A stretch of 64,000 nucleotides of DNA from the NCBI GenBank assembly GCA_965287045.1, contig OZ336886.1, forward strand, positions 18,910,001 through 18,974,000, in the 5' to 3' direction. Positions within the stretch are counted from its first letter, which is position 1. Every line of letters begins with the position of its first letter. This document shows positions 1-64,000 of this stretch, piece by piece. The notes below the pieces were generated by a model, which worked only from the letters and a program-made list of their open reading frames with translations, was not told the origin of the DNA and made no database searches. This DNA comes from Carcharhinus amblyrhynchos (taxonomy: Eukaryota). The translations under genes and the position numbers were made by a program.

Positions 1-265
1 TATATTAACATTGCAATGAATTACTGCGAAAATCCCCCAGTCATCACATCCAGTGCCTGTTTGGGGTGGGGGAGAATTGAACACGGCCGATGCACCTAAC
101 TTGCGCTACATTTGGACTCTGGGAGGAAACCCGAGCACCCAGAGGAAACCCATACAGACACAGGGAGAACATGCAGACTCCACACAGACAATGACCCGAG
201 GCTGGAATTGCACCCGGGCCCTTGGCGCCATGAGGCAGCAGTGCTAACCACTCTGCTACCAGCAT
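1..265 (-). mobile_element. V-SINE, HE1-like head with alternative (type B) tail; truncated by window edge
   Basis: tRNA A/B boxes (GTGGTTAGCAC, GGTGCAATTCC), V-domain GGGTTTCCTCTGGGTGCTCGGGTTTCCTCCC, tail CAGTAATTCATTGCAATGTTAAT. Confidence 0.85.
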
Positions 266-1289
266 GGTGATATGCCAATCAATGTGATTGGTTGAGGAGA
301 TCTGCAATTGCTTGCCCTGTTTAATCAGATCCCAGATGCCACTGTACTCATTCTGCTGTCATCAGTTCACACTTTAAGCAACTAGTTATGCAAGCATTTT
401 TTAAAAAATCTAAACATATAAGAGCAAGTCTAACTAACAGCAGACACCACTAAAAGTCCAGCCACAATAAATTCTAGTTAATTGCACTGTCAATACTTTT
501 GATTTCTGTAAAGTTATCCGCAGTAATTCAGATGCTGTCTGTTCCATTTCCCACATTGCACAACATCTCAGAATGTTCAACATTCAGCTCAAAGGAGGGT
601 TTCCTACTCTTCTTTAGTTCTTTGCATCTATATTTAATGAAGATAGAACACACAGTGGGAAATTAAATTTGCAAAAGGTTGATAAAACAGATCAAGTCCC
701 ACAACTCCCCAATGAGAAAACCTGCCAAATTGCAAATTGGTGCATGCACAATGCGTGCATCATGACCTTAGACCTTCATGCAAATCAGCACTGACTCCCC
801 CCTTCCCCCCCCCCACCCCCAAAGAGCCAGTATCATCCAGAACTGCACAGTACAGGAGGAGAAATGAAATTCAGTCCTTGTTGCTACATGAAAATATCAA
901 ATTTTATGATGGTATATGCTGCACGACATGGAGGGTTTAGAAAATCAGCTGTCCAAAACTGCAACAAAAGTTAGTTGGTCAGTTGGATGCTAATTTGTAC
1001 TGGGAGAGATAGGATCTTAATGTACTGGCATCATAGCCACTGAATGGAGTACTTGCTGAGCAGTTAATCAGATAAAAAAGTGCAGGTAAATGTACCAAGC
1101 AAAGTCATATTGCTGCATCTTCGATCAACACTATCTTTTGATATTGCCCACTGTTCTGCCAAGTTGCTCTTCTTGGATATCTGGAAGGAAAATGCACAAG
1201 GAAAGGCTTGTGCTTGGGGAGGGGATGGGGGGAAATACGAGGGGTGTATACTTATCCCAAGTGCAGCTTGTAAATCGGGACAAGGGTGA

Positions 1290-2640
1290 AGTGCAAAGTG
1301 AGGACGAGGATTGGGGATGAGGATACTGTCATTTTCAATGCTCTCAGCTATGGCCTAAGCCACAGAAGGCACAATAACGGTCTCCTCCATGGAGGACAGG
1401 ACAGGACATGCAGCATAGCTTTGTCTCTCCAGTTATCTCCTGGTACCTGCAGTCATGCACCAACTTGTCCTGAAAGAGTGGGGAAAATATGTTTGTGAGT
1501 GTGGTGCAGTTGTTATGATCGAAAATTGTAAGATGTGGGTGTGAAGCTTGCAGTGGTGTTAAATGCATGAGGGTAAAGTGAATCAGATCAATGATGTGTG
1601 AGGTCTAATTTGGCAGAAATAATAGTAGGAAGGATTACTATTTAAAGGGCGAAAAGCTGCAGCATGCTACGGTGCAGAGGGACCTGGGGGTCCTTGTGCA
1701 TGAGTCGCAAAAATCCAGTCTGCCGGTGCAGCAGGTGATCAAGGCGGCAAATGGGATGCTGGCCTTTATAACGAGGGGGATAGAATATAAAAGCAGGGAG
1801 GTCTTGCTGCAACTGTACAGGGCACTGGTGAGGCCGCAGCTGGAGTACTGAGTGCAGTTTTGGTCGCCGCACTTGCGCAAGGATATTTTGGCCTTGGAGG
1901 GAGTACAGAGGAGGTTCACTAGGCTGATACCAGAGATGAGGGGGTTGTGAAGAGAGACTAAATAGACTGGGTCTGTACTCGTTGGAGTTTAGAAGGATGA
2001 GGGGGGATCTTATAGAGATGTATAAGATAATGAAAGGGATGGATAGGGTAGAGGTAGAGAGATTCTTCCTGCTTAGAAAGGATAGCAGGACTAGAGGGCA
2101 CAGCCTCAAGATAAGGGGGGGGGGGGCAGTTTATAACGGACTTGAGGAGGAACTTCTTCACTCAAAGGGTGGTGAATCTCTGGAATTCTCTACCCGTTGA
2201 AGTGGTGGAGGCTACCTCGCTAAATATATTTAAGTCAGGGGTAGGTAGGTTTTTGACAGACAAGGGAATTAAGGGTTATGGGGAGAAAGCGGGAAAGTGG
2301 AACTGATCCACTTCAGATCAGCCAAGATCTTATTGAATGGCGGGGTAGGCTCAAAGGGCTAGATGGCCTACTCCTGCTCCTATTTCTTATGTTCTTATGT
2401 TCTTAATTGGTAGAGATGTTTGATAAGTGAATGAATGATGGGGGAATGTGGTGATCTGATCAATGCCTGAAGCCAGTGCAGTTGGCAGGATATGATAGTT
2501 GAAGATGCATTCACTTACCTTAATCACTTGCATGAGGAAATTAAACTCCTTACAGCATTGCATTTAGGCTTTTAGAGCTTGACTCTTGGCACTGCCCTCC
2601 AGGGTTTTCTGAGTGTCTGAGGACCTTGTTCTCCCGTGGG
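1290..2640 (-). mobile_element. Decayed Harbinger-type Myb/SANT gene segments (minus copy), interrupted by CR1
   Basis: Minus-strand MQCCKEFNFLMQVIK|gtaagt near 2515-2575 and ..SMEETVI.. near 1370-1395 resemble the plus-strand copy at 2700-3570. Confidence 0.5.
1631..2405 (+). mobile_element. CR1-clade LINE 3' fragment, young subfamily
   Basis: ORF2 C-terminus (LYRALVRPQLEY..., EFRRMRGDLIEMYKIMKGMDRV...TRGHSLKI) and (TTCTTATG)n tail. Very similar to 52889-53343. Confidence 0.93.
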
Positions 2641-2699
2641 TACAGGAAATCTTTCTCCCTTTCCAAATCCTTCACTGACACCTCCTGTGCAGCAACTTA

Positions 2700-4700
2700 C
2701 AGACTGTGCTCTTCCTTGGTGTGCCAGACACTGAGAAGGCAGTGGGATCAGAGTGCTGGCATGGCCAATGCCAGCACTGCCACCCCAAGAACTAGAATGC
2801 AGTGGAGAAAAAGCTTTACCACACACGTGGTCAAAGTCAGCAAAGGCATCCTCAAATGCCTTACCCTTACCAATGAATCACAAGCTTCAGACAGCTCCAT
2901 TCACCACCCCCACATCATTCACCTGAAACCAATACCCATCAATCTCCATCAAATGTGACTCATACTTTACATTAATAAAAACTGAACATTCTGGAAGCAT
3001 TCTGCAGGTCAAGCAGCATCTATAGAAACAGAAACAGAATTAAACTTTCAGTCTGATGACCTTTCATTGTCTGGTGAGAGGTTATTGACCTGAAACATTA
3101 ACTCTTTCTCTCCTGACTTGACCTGTTGAGTATTCCCAGAATTTTCTGTTTTATTTCTTATTCCCTGCATCTGCAGTTTTTTGATTTCCGTCCTTGATAT
3201 TCATTGCTTCACTCGCCCCCCACATCCTTAGCAGTGTCACCGGCCTCACGCCCATATCTCACAGCCTGCACACACACTGCCAGTTAGTCAATAGTGGTAG
3301 ACTCATTGCCCAAACACATTTCTCTGGGCGCAGTGATGCTCTTTCCCTCTCAAACAGGGCAAGGTAGCATGGGAACTGCAGAGGCAACAACATCCAACTA
3401 GCAGGGCTGTATGAAGGCTATATCAAAAGGCCCAAATGGCCTACTTCTGCTTCTGTTTTCTATATATGTCTCTGCTTCAATGGTGAAGAAAGTGCTGGCC
3501 ATCATTGGAATGGCTATGACAGAAGCTGCACCCAATGGCAGGGCCAAAATCACTGATGAGGATGGTGTCCTCACAGCCCACTTCCCCCTCAGCCCTCTCA
3601 TGGATGGTGTAAGCATGCATCTCTTTCTTTCCTCCTTTACTCTCAAGGCAACGCAAACCTTGTGCCTTTCTCCATCCAGACACCCAGGGGCAGTGATGCG
3701 GCAATACGAGGTTCAAGGGGAATAAGAGACGAATGACGAAGAGACATCGTCGATCGATTTCACCCTGAGGCATCAGTTCAGATACTGGTGCCACATGTAG
3801 TTTAACAATTGTATACAGGTGGAATCTGACATGGGGGTGGGGGGGGTGGTGATCACAGCATTAAAAGCCTGCAGTCAGGGCAAAGAAGAACAGTAGCACA
3901 GATGCCAACTAATAGACAGGCACAATTACATACAGGCTGTGCTGCAAAACACTCAGCTGAGGATTTCTCCAGGGCGACAGACAGAAACAAGCCACTGGCT
4001 GTGTACTTTAAAAGATGTGTGCGTTGGCAGGCCTGCCAGACAGTTTGCAGTCACTATCGAGGAACATGGGGGAGGCTTACACCAACATTATACAGTGTTT
4101 TGCAGGGAACTTGAGTCCATCCTTCCAATGTGTAAATAGTGGCCAACTCATGAAGACATGTGTGGACCCATCCATGATACAGGGTCTGGCCATGACCCCA
4201 GCTCTCATTGCAGTGCTGCCAGAAGCCTCCCAGTGTTTGGATGCTGCAATGGAAACTCAAATGGAGGTCCTACAATCTCAGCTTGCTGCCTTTCAAGGTC
4301 AGATTGCTGCCATCCAGGCTGTAGAAATCAGCACTCACATGAACATACAGGGTCTCACAGCGGTCCAGGAATCTCTCCTTCAGCTGATTACTCGAATGCT
4401 GAGGTATTTGCTGGGGGAATGGCACTGGCTCCATGGAGCAAGAATCACCAGAAAGCTGACATTCACCCTTCCATCTCTGTGACTAGCCAGGCCAGACTGC
4501 TGCTACCCACGCTGAGGTGGTGCAGTCCAAGACTGGGCCGTGTTGCATCAGACTTGCTCAAAAACATCCTTCATGGCCATTGGCAATCTCCTCCACACAA
4601 AAAAAAACAATAGACTTCCACTAGCCATCCTACCACCATTGTAATAGCACTGCACGGGGGCAGCACTGCATGGGCACAGCACTGCACAGACACAGCACTG
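2700..4700 (+). mobile_element. Decayed Harbinger-type Myb/SANT (trihelix) partner gene
   Basis: LRRQWDQSAGMANASTATPRTRMQWRKSFTTHVVK|gtcag (2730-2836), a following exon-like SMVKKVLAIIG segment and a downstream coiled-coil-like stretch (4200-4400); many disruptions. Confidence 0.55.
2976..3190. mobile_element. Decayed palindromic Penelope-like terminal repeat, second family
   Basis: Imperfect inverted arms (AGGTCAAG..GAAACAGAATTAA / TTAACTCTTTCTC..CTTGACCT) around a degenerate core CTGGTGA-GAGGTTATTGACCT-GAAACATTAAC. Confidence 0.6.
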
Positions 4701-4711
4701 CATGGGCACAG
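4661..4711. repeat. 16-bp tandem repeat CAGCACTGCA(TGGG/CAGA)CA x3
   Basis: Direct inspection. Confidence 0.8.
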
Positions 4712-5899
4712 GGGCAGACTAGTTAAATGAGGCACCTGGAAAGCCTAGTGTGTGCAGTCAGTGGCACCCTTTGTCCTGGGAAGTCCACAGTTCCAGTGAA
4801 AACACATGCAATCTCTGTCATGGAACCCACGGAACCAGAGAATCCTGATCATACAGAAGGAGGCTATTTGGCTCATCAGGTCTGTACTGACTCCCCCAAA
4901 AAGCCCAGGCCCAGAGGGAATATACTTCCCTCCCCTAGCATACAGAGTGTCATTCCCTCACAGCAGTGGACAGCAGTCCAGGGGGTGTTGGAGATGTTGC
5001 CTGCTCCGGACCTGGCAGAATTGCTTGATCCTTCACGCCAGTGGGATTCTCCAGTCATGCCAAAGGAATTACCTGGCAGTAAGACTGGAAAGCTACGCAA
5101 AACCTCGCAGACGTCGAAGAACTGGAAGACTTAATCGCCGGCCAATTGCGAGTCACCTCAGCCATGGGAAAACACACCACAGTGGGGGTCGGAAAATCCT
5201 GCCTGAAGTAATCCATGGCTATGTTGATCTTCACAACCACCAGTAATGCCATCATTGCTCTACTCTGAGGCTGCAGAGGTAGATTTCAGTAAGCACTTCC
5301 TTTGTAGAACAGAGACACTGTACACACTAGTGCTTCATGAAGTTAAGGCAAGACAACTGTTTCCTGAACACAGTGGGTGAATATCGCTCTGCACTGAGAG
5401 TCCCTTTCCCCTTCTCCTCCTCCCTCTTCAAGCAGCTTATCCTCTGTGGTGCTGCCTCTGTTCATATTCCTTGTCATGTTGCAATCCAGGAGAGATAAAT
5501 CTATAGCATCCATGATTAGGAGCAAGTAGTTTGAGCCAGACCTTTAATGGTAGGCTCAAGGCTTTCTCCACTCCCATGAAATGGACTTTAGGTCAGAATC
5601 AATTACAACTTCTGTGAACTCAGAGACAGCAGAATCTGAATCAATCCACCAGGAAATTGAAAGCTGATGATCCTTTTAAATAGAATTTCTGGGTGACCAT
5701 GTTTCCTTAAATTGCCCTTTGCTGTGGCTTGCTTGCTGCATTGCACACTTCCCTAAGATTGCTGCATGCCTGCACAGGGGAATGTTTTAAGGGGAATTTA
5801 GGTTTTGCGCTTCCTGTTTGCTCCCTGAGTGGCCAGAGGGAATATTCCTCAAAGTCTACCAGGAGCCTGAATTAATGCTCAGATGTTTGTGAGAATCAT

Positions 5900-6186
5900 A
5901 AATTAGAGTTATAGAACCCCTACATTGCAGAAAAGGTCATTCAGTCCATTTAGTTGCACCGACTCTCCCCCAACCTATTCCCCCTTAACCCCACACATTT
6001 GCCATGGCTAATCTGTCTAACTTACACATCTTGGGACTGTGTGATGAAACCAGAGCACCCAGAGGAAACCCACACAGACATGGGGAGAATGTGCAGACTC
6101 CCCACAGACGGTCACCCGAGGCTGGAATTGAACCCGGGTTTTTGGAGCTGTGAGGCAGCAGTGCTAACCACTGTGCCACCGTGCCA
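5900..6186 (-). mobile_element. HE1 SINE (tRNA head, V-domain, HER1/CR1-type tail)
   Basis: GGCACGGTGGCACAGTGGTTAGCACTGCTGCCTCACAG head and CTGCAATGTAGGGGTTCTAT tail on the minus strand. Confidence 0.9.
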
Positions 6187-7616
6187 ACCAAAGCTTAAGA
6201 GATGGTGCAAGCTTTGGGAGCTGTGATTTCAAAACAGGAACCACTGGGTCCAAATCAGCTCAACATCACAACAGACATCATAATCCTCCACCCTTCAACA
6301 CCTCCAGCCCAAATTCCTAATGTGTGCTTATGCCTTCACCAAAATCGTGTTCTGCGTCGGCCAAGCCAGGAGTGTGGATGCCATTTTGTAACCAAACTCA
6401 CACCGTAATACTGAAAATACATGCAGAACAGAAGCAGGTTTTTCAATCCTCAGCCTCTCTGTTTATACCCCACACCCCTCCCCCCCACCCCCATACTTTC
6501 CCTGTTTAGGAGCACCACCTCACATTTTTCCATTCTAGATTTCATTTGATATTTATCTACCGAATCTTCAAGACTATCTCTGTTCTCCTAAGACCATTTA
6601 CTATCCTGTACACAGTTCATAAGGCACTCTATTTTACTGTAAATATTTTACATGCTTTCATGATAAGGTGACAAAAAGGTCAAACATCACTCCGCCCCTT
6701 GAACAGCAGCCATGAGCAGCCACCGTGAATTGTCAAAACTAAGACCGGCTGGACTCAGCTGAGGAAATCCAGCAATTTTCCTCCTGGTTCTTATTTGTAT
6801 GCAGGGCAAAGGCTTGGGTTTAAGTTCCTGCATATTGTGCGAGAGCAATACTTGCAGGTGCTAAGTCTGATATTCCATGCTATTAACCACAAATACTCCT
6901 TGTCGTCGTGCGTTCCACATTCTAACCACTCAACGAGTAAAGAAGCTTCTTCGCACTACTTCAGTGGAAATTCATTAACTTCAAGAAAAATTTTAAAATT
7001 GGACTACTGTACTGAATACAAAAACCTCTCAGTGGATCAATTCTACAGCAGACTGCAATTGCAACATTATTGTTCTAAAATGTTAGTATTGAGCAAATAC
7101 TCAAAGGGAGTGATATATCTAGCCACGATACCATATGCAGGATCAATTTGATTGTACTGTTGCATGGAGAGTACTCCATTCTAAAAAACATATCAACATT
7201 AGGAATAACGTGCAGCGTGTAGAGGAGTATTCAGTGATTCATAAGGGAGGAAACATCCTATAGACATCCTCAGATTATAATGTTGCACACTCACAAATTT
7301 AATCAGGAACACAACAGATATTTATTAACAAGGAATACTGTACAAATGCCCGCAGTATCCTCCACTGCCACCACACCTCATTTCCCCACAGTAACCTCAT
7401 TGCAGTGTTAATGTAAGCTTACTTAATGACAGCAATAAATAAACTCAAACTTTAAACTTTCTAGATGCCTTCTGGCTAAGTAAAAACTTCATCCCTGGGG
7501 TGATTATCCACTCAGTCCCAATTAGTCCCTCAAGTCAGGTGACCCTCTTCTACTGTCTTCCCCTTAAAGGGACAAACACTAATCACCACAACAAGCTGAT
7601 AAAATATTCTCATTTA

Positions 7617-9135
7617 CTTTGAGAGGAATCGATTGTAAAAACAGGGAAGTTATGCTTCAGTTGTGCAGGGCATTGATGAGACCACATCTGGAGTACTGCA
7701 TACAGTACTGGTCTCCTTATCTAAGGAAAGATGCAATGGATAAGCAGTTTACTAGACTATTACTAGGAACGGGCGGGTTGTCTTATGAGGAAAGGTTAGA
7801 GAGGTGAGATTTGTGTCCACTAGAATTTAAAAGCTTAAGAGGCAACTTGATTGAAACCTTAAAGATTCTAAATGATATTGACAGGGTGGATGTGGAGTGG
7901 ATGTTTCCTCTTGTCAGAGGATCTAGAACCAGGGGTCATTGTTTAAAAATCAGGGGTTGCTCATTTAAGATGGAGATAAGGAGAATCTTTTTCTCTCAGA
8001 GTCTATGGACATCTTCCTCAAAAGGCAATGGAAGCAGAATCTTTAAGTATTTCTAAGGCACAGTGATGTAGATTTTTGATTAATAAGGGAGTGAAAGGTT
8101 ATTGGGGATAGTCAGGAATGCAAGGTTGAGGTTACATTCAGATCAGCCATGATTTTAATTGAATAGTGTAGCAGGCTCAAGGAGCTGATTTCGTGTGTTC
8201 ATTTGTTCTAATAATTGTTGAATAAAAATGGCATAAAGCAAATCAAAGTCATGAAAATGAGCCAATTAAACAAAATTGGATCTCATGGGACTCAAGGGAT
8301 GATGACAACGTGGATGTGAATTTGGCTGAGGGACAGGAAGCAGAGAGTAATGGTAAACGGTTGCTTTTCTGACAGTCAGGAATTTACAGTGGTGTTTCCC
8401 AGGGGTCAGTATTAGGATCACTGATCCCTTTGATGTATATTAATGACTTGGGCTTGGGTGCTTAGGGAAGAATTTCAAAGTTTGCAAATGATGTGAAATT
8501 TGCAAACGTGATGAATAACAAGGTTGATGGTAATCAGGAAGGTATAGGTGGACTTTTAAAATGTGCAGACAAATGACAGATGAAATTTAACATGGAGAAG
8601 TGTGAAGTGACACATATCAGCAATAATACTAACCATATAATACAATTTTTAAAAATAGCAGGAACAGAAAGGTCTTGGGTTATGTGCACACAATTTATTT
8701 TTAAGTAGCAAGACAAGCGGAGAATGCTGTTAAAATAAAGCATGTGGTATCCTTTGGTTTCCTAATAGAGGCTAAGAGTACAAAAATGAAAGGAAGTTGT
8801 GCTAAATCTTCCTAAAACACTGTTTAGACTGCAGCTGGTCTAACATGTTCACTTCTAGACATTACAAGAAAGAAAGGATGTCAAGGCTCTTGTGAGGGTG
8901 CAGGGAAGATTTACAACAATGTGGCTGGGATGAGGAACATGAATGATGTGAATTAACTGGAAAAGCAGGGGATATACTCCTTAGAATAAAGAAGGTTAAT
9001 AGGAGATCTGATAGGCGTTTGAAATAAGGATATGTTGCGGCAGAGGTAACAAGGAGAAACTGATTCCAATGTCAGAAGTGTCAAAACCCGAGGACGTTGA
9101 TTAAGCTGATTGATTAGGAATCAGAGATGACATGA
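7617..9135 (+). mobile_element. Two decayed CR1 LINE 3' fragments (7617-8200 and ~8280-9135)
   Basis: EVMLQLCRALMRPHLEYCIQYWSPYLRKD; second fragment has GVSQGSVLG-like RT motif; frameshifts and stops. Confidence 0.85.
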
Positions 9136-9602
9136 GGCATTCTGCTGTGCTGCATCTTTGTAGGATTCGGAGCAATAATTGGTAACTGCTTGAAACCGGT
9201 GAGGATGCAGCCTAATCCTTCAATAAGTCATCTCTCCTGATTTTCCATTTTGTAAATTACTAATTGATTACTGATTGATTTTCATCATGCATTAAACTTG
9301 TAAGAATATCCTCAGTTGTGTTTGACCGCACAGTGCTCATCTGACCAAGCTGCTTTATTTGAAACATTGGAAACATTTTCTTTGTTGATCCAATCATTTA
9401 GTTATAGACACAGTCATTACATTTCAGAGTAATTCACTGCAATAATTTGCAAGTGCTTTTAGGTGACATCATTTACAAATGCTTTTTTTGTTCAAAAACT
9501 TGGCATATTAATTGTCACGATCTTCATTATGCAAAATGGCCATGTTATGCAGAAATGTCATTTTATCTACTTCAAATTAAATTATTTTTTGCATGCAGTA
9601 TT

Positions 9603-9922
9603 CATAGAATCTCTACAGTGCAGAAGGCTGCCATTTGGCCCATCAGGCCTGCAGTGACCACAATCCCACCAAGGCCCTATCCTTGTAACCCTACATAATT
9701 ACCCTGCTAATACCCCCTGACACCAAAGGACAATTTACTTTGGTTAATTCACCTAATCCACACTTCTTTGGACTGTGGGAGGAAACCAGAGCACCCGGAC
9801 GAAACACGCGCAGACATGGGGAGAACATGCAAACTCCACACACCAGTCACCAGGGCCTGAATTGAACCCAAGTCTGTGGCATTGTGAGGCAGCAGTGCTA
9901 ACTAATATGCCACTGTGCCGCC
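9603..9922 (-). mobile_element. HE1 SINE
   Basis: Full head, V-domain and CTGCACTGTAGAGATTCTATG tail. Confidence 0.9.
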
Positions 9923-10227
9923 CTGCAAAGAATGAGGTGGTCCTTATATCTGACAGAACAATTTCCTTCCTATTTGAATAATGAAGTTTGTCTTCTTATT
10001 CATGAATGCAATTCGTACAAAGCACTGTTCAAGTTATACACATCCCGTCATCATTTTAAAAATCTTACTGTAATCCGTGAATGTTCTTTGTTGTAGTTAA
10101 TGAGTTGGGTAAAGAACGTTCCATCAGGACTGCAAGGTTAAACAAGAAAGTATTCAGCCTTGCATTTTGAGGGACAATTGCATCATAAAAATGCCTGCCT
10201 TCAATTGCCCACCACAAAGTTGCTTAC

Positions 10228-10449
10228 CTTAGCTGGGAAATTCACTAGGGAACTGGCCAGATTGCCTGTGTTACATCTGAAATTCAGCTGCTGGTCTCTA
10301 CGATACTCGGTCTCCCAGTCCAGTCTGGCCACGTCACGGGTCAATGCTTTTCCTGGATGCAGCCCCGTTTTCTGGAAGGCAGTGCACGTCATGCCTGTAA
10401 AGCTAGCTGGCTTGATCATGAAGGCCTCCAGTGCTATATTCATAGAAAC
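10228..10449 (-). CDS. ADGRA2: ADGRA2 coding exon, GAIN domain
   Basis: VSMNIALEAFMIKPASFTGMTCTAFQKTGLHPGKALTRDVARLDWETEYRRDQQLNFRCNTGNLASSLVNFPAK (DQQL.FRC.TG as in ADGRA2). Acceptor ttctcaccag, donor AAG|gtaagc; 222 nt, phase 0-0. Confidence 0.95.
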
Positions 10450-12535
10450 CTGGTGAGAACGTAGTCAAAAAAAGAGGGAATTTCAGTGAAAACTAGCTGA
10501 AAGATGGCATATGCCCCCAAAATACAGGTCACTTGATGTGGTAGCTTTTTTTGTTGTTGCAATCTTGCCTTTTCTACTAATATCTTTTGCAATTTTTTAA
10601 ATTATTTTTTATTCTCTGGGGGTGAGGAACAGAACCATGAATTCTCAATAAGCCAATTCAGTATCATTAATTGCTGGCTGGCAGTCATCCAAGATGAACT
10701 GAAATTGCTCAGCATTGTGTGACACTGTGGTAGAAGCACTGCTTTATTTTATTTACAGTCTGCGTTAAATCTTACTCATTTCATTTTTAATGGACGCAAG
10801 ATAGGATAGGTTCACCAGGACAAACTAAAAAAAGGTCAAAAACGCAAATCTGACTAAAAGTTACACAAAACAGAGTTGTAATTATTAAATGTATGACTAA
10901 ACACTAGTTTGCCTACAGAATTTGGACCTCAATCAATAAAATTCACGTTTGCATGATTGCGGTTTGCATAACAAAATTACATTAACATGCAAAGTGCATT
11001 TTAATACCCAGCCTGCTTTGACAGAAAAAGGTAGGCACAGGCTTGATGTGAATTAACAAAAAGAAACATGGTCGAGGAAGCTGAAATATTTAACAGAAAC
11101 CCTACCTGCAAAAGTGTTTCCCTTTAGTGAGAACACAGTGAGGTTATAGGTTACAGCTTGCATTGGTTCAACAAAGTGCAATTTTACATGTATATTCCTG
11201 TGAACATTTTAATAATTAAAACCATTCAGGCAAGAATATATTACAGAACCTCTTATTGGTTTTAAATACAAACTTAACATCGCCTGAAGGCTTCAACTGT
11301 ACATTACAAAACAGCTTTACACTCACGAGTCCTTAAAGCAGCTGGTAGCAAATGCTCACAGTGATATGAATTTCAGATGTGGCTCAGGCAATCCGTGTTC
11401 AGAAATATTTATATTAGTACCAGCTTAAAAAGAAATCGAATTTTATGGACCAGATCACTGCTAAATACAACTAGGACTAGATGTTTGGATTGCAGACTCC
11501 CAGTCGCTGGGCTACATCTCAAATGCACACTTTGTGTAACTCCACACTAATATATATTTGTTTTTAAGGCATGATCAGCAAAGCTAAGGAGAATTTTCTA
11601 CAGCAGCATGTTTCCAGTCCAGCATTAGAGATGGTGAACAGTTACGCAGGCAGTTTGGAGAGGTTGGCATTGTGCTTCTTGGAGAAAAGAAAGTTGAGAG
11701 AAAATATGAAAGCAAGCAAAATCCTAGATAGAATTTAATGCCCTCCCCTGTGGTGAGTTGCTTTAGGCAGGAGTGTGGTGGATGGGGACCCTGCCACATT
11801 TCTGTCTCCACTTCAATTAAGTCTGTGAATGGCTTTCTGCTTGCAATTGAGCCACTTAAGGGGGCAATTAATGCTCACTTAAGGGTTGCACCCACCAACC
11901 CACCATTCCAGTGGCGGGCAGCAGGGAGCCTGACAAAGCAAATCTACACAGCATTGCTAGCAGGCTCACTGGAGTTGCTCGTTCAAAGGCACTCAGTTCC
12001 TGATTGAGGGATCCAGAGGGTTGGATGGGGTGTTTTCTGCCCTTGCTGCCGATTCTCTGTGACCCCGGCCCCACCATCAATCAGGTAATTCCTGGCCTTA
12101 TGTGGATATAATAGCAGCAGCAGCCTCCAGTTGATAGCTCTTAGTGGGTGGGACCCCTGCTCCTTGCAAACTGAGGCGAGCTAAATGCCTGAATGGTCCT
12201 AATATGGTGGGCCTTCCCTCAAAGAGGCAAGACGGGGCTCTCATTGGATCTCCAGAGAATTCGGGACAGAGTAGATAGGTAGAAACTTCCCATTGGTGGA
12301 AGGATTGCAAACCCAAAGGGTACAGATCTAAGGCCTGTAGAAAAACCAGTTCATGTAGCCAATGGTTAGACTATCTGAACCTGTCTCCACCAGGCCCTCA
12401 ATCATGATATTCAAAGCAGAATTAGATTAACATTTGAAAAGGCAAGTCAGGGGTGCCCATTGATTTCGGTGGATATTAGTGGTATATTCGGGCATATTTG
12501 GTCACAAGCAGTTTAGTAACTGCCTAAAGTTTGGA

Positions 12536-13215
12536 ACACAGGGACATAGAAGCAGAAGTAGGCTATTCGGCCCATCGAGCCTACTCCACAATTCAAATAA
12601 ATGATGGTTGATTGTCTACCTCAAAACAATCTTGCTATAATCCCTTGATGTCATTAGAAATCTATCGATCTCTGTCATAAACGTACTTGATGTCTGACCT
12701 TCCACAACCCTCTGGAATTCTTTTGGGGTAAAGAATTCCAAAGATTCACTACTCTCCGAGTGAAGAGATTCCTCCTCATCCCAGTCTAAATGGTTTATCC
12801 CTTACTCTGAGACCCTGTCCCCTAGTTCAAGATTCTCATCTCTATCCCCAGCCCAGGATGACGTTGGTTGGGTCAGAAGGCAATGATCATCGATTCTCTT
12901 TCCATTCATTCGGAAAAAAAAAATCAGTCTTCAGCCACTGCCTTGTAAAGCACTCTACCAGATCTCCTGCTTTGCATTCCCACCATTCTACCGTCCTCTC
13001 CCCCATGCCCCTGCATCTACCATTTCTCATCCCTTACAAATTTTGTAAGCTTCAATGAGACCAACTTTCATTCTTTGAAACACAAGAGAATACAGGGCAA
13101 GTCTCCTCAAACTCTCCCCATAGGACAGTCCCGCCAATCCCTGGAATTCATCCACATCCCCCCCCTATGGCAAATATATCCTTTCTTATGTAAGAGGACC
13201 AAAACTGTACAACAT
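12536..13215 (-). mobile_element. CR1 3' fragment carrying a ~150-bp templated insertion
   Basis: CR1 tail (CATAGAAGCAGAAGTAGGC) and ORF2 end; foreign segment at 12858-13005. Confidence 0.8.
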
Positions 13216-13502
13216 TCCAATAACTTGGAATAATTAAAAGATAAACAACGCTAACTGATTGATGAATTCTGTTTTTTTTGTTAATGATTTCGTTTATATG
13301 AGTTAAATATTCAAATTCCAAGGATTTCCAGCAGCTTTATTTTTAAAGATGAAACATTTTGAAGGCCAGGTTCTGCGTCAGTTGTGAGGGTGGTTTGAAA
13401 TCCCAGTTAAGCTAACCAAAGTCATTTAGCAAAGCACTGGTGGTTTAATGTTCCAGAAAACAAAGAGAAAGCGCTGGGGGATAGATTTGCACCATTTGAT
13501 AT

Positions 13503-13830
13503 GGGGAGCTGGTGGTGTAGTGGTATTGTCACTGGACTGGTAATCCAGTGACCCAGGGTAATGCTCTGGGGACCTGAGTTCGATTCCCACCATGGCAGAA
13601 TAACAAAAGAAAATCTGGAATTAAAAGTCTAACAATGAGCATGGAACCATTGTTGATTGTCAGAAAAACCCATCTGGTTCACTAATGTGCTTCAGAAAGG
13701 GAAATTTGATGTGCTCACCTGGTCTGGCCTACATGTGACTTCAGACTCCCTGAACAAGGGCAATTAGGTATGGGCAATAAACGTTGGCGTAGCCAGCAAA
13801 GCCCAACTTCTGTAAATGAATTGAAAAAAA
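13503..13830 (+). mobile_element. tRNA-headed SINE type C (tail GGGCAATAAA..GCCAGC..GAATGAA-A-rich)
   Basis: A box TGGTGTAGTGG, B box GTTCGATTCC, body ATCTGGTTCACTAATG..CCTACATGTGACT shared with six other copies in the window. Confidence 0.85.
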
Positions 13831-14689
13831 TTGCCTCTGACTGTTAAGCATCACATAAATGACATTGGTTGGGTCAGAAAGCAACGATTATCAGTTCTCT
13901 TAATATTCATTTGGAAAGAAAGGAGATCACTTTTGTCACTGCCTTGTAGCGCTCCACCAGATCTCCTGCTTTGCATTCCCACCATTCTACCCTCCTCTCC
14001 CTCCTGCCTGTGCTGCACCCACCACCCCCCCAACTCCCCCACTCTCAGCAACTCTTAACACCCAGCTGGAAACACAAAGTTCACTCTTATGGGGTTCTGA
14101 AATAAAATATTTTGTCTTTAGAGTGTCAACCTTGCTATTATTTTGATTATAAGAACGATTATGTGAAGGTTAGCTATGTAAATTTAGATATTCCTCTCTA
14201 TAACGATATCACTGGTATTTAGGTTGTGGGATGTGACCTAATATATTCACTTGTTATTTCAAACATACAATGACAGTTGATGCGAGTCCCCACAGCGAAG
14301 CCAAAAGATAAACCTAGCACTGAAATGCAATTATCAGACAAGGTTTGCTGTTCATTTCCCAAGTGCATTCCTGAAAATTTACCCAAACCTCACAGCAAGA
14401 ATAGACACTTTCAAAGGCTGAGGGAGCTGGAACTCATCCATGAGACTGATCTAAGATACAAGGGCCAGAATAATTTAAGGCTAAAAAAAATTAAGAAAGG
14501 TCCAAAAGACTTTTTGTTCAAAAACTGGATACTTCAATCCTACATCCAATCTGAAAACTGTACCTCAGTGTGTCAGAAATTGTATTTTTATACGATCAAC
14601 TACCTTAACAAAAACAAAGCGATTTGTTTCTCTTTGTGAGATGGTGTAGCTTGTCTCATTGGTGCAACATAACACTTTACAATAAACAT

Positions 14690-14995
14690 GTGGGTGGTAC
14701 AGTGGTTAGCACTGCTTCCTCACAGTGCCAGGGACCTGGGTTTGATTCCTGATTTGGGTCAACTGTGCAGGGTATGCATGTTCTTCCTGTGTCTGCGTGG
14801 TCTTCCTCCGGGTGCTCTGGTTTCCTCCCACAGTCCAAAAGACGTGCTGGTTAGGTGCATTGGCCATGCTAAATTCTCCTTCAGTGTACTCAAAAAGGCG
14901 CTGGAGTGTGGCGACTAGGGGCTTTCATAGTAACTTCATTGCAGTGCTAATGTAAGCCTACTTGTGACACAAATAAATAAATTTAAAACTTTAAA
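14690..14995 (+). mobile_element. V-SINE with type B tail
   Basis: HE1-like head and V-domain, then AGTAACTTCATTGCAGTGCTAATGTAAGCCTACTTGTGACAC-AAATAAATAAA. Confidence 0.9.
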
Positions 14996-16139
14996 CATGT
15001 GAACAAAACAGTTTGACATTCTTAGCAAGTGTTGCAAGATCCAAAGAGATATGGTCCACGTTATTTTGGGTTGCTCTCATATTCGAGCCCTTCAGTTGAA
15101 GGGCCAATGGATGATGAAAAAGACCCATAACTCACTGCTCACATCCACAATCTAATAGGCTGCACACTGCCCAATCATTTGCCCTTGGCTCAAAAAGTCT
15201 CGTCACTTCAAAAATCCATTTGTCTCAAATCTCCTTTGCCAGAGAAAAGAACTTGAACATGACAAAGGATCCACTGTGAACAAAATGTCCAGCACTGTGC
15301 AAAACCTTCACAAAATATGATTGCAGCTACCTCATGAAATTTATAATTGGGCAAAACCAAAAAGTGACCAGGTGGGCAGCAGGACCGCAGCGGCAATCTT
15401 CCCATTTAATGATGGCAGCCTGGCTCTCCACTCTGCCGGCCCAGTCAAAGGGCCGGCCACTCCGCAACCTCAGCAACAATGACAAGGAGCTTGAGGCCAC
15501 AAGGAGAATGAGAGGCTGCTTCCAATTTAAGGCATGCACACTTTGAAGGGGAGCCAGGACTTTCTCCCTGCTGGGCCAAACCTCAGCGATCAGTGGGGTA
15601 AGGCCTCCAGCAATGGTGTCGATTCCGATGGGGTGATGTCAGCCTTTGTGAACCCCCATCCCCTCCTTGAGCTATCGAGCATTAGGCTCCACCGGCATCC
15701 AGCCAAATCGCTGCAGCTGACAGCCTCCCCAGGTGACAGGGAGATACACTGCCAAGGGTAAAATGCCACCAGCTCCTGAAGACAGCCCATTGAATGGCCC
15801 TTAATCAGTTAACTTACCTGCCTGCCTCTGATTTGTGAGACTGCATCACGGATTGTCTCAATGTGGCACCCTGCCATTTAACAGCACTCCCACTCCACCT
15901 CAGAGGCCACCCAGGAGCTGGTAAAATTCCACCCAGCGTGTTCATTCTGCTGAAATGCACTCCTAGCTCATTTTACTGAGCAATGTTTTCCCTTACAGAC
16001 AATGCTCCATTAACTCATTTGTTGCACCATAAGTGTTCACTAATCAACAGAACAGCTGTGAGCTGGAGCTGTATTCCATGAAATGTTTTCCCTTTATGCT
16101 TTCTCTTCAATTTTGAGAATGCAGCGTTGAAAAGCGTAC

Positions 16140-16301
16140 CTTTGAAATCCCCTGTGTGTTGCTGGTTAACACAAGACTTGCAATGAATTCCACACACTGC
16201 ACGATTCGGGTGCAAGCCTTCTCTTCATTCTGGGCCATCCACAGTATGTGTTCGTCCACTAGCATCATGTTGCTGGCTATTTCTGTGATGGATTCTCCCA
16301 A
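16140..16301 (-). CDS. ADGRA2: ADGRA2 coding exon, GAIN domain
   Basis: LGESITEIASNMMLVDEHILWMAQNEEKACTRIVQCVEFIASLVLTSNTQGISK. Acceptor ttgctccacag, donor AAG|gtacgc; 162 nt, phase 0-0. Confidence 0.95.
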
Positions 16302-16375
16302 CTGTGGAGCAAAAGATATAAATTTATATTTGGATGATTCATCACCAGGTATCACCTTGCACTGCAAACACAGGA

Positions 16376-16703
16376 TTATAGAATAATAGAATCCCTACAG
16401 TGTAGGAGGAGGCCATTCAGCCCATTGAGCCTGCACTGACCACAATCCCAGCCAGGCCCTATCTCCTTAGCCTCAAATATTTACCCTGCTAATCCCCCTG
16501 ACACTAAGGGGCAATTTAGCATGGCCAATCCAACTAACTCTCACATCTTTAGACTATGGGAGGAAACTGGAGCATGTGGAGGAAAACCATGCAGACACGG
16601 GGAGAATGTGCAAACTCCACACAGACAGTCATCCAAGGCCAGAATTGAATCTGGGCCCTTGGCACTATGCGGCAGCAGTGCTAACCACTGTGTCACTGTG
16701 CCA
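16376..16703 (-). mobile_element. HE1 SINE ending ~75 bp upstream of an ADGRA2 acceptor
   Basis: Head, V-domain and CACTGTAGGGATTCTATT tail. Confidence 0.9.
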
Positions 16704-16747
16704 GCTATTTTGAAACTGGTACATTAGCATTTAATCCAAAAAATTAC

Positions 16748-17040
16748 AGTGGCACAGTGGTTAGCACTGCTGACTCACAGTGCCAAGTTCGATTCTTGGG
16801 TCACTGTCTGTGCAGAGTTTGCACTTTCTCCCTGCGTCTGTGTAGGTTTCCTCTGGATGCTCCAGTTTCCTCGCACAGTCTGAAAGACGTGCTGGTTAGG
16901 TGCAGTGGCCACGTTAAATTCTCCCTCAGTGAACCTGAACAGGCACTGGAGTGTGACGACTAGGGGATTTTCACAGTAACTTCATTGAAGTGTGAATGTA
17001 AGCCTGCTTATAATTAATAAATAAACTTAAATTTTTAAAA
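16748..17040 (+). mobile_element. V-SINE with type B tail, head-to-head with the preceding HE1
   Basis: GTGGCACAGTGGTTAGCACTGCTG head; TCACAGTAACTTCATTGAAGTG..AATAAATAAACTT tail. Confidence 0.9.
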
Positions 17041-17433
17041 CTAAAGGTGACCATGAATATCCATTCAAATATCAACCTTTATTCATTCAGCCTTCCCTAC
17101 TTTTACCCACATGACTGATTTCTTCCATTTCATAATACAGTCAAACCAAATTGCAGGTAACTGCATGGTGCAGACATGATTTCAAACAAACTACTATTGT
17201 TAATATTCGGTCATCATACAGTGTCAGTTTTTTAAAATCTGTCTCGATAAGTAACGTACCCAATAGCAGTTTAATGCTGGTGCTATTTGAGAGGGTTGTG
17301 AATGGCTACACCTCAGTGTAATTGTCTCTCAAAAGTACTTTAGCCAGACTGAGGAAATGTAGAAGCTCTCCACATTAAAAAAAACACAAATGAGGATGGT
17401 TGAGTTTGTGGGAGGCCAGTCATCACAGCACCA

Positions 17434-17770
17434 GGGGAGGCGGTGGTCCAGTGGTATTATTACTAGACTATTAATCCAGAAACTCAACTAATGTTCTGAG
17501 GACCCAAATTTGGCAGATGGCTGAATTTGAATTCAGTAAAACATACCTGAAATCTACTGATAACTATGAAACCATGTCATTGTTGGAAAATCCCATCCGG
17601 TTTACCAATGCCTTTTAGGGAAGGAAATCTGCTGTCCTTTCCTGGCCTGTCTACATGTGACTCCAGAGCCACAGCAAAGCGGTTGACTCTCAACTGCCCT
17701 CAGTGTCAATGGCAACCAATAAATGCTGGCCAGCCAGTGCTGCCCATGTCCCAAGAATGAATTTAAGAAA
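17434..17770 (+). mobile_element. SINE type C
   Basis: GGGGAGGCGGTGGTCCAGTGG head; AATAAATGCTGGCCAGCCAG..GAATGAA tail. Confidence 0.85.
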
Positions 17771-17959
17771 AGGACATCAGTGCAAAAGCTCTTCAAGGCC
17801 ATGTCCTTACTCAAATCACCTTCAGTTTCTTTACTGAATGCCTCTCTTTTCTCACAAGGTTAGAATGAGGCTGTTAATTGACAATTCCAGAGTGTTCATC
17901 TCATTCACAATTTGCGATAAACAGCCCTTGATAGAATACAGCATGATCTCGATAACATC

Positions 17960-19050
17960 TAAACTGCAGCTGACACGTGGCCGATAACATTCGCAATGTA
18001 TAAAAGCCTGGTAATGGCCATCTTAAACAACAGTAAGCCCAGCTGACTCTCCTTGAATTTCAACTGTCCCATTATCACCACATCCTCATACACCAACAAC
18101 CTGAAAGTAAAACTGATTAGAAGTTGTATTGAAACAACTATATCAACACGAAGAATCCAAGAGCAGAGAAAATGCCATGCACTCTGACTTGTGGCTTAAC
18201 TCCTGACTCCTCAGCTCTATGCACTATCTACAAGGGACGAGTGAGGAGAACTAGGAGCAGGATTAGGCATTTCAGCCCCTCAAACCCACTCCACCATTCA
18301 ACATGTTTATGATTGATCCTGTCTCAGCCTCAACTGCACTTTTGTGCCTCTTCTCCATAATCCTTCAACCCAATACGAATTAAAGATCTGTCTATCTCCT
18401 CCTTAAATTTCTTCAATGTTTCAACATCCACTGCACTCTAGGGTAGCAGTTCTACAGATTCATTTGAGGCAAGTAGTTTCTCCTCATCTCTGTTTTAAAT
18501 CAGCTATTTTAAAACTATGAACTCTTCTTCTAGATTGCCCCACATGAGAAAGCATCCACTCTATGTCTATTCTATCAATACTTTGTATTATCTTATGTAT
18601 CTCAATTAGATCTCCTCTCATTCTTCTAAACTGAGTGTAGGCTTAAACCACTCAATCTCTCTTCATGAGACAAACCCCCTCATTTCTGGAATCAATCTTG
18701 TGAACTTCCTCTGAACTGCCTCTAATGCCACTACATCCTTCCTCAAATTGGGGGACCAAAACTGTACACAGTATTCCACTTATGGTCTTACCAATGCCTT
18801 GTATAGATGCAACAACAGTCCCTTACTTTGATGCTCTATTCCTTTAGCTATAAATGCCAAAATTCAATTTGCTTTCCTTATTACTTGTTGTACATGTATA
18901 CAAGCTTTCTGGGACTCATGTATGAGGACACTCAGATCCCACTGCACTGAAGCACCCCAAAGTATCTCTCCGTTCTGATAATAAGTTGCCTTTTCCAACC
19001 AAAATGGATAATCTCATTTTTATCCACATTCAACACCATTGCCTATTCCT
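17960..19050. mobile_element. LINE fragments: plus-strand CR1/L2-group ORF2 end (~17960-18248) followed by minus-strand CR1 3' end (~18250-19050)
   Basis: LLTPQ..TIYK..VR-like segment at 18200-18248; CR1 tail and ORF2 end on the minus strand. Confidence 0.75.
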
Positions 19051-19051
19051 A

Positions 19052-19359
19052 ACTATCCCCCATTTCCAAGGGCATTTGAGAGTCAACTCCATTGCTGAGA
19101 ATCTGAAGTCACATGTAGGCCAGATCAGGTAAGGATGACAAATTACCTTCCCTAAAGGACAATAGTGAACCAGATGAGTTTTTGCGACGATTGACAATGG
19201 TTTCACGGTTACCAGTAAACTTTTAATCCCAGATTTTTAAAAACTGAATTTAACTTTCACCATCTGCCCAAGTAGTATTTGAACCCAAGTTCCCAGAGCA
19301 TTACTCTGTGTCTTTGGATTAATAATTCAGCGACAACACCACTGCACCATCACATCCCC
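19052..19359 (-). mobile_element. SINE type C (reverse copy)
   Basis: Reverse complement of the 13503-13830 family. Confidence 0.82.
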
Positions 19360-19407
19360 AGTGGCAACAACTGAATAACAGACTTTGACTGACTGGTGCC
19401 TGTGTTG

Positions 19408-19770
19408 TCATAAAATCCCTGCAGTGCAGAAAGATACCATTTGGCCCATCAAGTCTGCACTGCCTCCCTTACAGAATATCTTAGCTAGGCCCTCCCCCTG
19501 CCGTATTCTTATTACGCCAGTAGTATTGAACTTGCTAATCTCCCTAACCTACACATCTTTGGATATTAAAGAGCAATTTACCACAGCCAGTTCATCTAAC
19601 CTGCACATCTTTGGAGTGTGGAAGGAAACCGGGGAACCTGGAGGAACCCCACAGAGACACAGGGCGAACATACAAACTCCACACGGACAGTCACGCAGGG
19701 CTGGAATTGAACCCAAGTCCCTGGTGCTGTGAGGCAGCAGTGCTAACCACAGTGCCATCATGCTGCCCCT
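19408..19770 (-). mobile_element. HE1 SINE
   Basis: Full head, V-domain and tail. Confidence 0.9.
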
Positions 19771-20427
19771 AACATTGCAGTCACTTAATATCGTAGCTGC
19801 ATTTCTGAAAAGTACAAACTCTAAGTGAAACAACATAAGCAAATCAGATATTCCTATTACAACCAATGCAAACACTGTAGTTACAACCTGAAGGGCCTTC
19901 CCCATGAGAAAAATATTATGCTATACAAGTTCAATTACTGCACGTTCACAAATTCCTATATTCATAAATGAAGTAACTATTAAAACAAAATTAACTTTAA
20001 AATATTCAAGAAATATGCCAACGCTTTCCACTTACTTCCCGCTCACTGAATCTCTTCCACTCGCTGGCTTTTCCCCCTCATTGCTTCCCTCTCCCACTTC
20101 ATCCCACCTGCTGGCACTCCCATTCGCTGCCTCTCCTTCACACACCACTCCCCTCTCCTCATATCCTTGCACTTTTGCAGTGAGCAAGGAATCAGGAGAG
20201 GGGTGATGAGTGGGACGAAGCAAGTGTGGGAGTCAGAGAAGCTGTGAGCTTGAAGGATGGGAGAGGGAGTGATAAATGGAAAGGTTAGAGAGGGAGGAAC
20301 GAGTTGCAGAGGTGGCAAGTGTGATGGTCGGGGAGCAGGAGAGGCCACTTCAAAATGGTTCCAATTAGATCATACGATGCTACATCAGCCTTGGCATGAA
20401 ACAATACTAAAGCGGAATTCTGACACT

Positions 20428-21370
20428 AAGGGGGTGATCTTACTGGCTCATCTTGCCAGTCGGTCAGTGTGACAAGACAATAAGATTGTGCAGCAACAAA
20501 AACCTGGATTCTGCACCTGGTTTTTTGCCTGTTGCAATATTACCTCCCTGATCTGTGGGTGCAAGGCTGATTTAAATATTTACCTAATTTTAATATTACT
20601 AGTGAGTCTGAGACATAATTGTCTGGGCTCACTTGCCTTAATAGCCTCGGCGCTGGATATCCTCACTGACGAGGATCACGTATTGTCCCCCACCAACTGG
20701 GGGAACCTGACGTGATGGCCTTACAGGTGGGATTGGAGGACATTGAACTGGCCTGGGTAGTCAGGGTCAGGGGTGGGCAATGCCACTGGCACTATTGGCC
20801 TGGGACCCCAACACCCTAGTCCATTGGACACCATGGCACTGCTCATCTGGCATCCTGGCAATGCCCACCAGGCATTGGGTAGTGCCAATGGGTGGGAAGG
20901 GCAGGGCCAAAGGGCCTGAAGGGGAAGCAGGGCATGAGGTGTTTCATACTCTGTATCAAGCATTGCCAGGGTGGCAATCAGCAATGGGGAATCAAGGGCA
21001 TTAATCAGCTGAGGGGGGAGTATTGGGGTAATTGCGGTGTCACTCGGTCGAGTGGAGGGGCATTGGGGGCTGCGATCATCTGGAGCATGGGACTCTGGGC
21101 AGCAATCGAAGATGTAGGAGTGTAATGTCCTGGGGGTGGGAGGAATGACAGTTTCCCAATGCACTGTGTACACTTTGCACAGGCGCACTGGGAGATCAGG
21201 GGTGCATATGCAATAGCCCCCATCCAGCAGTCTGTAGTTGGCTTCATGGTATGAATAGACGCCATCCACTCCCCCTATTGCATTTAGGTTTCTTTTTCTA
21301 AGTGCCATAAGATACGTTCTAGGAGCTCTCTCCCATTTTCACGTTCATTTGGCACTTAGAATTTTTGTTA
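20428..21370. mobile_element. GC-rich non-autonomous DNA transposon relic (probably Harbinger-type)
   Basis: Internal GGCA/TGCC-rich degenerate repeats, sharply GC-rich against the AT-rich flanks; no coding homology recognised. Confidence 0.4.
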
Positions 21371-22524
21371 GAAGTGCTTAGATTGCCACTATATCTTGAT
21401 GCTGAATGAGGCAACTTAAATTGGGAATTTCCTGCATTGGTGTCACTTCTGCATCACTGGTATTCCCTGTTGTGGTAGCATACTTACTACAGGAGCTTTT
21501 GAAGGAGAAGTCCCACCACAGTCTTCTCAGAGCAAGAACAATGGGCAATAAGTGAAGCTTGCCAGCATTGTCAGAAAACACATTTTTAACAATCTCAGTC
21601 AGGTGTGGCGTTGTATTTGCAGGCTGGTGAAAATGTTACAGGAATTTTTAAAAGTAGGTAATCTTCATATTTTTTTCAAACTTGAAGTTTGAAATTAAAA
21701 ACATGACCTTGTTGCAATAATAACAAGTGATGAGAAGGAGGTCAGCACACAAAGTAAAATGTTTATCTGCCCATGATGTTAACATCAGCACAACCTGGAC
21801 ACTGTATTTATCATTTTTCTTAAATAATAGAGACACACAAATCACCTTGACTGCTGTATAACTTCACTATCACCATCATAAACTGCAAACAAATCTAACA
21901 AGGCCATTTGGCTCACAAATTTATTCATTGAGGTCTCAGGACGGATGGGAAGATTTGAAGAATAACAGACAACCCAAATGCAAATATTTAAGTGGCTGAA
22001 TTGAAGACAATTTTTTTATTAACAGTTGGAATGGGTCTGGCATTATCCAACTTGTGTTTGCTATACACACAACTAAATATTCTTTCCCATTCTGAAAGCT
22101 GCAAGTGGTAAATAAAGAAATCATTATAACTTGATCCTAAAATGTTTTGGGTAGTGTTGCAACAATACCCATTCAGGTGAGCAGTGAATATCCCTTCACA
22201 TTTCTGATTTAACCCTTAACCTTTTTGGAAGGAAAGAGACAGCATAGTTCTTTGACTGCTGTAATAGTGAAGAATTATTTTCCAAACTGAAAAATGGATT
22301 GCACTGAGCATTTTCTCAATGTGACTAAATCTGCACTGTGACTGTTACACAATAATGAACAATACAAGCATTGTCAATTCAAGAGCACCCATTTCACAAC
22401 CAGCAATGATAACAACTTGCAATATATAACACCATTGATATAGCAAAACATCCCAAGGTATCTCATAAGAGTGTCTTCAGATGGAGACAAGGCGATATGT
22501 GGGCAAGTGACTAAATGGTTACCA

Positions 22525-22850
22525 GGCTAGCCCATTGTAATTGGGGTATGCTGACACCTGCCATGACGGTTTGTCCAGGCTAGGTTAGAGTAACAGATCA
22601 GAGTAGCCGATGAGGTAAAACGGAGGCTTTCCCTGATGCAATTCTTCAAAGTCATCTCGGCCTTTTGGCTAAGATAGAGCATTAGATCAAGCCCACCAAG
22701 GGGTGCAATGCCTCATCCTGTCAGCTTGGATCTTATTTGATGCAATGTCCCATCTTGTGAGTCTGGATTTTGTCTGATCCTCATGTGGCCACCATGAATT
22801 GGATTCAACTTGAACTGGGCATTTTGGTTGCAATAGTAGTACCGAAAATT
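22525..22850 (+). mobile_element. Unclassified insertion containing a U2 snRNA 5'-end fragment
   Basis: TCTCGGCCTTTTGGCTAAGAT (22655-22675) is identical to U2 snRNA nt 7-27. It interrupts an L2-like relic, with a possible short TTACCA duplication at the junctions. Confidence 0.6.
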
Positions 22851-22944
22851 ACCAAAAAAAAGACCCAATAGACTTTAGGTAGCATTTTAAAGCAAAAGAG
22901 AAGTCGAGATTCAGGGAAGTTTGGGAGGAAATTCTTAACATAAC

Positions 22945-25050
22945 AAATGAGGAGGTCATTCAGCTCAACATGTCAACACCTGCTTTTTGCAGATGCAATT
23001 GAACTAGCGCCACCTTGGGTGCTTACCCAGTTCCCTTCTGTGAGTCATAATTAAATCTGACACCACCACCCCTTTCAGGAAGTGCATTCCCAGATCAGAA
23101 TCATGCACCCCGCATAAAAAATTTTTCCCTCATGTTGTCTCTGGTTGTCTTGTCAATCACATTAAATCTGTGTCCTCTGATTCCCAGCCCTTCCATCAAC
23201 GGAAACACTTTTGATCTATTTTGCCCAGATCCCTCATGCTTTTGAGCACCTTCATCAGACCTCCTCTTAACCATTCCTTTTCTGAGAAGAGCCTCAGCTT
23301 CTCCAGTCTTTTCACAATACAGGAGATCCTTAACCTTGTACCATTCTTGCAAATCTCTCCTACACTCTCCATGGAGCCTTCACATTCTTCTTAAAGGTCC
23401 AGTGTTTTATATAAAAGATTCATCATAACTTCCTCGTTTATTTACTCGATGCAACAATTTATAAGCTCAGGATCCTGCATACCCTTTTAATTGCATTTTC
23501 AAATTACCCAGCCACCATCAATGATTTGAGCTCATGGAGGCACTGGTCTCGTGATATTGTCACTGGATGAATAATCCAGAGACCCAGGATAATGCTCATG
23601 GCAAATGGTGAGATTTGAATTCAAAGAAAAATCTGGAATTAAAGTGATGACCATGAAACCATTGTCGACTGTCGGAAAAACCCATCTGGTTCACTAATGT
23701 TGTTCAGGGAAGGGAATCTGCCATCCTTACATAGTCTGGCCTACATGTGACTCCAGACCCATAGCAATGTGATTGGCTCTTAAATGCCCTCAGGGATGGG
23801 AGGCAAATGCTGACCCAGCCAGCGACACCCACATCCCTTGAACAAATATAAAAAAGTACCAAATTTTCTGACCTTATATATCCTTTAGAATGGTACTCTG
23901 CCTCTCCAGTCTTCTGCCAAATCATACCACTGCACATTTCTCTGCATTCAATTTTATTTGTCACATGTCACCCCAATACAGCAGCCTGTCTACATCCCCT
24001 TGAAGTTTATCATTATCCTCCTCACAGATCCGTACGCTACAGTTTTGTATCATTTGCAAATTCTGAAATGGTGACACAGCGGGTGGTGCCCTGCCTCTGA
24101 GTCAGTAGCTCCAGGTTCAAGTCCCACCCAGGACTTGAAGGCCAAGGAATGCGCAAACAGGTTGATATCAACCTCAATAGCAGGCAGTAAGGGCAAGAGA
24201 GATTCCTGGTCAGCTATGTAATGGAATGGAAGTCTCTGCCATCTCTCTCTGCAAGCTACAATATGCATGTAAAAAATGCATGTTGCCATAGCAACTCAGA
24301 TACCCCAAAGGAGTTGTAACACACTACTAACACATTAATATATACTGATAAGTGCCCACCCTACATAGTTTCCTCCAGTATATAAAAAAAAGCTGTGCAT
24401 CACTCCTTCCTGCACATTCTCCCCGTGTCTGTGTGGGTTTCCTCTGGGTGCTCCAATTTCCTCCCACAGTCCAAAAGACATGCCTTGGCCATGCTAAATT
24501 TTCCTTTGGTGTGCCCGAACAGGTGCTGGAGTGTGGTGACTAGGGGATTTTCACAATAGCTTCATTACAATTTTAATGCAAGCTTACTTGTGACACTAAT
24601 GAATAAACTTAAAAAATGTCAGTCAGCCAACTTTGTATCCAAGCTGTCACTGCCCCTTTTAATCCATGTTTTTTTTACCTCACTAACAAAAGCCTGTTAT
24701 GCACAGCACTTTTATCAAATGCCTTTTGGCAGGCCACGTACTGCATTACCCCCATCAATCCACTCTGTTACCTCATCAAAGAATTCAATCAAATTAGTTA
24801 AACTTGAGGTGCCTAAAGAAAAAATCCACCCTGGCTTCTATTGGTTAATCCTTGCCTGTCAAAGTGACTGTTAATTTTGCCCTGTGTGATATATTTGCTG
24901 AAAACCTTGACACCGCCAAGGTTAAGCAGAATGGCCTGTAGTTGCTGAGTTTACCCTCAAGCGCTTCTGACGCCACTCCCATTTTCTGAGAAGGATTGTA
25001 AGATTACAGCCATTGTTTCCACAATTTTTGCCCTTACTTCTCTCAGCATT
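22945..25050 (-). mobile_element. Fragmented old CR1 LINE with nested SINEs (type C 23535-23855 +; type B V-SINE 3' part 24405-24612 +)
   Basis: KVFPLMEGLGIRGHRFNVI; RT-region remnants at 23870-24060 and 24615-25050 separated by insertions. Confidence 0.75.
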
Positions 25051-27117
25051 TTCTTCTTGAGCTTGGGGCTGAATCTTTAGGCCCTGATGGTGGCCTATTT
25101 TTTAAGACCACTGGCAAGGCTGTGAACAGTCCAGGTCAGTCTCAGCAGGTAAGAGGGGAATCAGTGAGCTGGAAATGGAGTTTCAGTACCCTAAAGACAT
25201 GGGCACCTGAGTCCAATGAAATGCTGCAATATCAAAGAGATTTAAAGATTAAACTACTAGGTTTTGTTCAGATTGAGTGCTTGCTGATGGTCTTTTGGTT
25301 TCCTCACACAATCAAATGCTCTTCATGCCAGCACTCCAGTTAATGTCAAACAGTGTGAAAAAGGAACATGAAAGCAGGTAGAAAAGAACAGAGAAAAATT
25401 CAATAAAAGAACCTTAAATGCTATTCATTATAATGGCTCACAACCTTCTTAGAGTGGAAATCACTGGCAGATTGCCATGCCAAAGCATCTGATCTTCACT
25501 CAATATCCAAAGCCCCTGTCTTGTCTCACCTTCCTGATTCAGGCTAGGTGAAAAGGAAACAATGAAGGAACTCAGAGGGTCTGGCAGCAAAGGGTAAAAG
25601 GAGCACAGCAGAGGAGGACGTGCCTCCTTTTTACAGCAGTAGCTGCTGTAAAGCAAATAAGTTTAAAGGGGTCATTGAAAGGGAGACAGTGGGTGGGATT
25701 TTACAGACTCGCATGTCTGGAAAGAGTAAAATCCCGCCCAAGGTCAACCCCTCACAGGGATATATTCTGAATTTAGCTGAATGGGAGACAGTGGACGGGA
25801 TTTTACAGCCTCGCCCTGAACCTGCATATCTTTCACCATGCTCTGCCCCTCGCAGTGATATATTCTGAATTTAGCTCAATGGGAATTCCCCTTGACAGTG
25901 ACAGGGCCAGAGAACCCCTCCGCCAGCTAACAAGGCGCCACCTCCCACTGGCAGGATACACGAGCCTTGGAGATCAGGGAGTCTCGTCCTTAGTTTCTTC
26001 CAAGGCTCAGAAAGGGATTACCCATTGTTCAATGTTGTCAGCAATAAACACTGGCAACCCTCTGAATTGCAATCATTCAAGGTTTTGTTTTCTCATCTCT
26101 CCAACCCAGCGTTGCCTCCCCGACTTCACTTACATTTAACAATCAAAATTCGCAAGCAAAGGATTTATTACTAAAACACAAGAATCATAAAATTAGACAT
26201 CTTCATAACAAGATTTTCTAAAAACTAGTTCTATTAGTTAAATGGTTGTATTTATAAATAAATAGGGGAAAAATTACCCAATTGGTAGTTTGCCAAATAC
26301 TAGCTGCAGGTGAAATTTCAGATAATGTTTTCTTTGCAAATATAATTTTTTCTTCCAAAAGAAATGCCAATCTATGATTTGGTGAGAAGCCAGACCAATT
26401 TGCCTCTCCATGTCCCAAGATTAACAAGCCTGCTTTTATCCTTTGTAAAAATGGGGTTTAATGGCTTGCTCAGAACACTCCAAGCCAAACACCCTGCACT
26501 GAGCTTCAAGCCAATCTCCCCTTTTTTGTTTACATACAGTGAGTGAATGCTAAGTTCAAACATATGAAGTTCCGCATTAGTGAATAGATTAAAGTGAATT
26601 AAAATACTCAGATTATAAAGAATCTGATATCCCATTCAGACATCAGAAGTTGATTTTCTCTGCATGAGAGGAGAGCTAAACCTGTGGAAAATATTAAAAT
26701 AACCTTCCGCGCAATTCTCTGACCCAGTGCACTGCCCAGGCTTTTCGAAGGAATCCATTTGTAAACATTTTAATTTGTCTCTATTATGGTGGCTGCCTGT
26801 TGGGGGGGGGAAAAAAAAAATCAAGTATGACAAGGACGGGTTTTTTTAAAAAAATTAAGGAATATTCTCCAGTTTGAATTTCCAAGGAGGTGCTTCTGGT
26901 TGCCGGAGATATCTTACACATGCCATTCACACCATTCCTCCTGGATATCAGGTCATGTTTGTTCAATTAACGGCAGACGATCGGAAATGAAAATTTAGCT
27001 GCTAACTGGGATGCTAAGCAGGACAATCAGGTGTATTTATTGGAAGCAATTTAAAGTGACTGAAGACTCCATTTACTGAGGTTTAATATCATTATTCAGA
27101 TAATAATAGATGGCTGG

Positions 27118-27817
27118 GTACCTAATCTGGGTGTACAGGTACACGGGTCACTGAAAGTGGCAATGCAAGTAGAGAAGGTGGTCAAGAAGGCATATGGAAT
27201 ACTTGCCTTCATCGGCCAGGGCATTGAGTTTAAAAATTGGCAAGTCATGATGCAGCTTTATAGAACCTTAGTTAGACTGCACTTGGAATATAGTGTTCAG
27301 TTTGGTCGCCACATTACCAGAAGGATGTGAAGGCTTTGGAGAGGGTACCGAAAAGGTTTACCAAAATGTTGCCTGGTATGGAAGGCATTAGCTATGAGGA
27401 GAGATTGGAGAACCTTGGTTTGTTCTCACTGGAACGACGGAGGTTGAAGGATGACATGATAGGAGTCTACATGATTATGACAGTGGATAGTCAGAAGGTT
27501 TTTCCCAGGGTGGAAGAGTCAATTACTAGGAGGCATAGGTTTAAGGTGCAAGGGGCAAGGTTTAAAGGAGATGTATAAAGCAGATTTTTTACACAGAGAG
27601 TTGTGGATGCCTGGAACTCGTTGCCGGGGGAGCTAGTGGAAGCAGATACAGCAGCAACTTTTAAGGGGCATCTTGACAAATACATGAATAGCATGGGAAT
27701 AGACAGATATGTTTCCTGGAAGGGAAGGGGGTTTTAGTTCAGTCAGGTAGCAAGGTCAGTGCAGGCTTGGAGGGCTGAAGGGCCTGATCACTGTGCTGTA
27801 ATTTTCTTTGTTCTTTG
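27118..27817 (+). mobile_element. HER1/CR1 LINE 3' fragment
   Basis: KALERVPKRFTKMLPGMEGISYEERLENLGLFSLERRRL; tail TTCTTTGTTCTTTG. Confidence 0.92.
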
Positions 27818-28141
27818 TAACATCTGGCAACACAGGGGTGGTGAAGAATTAATAAAATGTTTATCACAATATTTGCTGAAATCTGGTTCAGAAATGCTTT
27901 CCTCTCATTTTCACATGTCGTATTTGGGCCTGGTTGAGAATGTTACAAGCTGATTATGGATATCAAAACAATGCGTGGCAACTGCATAATTACACAGGAG
28001 TCCCTCGATGAAAATGTTGTGGACACAGAATTTTCCTGAAGTACCTCATGTTTTCATTTACATCACTAGAGATGCTTAGAAAAATAGATAAATCCATGTT
28101 TCAAGTTTAGGTAAAACACTACATTGAGTGCACAAATAATA

Positions 28142-28685
28142 CAGAATAGAATAGAATCCCTACAATCTGCCTCATACATCTCCTTTAAACCTTGCCCCTT
28201 GCACCTTAAACCTATGCCCCCTAGTAATTGACTCTTCCACCCTGGGAAAAACCTTCTGACTATCCGCTGTCATAATCTTGTAGACTTCTATCATGTCACC
28301 CTTCAACCTCCGTCGTTCCAGTGAGAACAAACCAAGTTTCTCCAATCTCTCCTCATAGCTAATGGCCTCCATACTAGCCAACATTTCTATATAAGAAACA
28401 GGCCTCTCAGCCCATCAAGCCTGCACCAACAACAATCCCACGCAAGCCCTATTCCCATAACCCCATGTATTTAAAATGCTAATCCTCTAACATTAAGGGG
28501 CAATTTAGTATGGCCAACCCATCTAACCTGCACATCTTTGGAGTGTCAGAGGAAGCCACAGCACCCAAAGGAAACGCACGCAGATAAATGGAGACCATAC
28601 AAACTCCACATAGGCAGTTACCCGAGGCCAGAATTGAACCCAGGTCCCTGCCACTGTGAGGCAGCAGTGCTGACCACTGTGTCAC
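28142..28685 (-). mobile_element. HE1 SINE whose tail is interrupted by an internal CR1 fragment (28164-28386)
   Basis: SINE tail AGAATCCCTACA is separated from AGGCC..CAGCCCATC by ~220 bp of CR1 ORF2. Confidence 0.87.
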
Positions 28686-29634
28686 GTGATTATAATAATC
28701 CATAAAGACGGTTTTGGTGCTAATGTATATGACTGAGTACAAATCCAAAGTAATCAATCCTAAATCGTACAATGCTATCATCAAATTGCATCCTGACTAC
28801 CGTCACCCATTATGGTCATTGGAGAGAGACTTTGGAGAACAGTGCACATACAAATAATAAGACTGCTCTCTAACAATAGCATTCTGAAATACCTCTGTGG
28901 AGGCACAAAGGATAGTAAATGCACAGTCTCATTCTGCAGTTTGATTCAAAGCTAACAATGAAACCAGGACAAAATGACAAAGGTAAATATATTTAGGACT
29001 GTCAGGAAGTTCGCTTTCCCACTTAAAAGTCACTGCATTGAGATGTGAAATGGAGCTAAAAAGATTTATGTAACAGCCAGATACTGTAAAATAAATCATA
29101 TTCTTTCTGAATGGGTGAACTATTAGGGGTGAGTGGATTTCCTCATGTGCAATAATCTTTCTTAAAATTAACTCAGGCAATGACTTCATCATTACTTTCA
29201 GGACAGATTTCTATCTTACTACTGGTTGTAAGACTAGGGTTGGGTGGCAATTGGCTGTGCACTATAGAAATTGTCTGATTTTCATTACCACTGATTTAAA
29301 TGGAGCATAATTTCTGTACAGGTGTCTCATCCACAATGCCTGTTTTATGCTGGCTGCTAAAAGTATAATCCACCAATCTGAAATAGCTTTCTTACCCATA
29401 GTCTTTGAGTTCAGTACTGATTTAATTAACAGTAGACAATGTAACAATGGACGAAATAGAAAATATATATATTCAACATGCTGTATTCAAAATTAAATCT
29501 ATCAGAACACTTAAAAAAAAAACCCCTCATAATTGCTTCCATTTTACTAAAAGCTAAATCTGGATCGAATAGGGTTTCAGCCCAGAATGAGGAAGTGTAT
29601 GAAGTGACTCGAGATCCAAATGATGATACTTTAC

Positions 29635-29784
29635 ATCTTTAACCCGATCCACGAAGATGATTAACTTCTGAATCATGCGGGCCACAAAAATAACGTCCAT
29701 CATGTCTGCGAAGTTAGCTGCAGCTCCTGTGTAGGTCATCAGTTGGTGAGCAAAAGCAAGAACATTGGTGGCATTCACTGGAAT
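29635..29784 (-). CDS. ADGRA2: ADGRA2 coding exon, GAIN domain subdomain A
   Basis: IPVNATNVLAFAHQLMTYTGAAANFADMMDVIFVARMIQKLIIFVDRVKD (AHQL, DMMDV, MIQK are ADGRA2-type). Acceptor gatttcag, donor GAT|gtaaag; 150 nt, phase 0-0. Confidence 0.95.
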
Positions 29785-32226
29785 CTGAAATCACATATTA
29801 CTTTTAATTAGTGCTCTCAAAAGTACAGAAAATGATAAACCACTTGTCTTCACGCTCAATTAACCATAAACTGAAGTGTTGAATGCAGACTGCAATTTGA
29901 TTTCCACACATGCAAAACCTTCTTTTGTTGTCAAAGAGTGTAGAGGCGGGTAGAAGGCCTCACACATAGTCCAATAGCCATTCTGTGGCAGAACATTCAG
30001 ACAGAATAAATACATCCTTATGTTCAGTAAGCACTATCGGCATGTGCCATTCCTGGCAAAAATTAGATTTGATGACAAAATTGAACTCTAGATGAAATGA
30101 GACTTAAGACTGGTACATTGAGTTTCCACACAGAGTTGGGGTTACCTACATTTGGTGCCTTTTGGGACTACATTTTCTTTTTGATAAATTATTTTATGCA
30201 ATAGAATACACTATGTAATAATAGCTGAGATATATAATTTATCTGTGTCTGGAAGTTTGGTCGTAATCACTTCCTAGAAACTACTGCATTCATAATTACT
30301 TAGCTATGTAGCAGCGAAGTCAGTCAGACTTTTACATTCAAATTCATTCAAGTGCAGTGACTCTTGTGCGTCACCTACTATTTCTATCTGACTGCACTTC
30401 AGTAAGAAAAACTTGAGAAATTTTTAAGTCAAAACTAACTTGATCAAAAAAAGGTATCGGGCAAAAAGAACAACCTTATAGGCAATATAAGGTCTATATT
30501 GTGAAGTATATATGGACAATGTCTGTAAACTGAGAAAGCTGAACCAGGTTCACTGTGCATTTTTGCATCTCAACAACTGAAATTAGAACCAATATAAGTC
30601 TTGGTAGTACTTTAATTAAAATACTTCATTGCTTTTACATCACTTCTTTTATTCTATTGACTTTGCATGAATTGATGAACTATCATATACCGCCATTATA
30701 TACGAAGGCTGGGATTTTCCAGACCTGCGAAGAATTCAGAGGCAGCCACATGGGTTGCCGGGTGTCAAGGTGGATTGGTTAAAAGGCCTGCTTTGCTGCT
30801 CTGGGATGTCTTTCCAGTTGTTAAAAAATATGCAGGGAAACTAAAAGCAGTCCTCAAGCCCTTAGATCCACCTACCCCCCCACCCCCACTCCCGAACACC
30901 ACCCCCCTCCTTGCCTTCACATATTTTCCATGCCAATGCAAGCCAACCCATAGTTTCTCATGCCTTCCCCGCCCACCACTCATGGCCCATGATACCCTCA
31001 AAGCCAAGCTATGCCCCCCTATTTCACAGTAACTTCATTGCAATGTCAATGTAAGCCTACTTGTGACACTCAAATAAACTTTCTAACCACTTCATGGTCT
31101 CTCATAACCTCCAAGCCAACATTTGCCCACTTGGTTGCTCATATCTTTCATGCCAACCTACGTCCCTTGACCCAATCCTTATATTTAATGCCAAGTCATA
31201 CCAGCCCATGAGCCACACTCAACCACATGGCACTTTATATCCCTATGCTAACGAATGCCTGGCACTCATTCCCTTTATAGTCCCTATGCAAAATTAGTAC
31301 CAACCCACATCCCCATCCACCCTCCTAGCCTCATATAATCCAATACCAACTTAGTGCAAGTCACCAACTACCACTCTTTGTTCTTCCATTCTCTATATTA
31401 GTTCATCCAGTATCCACCATGGGCAGGCCTTAGGAATCATGGCAAGATTAAATAAAGTTCTAAGTATCGATTGCAGATTACTTTTAGAAATGTCACTAAT
31501 AAAAGCCCATTCAATACAATTAATGGTGTGAAGAGTGGGGTCCCTCCTTCCTGATGCTGGGTCCCGCAATCGGGTACTGAATGTCTTTGCATGAAGGACT
31601 ACCTCTCCCATGCCATGCCCCTCTCTTCCTCCCCCATGACCCGGAAGCCTACAAGCAGTCACACACAGGTTTTCTTGAAATGGTGCTGCATGGTGAGGCC
31701 CCTGCCTGCTGCTAGGTGAATACCAGCTACAGTGGCAAGCGAGAGCAGGAAGGTACCACCAATCACAGACTTAATCAGGTTAGAGGGCTAACCAGCCTGC
31801 CATCCTCTTATCTAAATAAATATCCCCTCACTACCAAACTTACCATGGAGAGGGCATTAAATTTCTCCCATGATTCCTACCAACAGTATAACAATCTTTC
31901 AACCAATCATGAAGTCTTGTTAGCAGCAGACAACTGGGGACCTGCCATCCATACAATTAATTCTAAAAGCAGGCTGTTCAAAGAGGAGGGATAACATTGG
32001 TTAAAAGTACAAAAGGAACATATCACATTTCAAATCCGACACCAAAGGTGAGAGTTTAATTAAATTCAGAGAAACATTAACAGTCAACATGCAACTGCTG
32101 GAATTTAAGCCAATGTTTAGTGGAATAGAACTAAATGGATTGTAAGAACACTTCACTGCAGTAACTTGAATTCCAAATTTTGGATATCTAGCCCTAAGTG
32201 AAAAACAAAGCTCAACAAATACAGAT

Positions 32227-32465
32227 TGGGTCACTGTCTGTGTGGAATCTGCATGTTCTCCCCATGTCTGCGTGGGTTTCCTTTGGATGCTCTGATTTCT
32301 TCCCACAGTCTGAAGGACATGCTGGTTAGGTGTATTGACCATGCTAAGTTCTCCTTCAGTGTATCCAAACAGGCGCTGGAGTATGGCGACTAGGGGATTT
32401 TCACAGCAACTTCATTGCAGTGTTAATGTAAACCTACATGTGACACTAAGAAATAAACTTAAACA
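32227..32465 (+). mobile_element. 5'-truncated V-SINE with type B tail
   Basis: V-domain plus CTTCATTGCAGTGTTAATGTAAACC..AATAAACTTAAAC. Confidence 0.88.
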
Positions 32466-34228
32466 TTTGATGGACATTCTAAGGCCTCTTCGTTTGTAGC
32501 ATAGTAAAAGTCATTTCTAATACTGCATTCTATATTAGAACTAAGATTGTGTAAGCTGATTTGTGACACTAATGAATAAACTTATGAACTTAAACTTAAA
32601 GAGCTACCGTCCAACTTTGCTAATGTCTTAGGCAATCTATACTGATGTTAGGATTACTGACTGAAATATGGATATGCTGGTCAGGATGTGAAGTAAAATG
32701 ATTGCAGGATATCATTTTGGTACAAATTCAATGCTGCACTATACCAATATCACCACAATTCGCAGCTCAAATGATCATGAAATACCCAAGATAATTCAAA
32801 GACTGTAGGATCTCTGTGGGCACCTGTAGAAAATGCTGGCTTTATTTTGCACCACCTCTGTTAACTGCAGTATAAATGCAGTCCAAATCTGGAGTCAGAG
32901 TGCAACCTGGCAACAGAAAAAAGCAGAGCGAGACACCATAGAAGAAAATTTGCTCCAATCTGCTTCGCAGTCAGTCTGAGCTTTCACCCTCAACATACAC
33001 AGCACAAATTTAATATCCGTGTAAAGCTAAATTCATTTTGCATGGACACTAAGCTTGTAGTGTGAATACTGACAAATTCATGGATTTTTTCCAGTTCAGT
33101 AACGGGTCACCTAGACAGTCAAGTCTATGCTATTGATTCTTGCCCACATGAGCCACCTGGTATGAACACACATTCCCAGCTCCCTTTAACATTCTGATTC
33201 CACAATCTAATACTCTTTCAAAGCAATTTATGGCCTCGGCCTGAATGACAGTGTGCAGGACAAAATTCCACATTCTAATGACAGAAACAGAAATCTCTCA
33301 ATTATGAAGTTTTTGCAGTTGGGATTAAGACACATCCTTTTGCTCTTTGCCCTGTTACTGCTGACTCAAATGCTGCAACAAGTATTCATGACCCTTGATG
33401 CTGCTTAACTTGTTGAGATAAATTGACGGATAAGGAAATAAGGGGAGGATATAAGTTCTGGGGTTCACATTGAAATTGTCAAATTGAACACTCCTGTATT
33501 GCTTGAGAGTCCAGAAGAACAAAGAAGTATTAGCAAGTTCTTTCCTGCGATTAGCACTTGAGCTAAATATACTGTTGGATTTTTTAAAATCATAATTTGA
33601 TGTGCTCTTCGCTACAGTTGCTGAGGTCAAAGTTGAAAAGGGTCTCTTGTTGAGGACTTTCAGCCTTAACCTTGCCAAGCACCTACACAAATTAACCAGA
33701 ATTCTCCCTCAACCAAGAAAATGGAGTCAATCCTGCTATCTGGAGCATCGTCACACACTGAACAAAAAGATTTCAATCTATTATCGTAACAAAGCCACGA
33801 GGACAAATCATATGATTAGAAGCTGCAATTTCCTTTATCTTCTTTGTGGCATTTTAAATAAATGCAGCTCAGCAGCAGTAACAAAGAGCTAGTCAGATAA
33901 CACCATCAGATGCAGAGTTCTGAGTAAATAGGTCTAATCTTCCATCAAAACACAACTAAAGTGAAGCAATTATTCACAATAGTTTTATTCATTAAGTTAA
34001 CCTAAAACCTCCTGATGCCACAGATATATTGCAGTCTACTGCCACAGGCCCAGATTTTGCTCACTGCAGACTTAAAGAAAGCTGCCAACAAAGATTTAGT
34101 GATCTTGGTGACATGGATTTCAGCTTTGTGATGTTAAGTTCATTCCAGCAGAAGCCATAACCTGGCTGATTTTTTCCCAAGGGGATGGGAAGCAAAAGTT
34201 GGGATTGGGTGTTATTTTGGACTGCCGT

Positions 34229-34440
34229 GATGTGGAGGTGCCAGCGTTGGACTAGGGCGGGCACAGTAAGTTGCCTCAACAGCAGGTTAAAGTCCAACAA
34301 GTTTATCTGCAGCAACATGAGCTTTCAGAGCACTGCTCCTTCATCAGGTGAGTCACCTGATGAAGGAGCAGTGCTCTGAAAGCTCGTGCTACCAAATAAA
34401 CCTGTTGGATTTTAAATCTGGCGTTGAGAGACTTCTTATT
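34229..34440. mobile_element. Related palindromic Penelope-like hammerhead element
   Basis: Similar leader (GATGTGGAGGTGCC..GTTGGACT). Perfect 33-bp arms 34319-34351 / 34353-34385 inside longer imperfect arms. CTGATGA-A-GGAGC-AGT-GCTCT-GAAA-GCT-C-GTG at 34357-34388. Confidence 0.82.
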
Positions 34441-35588
34441 TTTGACAGTTCTTTCCTCTGTGCGAGGCTTTAACAGGCATTGAATCAGGATCCCTGTCCA
34501 GTTAAGGCTGGCTTGACAGAAGTTCCCAGCTGCAGTACAAGCTAAGTAAATGGGAAAGTGCCACTATAACCATTTTCTCATGAACTGAATATAAAATGAG
34601 AAAAGTAGCCAGGCCACTTGGGAAATCGTTTTACTTGAATGGCCTATGGCTGCATTCCCATCCAGGCAGGCAGGGAGGGCCTGGGGCACTGTCCTCCTGT
34701 CCTGCCATTGAGCTTCTGTCTCTAGGCAGCAGACCCTCCACCCCAACATGTTAGAAAACAGAGACCAACAGGAAAATCCCAGTCGGCTTCCTCAATATAC
34801 CTCTAACAATGAAACAAGCCGAAACGGCTGCCCACTCATGAAGGTGGGTGGCATTCCCCAGATTTGAACTCATGCCAAGCTAAATGGATGACAGCAGGAA
34901 TAAGGTCGGGATACTGACACACTGGCTGACCTCCTAATTTTCAGGCTCTGTCTGCCTCTGTTCCTGATATTGGTGGCATCTGAAAATAGTCGCAGGGATC
35001 TGTGGCATCCATGGAATCCGACAACAACACATCATCAAGTAGGCTAAGCAGCCAATCACGCTGGAGAATTTTCACAGACAGCAAACCATGACCTCTGTTA
35101 TCATTCGTTTTTTTAATCATTTTACAGAGAGGAGAATAAAGATTGGGACGTATACATGGAATTAAGGAAGAACCTGAAATATTTGACGAAAACTTGAAAA
35201 TATTATTTTAGAAATCTATGGACTTTTAAAAATCATGAAGAAGAAATTTGACATTCCACAAGTAAAAAATAGTTCTTTTTAGAGTCAGAGGTTTCCAGCA
35301 ATAATTATAACTTAGCATGTCATTGGAACCGCAGTCACAGCTCATTCAGTAAGGTGTAATATTTCTCAGGTTTTTCTTTATACGCAAGACCTGTCATGTT
35401 GACTAACAAGTTGACAGTCATGTCAATTCAAGAGATTTCCAAGATTTCTATTTGAGGGAACTTCAACGGTGCATCCTGAGGAGGATGGGTGAGTCAGTGA
35501 CAGCAACCTCTGAATTTCCATGTTTATGCACAAATGCTAGAAGTTGATGTGGGCTCCATAGCTGTCATAATTTGGACATGGTATGTTA

Positions 35589-38232
35589 AATGTAGATTAA
35601 TAGCTCTGTACCTTTTCAGTGTAGATTAGTAGCCCTGTACACTTCCAGCGTAGATTAGTAGCACTGTACTATTCCGGTGTAGATTAGTAGCACTGTACTA
35701 TTCCAGGTAAGATTAGTAGCACTGTACTATTCCAGGTTAGATTAGTAGCACTGTACTATTCCAGTGTAGATTAGTAGCACTGTACTATTCCAGTGTAGAT
35801 TAGTAGCACTGTACTATTCCAGTGTAGATTAGTAGCACTGTACTATTCCAGTGTAGATTAGTAGCGCTGTACTATTCCAGTGTAGATTAGTAGCGCTGTA
35901 CTATTCCAGTGTAGATTAGTAGTGCTGTACTATTCCAGTGTAGATTAGTAGCACTGTACTATTCCAGTGTAGATGAGAAGCACTTTGTTATTCCAATGTA
36001 GATTAGTAACATTGTGTTATTCCAGTATTGATTAGTTACACTGTACTAATTCAATGTAGATGAGTAGCATGGTACTATGTCAGTGTAGATTAGTAGAACT
36101 GCACTATTTCAGCATAGATGAGTAGAACTGTACCATTTCAGTGTAGATGGGTAGCACTGTACTATGTCAGTGTAGATTAGTAACATTGTACGATTCCAGT
36201 GTAGATTAGTAGCACTATACTATTCCAGTGTAGATTAGTAGCACTGTACTATTCCAGTGCAGATTTGTAGCACTGTACTGTTCCAATGTAGATGAGTAGC
36301 ACTGTACAATGTCAGTGTAGATGAGTAGCATGTTACTATGTCAGTGTAGATGAGTAGCATATTACTATGTCAGTGTAGATTAGTAGCAGTGTACTGTTCC
36401 AGCGTAGATTAGTAGCACTGTACAATGTCAGTGTAGATGAGCAACACATTACTATGTCAGCGTAGATTAGTAGCACTGTAGTATTCCAGTGTAGATTAGT
36501 GGCACTGTACTATGTCAGCGTAGATTAGTAGCACTGTACTGTCAGCGTAAATGAGTAGCAGAGTCCTATTTCAGTGAAGATTAGTAGCACTGTACTATTG
36601 TAGTGTAGATTAGTAGCACTATTATTCCAGTATAGATTAGTAGCACCACACTATTCTGTGTAGATAAATAGCAATGTATTATCCTAGTGTAGATTGATAG
36701 TACTGTACTATCTCAGTATAGATTAGTGCCACTGTACTATGTCAGTGTAGATGAGTAGCACTGTACTATGTCACTATAGGTTATTAGTAATTTACAATGT
36801 AGGTATAGATTAGTAGCACTGCATTATTCAGTGTCGATTAGTAGCGATGGACTATTGCAGTGCAGATTAATAGCACTGTACTATTCCATTGTGGATGAGT
36901 AGCATTGCACTACGTCAATGTAGATTAGTTGCACTGTACTATGTCAGCATACATTAGGAGCAATGTACTATTTCAATGTAGATTAGTGGCACTGTAATAT
37001 TTCAGTGTAGATTGGTGGCACTGCACTGTCAGGGTAGATTAGTAGCACTGTAATATTTCAGTGTAGATTAGTGGCACTGTAGTATGTCAGTGTAGATTAG
37101 TGGCACTGTGCTATTTCAATCTAGATTTGTGACACCGTACAATGTCAGTGTAGGTTAGTAGCACTGCACTATTCAGTGTAAATTAGTAGCAATGGACAAT
37201 TGCAGTGTACTATTCCAGTGTAGATGAGTAGCACTGTACTATGTTAATGTAGATTAGTGGCACTGTACTGTGTCAGTGTAGATGAGTAGCACTGTACTGT
37301 TCCAGTGTAGATGAGTAGCACCGTACTGTTCCAGTGTAGATGAGTAGCACCGTACTATTCCAGTGTAGATGAGTAGAACTGTACTATTTCACTGTAGATT
37401 AGTAGCACTGTACTACTTCAGTGTAGATTAGTGGCACTGTACTATTCCAGTGTAGATTAGTGGCACTGTACTATTCCAGTGTAGATGAGTGGCACTGTAC
37501 TATTCTAGAGTAGTTGAGTAGCACTGTACTATATCAGTGTAGATTAGTAGCACTGTACTATTCCAGTGTAGATGAGTAGCACTGTACTATTCTAGTGTAG
37601 ATGAGTAGCACTGTACTATTTCACTGTAGATTAGTAGCACTGTACTATTTCAGTGTAGATTAGTGGCACTGTACTATTCCAGTGTAGATGAGTAGCACTG
37701 TACTATATCAGTGTAGATGAGTAGCACTGTACTATATCAGTGTAGATGAGTAGCACTGTATTATTCTAGTGCAGATGAGCAGCACTGTACTATATCAGTG
37801 TAGATGAGTAGCACTGTACTATTCCAGTGTAGATGAGTAGCACTGTACTATTCCAGTGTAGATGAGTAGCACTATACTATTCCAGTGTAGATGGGAAGAC
37901 TGTGTTATTCCAGTGTAGATTAGTAACTTTGTATTACTCCAGTATAGATTAGTAGCACTATACTATGTCAATGTAGATGAGTAGCACAGTACTATGTCAG
38001 TGTAGATGAGTAGCACTGTACTATTCCAGTGTAGATTAGCAGCACTATACTATTCCTGTGTAGATTGGTAGCACTGTACTATTTCAGTGTAGCTGAGAAG
38101 CACTGTGTTATTCCAGTGTAGATTAGTAACATTGTACTATTCCCATTTAGATTAGTAGCACTGTATGATGTCAGTGTAGATTAGTAGCACTTTACTATAA
38201 ATGTAGATTAGTAGACCTGTACTATTTCAGTG
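35589..38232. repeat. Tandem array of a 29-bp unit (~90 copies), consensus AGTGTAGATTAGTAGCACTGTACTATTCC
   Basis: Unit starts recur at 35763, 35792 and 35821 (period 29). Near-perfect blocks at ~35700-35960 and ~37290-37870, more degenerate elsewhere. Confidence 0.97.
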
Positions 38233-38429
38233 GCTCCTGTTGGCATGACATCTTCAGACCAATTTGTTGTGTTGTGTTGTAAAAGCATGTGAGGCCTTGT
38301 TTTTGTCAAGCACCTTATTATGTTGCCCAGCAATATCTCAAAGCAGTCCATATTGCTATAGCTGACTTTGATACTAAACTTTTTAAAATGTTTGATCCTG
38401 TGGTTTGATGTTCCTCAGCTCAGCAAGGT

Positions 38430-40630
38430 CAGGTTACCAATGTCAAAAAAGATAAGGACAAGAGTGGCCCTTAGGTGAGGCCAATTACATCCAAATTAGA
38501 CAGGAATTGGGGAATATGAATTGGGAGCATTTCTTTGAGGGCAAATCCACATCTAACATAAGGGAGGCTTTTAAAGGCCAGTTGATTGAAGTGCAGTACA
38601 GGCATATCTCTGCAAAATAAAGGATAGAAATGGCAGGATTTGGGAGCCACGGATAATAAGGGAAATTGGAAGCTTAGTCAAATGGATAAAGGAAGCAACT
38701 GATAAGCCTAGGCATCTAAAAGCTGGTGAAGCCCTTGAGGAATATACTGAAAATAGGAAGGAACTTAAATGTGGAATTAGCCACTTATATGGCTAAAAGT
38801 GACCATGAAACATGGTCAAGGAGAATCCCCAGTCTTTTTTATGCATATATTAGGAGCAAGAGGGTAGCAAGAGAAAGAGCAGGCCCACTCAAGGACAATG
38901 GAGAGAAGTTCTGCATGGAACCACAGGAAGTGGGTGAGATCCTTAATGACACTTTGTATTGGTACTTACCAAGGAGAAGGACATGACGGACGTTGAAGTC
39001 AGAAATAGGAGTGTAAATGCTTTAGTTATGTCAATACATCAAGGGAGAAAGTGTTCCATATCCTAAATTGTATTAAGGTAGACAAATCCCTAGGGCCGGA
39101 TGGGATCTATCCTAGGTTACTGTAGGAGCAAGGGGAGAAATAGCTGTGGCCTTAACAAATATCTTCACGTGCCCTTTGACCACAGGCAAGGTTCCAGAGG
39201 ACTGGAGAATAGGTGATGTTGTTCCCTTTTTTAAGGAAGGAAACAGGGATAATGCAGGAAATTAGAAGCTGATAAGGAAACTTTCGGAGAAGATATTGAG
39301 GGACAGGATACATGCACATTTGGAAGAAAATGAACTAGTTAGTGACAGGCAGCATGATTTTGTAAGGGGAAGATCATGCCTCACCAACTTGATTGAGTTT
39401 TCTGAAGAGGTGACAAAGATAATTGATGACGGAAGGGCTGTAGATGTAGTGTATATGGACTTTAGTTAAGAGTTTGACAAGGTCCCACATGGCAGACTGG
39501 TACAAAAACTGAAATCATATGGGATTCGGGGTGAGCTAGCTAGATGGATACAGAACTGGCTTGGTTATAGAAGAAAAAGAGCGGATGGGTATTTTTCAGA
39601 CTGGAGATCTGTAGCTAGTGGTGTTTGCAGGGATCAATGCTGAGACTTGTGTTGTTTGCAGTATATGTAAATGACCTGGAGGAAAATGTGAATCATCCAT
39701 CTGATTATTAAGTTCGCAGATGACATGAAGATTGGTGGAGTTGCTGACAGTGCTGGGGATTGTCAGAGGATACAACAAGATATTGGTAGGTTGAAGACTT
39801 AGCACAGAAATGGCAGATGGAGTTTAATCTGGACAAATGCGAGATGTTGCATTTTGGAGGATTACATTTTGGTGTGAATTATACTGTAAATAGCAGAACC
39901 CTTAGGAACATTAACATACAGAGGGATCTGAGTGTTAGACCAGGTGGCCAAGGTGATTAAGGAGGAATATGGCATGTTTACCTTCATCAGCCTGGGCATT
40001 GAGTACAAGAGTTGGGAAATCATGTTGCAGTTATGTAAAACCTTGTTCAAGCTGCATTTGGAGTATTGCGTGCAGTTCTGGTCACCATACTTTCAGAAAG
40101 ACGTGGAAGGTTTGGAGAGAGTGCAAAGAAGGTTCACCAGGATGTTGCCTGGTCTCAAAGGTGTTGGCTATGTGGAGAGGTTGAATAAACTAGGATTGTT
40201 TTCACTGGAAAGAAGGAGGCTGAGGGGAAACTTGAGAGAGGTTTACAAAATTATGAGCAGCATAGAGAGGGTGGATAGTCAGAGGCTTTTACCAAGAGTG
40301 AAATTACAAAGGGGCACAGCTTCAAGGTGAAACGGGGAAATTTTAAGGGAAATGTGCGGATGGAGTTTTTCACATAGAAAACTGTTTCCACCACATCCTC
40401 TGGCAGCATCTTCTAGGTGGGCGTCTGGAACATGCTGCCAGAGGTGGTGGTAGAGGCAGGCACATCAGCAATATTTAAAAGGCATCTGGATGGGTACATG
40501 AATAGGGAGGGAATAGAGGGATACAGACCGAATAAGGGCAGAAGCTTTTTATAGGGCATCATGATCAGCACAGGATTGAAGGGCTGAACGGCCTGTTTGT
40601 GTACTGTACTTTTCTTTGTTCTCTATTCTA
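38430..40630 (+). mobile_element. HER1/CR1 LINE, ~2.2-kb ORF2 (RT) fragment, pseudogenised
   Basis: FYAYIRSKRVARERAGPLKD, DKSLGPDGIYPRLL, GRSCLTNLIEF, VYMDF..FDKVPHGRL, KFADDMKIGG, LEYCVQFWSP; multiple stops and frameshifts. Confidence 0.95.
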
Positions 40631-41859
40631 GGATGACAAGATGGGAAGATTTAAACTGAATTTCTCAAATTGATATCATATCATAGCTTGAGAAATCATA
40701 CACCAATAAAAAGCAGCCACCATTTTAAGCAAAACAAGAGTATTCAAATAGCACTAAGATATATGATCATTTTTTTCTTGGGCAAGGAACGTTTTCCTTT
40801 CAGGATTCCAGCTCATGGTAATACTGGACTAGTCAGATCCCAGAGCGAAACCTGCTTATTAATCCTAACCTTGGTTTTTTTTGTAGAAACCGTGAAGATT
40901 AGTTACTGAACATATTCACAAGAGTCTGCCCATGTACTTTTAACCCAAAAAAAAACAAAAAATTGAGCAACAAAAATGAACTTTATTACATGAGACAAAA
41001 ACGATTGGAAAGTTTTTGATATAAACGCTCTGAAATTATTCAAATTTCATACTTTTTTTTAATACCCTTACAGACATAAAATCTCAGTAAAGATTTACCA
41101 CTTTTGCAACATTAAGAGTTGGGCTAGTTCAATTTCAAATTGTTTTCTTCTGGTAGATTTTTGAGCAATCACTAGATGCTTTTCCTCAGCTGGTACCTCC
41201 TTAAGACACCCAACAACTACACTCTAAACACAGTATTACTCCATCTTCACATCAAACATGAGTTCCCAAAATTCAGAACCCCAACAGTTTAGCAGGATTT
41301 CTTACTTGACAGTCTAGGCCAATGCCTTCACCCCAGGTATACACACACTGACTGAGCTGCCCTTCTGTCTTTCCCCGTGCCTCTGTGTTTTTGGACCCTG
41401 GCAGTAGGCAACAGCACAGCTTTTTCTACTTTTTTTTATTTCACTGAATTCCTGACCTCTTTGTAACCCATCTGCATGCATACAAACAGGGCCTCCAGAC
41501 TTCCCAGCACCCATCTCACAAAAAAAAACAAAATGAAACTAGAACCATGTTTCCTTTTTTTTACTCATACAAATGCAAATATAATTTAAGTTTAAAGTTA
41601 TACAATAGTTAAATTTTCCTGTCCCATTGGGGTGGGTCCTGCAGTAGATTTAGCGGCCCAGCCTAAAGTCCATTGATTTGCAGCAGTGCTGGATGATTTT
41701 TGACAGCAGGCAGGACTTGAAAATCCAACCACTGTTCCTAACAAATCAGAGAATTTCCAGCTAAGAGCATAGGAGCAGGAGCAGGAGTAGGCTACTCAAC
41801 CTGTCGAACCTACTTTGTCATTCCTCAGTTGGTATCTCTCCCTGGCTGGTCCTCCACCT

Positions 41860-42012
41860 CAACACCACTTTCCTACACTCCTCTTTGTACAGTGCCATGA
41901 CATTTTTAAACATGAATGGGAAACCCAGAAAAGACAGGCATGGTCTTGTGTTGTGCCTCCTCTGAAAAATAGCACTGCTGACAATGCAGCAATCCCTCAG
42001 TACTGTGTCAAG
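41860..42012 (-). mobile_element. Ancient Deu-domain SINE relic (SacSINE1/AmnSINE1-like)
   Basis: Minus strand CAGTACTGAGGGATTGCTGCATTGTCAG..TTTCAGAGGAG..AAAAATGTCATGGCACTG..AAAGAGGAG resembles the recalled DeuSINE core. Confidence 0.5.
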
Positions 42013-42869
42013 GTTGAATTTTTTCACAGTCATACCTGATAAGTCATTGTAACCTTACTGGACGTACGGTAGAATTCCTTTTATACACATAAAGGGAGCT
42101 CCCATGGCTCTTCTGGCAAACTTACAGCCACTCAGATGCTCTGTCAGAGACTTGATGGGCTGAAAGCCTGCTTCAGAACTGTAGGGATTCTATGATTCAG
42201 AGGAAATTGCTGTTCCGAGGTTATTTGCATGCACACTGCATAATGAAAAGCAGGAGGCAGAATTGGAAAGACTCACTAGTCAGCTCCTTGACAGTTTTTC
42301 CCGCTGCACCGCTGAATTGAGAGAAAACAATCTCTAACAGTTATTTACATAAATTTGATTGGATTATAAGGCGCTGGAAATCAGATTCTGGTTAGCTTGA
42401 CCTCAGAGCTCAGTGTGACTCGGACTATTAGATTGTGCCTCCAGTTAACAAGAAGTGAAACATATTTACCTACAAATTATAATATCCCAAGCGATACCTA
42501 TTTGATTTTTGCATCCCAGCTTATCACAGTTTGTTTAATGCTAAATTTTAAGCATTATCAAATTTAAAATGAAACCCTGTTGTTTGCAATGGCGAAGTGA
42601 GTAAGATTTAAAATGGTCTCAATTCCAGCAACACAATGCAAAAATGCTTGTATTATACACAAAAGCCTTTGGGATAGAAATTCAGCTTGGGTGGTAATGT
42701 GAAACAATTGGTATCACATTGACCATCTGCTATCCAGTCTCCCCCATACTCAGTTCAACTGACATTAATCAAACCTTATTCTGGGTGGGGTATACTACAG
42801 TCAATAAGGCCAAATTGACACTGCCTTTTTAATATCACCTCGCCATGTGAATTTCTACCCTTTTTCTTT

Positions 42870-43650
42870 CCATAGCCTTCTTGAGCTGCTGCCATCCACC
42901 TGGTGTAGATATACTCTTGGTCGTGTGAGGAAGGGAGTTCCAGATTTTTAACCCAGTAACACTGAAAGAACTGCAATATAATTTCAAGATGTGGATATGC
43001 CGGTGTTGGACTGGGGTAAACACAGCAAAAAGTCTGACAACACCCGGTTTAAGTCCAACCGATTTATTTGATAGTAAACTCACTAGCTTTCGAGGTTTCA
43101 CCCTTCGTCAGGTGAACTCTCCATTCACCTGACGAAGAGGGAAACCTCGAAAGCTAGTGAGTTTACTATCAAATAAATCAGTTGGACTTAAACCAGGTGT
43201 TGTCAGACTTTTTATTATATAATTTCAAATCAGGATGATGTGTCACTTGGTGGGGAACTTGCAGGTGGTGGTGGTGTTGCCATGCATTTGCTGCTCTTCA
43301 AGTTGGCAAAGGCCACTGGTTTGGTAGGTCCTGTTAAAGGAGGCTTGGTGAGTGACTGCAGTGCATCGTTAGTTAGTACACACTACTGCCACTATGTTCC
43401 AGTAGAGGAGGCATTAAATGATTAAGGGTGATGGATGAGGGGCAAATTAATTGATCTGCAGTGTTCAAGTTTCTTGAGTGTTTGGTAGAGCTGTACTCAT
43501 CCAAGCAAGTGGGGAACATTCCATTACACTTCTGACTTGTGCCTTTTAGGACAGATATTGGAGAGTCTCTGTCCTGCTCTTGTAACCGTAGTATTTACAC
43601 GGCTAGTCCAGTTCCATTTCTGGTCAATGGTAACCTCCCAGAATGTTGGC
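42870..43650 (-). mobile_element. Old CR1/L2-group LINE 3' end, host of the hammerhead palindrome and likely partner of SINE type C
   Basis: KIWNSLP..QQLKKA segment. Same family at 63595-63915 (-); tail fragment at 51638-51730 (+). Confidence 0.75.
42988..43216. mobile_element. Non-autonomous Penelope-like palindromic element with two opposed minimal hammerhead ribozyme cores
   Basis: 90-bp arms 43027-43116 / 43124-43213. CTGACGA-A-GAGG-GAAA-CCTC-GAAA-GCT-A-GTGA at 43129-43160. 12-bp TSD ATATAATTTCAA at 42976-42987 and 43217-43228. Confidence 0.85.
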
Positions 43651-44279
43651 AGATAATCATTTTCCCCAGGACAGAGCAATAGGGAGGACCACTAATTTTC
43701 AGATACATTATAATGAGACTGACAACTGGAGACAAAGCTAATGTGGAACAATTCATACATTAATTCTGCTTCTCTCTCCAACAGATTCCTAGGACTGTTA
43801 GTTAACACCTGAGGGGCCAGTGTATGGGGAGGGCTCAAAAGAGCACAAACCAATTGTTCTCTCAGGCATACAACGTTCATCCTCCCACCACGGCCTTCCT
43901 TCCCTTTCTCTAGCCTGACAGCAGCCAGGCCAAACTAAGATAGAGTGGTCTGAAACTGGAAATAGGGTTCTCCATACACAGAGCTGCTTGAGGGTAGTCT
44001 CTCCAAGCCTATCGGCAGTCTCCTCTGCTGAATATTATCAGCGTCCTACCATCAATGGTGCAGCTACTGGGGTATTGCTGCACTGAAACACCAGGGGTAC
44101 TCGTAAGTTGGCATGAAGGGAATGCACAAGGATAAATAATCGGCTTTTAGTTATGATATGAAATAATATGATCCATAAATTTGATTTGGAATATTTGTTT
44201 TGTGCTGGCTTTCGTTTTTACACTCTGGTCAAGCATTCACTGATGGTCAGTGACAGAGGCAGGGTAAGGCATGGAACAG

Positions 44280-45250
44280 TTGGTAAATGTTGAATCAGGG
44301 TTGTTGTTAGCGATATTGCACTTGGATAAGTTTTCATTGGAAACTTGGAGAACAAAGGGCTGCCTAGATGACCTGCTTCTCCTCCTGCTCGTCATCCAGT
44401 TAGTGGTCATGGTTGTCCTTTCAGGAAAGTGAGGTTGTGCAGTCTGACTTGCGAAAGTGAGGTCTGACTTGTGGCAGACCAGAACAAGTCTTGACATGGG
44501 CTCTGCTGAGTGTCATGGGGCAGCTCCAAGGCAGCCCAGCAGCAGACGTTATTTCATTATGCAATGGTCTCCTCAATCACATCTTGTGTGGCAGCACTGT
44601 CTTCATGAGTGCATGTATGCATGTGATGTTGCCAGAGCTAGCAACCTTACAGTCAGCAGGTAGCTTTTGTCAATTTTGATTTGCTATGGTGTCTCAGATA
44701 CTTGTGTGGTGGACTGCCACGAGTGAAGGCCTACCTGACTGTTGACAGGATACTCGGCACTAGCCTGTGAGCTTCTCTGCCTGTGGTTGCACACCAACTG
44801 CACATTCAGGTAGTGGAAACCCTTTTGGTTCCAGTGTAAAGCAGAGTTGACTGCGGCAACTCCTAAGTGATGTGCATGCAGTCAATGTCACCCTAAGCCA
44901 TGCGCAGCCAGCAATCCGAGTGAAACTGCTGACAAACTCCACCTGCCTCTGTCTGCCAAAAGGAATTATAATGTAAGTAGCTCTCAATGAACAGAGAGAA
45001 TCAGTGTCAGTTATACAATAGCGGAATGTTGAAAATATCTCCATCCCTGCATGGAGAGAGCCAAATGCAAAAAGCTTGAGCGCCACAGTAACCTTCACAG
45101 CCAGTGGCAATGTGGCCCTCATCCTGCTCTGAAGTTGTGGTTGTGGCTGTGGCTGCCACAGGATGGTGGATTTCAGTGAGAATGTCCCTTGCTGAGGTGC
45201 AGATGTCAGACATGCTGTTCCTTGTTGAAGTGCGAATGGGACAACTGCTC
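44280..45250 (-). mobile_element. Harbinger (PIF/HARBI1-like) transposase pseudogene
   Basis: TLPLAVKVTVALKLFAFGS, FTRIAG and, after a frameshift, NQKGFHYLNVQLVCNH are recognisable HARBI1/DDE_Tnp_4 motifs. Confidence 0.8.
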
Positions 45251-46702
45251 TGTGAACATCAATATTGAGCGTCCATCTCGCTATGCTCTTCTTTGCAGTA
45301 GCTTGTCATGTTCTGTGTCACCTCTGCTTATTCCCCAAAACATTCTGTATTCGGTTTCACAATGGCAGCACTGGTGTTATATGTTAACATACTTTGGGCA
45401 AGCATTGATTGTGCGTGCGCTAATGCTGACACCAACATGGCGTCAAGTGCAACACCCATCAGATATATGCATGCGCACCTTGGTTGTCATTTTGCACTAC
45501 AAGTGCCATCCCAACACCAAAAAAAGGCAACACTGATCCAAAGTTCTGACTGATCGAGTGTTCTGTATGTTTCAATCCCTGTTTGCACTAAGAACCTGTG
45601 TTCGTTTACCCGAGTGACTGCACCAATATATGTGATCATAAATATTTATACAGAATTCAAATTAAGGCTTAACTCTAATTTATCAGAAATGGTCGTGTCA
45701 ATTAATAATTTCAGTATATTCTAGCTTTTCTTTCCTCCAACTGTATAAAGTAGTAGACGATCAAACTGTCAGGATATTTATGTTGCATCTACATCAATTT
45801 GTGTCAATGGTTACTTTTTCCAAATAAAGTAATTCAATTAGATAACAGTTCATAAAGTTAATTCAAGCAGAATAATTGCATTTTTGTGTGCTAGACCAAT
45901 GAAATAGGCAGCGTAACCTAAGTGAGGCAATTTTTAAGTAATGCACAAAATGGGCATTAGGTCAGTGGAATGGTTTTGCTACACACCTATTGCCGTCAGT
46001 GTGAAGACCTCCCCATGTAGAAGCGGGCCCTTCTGATATGGGGAAACAGCCTGCGGGAGGGCAGGAAGTGGCCCAAAATTGGGTAGGTCAATTGGCCACC
46101 AAGTGGGCGGCCGCCCTCACAGGTTCACTGTTGCTGATGCTTTGCCATTGCAGCACAATAACATGACCTCCCGTCCCGCTGCCTTCCCTGCCATGTTACC
46201 ACCCCTCTCACCTTCCAGCCTGTCACCAATTGGCTGGGGAAAATTAAGACCAGGCAGTCCTCGGTGAGGGGGGGGGGCGGTTCTCAGCTTTCTGAGGCTG
46301 TGAGGAAGAGCACACCTGCTTCTTCTGGGCCCAACAATGGAAAAAATAGAAGTCTCTGGTCTGTATTTTGAGCATCCACGGTGGCCCCATTAAGGTCTGC
46401 TCAATGCATACATGATGAGCCAGTTTATACCTGCAAAATGTAATCATGCTCCTGCAGATGATCCACTTTTTCATATTTAAGCAGCTTTCCATCTGTGTCA
46501 TACAAGGCTAGACTGCTAATCAGGCTTAAGTACTCTTCCAATTTTCAAATGCTGCCTGCTCATTTTTCAGACAAAAAATGGATGGCCAGCAGTTTGAAAT
46601 TATTTTCCCAACATCTCTTTACAGTGAGATCATGATCCCTTTTAGATCTGTGGCCTTTGGTTTCTTTTTCCCGAACACTAGTCTCACAGGCAGTCTGACA
46701 TT

Positions 46703-46900
46703 ACCAAAGATGTGCAGGTTAGGTGGATTGGCAATGCTGGGTTGCTCCTTAGTGTCACAACATGTGTAGGGTAGGGGGATTAGTGGGGTAAATGCATGGG
46801 GTTACGGGGATAGGGCCTGAGTGAGATGGTGTTTTGAAGATTTGGTGCAGACTCGACGGCTGGTTGGCCTGCTTCTGCACTGTAGCGATTCTATGATTAC
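46703..46900 (+). mobile_element. HE1 SINE 3' half
   Basis: CCAAAGATGTGCAGGTTAGGTGGATTGGC..CTGCACTGTAGCGATTCTATG. Confidence 0.85.
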
Positions 46901-46994
46901 ACACCAGTTTCACACACACCACCAATTAAGTTAGGGCATTTTGGTTAGTTATATTGGCTAAGTGCTAAATTACATGCAAACATACATAATGGAC

Positions 46995-47900
46995 AAGGTG
47001 CAGGAGCAGGCCACTTGACCTCTTGAAGATCATGGTTGATCTGATAGTAACCTCAAATCGGTATCCCACCTAACCCCAATAACCTGTCAGGACCTTGCTC
47101 ACAAAGAATCTATCAAACTCTACTTTAAAAATATTCAAACTCTACTTTAAAACTATTCAAAGATTCTGCTTTCTCTGCCTTTTCAGGAAAAGAATTCCAA
47201 AGACTCACGACCATCTAAGAAGCCATTTCACCTCATCTCTGTTTTAAACACCTTATTTTTAAACATTAAGCCCTTGTTTGAGATTCTCCTCCAAGGGGAG
47301 TCATTATCAAACTTATACAGCACAGAAATAGACCCTTCGGCCCACCATGTCTACACTGACCATCAAATACCAATCTATACTAATCCCATTTAACAGCACT
47401 TGGTCCATAGCCTACTATGCCTTGGTGATCCAGTGCTCGGCCAGATGCTTCTTAAATGTTGCAAGAGTACCTGTCTCCACCATCATCTCAGGCAGCACGT
47501 TTCATATTTCCATCACCCTCTGGGTGAAAAACCTTTTCCTCAGATCCCTCCTCTGAAATCACCTTAAACTGACACCCTCTGGCTTTAGACACCTCCGCCA
47601 TGGGGAAAAGATTCTTATGATCTACTGTAACTACCCCTCTCATAATTTTGCATGCCTCTATCAGCCTCTTCAGCTCCAGGGCAAACAAACCCAGCTTATC
47701 GAGTATCTCCTCATGGCTGAGACCTTCCATTTCAGGCAACGTCCTGGTGAATCTCCTCTGCACCCTTTCCAGTGCAATCACATCCTTCTGATAATGTGGC
47801 AACCAGAACTACACACGATATTCCATCTGTAGCCTAACCAATGTTTTATAAAGTTGTTCCAAATCTCCCTGCTCCTTTATTCTATGGCCCGGCAAATGAA
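46995..47900 (-). mobile_element. Two CR1 LINE 3' fragments
   Basis: PHYQKDVIALERVQRRFTRTLPEMEGLSHEEILDKLGLF. Confidence 0.85.
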
Positions 47901-47904
47901 GACG

Positions 47905-49020
47905 TTGTGCACACGGATACAGAACTTCTGGTTTTGTCCTTTTATACTCTCCTGTTGGATTTATGCTCTCTATTCTCTCCTGTCAGTTTGTTTTTCATTT
48001 CCCGTGATAGCATTTTTCTCTTTTGCCTTGTGTCTACTCTTTAATTTTGATCTTCTGAAATTTGATCCCTTGCCCCCACTTTTTGATTTAAAAACCTCTT
48101 TACTTCCCTAGTTTTGCAGCTGGCAAGAACACCAGTCCCAGCACGGTTCAAATGTAGACTATGCCAAAGGTACATATCCCACTTTCCCCACTACTGCTGC
48201 CAGTGGCCCACAAACTGGAATCCAGTTCTCCCACGCCAAACTTTCAGCCACGCATTTGTCTCTCTGATCTGATTTTTCCTATGCCAATTTGCATGTGGCT
48301 CAGGTACTAGCCCATCGATTATGATCTTTGAGGTTCTGCTTTTTAATTTGTGCCAAGCTCCTCATACTGATTATGCACCTTCTTTGCCCTGCCTATGTCA
48401 TTGATACCTACATGGACCATGACAACTCGGTCCTTGCCCTTCTCTCCAGTCCCATGCAGGTGTCCTGAACCTTGGCACCAGGCAGGCCACACAGCCATCT
48501 GGTCTCATGCTCTTCACTGCAGAGAATGGTGTCAATCCCTATGACCATACTGTCCACTATTACCACTACATTACTTGTTATGCCCATTCTCCTCCCGGCT
48601 TCATTAGCTTCCTCTACCAAGGTGCCAGTTAGTTCATCTATCCTACAGCGCCCATTCTCATCCAAACAAGCTGACAGAACCTTAAACCTGTTGGACAATT
48701 GCAAGGGCCGAGGCTCCTGCACCTTGTCCTCTAGGCCCCCTTACCTTCCTCACTTGCAGTCACACCCTCGTGTCCCTGACGAATGACCAAATCAGAAGAC
48801 CCTATCCTAAAGTGTGTGACCGCCTCCAGGAATAAAGTATCCAGGTAACTTTCCCTCTCCCTGAAGTGCCACAGTGTCTGCAGCTCAGCCTCTAGCTCAA
48901 GAACTTGATGCTGAGTTCATGCAAATACCTACTGCAGATGTGTCTGCCCAAGATGTAGGAGTATCCACAAACTCCTACATCTTGCAGTCACAGCGCATCA
49001 CCTGCCCTGCCATCTCCAAT
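47905..49020 (-). mobile_element. CR1 ORF1 fragment (SGNH esterase region)
   Basis: LQLSNRFKVL, VVVIVDSMV (GDS-like), CGLPGAKVQD are typical CR1 ORF1 motifs. Confidence 0.85.
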
Positions 49021-49312
49021 ATGTGTTAATTAATTAATAATTCTGAATGAATTAATAATTGTGAATGAATTAATTCATAATTAATAAAGCCTATACCTCC
49101 CAACAGGATTTTTACTGCTAGTAAACCTAATCACTTACATGATTTTCACATGCTGTGTCTTTCATTACCATAAGAATCTGATTGCACAGCAGAATCACAT
49201 ACACACACACATCTATCATTTATAGTTGAGTGCTAAGGCCAACAACAGATTCACTCTTTTAAACAATATTAATTTCATTTTTATTATGGGAGTTATGGTA
49301 TGTTTACTTGTA

Positions 49313-49650
49313 GGGGAGGTGATGGCCTAGTGTTAATATCGTTAGACTATTAATCCAAAAACTCAGCTGTTGCTCAATCCAGGTTCGAAACCTGCCACGG
49401 CAGTGGGTGAAATTTGAATCCAATAACAATATCTGGAATTAACAATCGACTGATGACCATGAAACTATTGTCGACGCTCACTAATGTCCTTTAAGAAAGG
49501 AAATCTGCCATCCTTATCTGGTCTGGCTGACATACAACTCCAGAGCCACAGCAATGTGGTTGACTCTCAATTGCCCGCCAAGGCCAACTAGGGTGGACAA
49601 TAAATGCTGGCCAGCCAGCAACACTTATTTCCCATGAATGAGAAAGAAAA
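49313..49650 (+). mobile_element. SINE type C
   Basis: GGGGAGGTGATGGCCTAGTG head, GGTTCGAAACC B box, family tail. Confidence 0.85.
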
Positions 49651-51324
49651 TCCCAGGGACTGTATTCTGGAATTCTGTCCAATTTTCAATTTTATTAAAT
49701 TCTCCAGACAAATGTTTTTTCTGGCAAGATAAAGAGAAGGGATGACTCCATGTTAATAAATAACCATGATAGCTTAACAATTGCATCAATGATGATTTTT
49801 AATAGCTTATTTTGAAATGCTAAGTGAATTATGCATTGTAATAATCCAGAAGAAAACAAAAAGGAATAACAAAGTGACAGGTTAAGGATCGAATGTTATA
49901 TTTTGTACAAGACCTTTCAGTTTTTTCATTTGGCTGAACTATAAGGCAGGAAACACTGAAAAATTTCAAACATAAAGGTCAACATCTTTCAATTTTAGTT
50001 TCTTGTATCTTTCTTTCAATCATACTACTGAATTCTCAAGGACTGAAGGACATCAATCATCACAGAAGGACTAGTTTTCATTTATTCTTAGATAGTGGGA
50101 ATAAAATTCAGTTCCATGAAGGAGGCATTGCCTCCTACTTTTCACGCACTGAAGCACTTCTCAATCTCAGCCAAAGCATGCAGCTGGATTTTATGGCCCT
50201 CTGTTCATGTGTTTGAAGGGTGGGGGCAGGGGCTCATAAAATGAAAATGTGGTCTTCTCGCTACCTTATCACTTACCCCTGCCCACTCTCCCATTTTAAG
50301 GGGGGCAGTAGATGCAATGAGCCATGAAAATTATTCATTTGGCCTGTCATTTTACTCGTGGCAGGGTAATGCCATGGATAATGATGGAGTTGGGCAAGAA
50401 GCAGGGGAATGCTTTGGGGATTTCACAATGCCCATGGGGGTGCATCCCCAACAAGGTCATAACCCCCCTTTAGCCCTGACCCCTGACCTCTCAAACTTGG
50501 GCCCCACCTCCTTCACCCACCTCACTGAGGCCTACCAATCATGCCTCACTGATATCCTTGATGTAACTACAGCCCGGCTTCCGTTATCTCTTTTTTGGGT
50601 ATTTGTAGTCTCTGATTGGCTGACAACTGTCTAAAGTGGGGCTTCCTCTTCAGATAGGGGTGGACGTCTCACCCTGAGGCAATTAATGTAAAATTATTTC
50701 ATGGCAGCTAGCTTAATTGTAGGTAGCCGTACAAACAATTTTTCGGTTGGAGAGGTGTTGAGGAACATGGCACCTTGTGGAATTAATCCATCGCTTGACT
50801 CAGGAGCCATGTTAGGTCCAAAGCTAGGAAAATCTCATTGCACAAGGTCCTATATTCTCCAGCATGCAGAAAACTCAAGCATCTAAGGAATGCTTGCTAA
50901 ATTAGTGGCAGGCTTTTAAGGCAACATTTACAGCCATAGAGGAACAGAAAGCAAACCTACTGGGACACGTTCACAGGCTTTGACTCCACCAAATAAAACC
51001 ATGACAGAACAGGCCTTAAGACAGTCCAACTTCATGTTTAAATTAAAGTGATCAAGAACATGACAGATATAGGAAAGGATTTTTTGTTTATAACTTAATA
51101 GCATTAGGATGGTTAATGAAACAGTCTCTGCAGCTTCAGTTAAAATCCCACTTTCTCCACATTCTGATGGTCAAGATGCCACATCAAGCTTGGTGTGGAA
51201 AAGTTAAAATACGATCCCATCCCCTCTCCCCCGCACCCCTTTCCCACCATACAACATTCCCGCAAGTACCGCCCCCGGCATTGCCCTCATGTCGACATGA
51301 ATAAATAACGTAACAGAACAGAAC

Positions 51325-51580
51325 TACAATCCCACCCAGGTCCTATTCCAGGAATCCCACACATTTATCCTGCTAATCCCCCTGGGGTCAATTTAGCATG
51401 GCCAATCAACCTAACCTGCGCATCTTTAGAGTGTGTGAGGAAACTGGAGCACCCAGAGAAATCCCACGCAGACACAGAGAGAATGTGCAGACCCCACGCA
51501 GTGACCCGAGGCCAAAATTGAACCTGGGCCCGTGGCACTGTGAGGCCACAGTACTAACCACTGTGCCACCATGTCGCCCA
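51325..51580 (-). mobile_element. HE1 SINE
   Basis: Head and V-domain; tail partly truncated. Confidence 0.88.
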
Positions 51581-52371
51581 GCGCACCATGACAATACTGT
51601 GAAGAAATATTTCAAGATATTGTACAATACGACGGTCACCTCCCCACCACCTTCTCAAAGACAACTAGGGATGGGCAATAAATGCTGGCCAGCCAGCGAT
51701 GCCTATGTCCCATGAATGAATAGAAAAAAATATATTTTCTAACATCATAATTAATGATCTCATTGGCTTTTGGGAAGGACATGCATTATTGGAAAATGAT
51801 TGAATCAAAGGTAAATAGTTAGCATGACGTTTTGAATAATAATTTGGTCTATTTGGCCATTCTAGTTGAATTATGTGAGGATGGGCCATTGGTGTATTCC
51901 CAGTTAGATACTGGGGTGCGGTCTCCCTGTTTTGTCAAACTTTGAGCCAAGTCTCACAAGAGCACTCCCGGCTGGGTTAGTATGAATTTTCCACATCCTA
52001 CACATGCCACTCATGATTAGCTTCTAATCAACTTCTAATCAGTGTAAAGTTCTGAAAATAGAAATTATAGATTTTTTTCTGTTACATATAGACTCTAAGA
52101 TTAATTTCTTTGCATTTCTGTAAGCAATAGCAAGGTATTATCCAATAGCAAATATCCCCCTGCAAGACCAGAACTGGACTGAAAATGCGCAATAAATCCA
52201 TTTTACTTTGACTTATTGTGGCTAATAGAGCTGCAAGTTCATAATGGGGAGTCTCAAATATGGTTCTGAAAGTGAAAAATAGTTATTTAACACATTGTTC
52301 CAACCAATCCACTAAAGAGTCAGATTAATTCTGCTATGAACTCTGCAATGCTTGGTTATGCCATTAATTAC

Positions 52372-52570
52372 CTGGCTGAAGGCATGAAGGACTCTTGTAA
52401 CTTCATTTGCATAGGCACACTCTGTGTAATTCCCTTCTTCCCAGCGTCCGCTTCTATCACATTTACGCCAAGCTTTTCTCTGTCGATGGTCTCCATAATA
52501 AGGCACAGATCCAAATGGATATCGAGTGCAGGTGTAGTAAGCTGTGATACCAGCCAGTGTTCTAGGCCAT
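52372..52570 (-). CDS. ADGRA2: ADGRA2 coding exon, hormone-receptor (HormR) domain
   Basis: (R)[66 protein letters not shown]. Acceptor tctttcacag, donor CAG|gtaatt; 199 nt, completes the split Arg codon of the previous exon. Confidence 0.95.
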
Positions 52571-52771
52571 CTGTGAAAGACAGTGAAAGTAGTAGGAAAG
52601 TAAATAAGAAAAGATGCTTTTTAAAATAATATTCCGATAGTTATTACAGTGAGCAATTTTGATATAACAGGAGGATAAGCTTTATAAGATACTGTTTTCT
52701 GCTTTATCCTTTCTGTTATCAAATTTACAACTATTAATAACTGCTATCATAACAATGGGGTACTTTGGTAC

Positions 52772-54395
52772 CATAGAGTCATAGAGGTTTACAACATGGA
52801 AACAAGCCCTTCTGTCCAACTTGCCCATGCCGACTAGTTTTTACTATAAAGTTAGTGCCAATTGCCCATATCCCTCAATACCCATCTTGGACTATGAAGA
52901 GAGACTAAATAGACTGGGTCTGTACTCGTTGGAGTTTAGAAGGATGAGGGGAGATCTTATAGAGACGTATAAGGTAATGAAGGGGATGGATAGGGTAGAG
53001 GTAGAGAGATTCTTCCCGCTCAGAAAGGACAGCAGGACTAGAGGGCACAGCCTCAAGATAAGGGGAGGGCAGTTTAGAATGGAGTTGAGGAGGAACTTCT
53101 TCACTCAAAGGGTGGTGGATCTCTGGAATTCTCTGCCCATTGAAGTGGTGGAGGCTACCTCGCTAAATATATTTAAGACACGGGAAAATAGGTTTTTGGT
53201 AGGCAAGGGAATTAAGGGTTATGGGGAGAAAGCGGGAAAGTGGAACTGAGCCACTTCAGATCAGCCATGATCTTATTGAATGACGGGGCAGGCTCGAAGG
53301 GCTAGATGGCCTACTCCTGCTTCTATTTCTTATGTGCTTATGTACCCATGAAATTGCCTAAATGCTTTTTAAAAGACAAAATTGCACCCACCTCTACTAC
53401 TACCTCTGACAGTTCCTTTCAGACACACCATCCTGTGTGAGAAAAAATTGCCCTCTGGATCCTTTCGTTTCTCTCTCCTCACACCTTAAACTTATGCCCT
53501 CTAGTTTTAGACTCCCCGACCTTTCGGAAAAGATATTGACTATCTACCTTATTTATTCCCCTCATTATTTTACAGACCCCTATAAGATCACCACCTCAGC
53601 CTTTTACACTACAGGGAAAGAAGTCCCAGACTATCCAGCCTCTCCTTATAATGCGAACTATCAAGCCCCGGGAACATCCTAGTAAGTCTTTACTAAACTA
53701 GAAAGAGTGCAAATATGTCCTTTCTATAGTAGGGTAACCACAATTGTACACAGTATTCCAAGTGTGGCCTTAGCAATGTCTTGTACAATTTCAACAAGAT
53801 GTCCCAACTCCTGTATTCAGTGTTTTGACCAATAAAGTCATGTGCTGAATACCTTCTTCACTACCCTGTCCATCTGTGACTCCACTTTCAAGGCGCTATG
53901 AACCTGTACTCCTTGATCTCATTGTTCTCTAACTCTCCACAACACCCTACCATTAACTTTCGATCTATCAAAATGCATCACGTTGCATTTATCTAAATCA
54001 AACTCCATCTGCCAGTCATCAGCCCACTGGTTCAATTGATTTACATCCTGTTGCAACCCTAGATAACCTTCTTCACTGTCCACTATGCCACCAATTTTGG
54101 TGTAATCTGCAAACTTACTAACCATGCCTCCTAAATTTTCATCCAAATCATTAATATAAATGACAATTAACAGTGGACCCAACACCGATCCCTGAGGCAC
54201 ACCACTGGTCACAGGCCTCCAGTTTGAAAAATAACCTCTACAACCACCCTCTATCTTCCATCGCCAAGCCAATTTTGTATCCAATTGCTACCTCACCCTG
54301 GATCCCTTGAGATTTAACTTTATGCAACAGCCTGCTATAGGGTACCTTGCCAAAGTCTATGTAGACGACATTGACAGCGCTGCCCTCATCTGCCA
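52772..54395 (-). mobile_element. HER1/CR1 LINE 3' fragment with a nested plus-strand young CR1 (52889-53343)
   Basis: WRPVTSGVPQGSVLGPLL..YINDLD..SKFAD on the minus strand. The nested copy has an open ORF2 end YEERLNRLGLYSLEFRRMRGDLIETYK..GYGEKAGKWN. Confidence 0.93.
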
Positions 54396-54577
54396 CTACC
54401 AGTCTCTAATAGCACTGGCAATTGGATCCTGGAATTTAGGAACTTATTAATGAGCCTGATAGCATTTGGTCATGTTGGGGGCAAGGCATTACCATTTGAG
54501 CTGAAATATCCTAGAATTAATTACCTAAGGGTAATTGTCAGATCAATGAAGGTGAAACCTGATGACTCAGCATGTAT

Positions 54578-54920
54578 CATAGGATCGTTGCAGTGCAGAT
54601 GGAGGCCATTCAGCCCATCCAGTCTGCACACAAAGAGCATCTTACTCAGGCCCATCTCCTATTCCCTTAACACTGCGCATTTACCATGGCTAATCCACCT
54701 AACATACATATCTTTGGACACTAAGTGGCAATTTACCATGGCCAATCCACTTTACCTGCATACCTTTGGACTGTGGGAGGAAACCGGAGCACCGGGAGGA
54801 AACCCTAGCAGACACAGGAGGAATGTGCAAACTCCACACAGACAGTGACCCAAGGCTGGAATTGAATCTGTACCCTTAGCACTGTGAACAGCAGTGCTAA
54901 CCACTGTGCTACCATGCCAC
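54578..54920 (-). mobile_element. HE1 SINE
   Basis: Full head, V-domain and tail. Confidence 0.9.
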
Positions 54921-55058
54921 CCCACCACCCCAAACTTTATTTTAATGTCAAATTTTTATCATGATGGAGAAATTTGAAATTCCACAAATGCGAAATTACT
55001 TTTTCACGGCGAATGAGGAATATAGAGATTCTGTGATTCTGTGACACCATAGCCTTTT

Positions 55059-55345
55059 GGGGTGGCAGGTGGCACAGTGGTTAGCACTGCTGCCTTACAT
55101 CGCCAGAGCCTAGGTTTGATTCCCAGCTTGGGTCACTGTCTGTGTGGAGTCTGCACATTCTCCCCGTGTCTACATGGGTTTCCTCTAGGTGCTCCGTTTT
55201 CTCTCACAGTCTGAAAGACGTGCTGGTTAGGTGCATTGGCCGTGCTAAATTCTCCACCAGTGTACCTGAACAGGCACTGGAGTGTGGTGACTAGGAGATT
55301 TTTTACAATAACTCCATTGCAGTGTTAATGTAAGTTGACTTGTGA
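55059..55345 (+). mobile_element. V-SINE with type B tail, head-to-head with the preceding HE1
   Basis: GGTGGCACAGTGGTTAGCACTGCTGCC head; CATTGCAGTGTTAATGTAAG tail. Confidence 0.88.
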
Positions 55346-55519
55346 TGGGTGCTCCTGGGACGTGTATGAGTGGCCATGAGTTGCTCCTTCACCAACACTA
55401 CCATGAAACAGGCAGAGCCCTCAACGTGGACGCAGAAGAATGGCAGGCTGGCTTGGCTGCCAATAGGAGTAGCATGTTCCAAGGTGGTTGGGGGATGGGG
55501 CAGGTTTGGATGAGTGCCT

Positions 55520-55605
55520 GTTCTGATGAAGAGCACACGACCCAAAACATTCATACTCTCCACAGATGCTGCCTGACCCGCTGAGTATTTCATGCATTTT
55601 CTCAT
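55520..55605 (+). mobile_element. Penelope-like terminal repeat fragment with degenerate hammerhead core
   Basis: CTGATGAAGAGCACACGACCCAAAAC followed by CTCTCCACAGATGCTGCCTGACCCGCTGAGTATTT, the same family as 2976-3190. Confidence 0.55.
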
Positions 55606-55741
55606 ATATGTCGTGGCAGCCTTCACTTGCTGGTGACAGCTCATCTCTTATTCAGAAGGTCACTGGTTGAAGTTCCACACCAAAGATGAGCACATAATCT
55701 TGACTGTCATTTTAAATACACCTGGATTGTTGTGAGCAGAT

Positions 55742-56237
55742 TCGGTCCCCTTATCTAAGGAAAGATACTGACATTGGAGACAATCCAGAGAAGGTTCATT
55801 CGGTCCAACCTGGGAATGGAGGGATTTTCTTGTGAGAAGAGATCGGACTTGTTCTCATTGGATGAATAAGAGGCAGCTTTATTGAGACATCGTGGATTCT
55901 CAGGGGGCTTGACAGGGTAGATGCAGACAGGTTGTTTCCCCTTGTGGAAGAGTCTGGAACCAAAAGTCATAGCAAGACCAAGATGGCGAGGAATTTGCTC
56001 TCAGAGGGTAGTGAATCTGAGTAATTCTTTACCACAGAGAGCTATAGAGGCTGAGTTACTAAATATGTTCAAGGCTGAGATAGACAGATTTTTAATCAGT
56101 AAGGGAATCAAAGGTTATGGGAATAAGGCAGGAAAGTGGAGTGAGGATTATATCAGGTTAGTCATAATCACATTGAGTGGCAGAGCAGACCCAATGGGCC
56201 AAATGGCCTACTTTTGCTCATGCGTTTTATTATCTTA
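55742..56237 (+). mobile_element. CR1 3' fragment
   Basis: SQRVVNLSNSLPQRAIEAELLNMFKAEIDRFLISKGIKGYGNKAGKW. Confidence 0.85.
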
Positions 56238-56499
56238 AAATATCAATTTAAGTGATTTTATTTTTCATTCCAGTTTTTAATTTCACATTTGAGATTTTAG
56301 TGATGGGAAATGGAACACCTTCCACTTCAGGCACCCAAAGGTATAATTTAACCATCAGGGTGCCATGCTTAAAGAGAGCAGCGTTTTAAAATGAGCGTGA
56401 CCAATCTTCACAACATCACCAGGTTTGTGTCATATTACTGTTAGTTTCATGCTGCATAAACACGCTGACTCAGAACAGAGTTGGCAATTACCAAACACT

Positions 56500-56672
56500 G
56501 AGATAAAAGCAAATTACTGCGGATGTTGGAATCTGAAGCAAAAACAGAAAATGCTGGAAAATCTCACCAGGTCTGCAGCATCTGTACAGGGAGAGAATAG
56601 AGCTAAAGTTTCAAGTCTGGATGACCCTTTGTCAGAGCTGAAGAAAACTGGAAATAGGATGAAATTTATACT
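56500..56672 (-). mobile_element. Penelope-like terminal repeat fragment ~130 bp into the intron after the ADGRA2 exon donor
   Basis: Minus strand reads CTGACAAAGGGTCATCCAGACTTGAAACTTTAGC...CAGATGCTGCAGACCTGGTGAGATTTTCCAGCATTTTCTG. Confidence 0.6.
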
Positions 56673-56799
56673 CGTGATGGCGGAAGGATGGGCTCCTTCA
56701 GAGAGTTGGTGCACATTAGATGGGCTGAATGGTCTCCTTCTGCACTGTAGGGCTTCAATGGTTCAAAGTTTCATGCTTACACCTGTACAAAATACACAC

Positions 56800-56964
56800 C
56801 TGAAATCCCCTTTATTATTGGTGACTCGCTCTGCAGCACAGTAGGGTGCAGCGGTTTCTAGCACCATAATCTCCACCTTCTTGCTGCTGTTCCCACGGGA
56901 GGTAGTGATGAGGCACTCCCACTCTCCTGTCGCATCCACGTCGATGTTGGACAGAATCAGCTCA
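56800..56964 (-). CDS. ADGRA2: Adhesion GPCR A2 (GPR124/TEM5) coding exon, end of Ig domain into HormR
   Basis: Translates (S)[54 protein letters not shown](R), matching recalled ADGRA2 SELTLS..GEWEC..GNASKKVEIVVLET..YCPAERV.NN.GDFR. Acceptor tatacacacag, donor AG|gtgtgt; 165 nt, phase 2-2. Confidence 0.93.
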
Positions 56965-57224
56965 CTGTGTGTATAAAAAAAATACAATGTTCAAAAGACT
57001 GCAATTGTTTAGACCACTAAAAGCTATGTGAAGCAGGGGCTATATACAGAAGCACCAGTTTAAACATACCTATTAATCAACTGCAAGTTTAAGCATTGAT
57101 GCTGGTTGCTCAGTCACTGCAGCCATAATACTACAAAACAGGTCTAAGATAACATAACCAAATCAAAAATAGCATATAATTCTCTAGGTCAACATTTTCA
57201 CCATCTCTCATGAGTCAAGTACCA

Positions 57225-57565
57225 TGAATTACAGAATCCCTACAGTGCAGAAGGAGGCCATTCAACCTATCCAATCTCCACCTACTCTCCAACAGAGCAT
57301 TCCACCCAGACCCTATCCCTGTAACCATATTTATCCCATTAATCCTCCTAACCTATACATCTTGGGACTCGAGGGGCAATTTAGCATGCCAATCCACCTA
57401 ACCCGTACATCTTTGGTCTGTGGGAGGAAACTGGAGCACCTGGAGGAAACCCATACAGACGTAGGGTGAACGTGCAAACTCCACACAGACAGTCAGCCAA
57501 GACCAGAATTGAACCCAGGTCACTGGTGCTGTGAGGCAGCAGAGCTAATCACAACGTCACCTTGC
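57225..57565 (-). mobile_element. HE1 SINE
   Basis: Head, V-domain and CACTGTAGGGATTCTG tail. Confidence 0.88.
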
Positions 57566-57731
57566 TGACCGTTCATTGAATGAACTCACTTTATTTTTAC
57601 TGCATCTGATGAAATAAAGTAGAATCCTAAATTCTTCCAAAAAATTTCTTTCCTACCATGTCATATTCAGCCAGACAATGTAAACTTGTTATTATTTCAC
57701 AACTTTGTTGAGTGAATGTACATGGTTAAGT

Positions 57732-58200
57732 AACAACAACATGCATTTCTATAGTACCTTAAATGTAGTAAGATATCTAAAGACACTTTGCAAGAGCAAA
57801 CATCAAACAAATGTTGACACTGAACCACATGAGAAGATAGAAAGGTGACCAAAAGCTTGGTCAAAGAGTTGGGTTCCTTTAGGGAAGGAAATCTGCCATC
57901 CTTACCTTGTCTGGCCTACATGTGACTCCAGAGCCACTATAATGTGGTTTACTCTCAACTACCCTTTGGCAACTAGAGATGGGCACTAAATGCTGACCAG
58001 CCAGGGATATCCATAGCCCATGTATGAATGAAATAAAGGACCATCTTAAAAGAGAGAGAGAGAGAGACTAGAGGTTTTTGGAGGGAACTCCAAAACTCAG
58101 GGGCTTGGCAGCTTAGGGCCCAGTCGCCTTCTGTGGAATGAAATAAGGATGGGAATTTTAAAAATTTGATAGCGCTGAACCAAATAACAATGTATTTCAG
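57732..58200. mobile_element. L2-like LINE 3' relic with nested SINE type C 3' half (57876-58036 +)
   Basis: ACAACAACATGCATTTCTATAG..GACCAAAAGCTTGGTCAAAGAG; same family as the host sequence at 22410-22930. Confidence 0.6.
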
Positions 58201-61200
58201 CATGGAGATGTGGAGCTTGGTGTAACAGCAAGAATAAAATCTCACTTGAGGCAAGTCAGGTGTTGGAATTTTGTCTTGTGCCTCAGAGGAAAATCTTCAT
58301 GATGAATTGCCATCAAAGACGGAGGCAAAAAAACAAATTAAAAAGTTTGTCTATCTGTGGCAACAAGAACAACTGATGACAAAATGAAGAGAATTGCCTG
58401 CTTTGAGAATCTGGTTTCATTAATAACTATTTTCCTAATCACCACGGACTTAAATGCTTAAATTCACCATTCTCACTGGTTGCGGGGCCGGAACGGACAC
58501 GATTGGAGAAGCTCGCCCACAATAATTATCCTTTCGTATTTTTCATAGCTAGGGCCCTGCAGACTGCACAATTTTGCACTAAATGGGTCAAAGAACATGG
58601 GGATAAAAAACAAAAGAATCATATTCCCACTTACACAAACGCTGTCACACTTCAGCCGAGTGTTCACATCTGCCTTGCAGACACTATTCTTCAGTCCCCA
58701 CAAATTACTCAATATACAATGTATTTCTATTTCAGCTTCAATTGTGATAAAATAAAGAAGGTGAAGGGTTGTTTTTATACTAAAACCATTGAGAAAATTT
58801 AGATTTTTCTCCCGACCCTCTGCACTCCTGGTCACCACTGAATTTAATGTTGATAGACACCATCAGTGTTATGGTTCAGAGTTGATAGCTTTATGCGCAC
58901 TCTGAATAGAAACACAGTCAGTGAGATATTTTACACCAAAGATATTTTTATTATTGGAGGGAAGACAAGGCAGCTTCCCTGAGGATAATCCTGTGTAACC
59001 CAGAAAGCACCCTAAAAGGATTGAAGTAGTGCTGGCTAATTTCAGTGGTTTTGTAATACATGGTATTAACTGTTGAGGAACCATCTCATGACTCATTTCC
59101 ATTAATGAAGCTCTATTTAATAGTAGTAATGTGTTTCTCCAAGATAAGACTGTAATGCAGCAGCAGGTCATGGAGGCCAGTTTCTTTGCATTGCTCACTT
59201 TTGTGGGGTGGTGCCCCTCACCAATTGTCTCTCTCAAAAAATAGAGGGGAATGTCTATCATCCTTTGTGGACCGTGGCTAATTAATAAAGCAGCAAAAAG
59301 CTAGGAAATAGCAGACACACTCGATATAGGATTACTAAAGGGAAGCAATATAATTAACAATTGTGACTGCAACATTCACTTATTGGTAAATTAATTTGGT
59401 GTATCTGGTCCAAATAGCTTTCTAGGAAAGGTCATATTAAGGTACTGTTGTACCCTGAATCCCCTGTGATCAATGTGAGGGTAAATTAATAGATTTGGTT
59501 TAAAAAAAGGGGTGTCAGATCTAACACCCCTGGCATTAAAGTACAATCACATGCCAGTCAAATGCTTTACCTCATGGTCTTAATATTAGCAAAACTTCCC
59601 ATTAAATGGGATTAGGTGGGAGGTCAGGTGTTTCTCATGTATCAGCATAGACTCGATGAGCCTCTTCTGCACTCTATGATTCAAAGTTGTTTACTTATTA
59701 GGAGAACAGCTAGTTTCTAGCTAAGAGATTACAGACAAGCTTTTGGGGGAAGGTTTAATGAAATACTCACATAGACAAGATTGGAATTTTAAAACAATGT
59801 TCTGTGTACTGACTAATGACATAAGTAATCTATATCTGAGACTGGGGACAGAGAGCTGTATTAGAATGCTCCCTCTGCAATTACTGCATGAGAGCGGAGA
59901 AGACGCACCTACAAAGGTTTCTTTGGGGTAGTTCACTCCATGCTTCAGTCACGAATAAACCCTTATAACCTGTCTCTGAGTCACCTGTAGTTAGTTGAAA
60001 GAAGTCCATCACAACAATCAGTAAATTTTGCTTCACAAAAGCTGACATGGTTATTCCAGATACTTTTGCTCAGGCATACAGCACAACCATTTCCCCACAG
60101 ATATGTGCAGCAGAATTTGCACTTGAGCATTACAGCACTAGCTCTATTCAAGGTATTTACTTTATGATAGGACCTGTCAGCCATTGCTCTGAGGTAGAGA
60201 AAATTGTCAGCCACAACTGAACACTGTAACCTGATTTCTAAGCAGCTATTATCTAGACTTTTGTGTCTTCAAATGATGTAAGAATGGTTCACTTGTGAAA
60301 AATCATGACGACTGCCAGAATGTTTCACGCATGTTTCAATGAAGATGGCCAGAATTTTATCAGCAATGCATGGGTCTCTATTTTAGGTCACTATTCTAGA
60401 CCCAGGCTCAAGCCCCGAGTCACAGAGGCAATTTTAGCAGCAGCATCCAATTAGAAGGCCACTAACAGGACCAACATCCAACTAACATCCAAGGATGACA
60501 GCCTGAACTTCCGAGCTGCCAGTCCAATCAGAGTGCCAGCAGCTCTGAAGTGCCGCCATAGAGACTGCAGAAGCTGCGTGTGGAAAAGCTGCCTCCAATT
60601 TTGAGATGCCCTCACGGTTAATTCGGAAGTTTTATTTAAAAGCCGTGGCCAGGTAGGTGGGCCGCAGCAACTGAGAGATTGACTCTCTCCAGCAGCAGCA
60701 TCACAAGGGCTATGGAGAGGTGGAAAAGAAAGGTCATCCATCCCATCCCTGCGGTCCGGCTGAAAGGTGGCAGGGTCATAAAATGTGGCCTGTTAATTTA
60801 GCCAAATGACCACCTATCTAGTAGTGGGCAGCCAAGCTGCTGCCCTTCTCACATTTGGAAAGATCCCATGCTGCCAGGAAAACATCTGGTTTCCTTCCAA
60901 GCACCTGGAACCATTTCACTGGCCCTTCTGCTGTCTCTCAGCAAATCTCTTCATGGCTGGTAAAACGCTGGCTGATATTTCTGTAGTCCATCATCACCCA
61001 CACATTAATGGAATAGATGTCCTTTCCAGTCATAATGGTTATGGGGTAGTCTGAGGAGCCTCAAGAGACATGGAGGCTTCATCTATCATGCTCTGCACTC
61101 TTGCCAACTCAGCCAGTATTGAAAGGTCAACACCTCACCCAGCCAGTCAACAGGAATAAGTGCCCCTTGCAAATGTATTGTAATATTACAGCTATATTCC

Positions 61201-61810
61201 CAAAAGATCCAACATTAATTGAAACAACATTAAGTGAATTTGATTTTCAAATTCCAACCGAAGTAAAAACTTTAGTTAGGAATTTTCCTAACAGGAAAGG
61301 AAAAAAGACATTGGTGGAATTTTGCCATTTTTTGGCAAAGTGTGAACTCAGGAGCACTACCCCATGCACTGCCAGGGTACTGTCTGGGTATGATCCTCTT
61401 CCTCCCTCAGGGTTGTACTTACCTGTGTGCCCTAGCGGGAACCATTTGCTAGGTCCCCATTTTTACAAAACTTGTTGTAAACCCAATGAGACACCACACC
61501 AGCAGGGGTGGGGGAATTCTCTACATGGGGGTTACGATACAGTGAGGGGGGCTCGCTAAGTGTATGTTAATATGTACCTTCATTGATACTTTGTGCTCTA
61601 AGTTTAAATACTCTTCATTGCTAAGTTACCGTTTTGTAAACAAAACAACAGTTAAAAATCAATTTAAAAGTGTAAGAAATATGCTAACACTTTCAACTTA
61701 TGTCTCACTCACAGTCTCTCTCATTCTCCATCTCTCACTCTTCTTGCCTCTTCCAATCCCTGACCCTCAGGCTTGTTCAGCCAAGATTCTGCATTAGAGT
61801 TGATTGTTTT

Positions 61811-61898
61811 CCCTGACCCACTGGCCAACCTTTCCACTCCCTGACCCTCCCACTGGCCAACCTTTCCACTCCCTGACCCTCCCACTGGCCAACCTTTC
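61811..61898. repeat. Short minisatellite, ~3 copies of a ~28-33 bp unit CCCTGACC(CTC)CCACTGGCCAACCTTTCCACT
   Basis: Direct inspection. Confidence 0.85.
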
Positions 61899-62562
61899 TG
61901 CTACCTGACTCTCCTGCTTGCTTACCACGTTCCCACTCCCGACCATCTAGCTGGCCACCTTTGCTATTCACCCACCCTCCCACTCCTGACTCTGCTCCCC
62001 TCTCCTTCATTGTCAGCAAGGGCTCAGGAGATGAGCAGCAAGAGGCACAAAAGGACCTAACAGCGAGAGCAGCATCTAGCAGCAGTGTTGTGGGGTTAAG
62101 CCACAAATTAGGAAATGGAAACAGGAGGGGCAGGGTGTTTGAAGGTCAGCAATGACCTGGTTAACTAGGGTAAGGGTGCAAGAGCGTCATCAAAGACCAG
62201 GAGTGTTACACCCAGCATGAAACTATGTTAATGGTGAAGTAAAATACTAAACATGAATACTGGCCCCACTAAAAACATAACACTTAATTGAAATAGGGTA
62301 ACATAAATCACAGGCTTACAATATGCAACTTCTTATTTGCCTGAGGTGCCTATGGAGACCAGACTGTCTGACGTAGCAAATGTCCCCTTTGGTTATATGC
62401 AACTACATAAAAACTTAATGCATTGACGACCTTCATAACTATTAGAAGAATTGTCCTTGCTGCTGAAGGTTGTCTTCGCATTGCAAAGTGGCAAAGACAG
62501 ATCTCTTCTGACATTGAGCTAGAAATGCCTGGGCCTTTATATAAAGTTCCTATGGTAATCAT

Positions 62563-62900
62563 GTGGAGGCAATAGCCTAGTAGTATTATCACTAGATTAT
62601 TAATCCAGAAACTCAGCTAATGTTCTGGGGTCACGGGATCGAATCCCACCCCGGCAGATAGTGGCATTTGAATTCAATATACAAAAAAAAATCTGGAATT
62701 AAGAATCTACTGATGACCATGACCATTGTCAATTGTCACAAACACACATCTGGTTCACTAACGTCCTTTAGGGAAGGAAATCTGCCCCTCTTACCTGGTC
62801 TGGCTTACATGTGACTCCAGAGCCATAGCAATGTGGTTGACTCTCAGCTGCGCTTGGGCAACTATGGATGGGCAATAAATGCTGGCCAGCCAGCAACGTC
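62563..62900 (+). mobile_element. SINE type C
   Basis: Family head, body and GGGCAATAAATGCTGGCCAGCCAGC tail. Confidence 0.87.
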
Positions 62901-64000
62901 CCTAAATATAAAAACTCAGGAAGTGCAATCACACTTACTTTGTTATTTCTAAATCAATTCATCTTTGTTACCTAAATCGTGGATTTTTTTGGAAACCCCA
63001 AAGTCATTCCTATTTGAAGAATTCTGTTGCTACAAATGAAAATACAGCTTCAAATAAATCTGTCCTCCACCGTAATAAAAATCACTACTCAAAATGCAGA
63101 TCAACCTAATTTCAGTTGATAAAAAATGTTTGACAAACAGCATTCAAAGCAGTCATTTGGTTTTCAGCTACACTGACGCGTTGGCTCTGTGTGGACCAGC
63201 TGCATGATCAAGGAAACACAGGCTTGAAAAAGATAGAATGCAATATTGGGGTCAGTAAGCATAATTTTCTTAAGTGGCAAGAAACTTGCCCTGACCAGTC
63301 AAGCAGTGCTAACAAAACTTACATTTTTTTTCACCTCAAAGAGAAATTGCAACACATTGGGCTAAAATATCCAATTATGTGCCAGCAAAGCACCTTAATA
63401 CTAGAGCTTAAATGTAATCCTTTAGAACTACACAATGTGAGGGGTTTAACATATCCTCTCATTTTCCAACTGTAGTATTAGGCCATCAATCTTTCCTGTG
63501 CTCTTTATTCATATTTACTTATATTTAATTTTTGTTGCTAAGTCCAAGATCATCATGATATTGTTCTGCCAGGCCATTCCTCCATTAGCAACATTTTGAG
63601 TGTTGTTGGAGCTGCACTCATCCAGACAAGTGGAGTGTATTCTATCATACATCTGACTTGTGCCTTGTAGATGTGGACAGGCTTTCAGGGGGTCAGGTGG
63701 TGAGTTACTCACCGCAGAATTCCCAGCCTCAGACTTGCTCTTATGGACACAGTATTTATATGGCTGGTCCAGTTCATTTTCTGGTTCAGGATAACCCCCA
63801 AGGTAATGATATTAGTGGATTCAGCAATGGTAACACTACTGAATGTCAAGGGATGATGGTTAGATTCACTGTAGTTGGCGACATTCATTGCCTGGCACTT
63901 GTGTGGTGCAAATGATACTGAGATGTTATAGAATTTTCTACTGATGAATTAATAGACCAGTTCCAAGTGGCCATATTTTTAAGAGGCCTAAATTTACATC

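What the first reader, a model, noticed from the sequence alone, without database searches (positions are those of the whole stretch)
22525..22850. Composite insertion: candidate HDV-like ribozyme head plus U2 snRNA 5' end plus unknown tail
Seen: a 21-nt exact match to U2 snRNA nt 7-27 (22655-22675), followed by a U2-like AGATCAAG, inside a ~330-bp segment interrupting an L2-like relic (possible TTACCA duplication). Upstream, 22543-22601 can be drawn in HDV-ribozyme order: P1 GGGTA/TGTCC, P2 CTGA/TCAG, P3 ACC/GGT, L3 starting with U and containing CC able to pair with GG at 22578-79, and C-A-G-A (C at 22594) before the P2 3' strand. P4 and the +1 pair are degraded. Established: Keno (Tx1) and Utopia retrotransposons target U2 genes, crocodilian SINEU elements have snRNA-derived heads, and HDV-like ribozymes process 5' ends of several non-LTR elements. 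Inference: possibly an undescribed shark short retroelement using a self-cleaving 5' end and a captured U2 segment.
Basis: partly seen in the sequence, partly recalled or inferred. Interest (0 to 1): 0.72.

Follow-up and report, generated by a model that had tools for sequence, protein, structure and literature searches.

The report
Jumping element stitched from three snRNAs
This is one decayed copy of a repeated short DNA element pieced together from fragments of the U1, U4 and U2 splicing RNAs, likely spread by a LINE retrotransposon's enzymes; the proposed self-cutting ribozyme at its front is not a feature of the family.

Summary
The U2 match is real (21 of 21); the ribozyme is not. The 'HDV head' is U1 nt 52-96, a relic of a second U1 piece and U4 nt 23-47. 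The proposed catalytic C occurs in 1 of 50 copies, this one, and the drawn pairs do not covary. The 'unknown tail' is remodelled U2. Window 22521-22861 is a 5'-truncated copy of a dispersed, A-tailed family with target-site duplications (11 of 80 and 12 of 27 copies against 2-3% chance). Three subfamilies share a U4-U2 body under different heads: major U1, a variant U1 gene, or U2. The wider family has roughly 29,000 copies (11,000-64,000). A body hairpin shows compensatory changes between subfamilies. An intact U2-targeting Keno-like LINE exists in the genome, but the evidence that it is the partner is mixed. It works like crocodilian SINEU; the U4 piece and a probable shark host are not in the papers I searched. 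Repbase and Dfam were unavailable. The scan noted this family before, in this genome and others.

The parts
22403..22520 (+). Upstream half of the older host repeat (L2-like by recall) into which the element inserted
   Evidence: 10 matches in the genome, self included; profile hit E 2.7e-20; continues in the downstream flank when the insert is left out
22521..22565 (+). U1 snRNA nt 52-96 (most of stem-loop II and the start of III; loop names recalled). 5'-truncated head of subfamily A; full copies begin at U1 nt 1 and lack nt 39-49
   Evidence: 37 of 45 to the genome's U1 gene, score 58, resampled maximum 31; majority line 81 of 85
22566..22587 (+). Relic of an older U1 head (U1 nt 38-60), the head of subfamily D
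   Evidence: 19 of 22 in the A majority line, score 27, not significant alone; colinear with subfamily D, whose head is 56 of 59 to a variant U1 gene
22588..22602 (+). Decayed duplicate of variant-U1 nt 20-34; holds the proposed catalytic C22594, which is private to this insertion
   Evidence: 15 of 15 to variant U1 in the D majority line; column is A in 40, G in 8, C in 1, gap in 1 of 50 copies
22603..22627 (+). U4 snRNA nt 23-47 (5' stem-loop, the kink-turn region by recall)
   Evidence: Window 22589-22627 scores 40 against U4 (null 99th percentile 34, maximum 39 of 1000); D majority line has 26 identical letters in a row, score 55, null maximum 40
22628..22654 (+). T-rich linker, U4-like (either nt 49-67 or the Sm-site region nt 116-131); origin not resolved
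   Evidence: 13 of 16 to U4 nt 116-131, score 20, below the null; alternative alignment
22655..22675 (+). U2 snRNA nt 7-27 (stem-loop I)
   Evidence: 21 of 21
22684..22733 (+). Body hairpin module, remodelled from U2 nt ~23-72; decayed in this copy
   Evidence: Five majority modules fold at z -2.2 to -4.1, the U2 counterpart at -0.8, this copy at -0.2; covariation
22734..22770 (+). Second, tandem hairpin module with a 17-base deletion in this copy
   Evidence: Alignment to the A majority line; duplication present in most A copies, absent in some
22771..22820 (+). U2 nt ~60-113-derived segment
   Evidence: 34 of 47 in this copy, score 27; majority line 57 of 79 over U2 nt 23-102, score 52
22821..22861 (+). 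Family 3' end and A-rich tail; contains the downstream TTACCA
   Evidence: an AATAAA/ATTAAA lies near the end in 36 of 54 A and 17 of 31 D copies, 5 of 27 B
22862..22932 (+). Downstream half of the host repeat
   Evidence: E 0.15 alone; adds 15 bits when joined to the upstream half

Best explanation
The segment is a 5'-truncated copy of a dispersed, non-coding, A-tailed repeat family built from U1, U4 and U2 snRNA fragments, likely copied and pasted by the reverse transcriptase and endonuclease of an A-tailed LINE, probably of the Tx1/Keno kind. Shown: the mosaic, the copy number, target-site duplications of about 7-20 bases, and three subfamilies with one body and three heads. Inferred history: a U2 retrocopy was remodelled into a hairpin-bearing body, gained a U4 piece, and then gained U2, variant-U1 or major-U1 heads, likely by template switching during reverse transcription; subfamily A is a major-U1 head added on a truncated D element. 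Inferred: masters are read by RNA polymerase II from outside promoters (a U2 or U1 gene, or any host transcript) and polyadenylated; the body hairpin is likely kept by selection, perhaps as the handle for the LINE enzyme. This copy is an old, probably inert insertion shared by several related organisms.
For: Mosaic: against the genome's own U1, U2, U4 and U5 genes. Variant-U1 head: 6 of 18 U1 loci fetched, all on C40, carry the D-type first stem. Dispersal: 2601 candidates, 40 scored; 68 exact matches of a 20-mer, reversed control 0; 6 family copies in 600 kb taken at fixed positions. Common ends: 77 of 112 rows start within 10 nt of the majority 5' end, and 67 of 112 have a run of five A at the 3' end. 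TSD score 7 or more: 11 of 80 A/D rows against 2.4%, 12 of 27 B copies against 3%. Hairpin: 67 cells changed on both sides against 31 +/- 6, 0 of 500 shuffles. Partner candidate: an intact two-ORF LINE (RVT_1, Exo_endo_phos) sits in a U2 array between U2 nt 1-57 and nt 38 onward; one dispersed copy begins with U2 nt 25-56 (L201); older relatives abut the U2 head of B copies (L065, L211); 4 family copies lie in 3 of 19 such LINE loci, p 0.004 to 0.05. Age: mean 88-91% identity to majority lines; the same junction is bridged by contigs in 3 of 4 other-organism runs laid.
Against: Partner unproven: the element's 3' end is not significantly like the Keno-like 3' end (p 0.09-0.56); Keno-like DNA lies near only 2 of 112 element loci (358 kb) against 2 of 60 background stretches (600 kb); most copies are not in U2 genes and share no flank. 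No master or promoter found: 0 hits between snRNA upstream regions and the 300 bases above 77 full-length rows. Hairpin covariation rests on about four to five independent changes among related subfamilies, the number of covarying pairs is 8 against 8.0 in shuffles, and module copies were picked by likeness to the majority. In this copy alone the U4 score (40) barely passes the null maximum (39). No TSD in this copy.
Confidence: 0.85

Rival explanations
1. A retroelement whose 5' end is cut by an HDV-like ribozyme.
For: The helices can be drawn in HDV order in this copy and CAGA fits the CRRA motif (motif from PMC6326823). 84.7% of cells pair across 50 copies, because the copies resemble the sequence it was drawn on.
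Against: Catalytic C in 1 of 50 copies; second P1.1 pair formed in 8.9% of cells; covariation 0.172 against 0.170 +/- 0.007. P1 has 5 pairs rather than 7, and L3 lacks the U-C-C-N-C-G pattern of PMC6326823. No Rfam HDV-type family at E <= 10 here or E <= 1 in 20 loci. The region is mid-element: about 60 element bases lie upstream of the supposed cut in full copies. An orthologue carries a 7-base duplication between the P2 and P3 strands.
Confidence: 0.02
2. A heap of independent chimeric snRNA retropseudogenes made by template switching, not a self-propagating family.
For: Extra U1 or U2 pieces are added at the 5' end of several copies (L114, L121, L124, L166); A copies differ in the number of hairpin modules.
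Against: Dozens of copies share the same junctions, the same 11-base U1 deletion and the same non-U2 substitutions, which needs common master copies.
Confidence: 0.05
3. The body is the relic of a real, lineage-specific chimeric small nuclear RNA gene with a cellular job, and the copies are its processed pseudogenes.
For: Majority lines fold well (z -4.1 to -4.9, partly owed to inherited snRNA stems); the hairpin covaries; three B copies lie beside U4 genes.
Against: No copy is over 95% like its majority line; the U4-cluster copies are 86% like it and were duplicated with their flanks; no snRNA-type upstream sequence.
Confidence: 0.06

Closest known systems
SINEU-1, -2, -3 of crocodilians (Kojima 2015, PMC4494074; parts 1-4 of 5 of the text read, figures and supplements not seen)
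   Same: U1- or U2-derived heads, recurrent 5' additions on a shared body, A tail, TSDs, internal T runs, under 500 bases, tandem copies, unknown promoter, Tx1 as suspected partner.
   Different: That paper found no SINEU outside crocodilians and names only U1 and U2. Here a U4 piece is part of the shared body, the body is remodelled U2 with a covarying hairpin, one head comes from a variant U1 gene, and no preferred target repeat is evident. Sequence homology to SINEU could not be tested; independent origin is inferred.
Keno (Tx1 clade) and Utopia, U2-targeting LINEs (PMC4640811; section 6 and passages read)
   Same: A Keno-like LINE in this genome has U2 from nt 38 as its 3' flank (the paper gives nt 39 for oomycete Utopia and says Keno shares the site); the U2 head of subfamily B ends at about nt 37-40.
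   Different: The finding codes for nothing, shares no significant sequence with that LINE and is not inserted in a U2 gene.
HDV-like ribozymes (features from PMC6326823, passages read)
   Same: Only the order in which short helices can be drawn in this one copy, and a CAGA.
   Different: P1 length, L3 pattern, P1.1 and the catalytic C fail across the family.
U6/LINE-1 and other snRNA chimeric retrocopies (bioRxiv 10.1101/2025.02.02.635956, abstract start and one passage seen; also discussed in PMC4494074)
   Same: snRNA sequence joined 5' of another RNA during reverse transcription.
   Different: Those are one-off chimeras; here junctions are inherited by whole subfamilies.

Membership tests
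SINEU | 5' head derived from U1 or U2 snRNA | tested here: met
   A 81 of 85 to U1; D 56 of 59 to variant U1; B 40 of 42 to U2
SINEU | Many dispersed copies with shared structure, not independent chimeras | tested here: met
SINEU | 3' poly(A) tail | tested here: met
   Run of five A at the end in 29 of 54 A, 16 of 31 D, 22 of 27 B
SINEU | Short (under 500 bases) | tested here: met
   Majority lines 393, 285 and 305 bases
SINEU | Recurrent 5' addition of U1/U2 pieces on a shared body | tested here: met
   Subfamilies A, B, D and single copies with extra heads
SINEU | Target-site duplications | tested here: met
   11 of 80 and 12 of 27 against 2.4% and 3%; none in this copy
SINEU | No recognisable promoter; internal oligo-T | tested here: inconclusive
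   T runs are in all majority lines; no snRNA upstream match above 77 rows; polymerase III boxes not scanned
SINEU | Shared target preference with a Tx1 family | tested here: inconclusive
   No common flank among 113 rows; mixed co-location with the Keno-like LINE
SINEU | Sequence homology with crocodilian SINEU bodies | not testable with these tools
   Repbase and Dfam are not held; the paper's figures and supplements were not seen
HDV-like ribozyme | 7-pair P1 starting at G1 | tested here: not met
   5 pairs, two of them G-U (feature)
HDV-like ribozyme | L3 with U, CC, C, G at fixed places | tested here: not met
   Loop reads U-G-C-C-A-U; strict descriptor 0 of 86 rows
HDV-like ribozyme | P1.1 of two C-G pairs | tested here: not met
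   Second pair formed in 8.9% of cells, C in 2 of 50 copies
HDV-like ribozyme | Conserved catalytic C in CRRA | tested here: not met
   C in 1 of 50 copies
HDV-like ribozyme | Self-cleavage | not testable with these tools
   Needs an in vitro assay
Keno / Utopia | 3' flank is a U2 gene from nt 38-39; codes for RT | tested here: not met
   This copy is flanked by another repeat and has no match to the Keno-like LINE

The most novel reading that the evidence does not exclude
An independently evolved snRNA-mosaic SINE that solves the promoter problem by landing in U2 genes at the Keno site, riding the U2 promoter (hence U2 heads ending at nt 37-40), and that keeps snRNP-protein-binding modules (U1 loops, U4 kink-turn) plus a newly evolved, selected hairpin to dock onto the LINE enzyme. 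The intact Keno-like LINE in this genome would make the open question of how SINEU elements are transcribed and mobilised directly testable.
Probability: 0.2. Interest if true: 0.7.

Novelty: new variant of a known kind. Interest (0 to 1): 0.45.

Why it matters
snRNA-headed SINEs were described from crocodilians only, with transcription left as an open question (PMC4494074). A second, abundant family in what is probably a cartilaginous fish, with a U4 module, traceable donor genes for each head and a covarying hairpin, would show that promoter-less spliceosomal RNAs can give rise to SINE-like elements more than once. An intact candidate partner LINE allows a direct test. Tens of thousands of U1/U2-like fragments also matter for snRNA annotation in these genomes. 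The ribozyme, which gave the finding its first appeal, is not there.

Tried and rejected
Rfam on the whole window at gathering scores: 0 matches. HDV ribozyme: rejected; folding of 22521-22700 is unremarkable, z -0.70, and the program cannot form pseudoknots. TTACCA as TSD: rejected. U5 as a donor: no significant match; U6, U11 and U12 were not fetched. The compensatory changes in the D head first looked like selection on the element; they come from a variant U1 gene. The U4-cluster copies as masters: rejected. LINE-derived tail: not significant. First-look candidate counts of RNA searches are not copy numbers; U5 gives as many. Expression: no RNA holder listed. Run X12 gave no laid contig and X14, X15 only family fragments. 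Rows dropped: L093, L095, L100, L103 (same places as earlier loci); L187, L158, L159 before the B majority line and L187, L159 before the B counts; L108 duplicates the L022 copy and was dropped. Paper searches with no shark or U4-bearing SINEU seen in the listings: (23 papers hold the word SINEU, 21 listed). Passages on SINEU in PMC5786205, PMC4758252 and PMC5381603 add no such family; PMC5499810 on shark SINEs has no 'snRNA'. A look-up of earlier notes by sequence gave nothing.

Full report
Observation. Against this genome's own U2 gene, 22655-22675 is nt 7-27, 21 of 21. A search of the genome with 22525-22850 gave 2601 candidates; the 40 scored gave 43 matches on many contigs. The segment is therefore a repeat, and the U2 piece and the upstream part travel together in the 30 loci aligned.

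What the head is. Aligned copies extend about 40 bases further 5' than the window copy and begin like U1. Rfam gave U1 matches in 3 of 20 loci, best E 0.0055, all below the gathering score, and no HDV-type family. I fetched the genome's U1, U4, U2 and U5 genes and aligned them, with resampled sequence as the null. The majority line of the window's subfamily (A) is U1 nt 1-96 without nt 39-49 (81 of 85, score 139), then a weak second U1 piece (nt 38-60), U4 nt 17-47 (28 of 31, score 43), U2 nt 7-31 (24 of 25, score 46) and U2 nt 23-102 (57 of 79, score 52); the null's maximum in 1000 draws was 39. In the window copy U1 nt 52-96 lies at 22521-22565 and U4 at about 22603-22627. The 'ribozyme' covers the U1 piece, the U1 relic and its duplicate.

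The ribozyme test. Features were taken from PMC6326823 (passages): 7-pair P1, fixed U, CC, C, G in L3, two C-G pairs in P1.1, CRRA in J4/2. In 50 aligned A copies the proposed catalytic position is A in 40, G in 8, C in 1 (this copy), gap in 1; the second C of P1.1 is C in 2; all five core letters occur together only here. Pair counts equal the shuffles. The drawing is an accident of decay in one insertion.

Subfamilies. Second copies next to L016 and L022 had other heads, and relatives lie beside the U4 genes. Searches with these gave subfamily D and B. D has a short U1 head that is 56 of 59 identical to a variant U1 found in 6 of the 18 U1 loci fetched, all on C40, then a 15-of-15 duplicate of that variant's nt 20-34, then 26 letters identical to U4 nt 23-48. 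A is D truncated near U1 nt 38 with a major-type U1 added in front. B has U2 nt 1 to about 37-40 as its head and a more diverged U4 piece (34 of 50, score 29, not significant alone). Mean identity to the majority lines is 88.4% (55 A rows), 87.9% (31 D) and 90.6% (27 B); these were top-scoring or pattern-selected copies, so the family is probably older than that suggests.

Marks of retrotransposition. Copies end in an A-rich tail, often after AATAAA or ATTAAA in A and D. A junction-anchored test found repeats scoring 7 or more in 11 of 80 A/D rows (null 2.4%, p 3e-6) and 12 of 27 B copies (null 3%), up to 15 and 20 bases long. The window copy shows none; its TTACCA pair is element sequence at both ends. 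It sits in an older repeat whose halves join up when the insert is left out (75.6 against 60.5 bits).

Abundance and age. A 20-mer of A occurs exactly 68 times, reversed control 0; 7 of the first 30 loci carry it, which puts A at several hundred copies or more. Sixty 10-kb stretches at fixed positions held 6 family copies, 2 of B type and 4 with only the U2-derived body, giving about 29,000 (11,000-64,000) for the wider family. In public runs of four other coded organisms from four studies, 1278-1733 contigs per run were laid on the region, and single contigs bridge the 5' junction in 3 of the 4 with 6-19 differences. The insertion predates the split of those organisms.

Body hairpin. The five majority modules fold into the same long hairpin at z -2.2 to -4.1; the matching U2 stretch does not (z -0.8). 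In 60 module copies, 67 cells change on both sides against 31 +/- 6, and the covariation score is 0.229 against 0.165, 0 of 500 shuffles; the number of covarying pairs, 8, equals the shuffles. The signal comes from about four to five changes between related subfamilies, so it is moderate evidence of selection on master RNAs.

Partner. A LINE fragment in a B copy's U2 head led to an intact element with open frames of 419 and 1190 codons, stop to stop (zinc knuckle; AP-type endonuclease and RT), inserted in a 407-base U2 array between U2 nt 1-57 and nt 38 onward. This fits Keno as described in PMC4640811 and PMC4494074. One dispersed copy starts with U2 nt 25-56, as expected if Keno RNA starts in U2. 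For a link: B heads end at about that site, older Keno relatives abut B heads in L065 and L211, and 4 family copies lie in 63 kb around 19 LINE hits (p 0.004-0.05). Against: no significant tail likeness, no excess of Keno near 112 element loci, no U2 target in most flanks. I put a Tx1-type partner at about 0.55, with L1 the main alternative (inference).

Comparison. The family works like crocodilian SINEU (PMC4494074) and meets every structural feature I could test; shared ancestry could not be tested. That paper reports U1 and U2 only and no SINEU outside crocodilians. Eight searches of the open literature showed no shark or U4-bearing family in their listings; subscription papers, Repbase, Dfam and the supplements of PMC4494074 were not seen and may hold it. 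The host being a shark is not shown by my calls. Earlier notes of this scan describe the same kind of family in this and other genomes; they are not independent support.

Verdict. A real element, a mistaken mechanism: an snRNA-mosaic SINE-like retroposon, new variant of a known kind, interest 0.45.

Noticed in passing
G000:C98 (L155, L208, L209) and C334 (L210): Tandem array of a variant U2 (88% to the main U2) with a 407-base period, repeatedly interrupted by near-identical, intact Keno-like LINEs with a duplication of about U2 nt 38-57.
   Followed up: partly
G000:C40 (L138, L140-L142, L144, L154): Cluster of variant U1 genes with compensatory changes in the first stem and shared upstream sequence; donor of the D head.
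   Followed up: partly
G000:C3:40378000-40385000 (L062, L063): U4 gene cluster duplicated in tandem together with a B-type element and a Tx1-like 3' relic on the opposite strand (Tx1 label from a recalled motif).
   Followed up: partly
L065:3498-4510 and L211:505-5792: Keno-like fragments inserted at or joined to the U2 head of B copies near U2 nt 27-33; L211 is B, LINE, B in one orientation, possibly template jumping.
   Followed up: partly
L225, L238, L250, L267: A further subfamily: the U2-derived body followed by a longer shared 3' part, with no U1 or U4 seen; 4 of the 6 background copies, so perhaps the commonest form.
   Followed up: no
G000:C45:1851000-1959000: Main U2 array with a period of about 10.5 kb.
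   Followed up: no
window 35591-38232: Tandem array with a 29-base unit, about 90 units.
   Followed up: no
window 43027-43213, 16502-16931, 54730-55251: Stretches that match their own reverse complement (92%, 73%, 71%), possibly MITE-like or inverted repeat pairs.
   Followed up: no
window 1948-2400 and 52895-53343: Two 450-base copies 93% alike: a young repeat.
   Followed up: no
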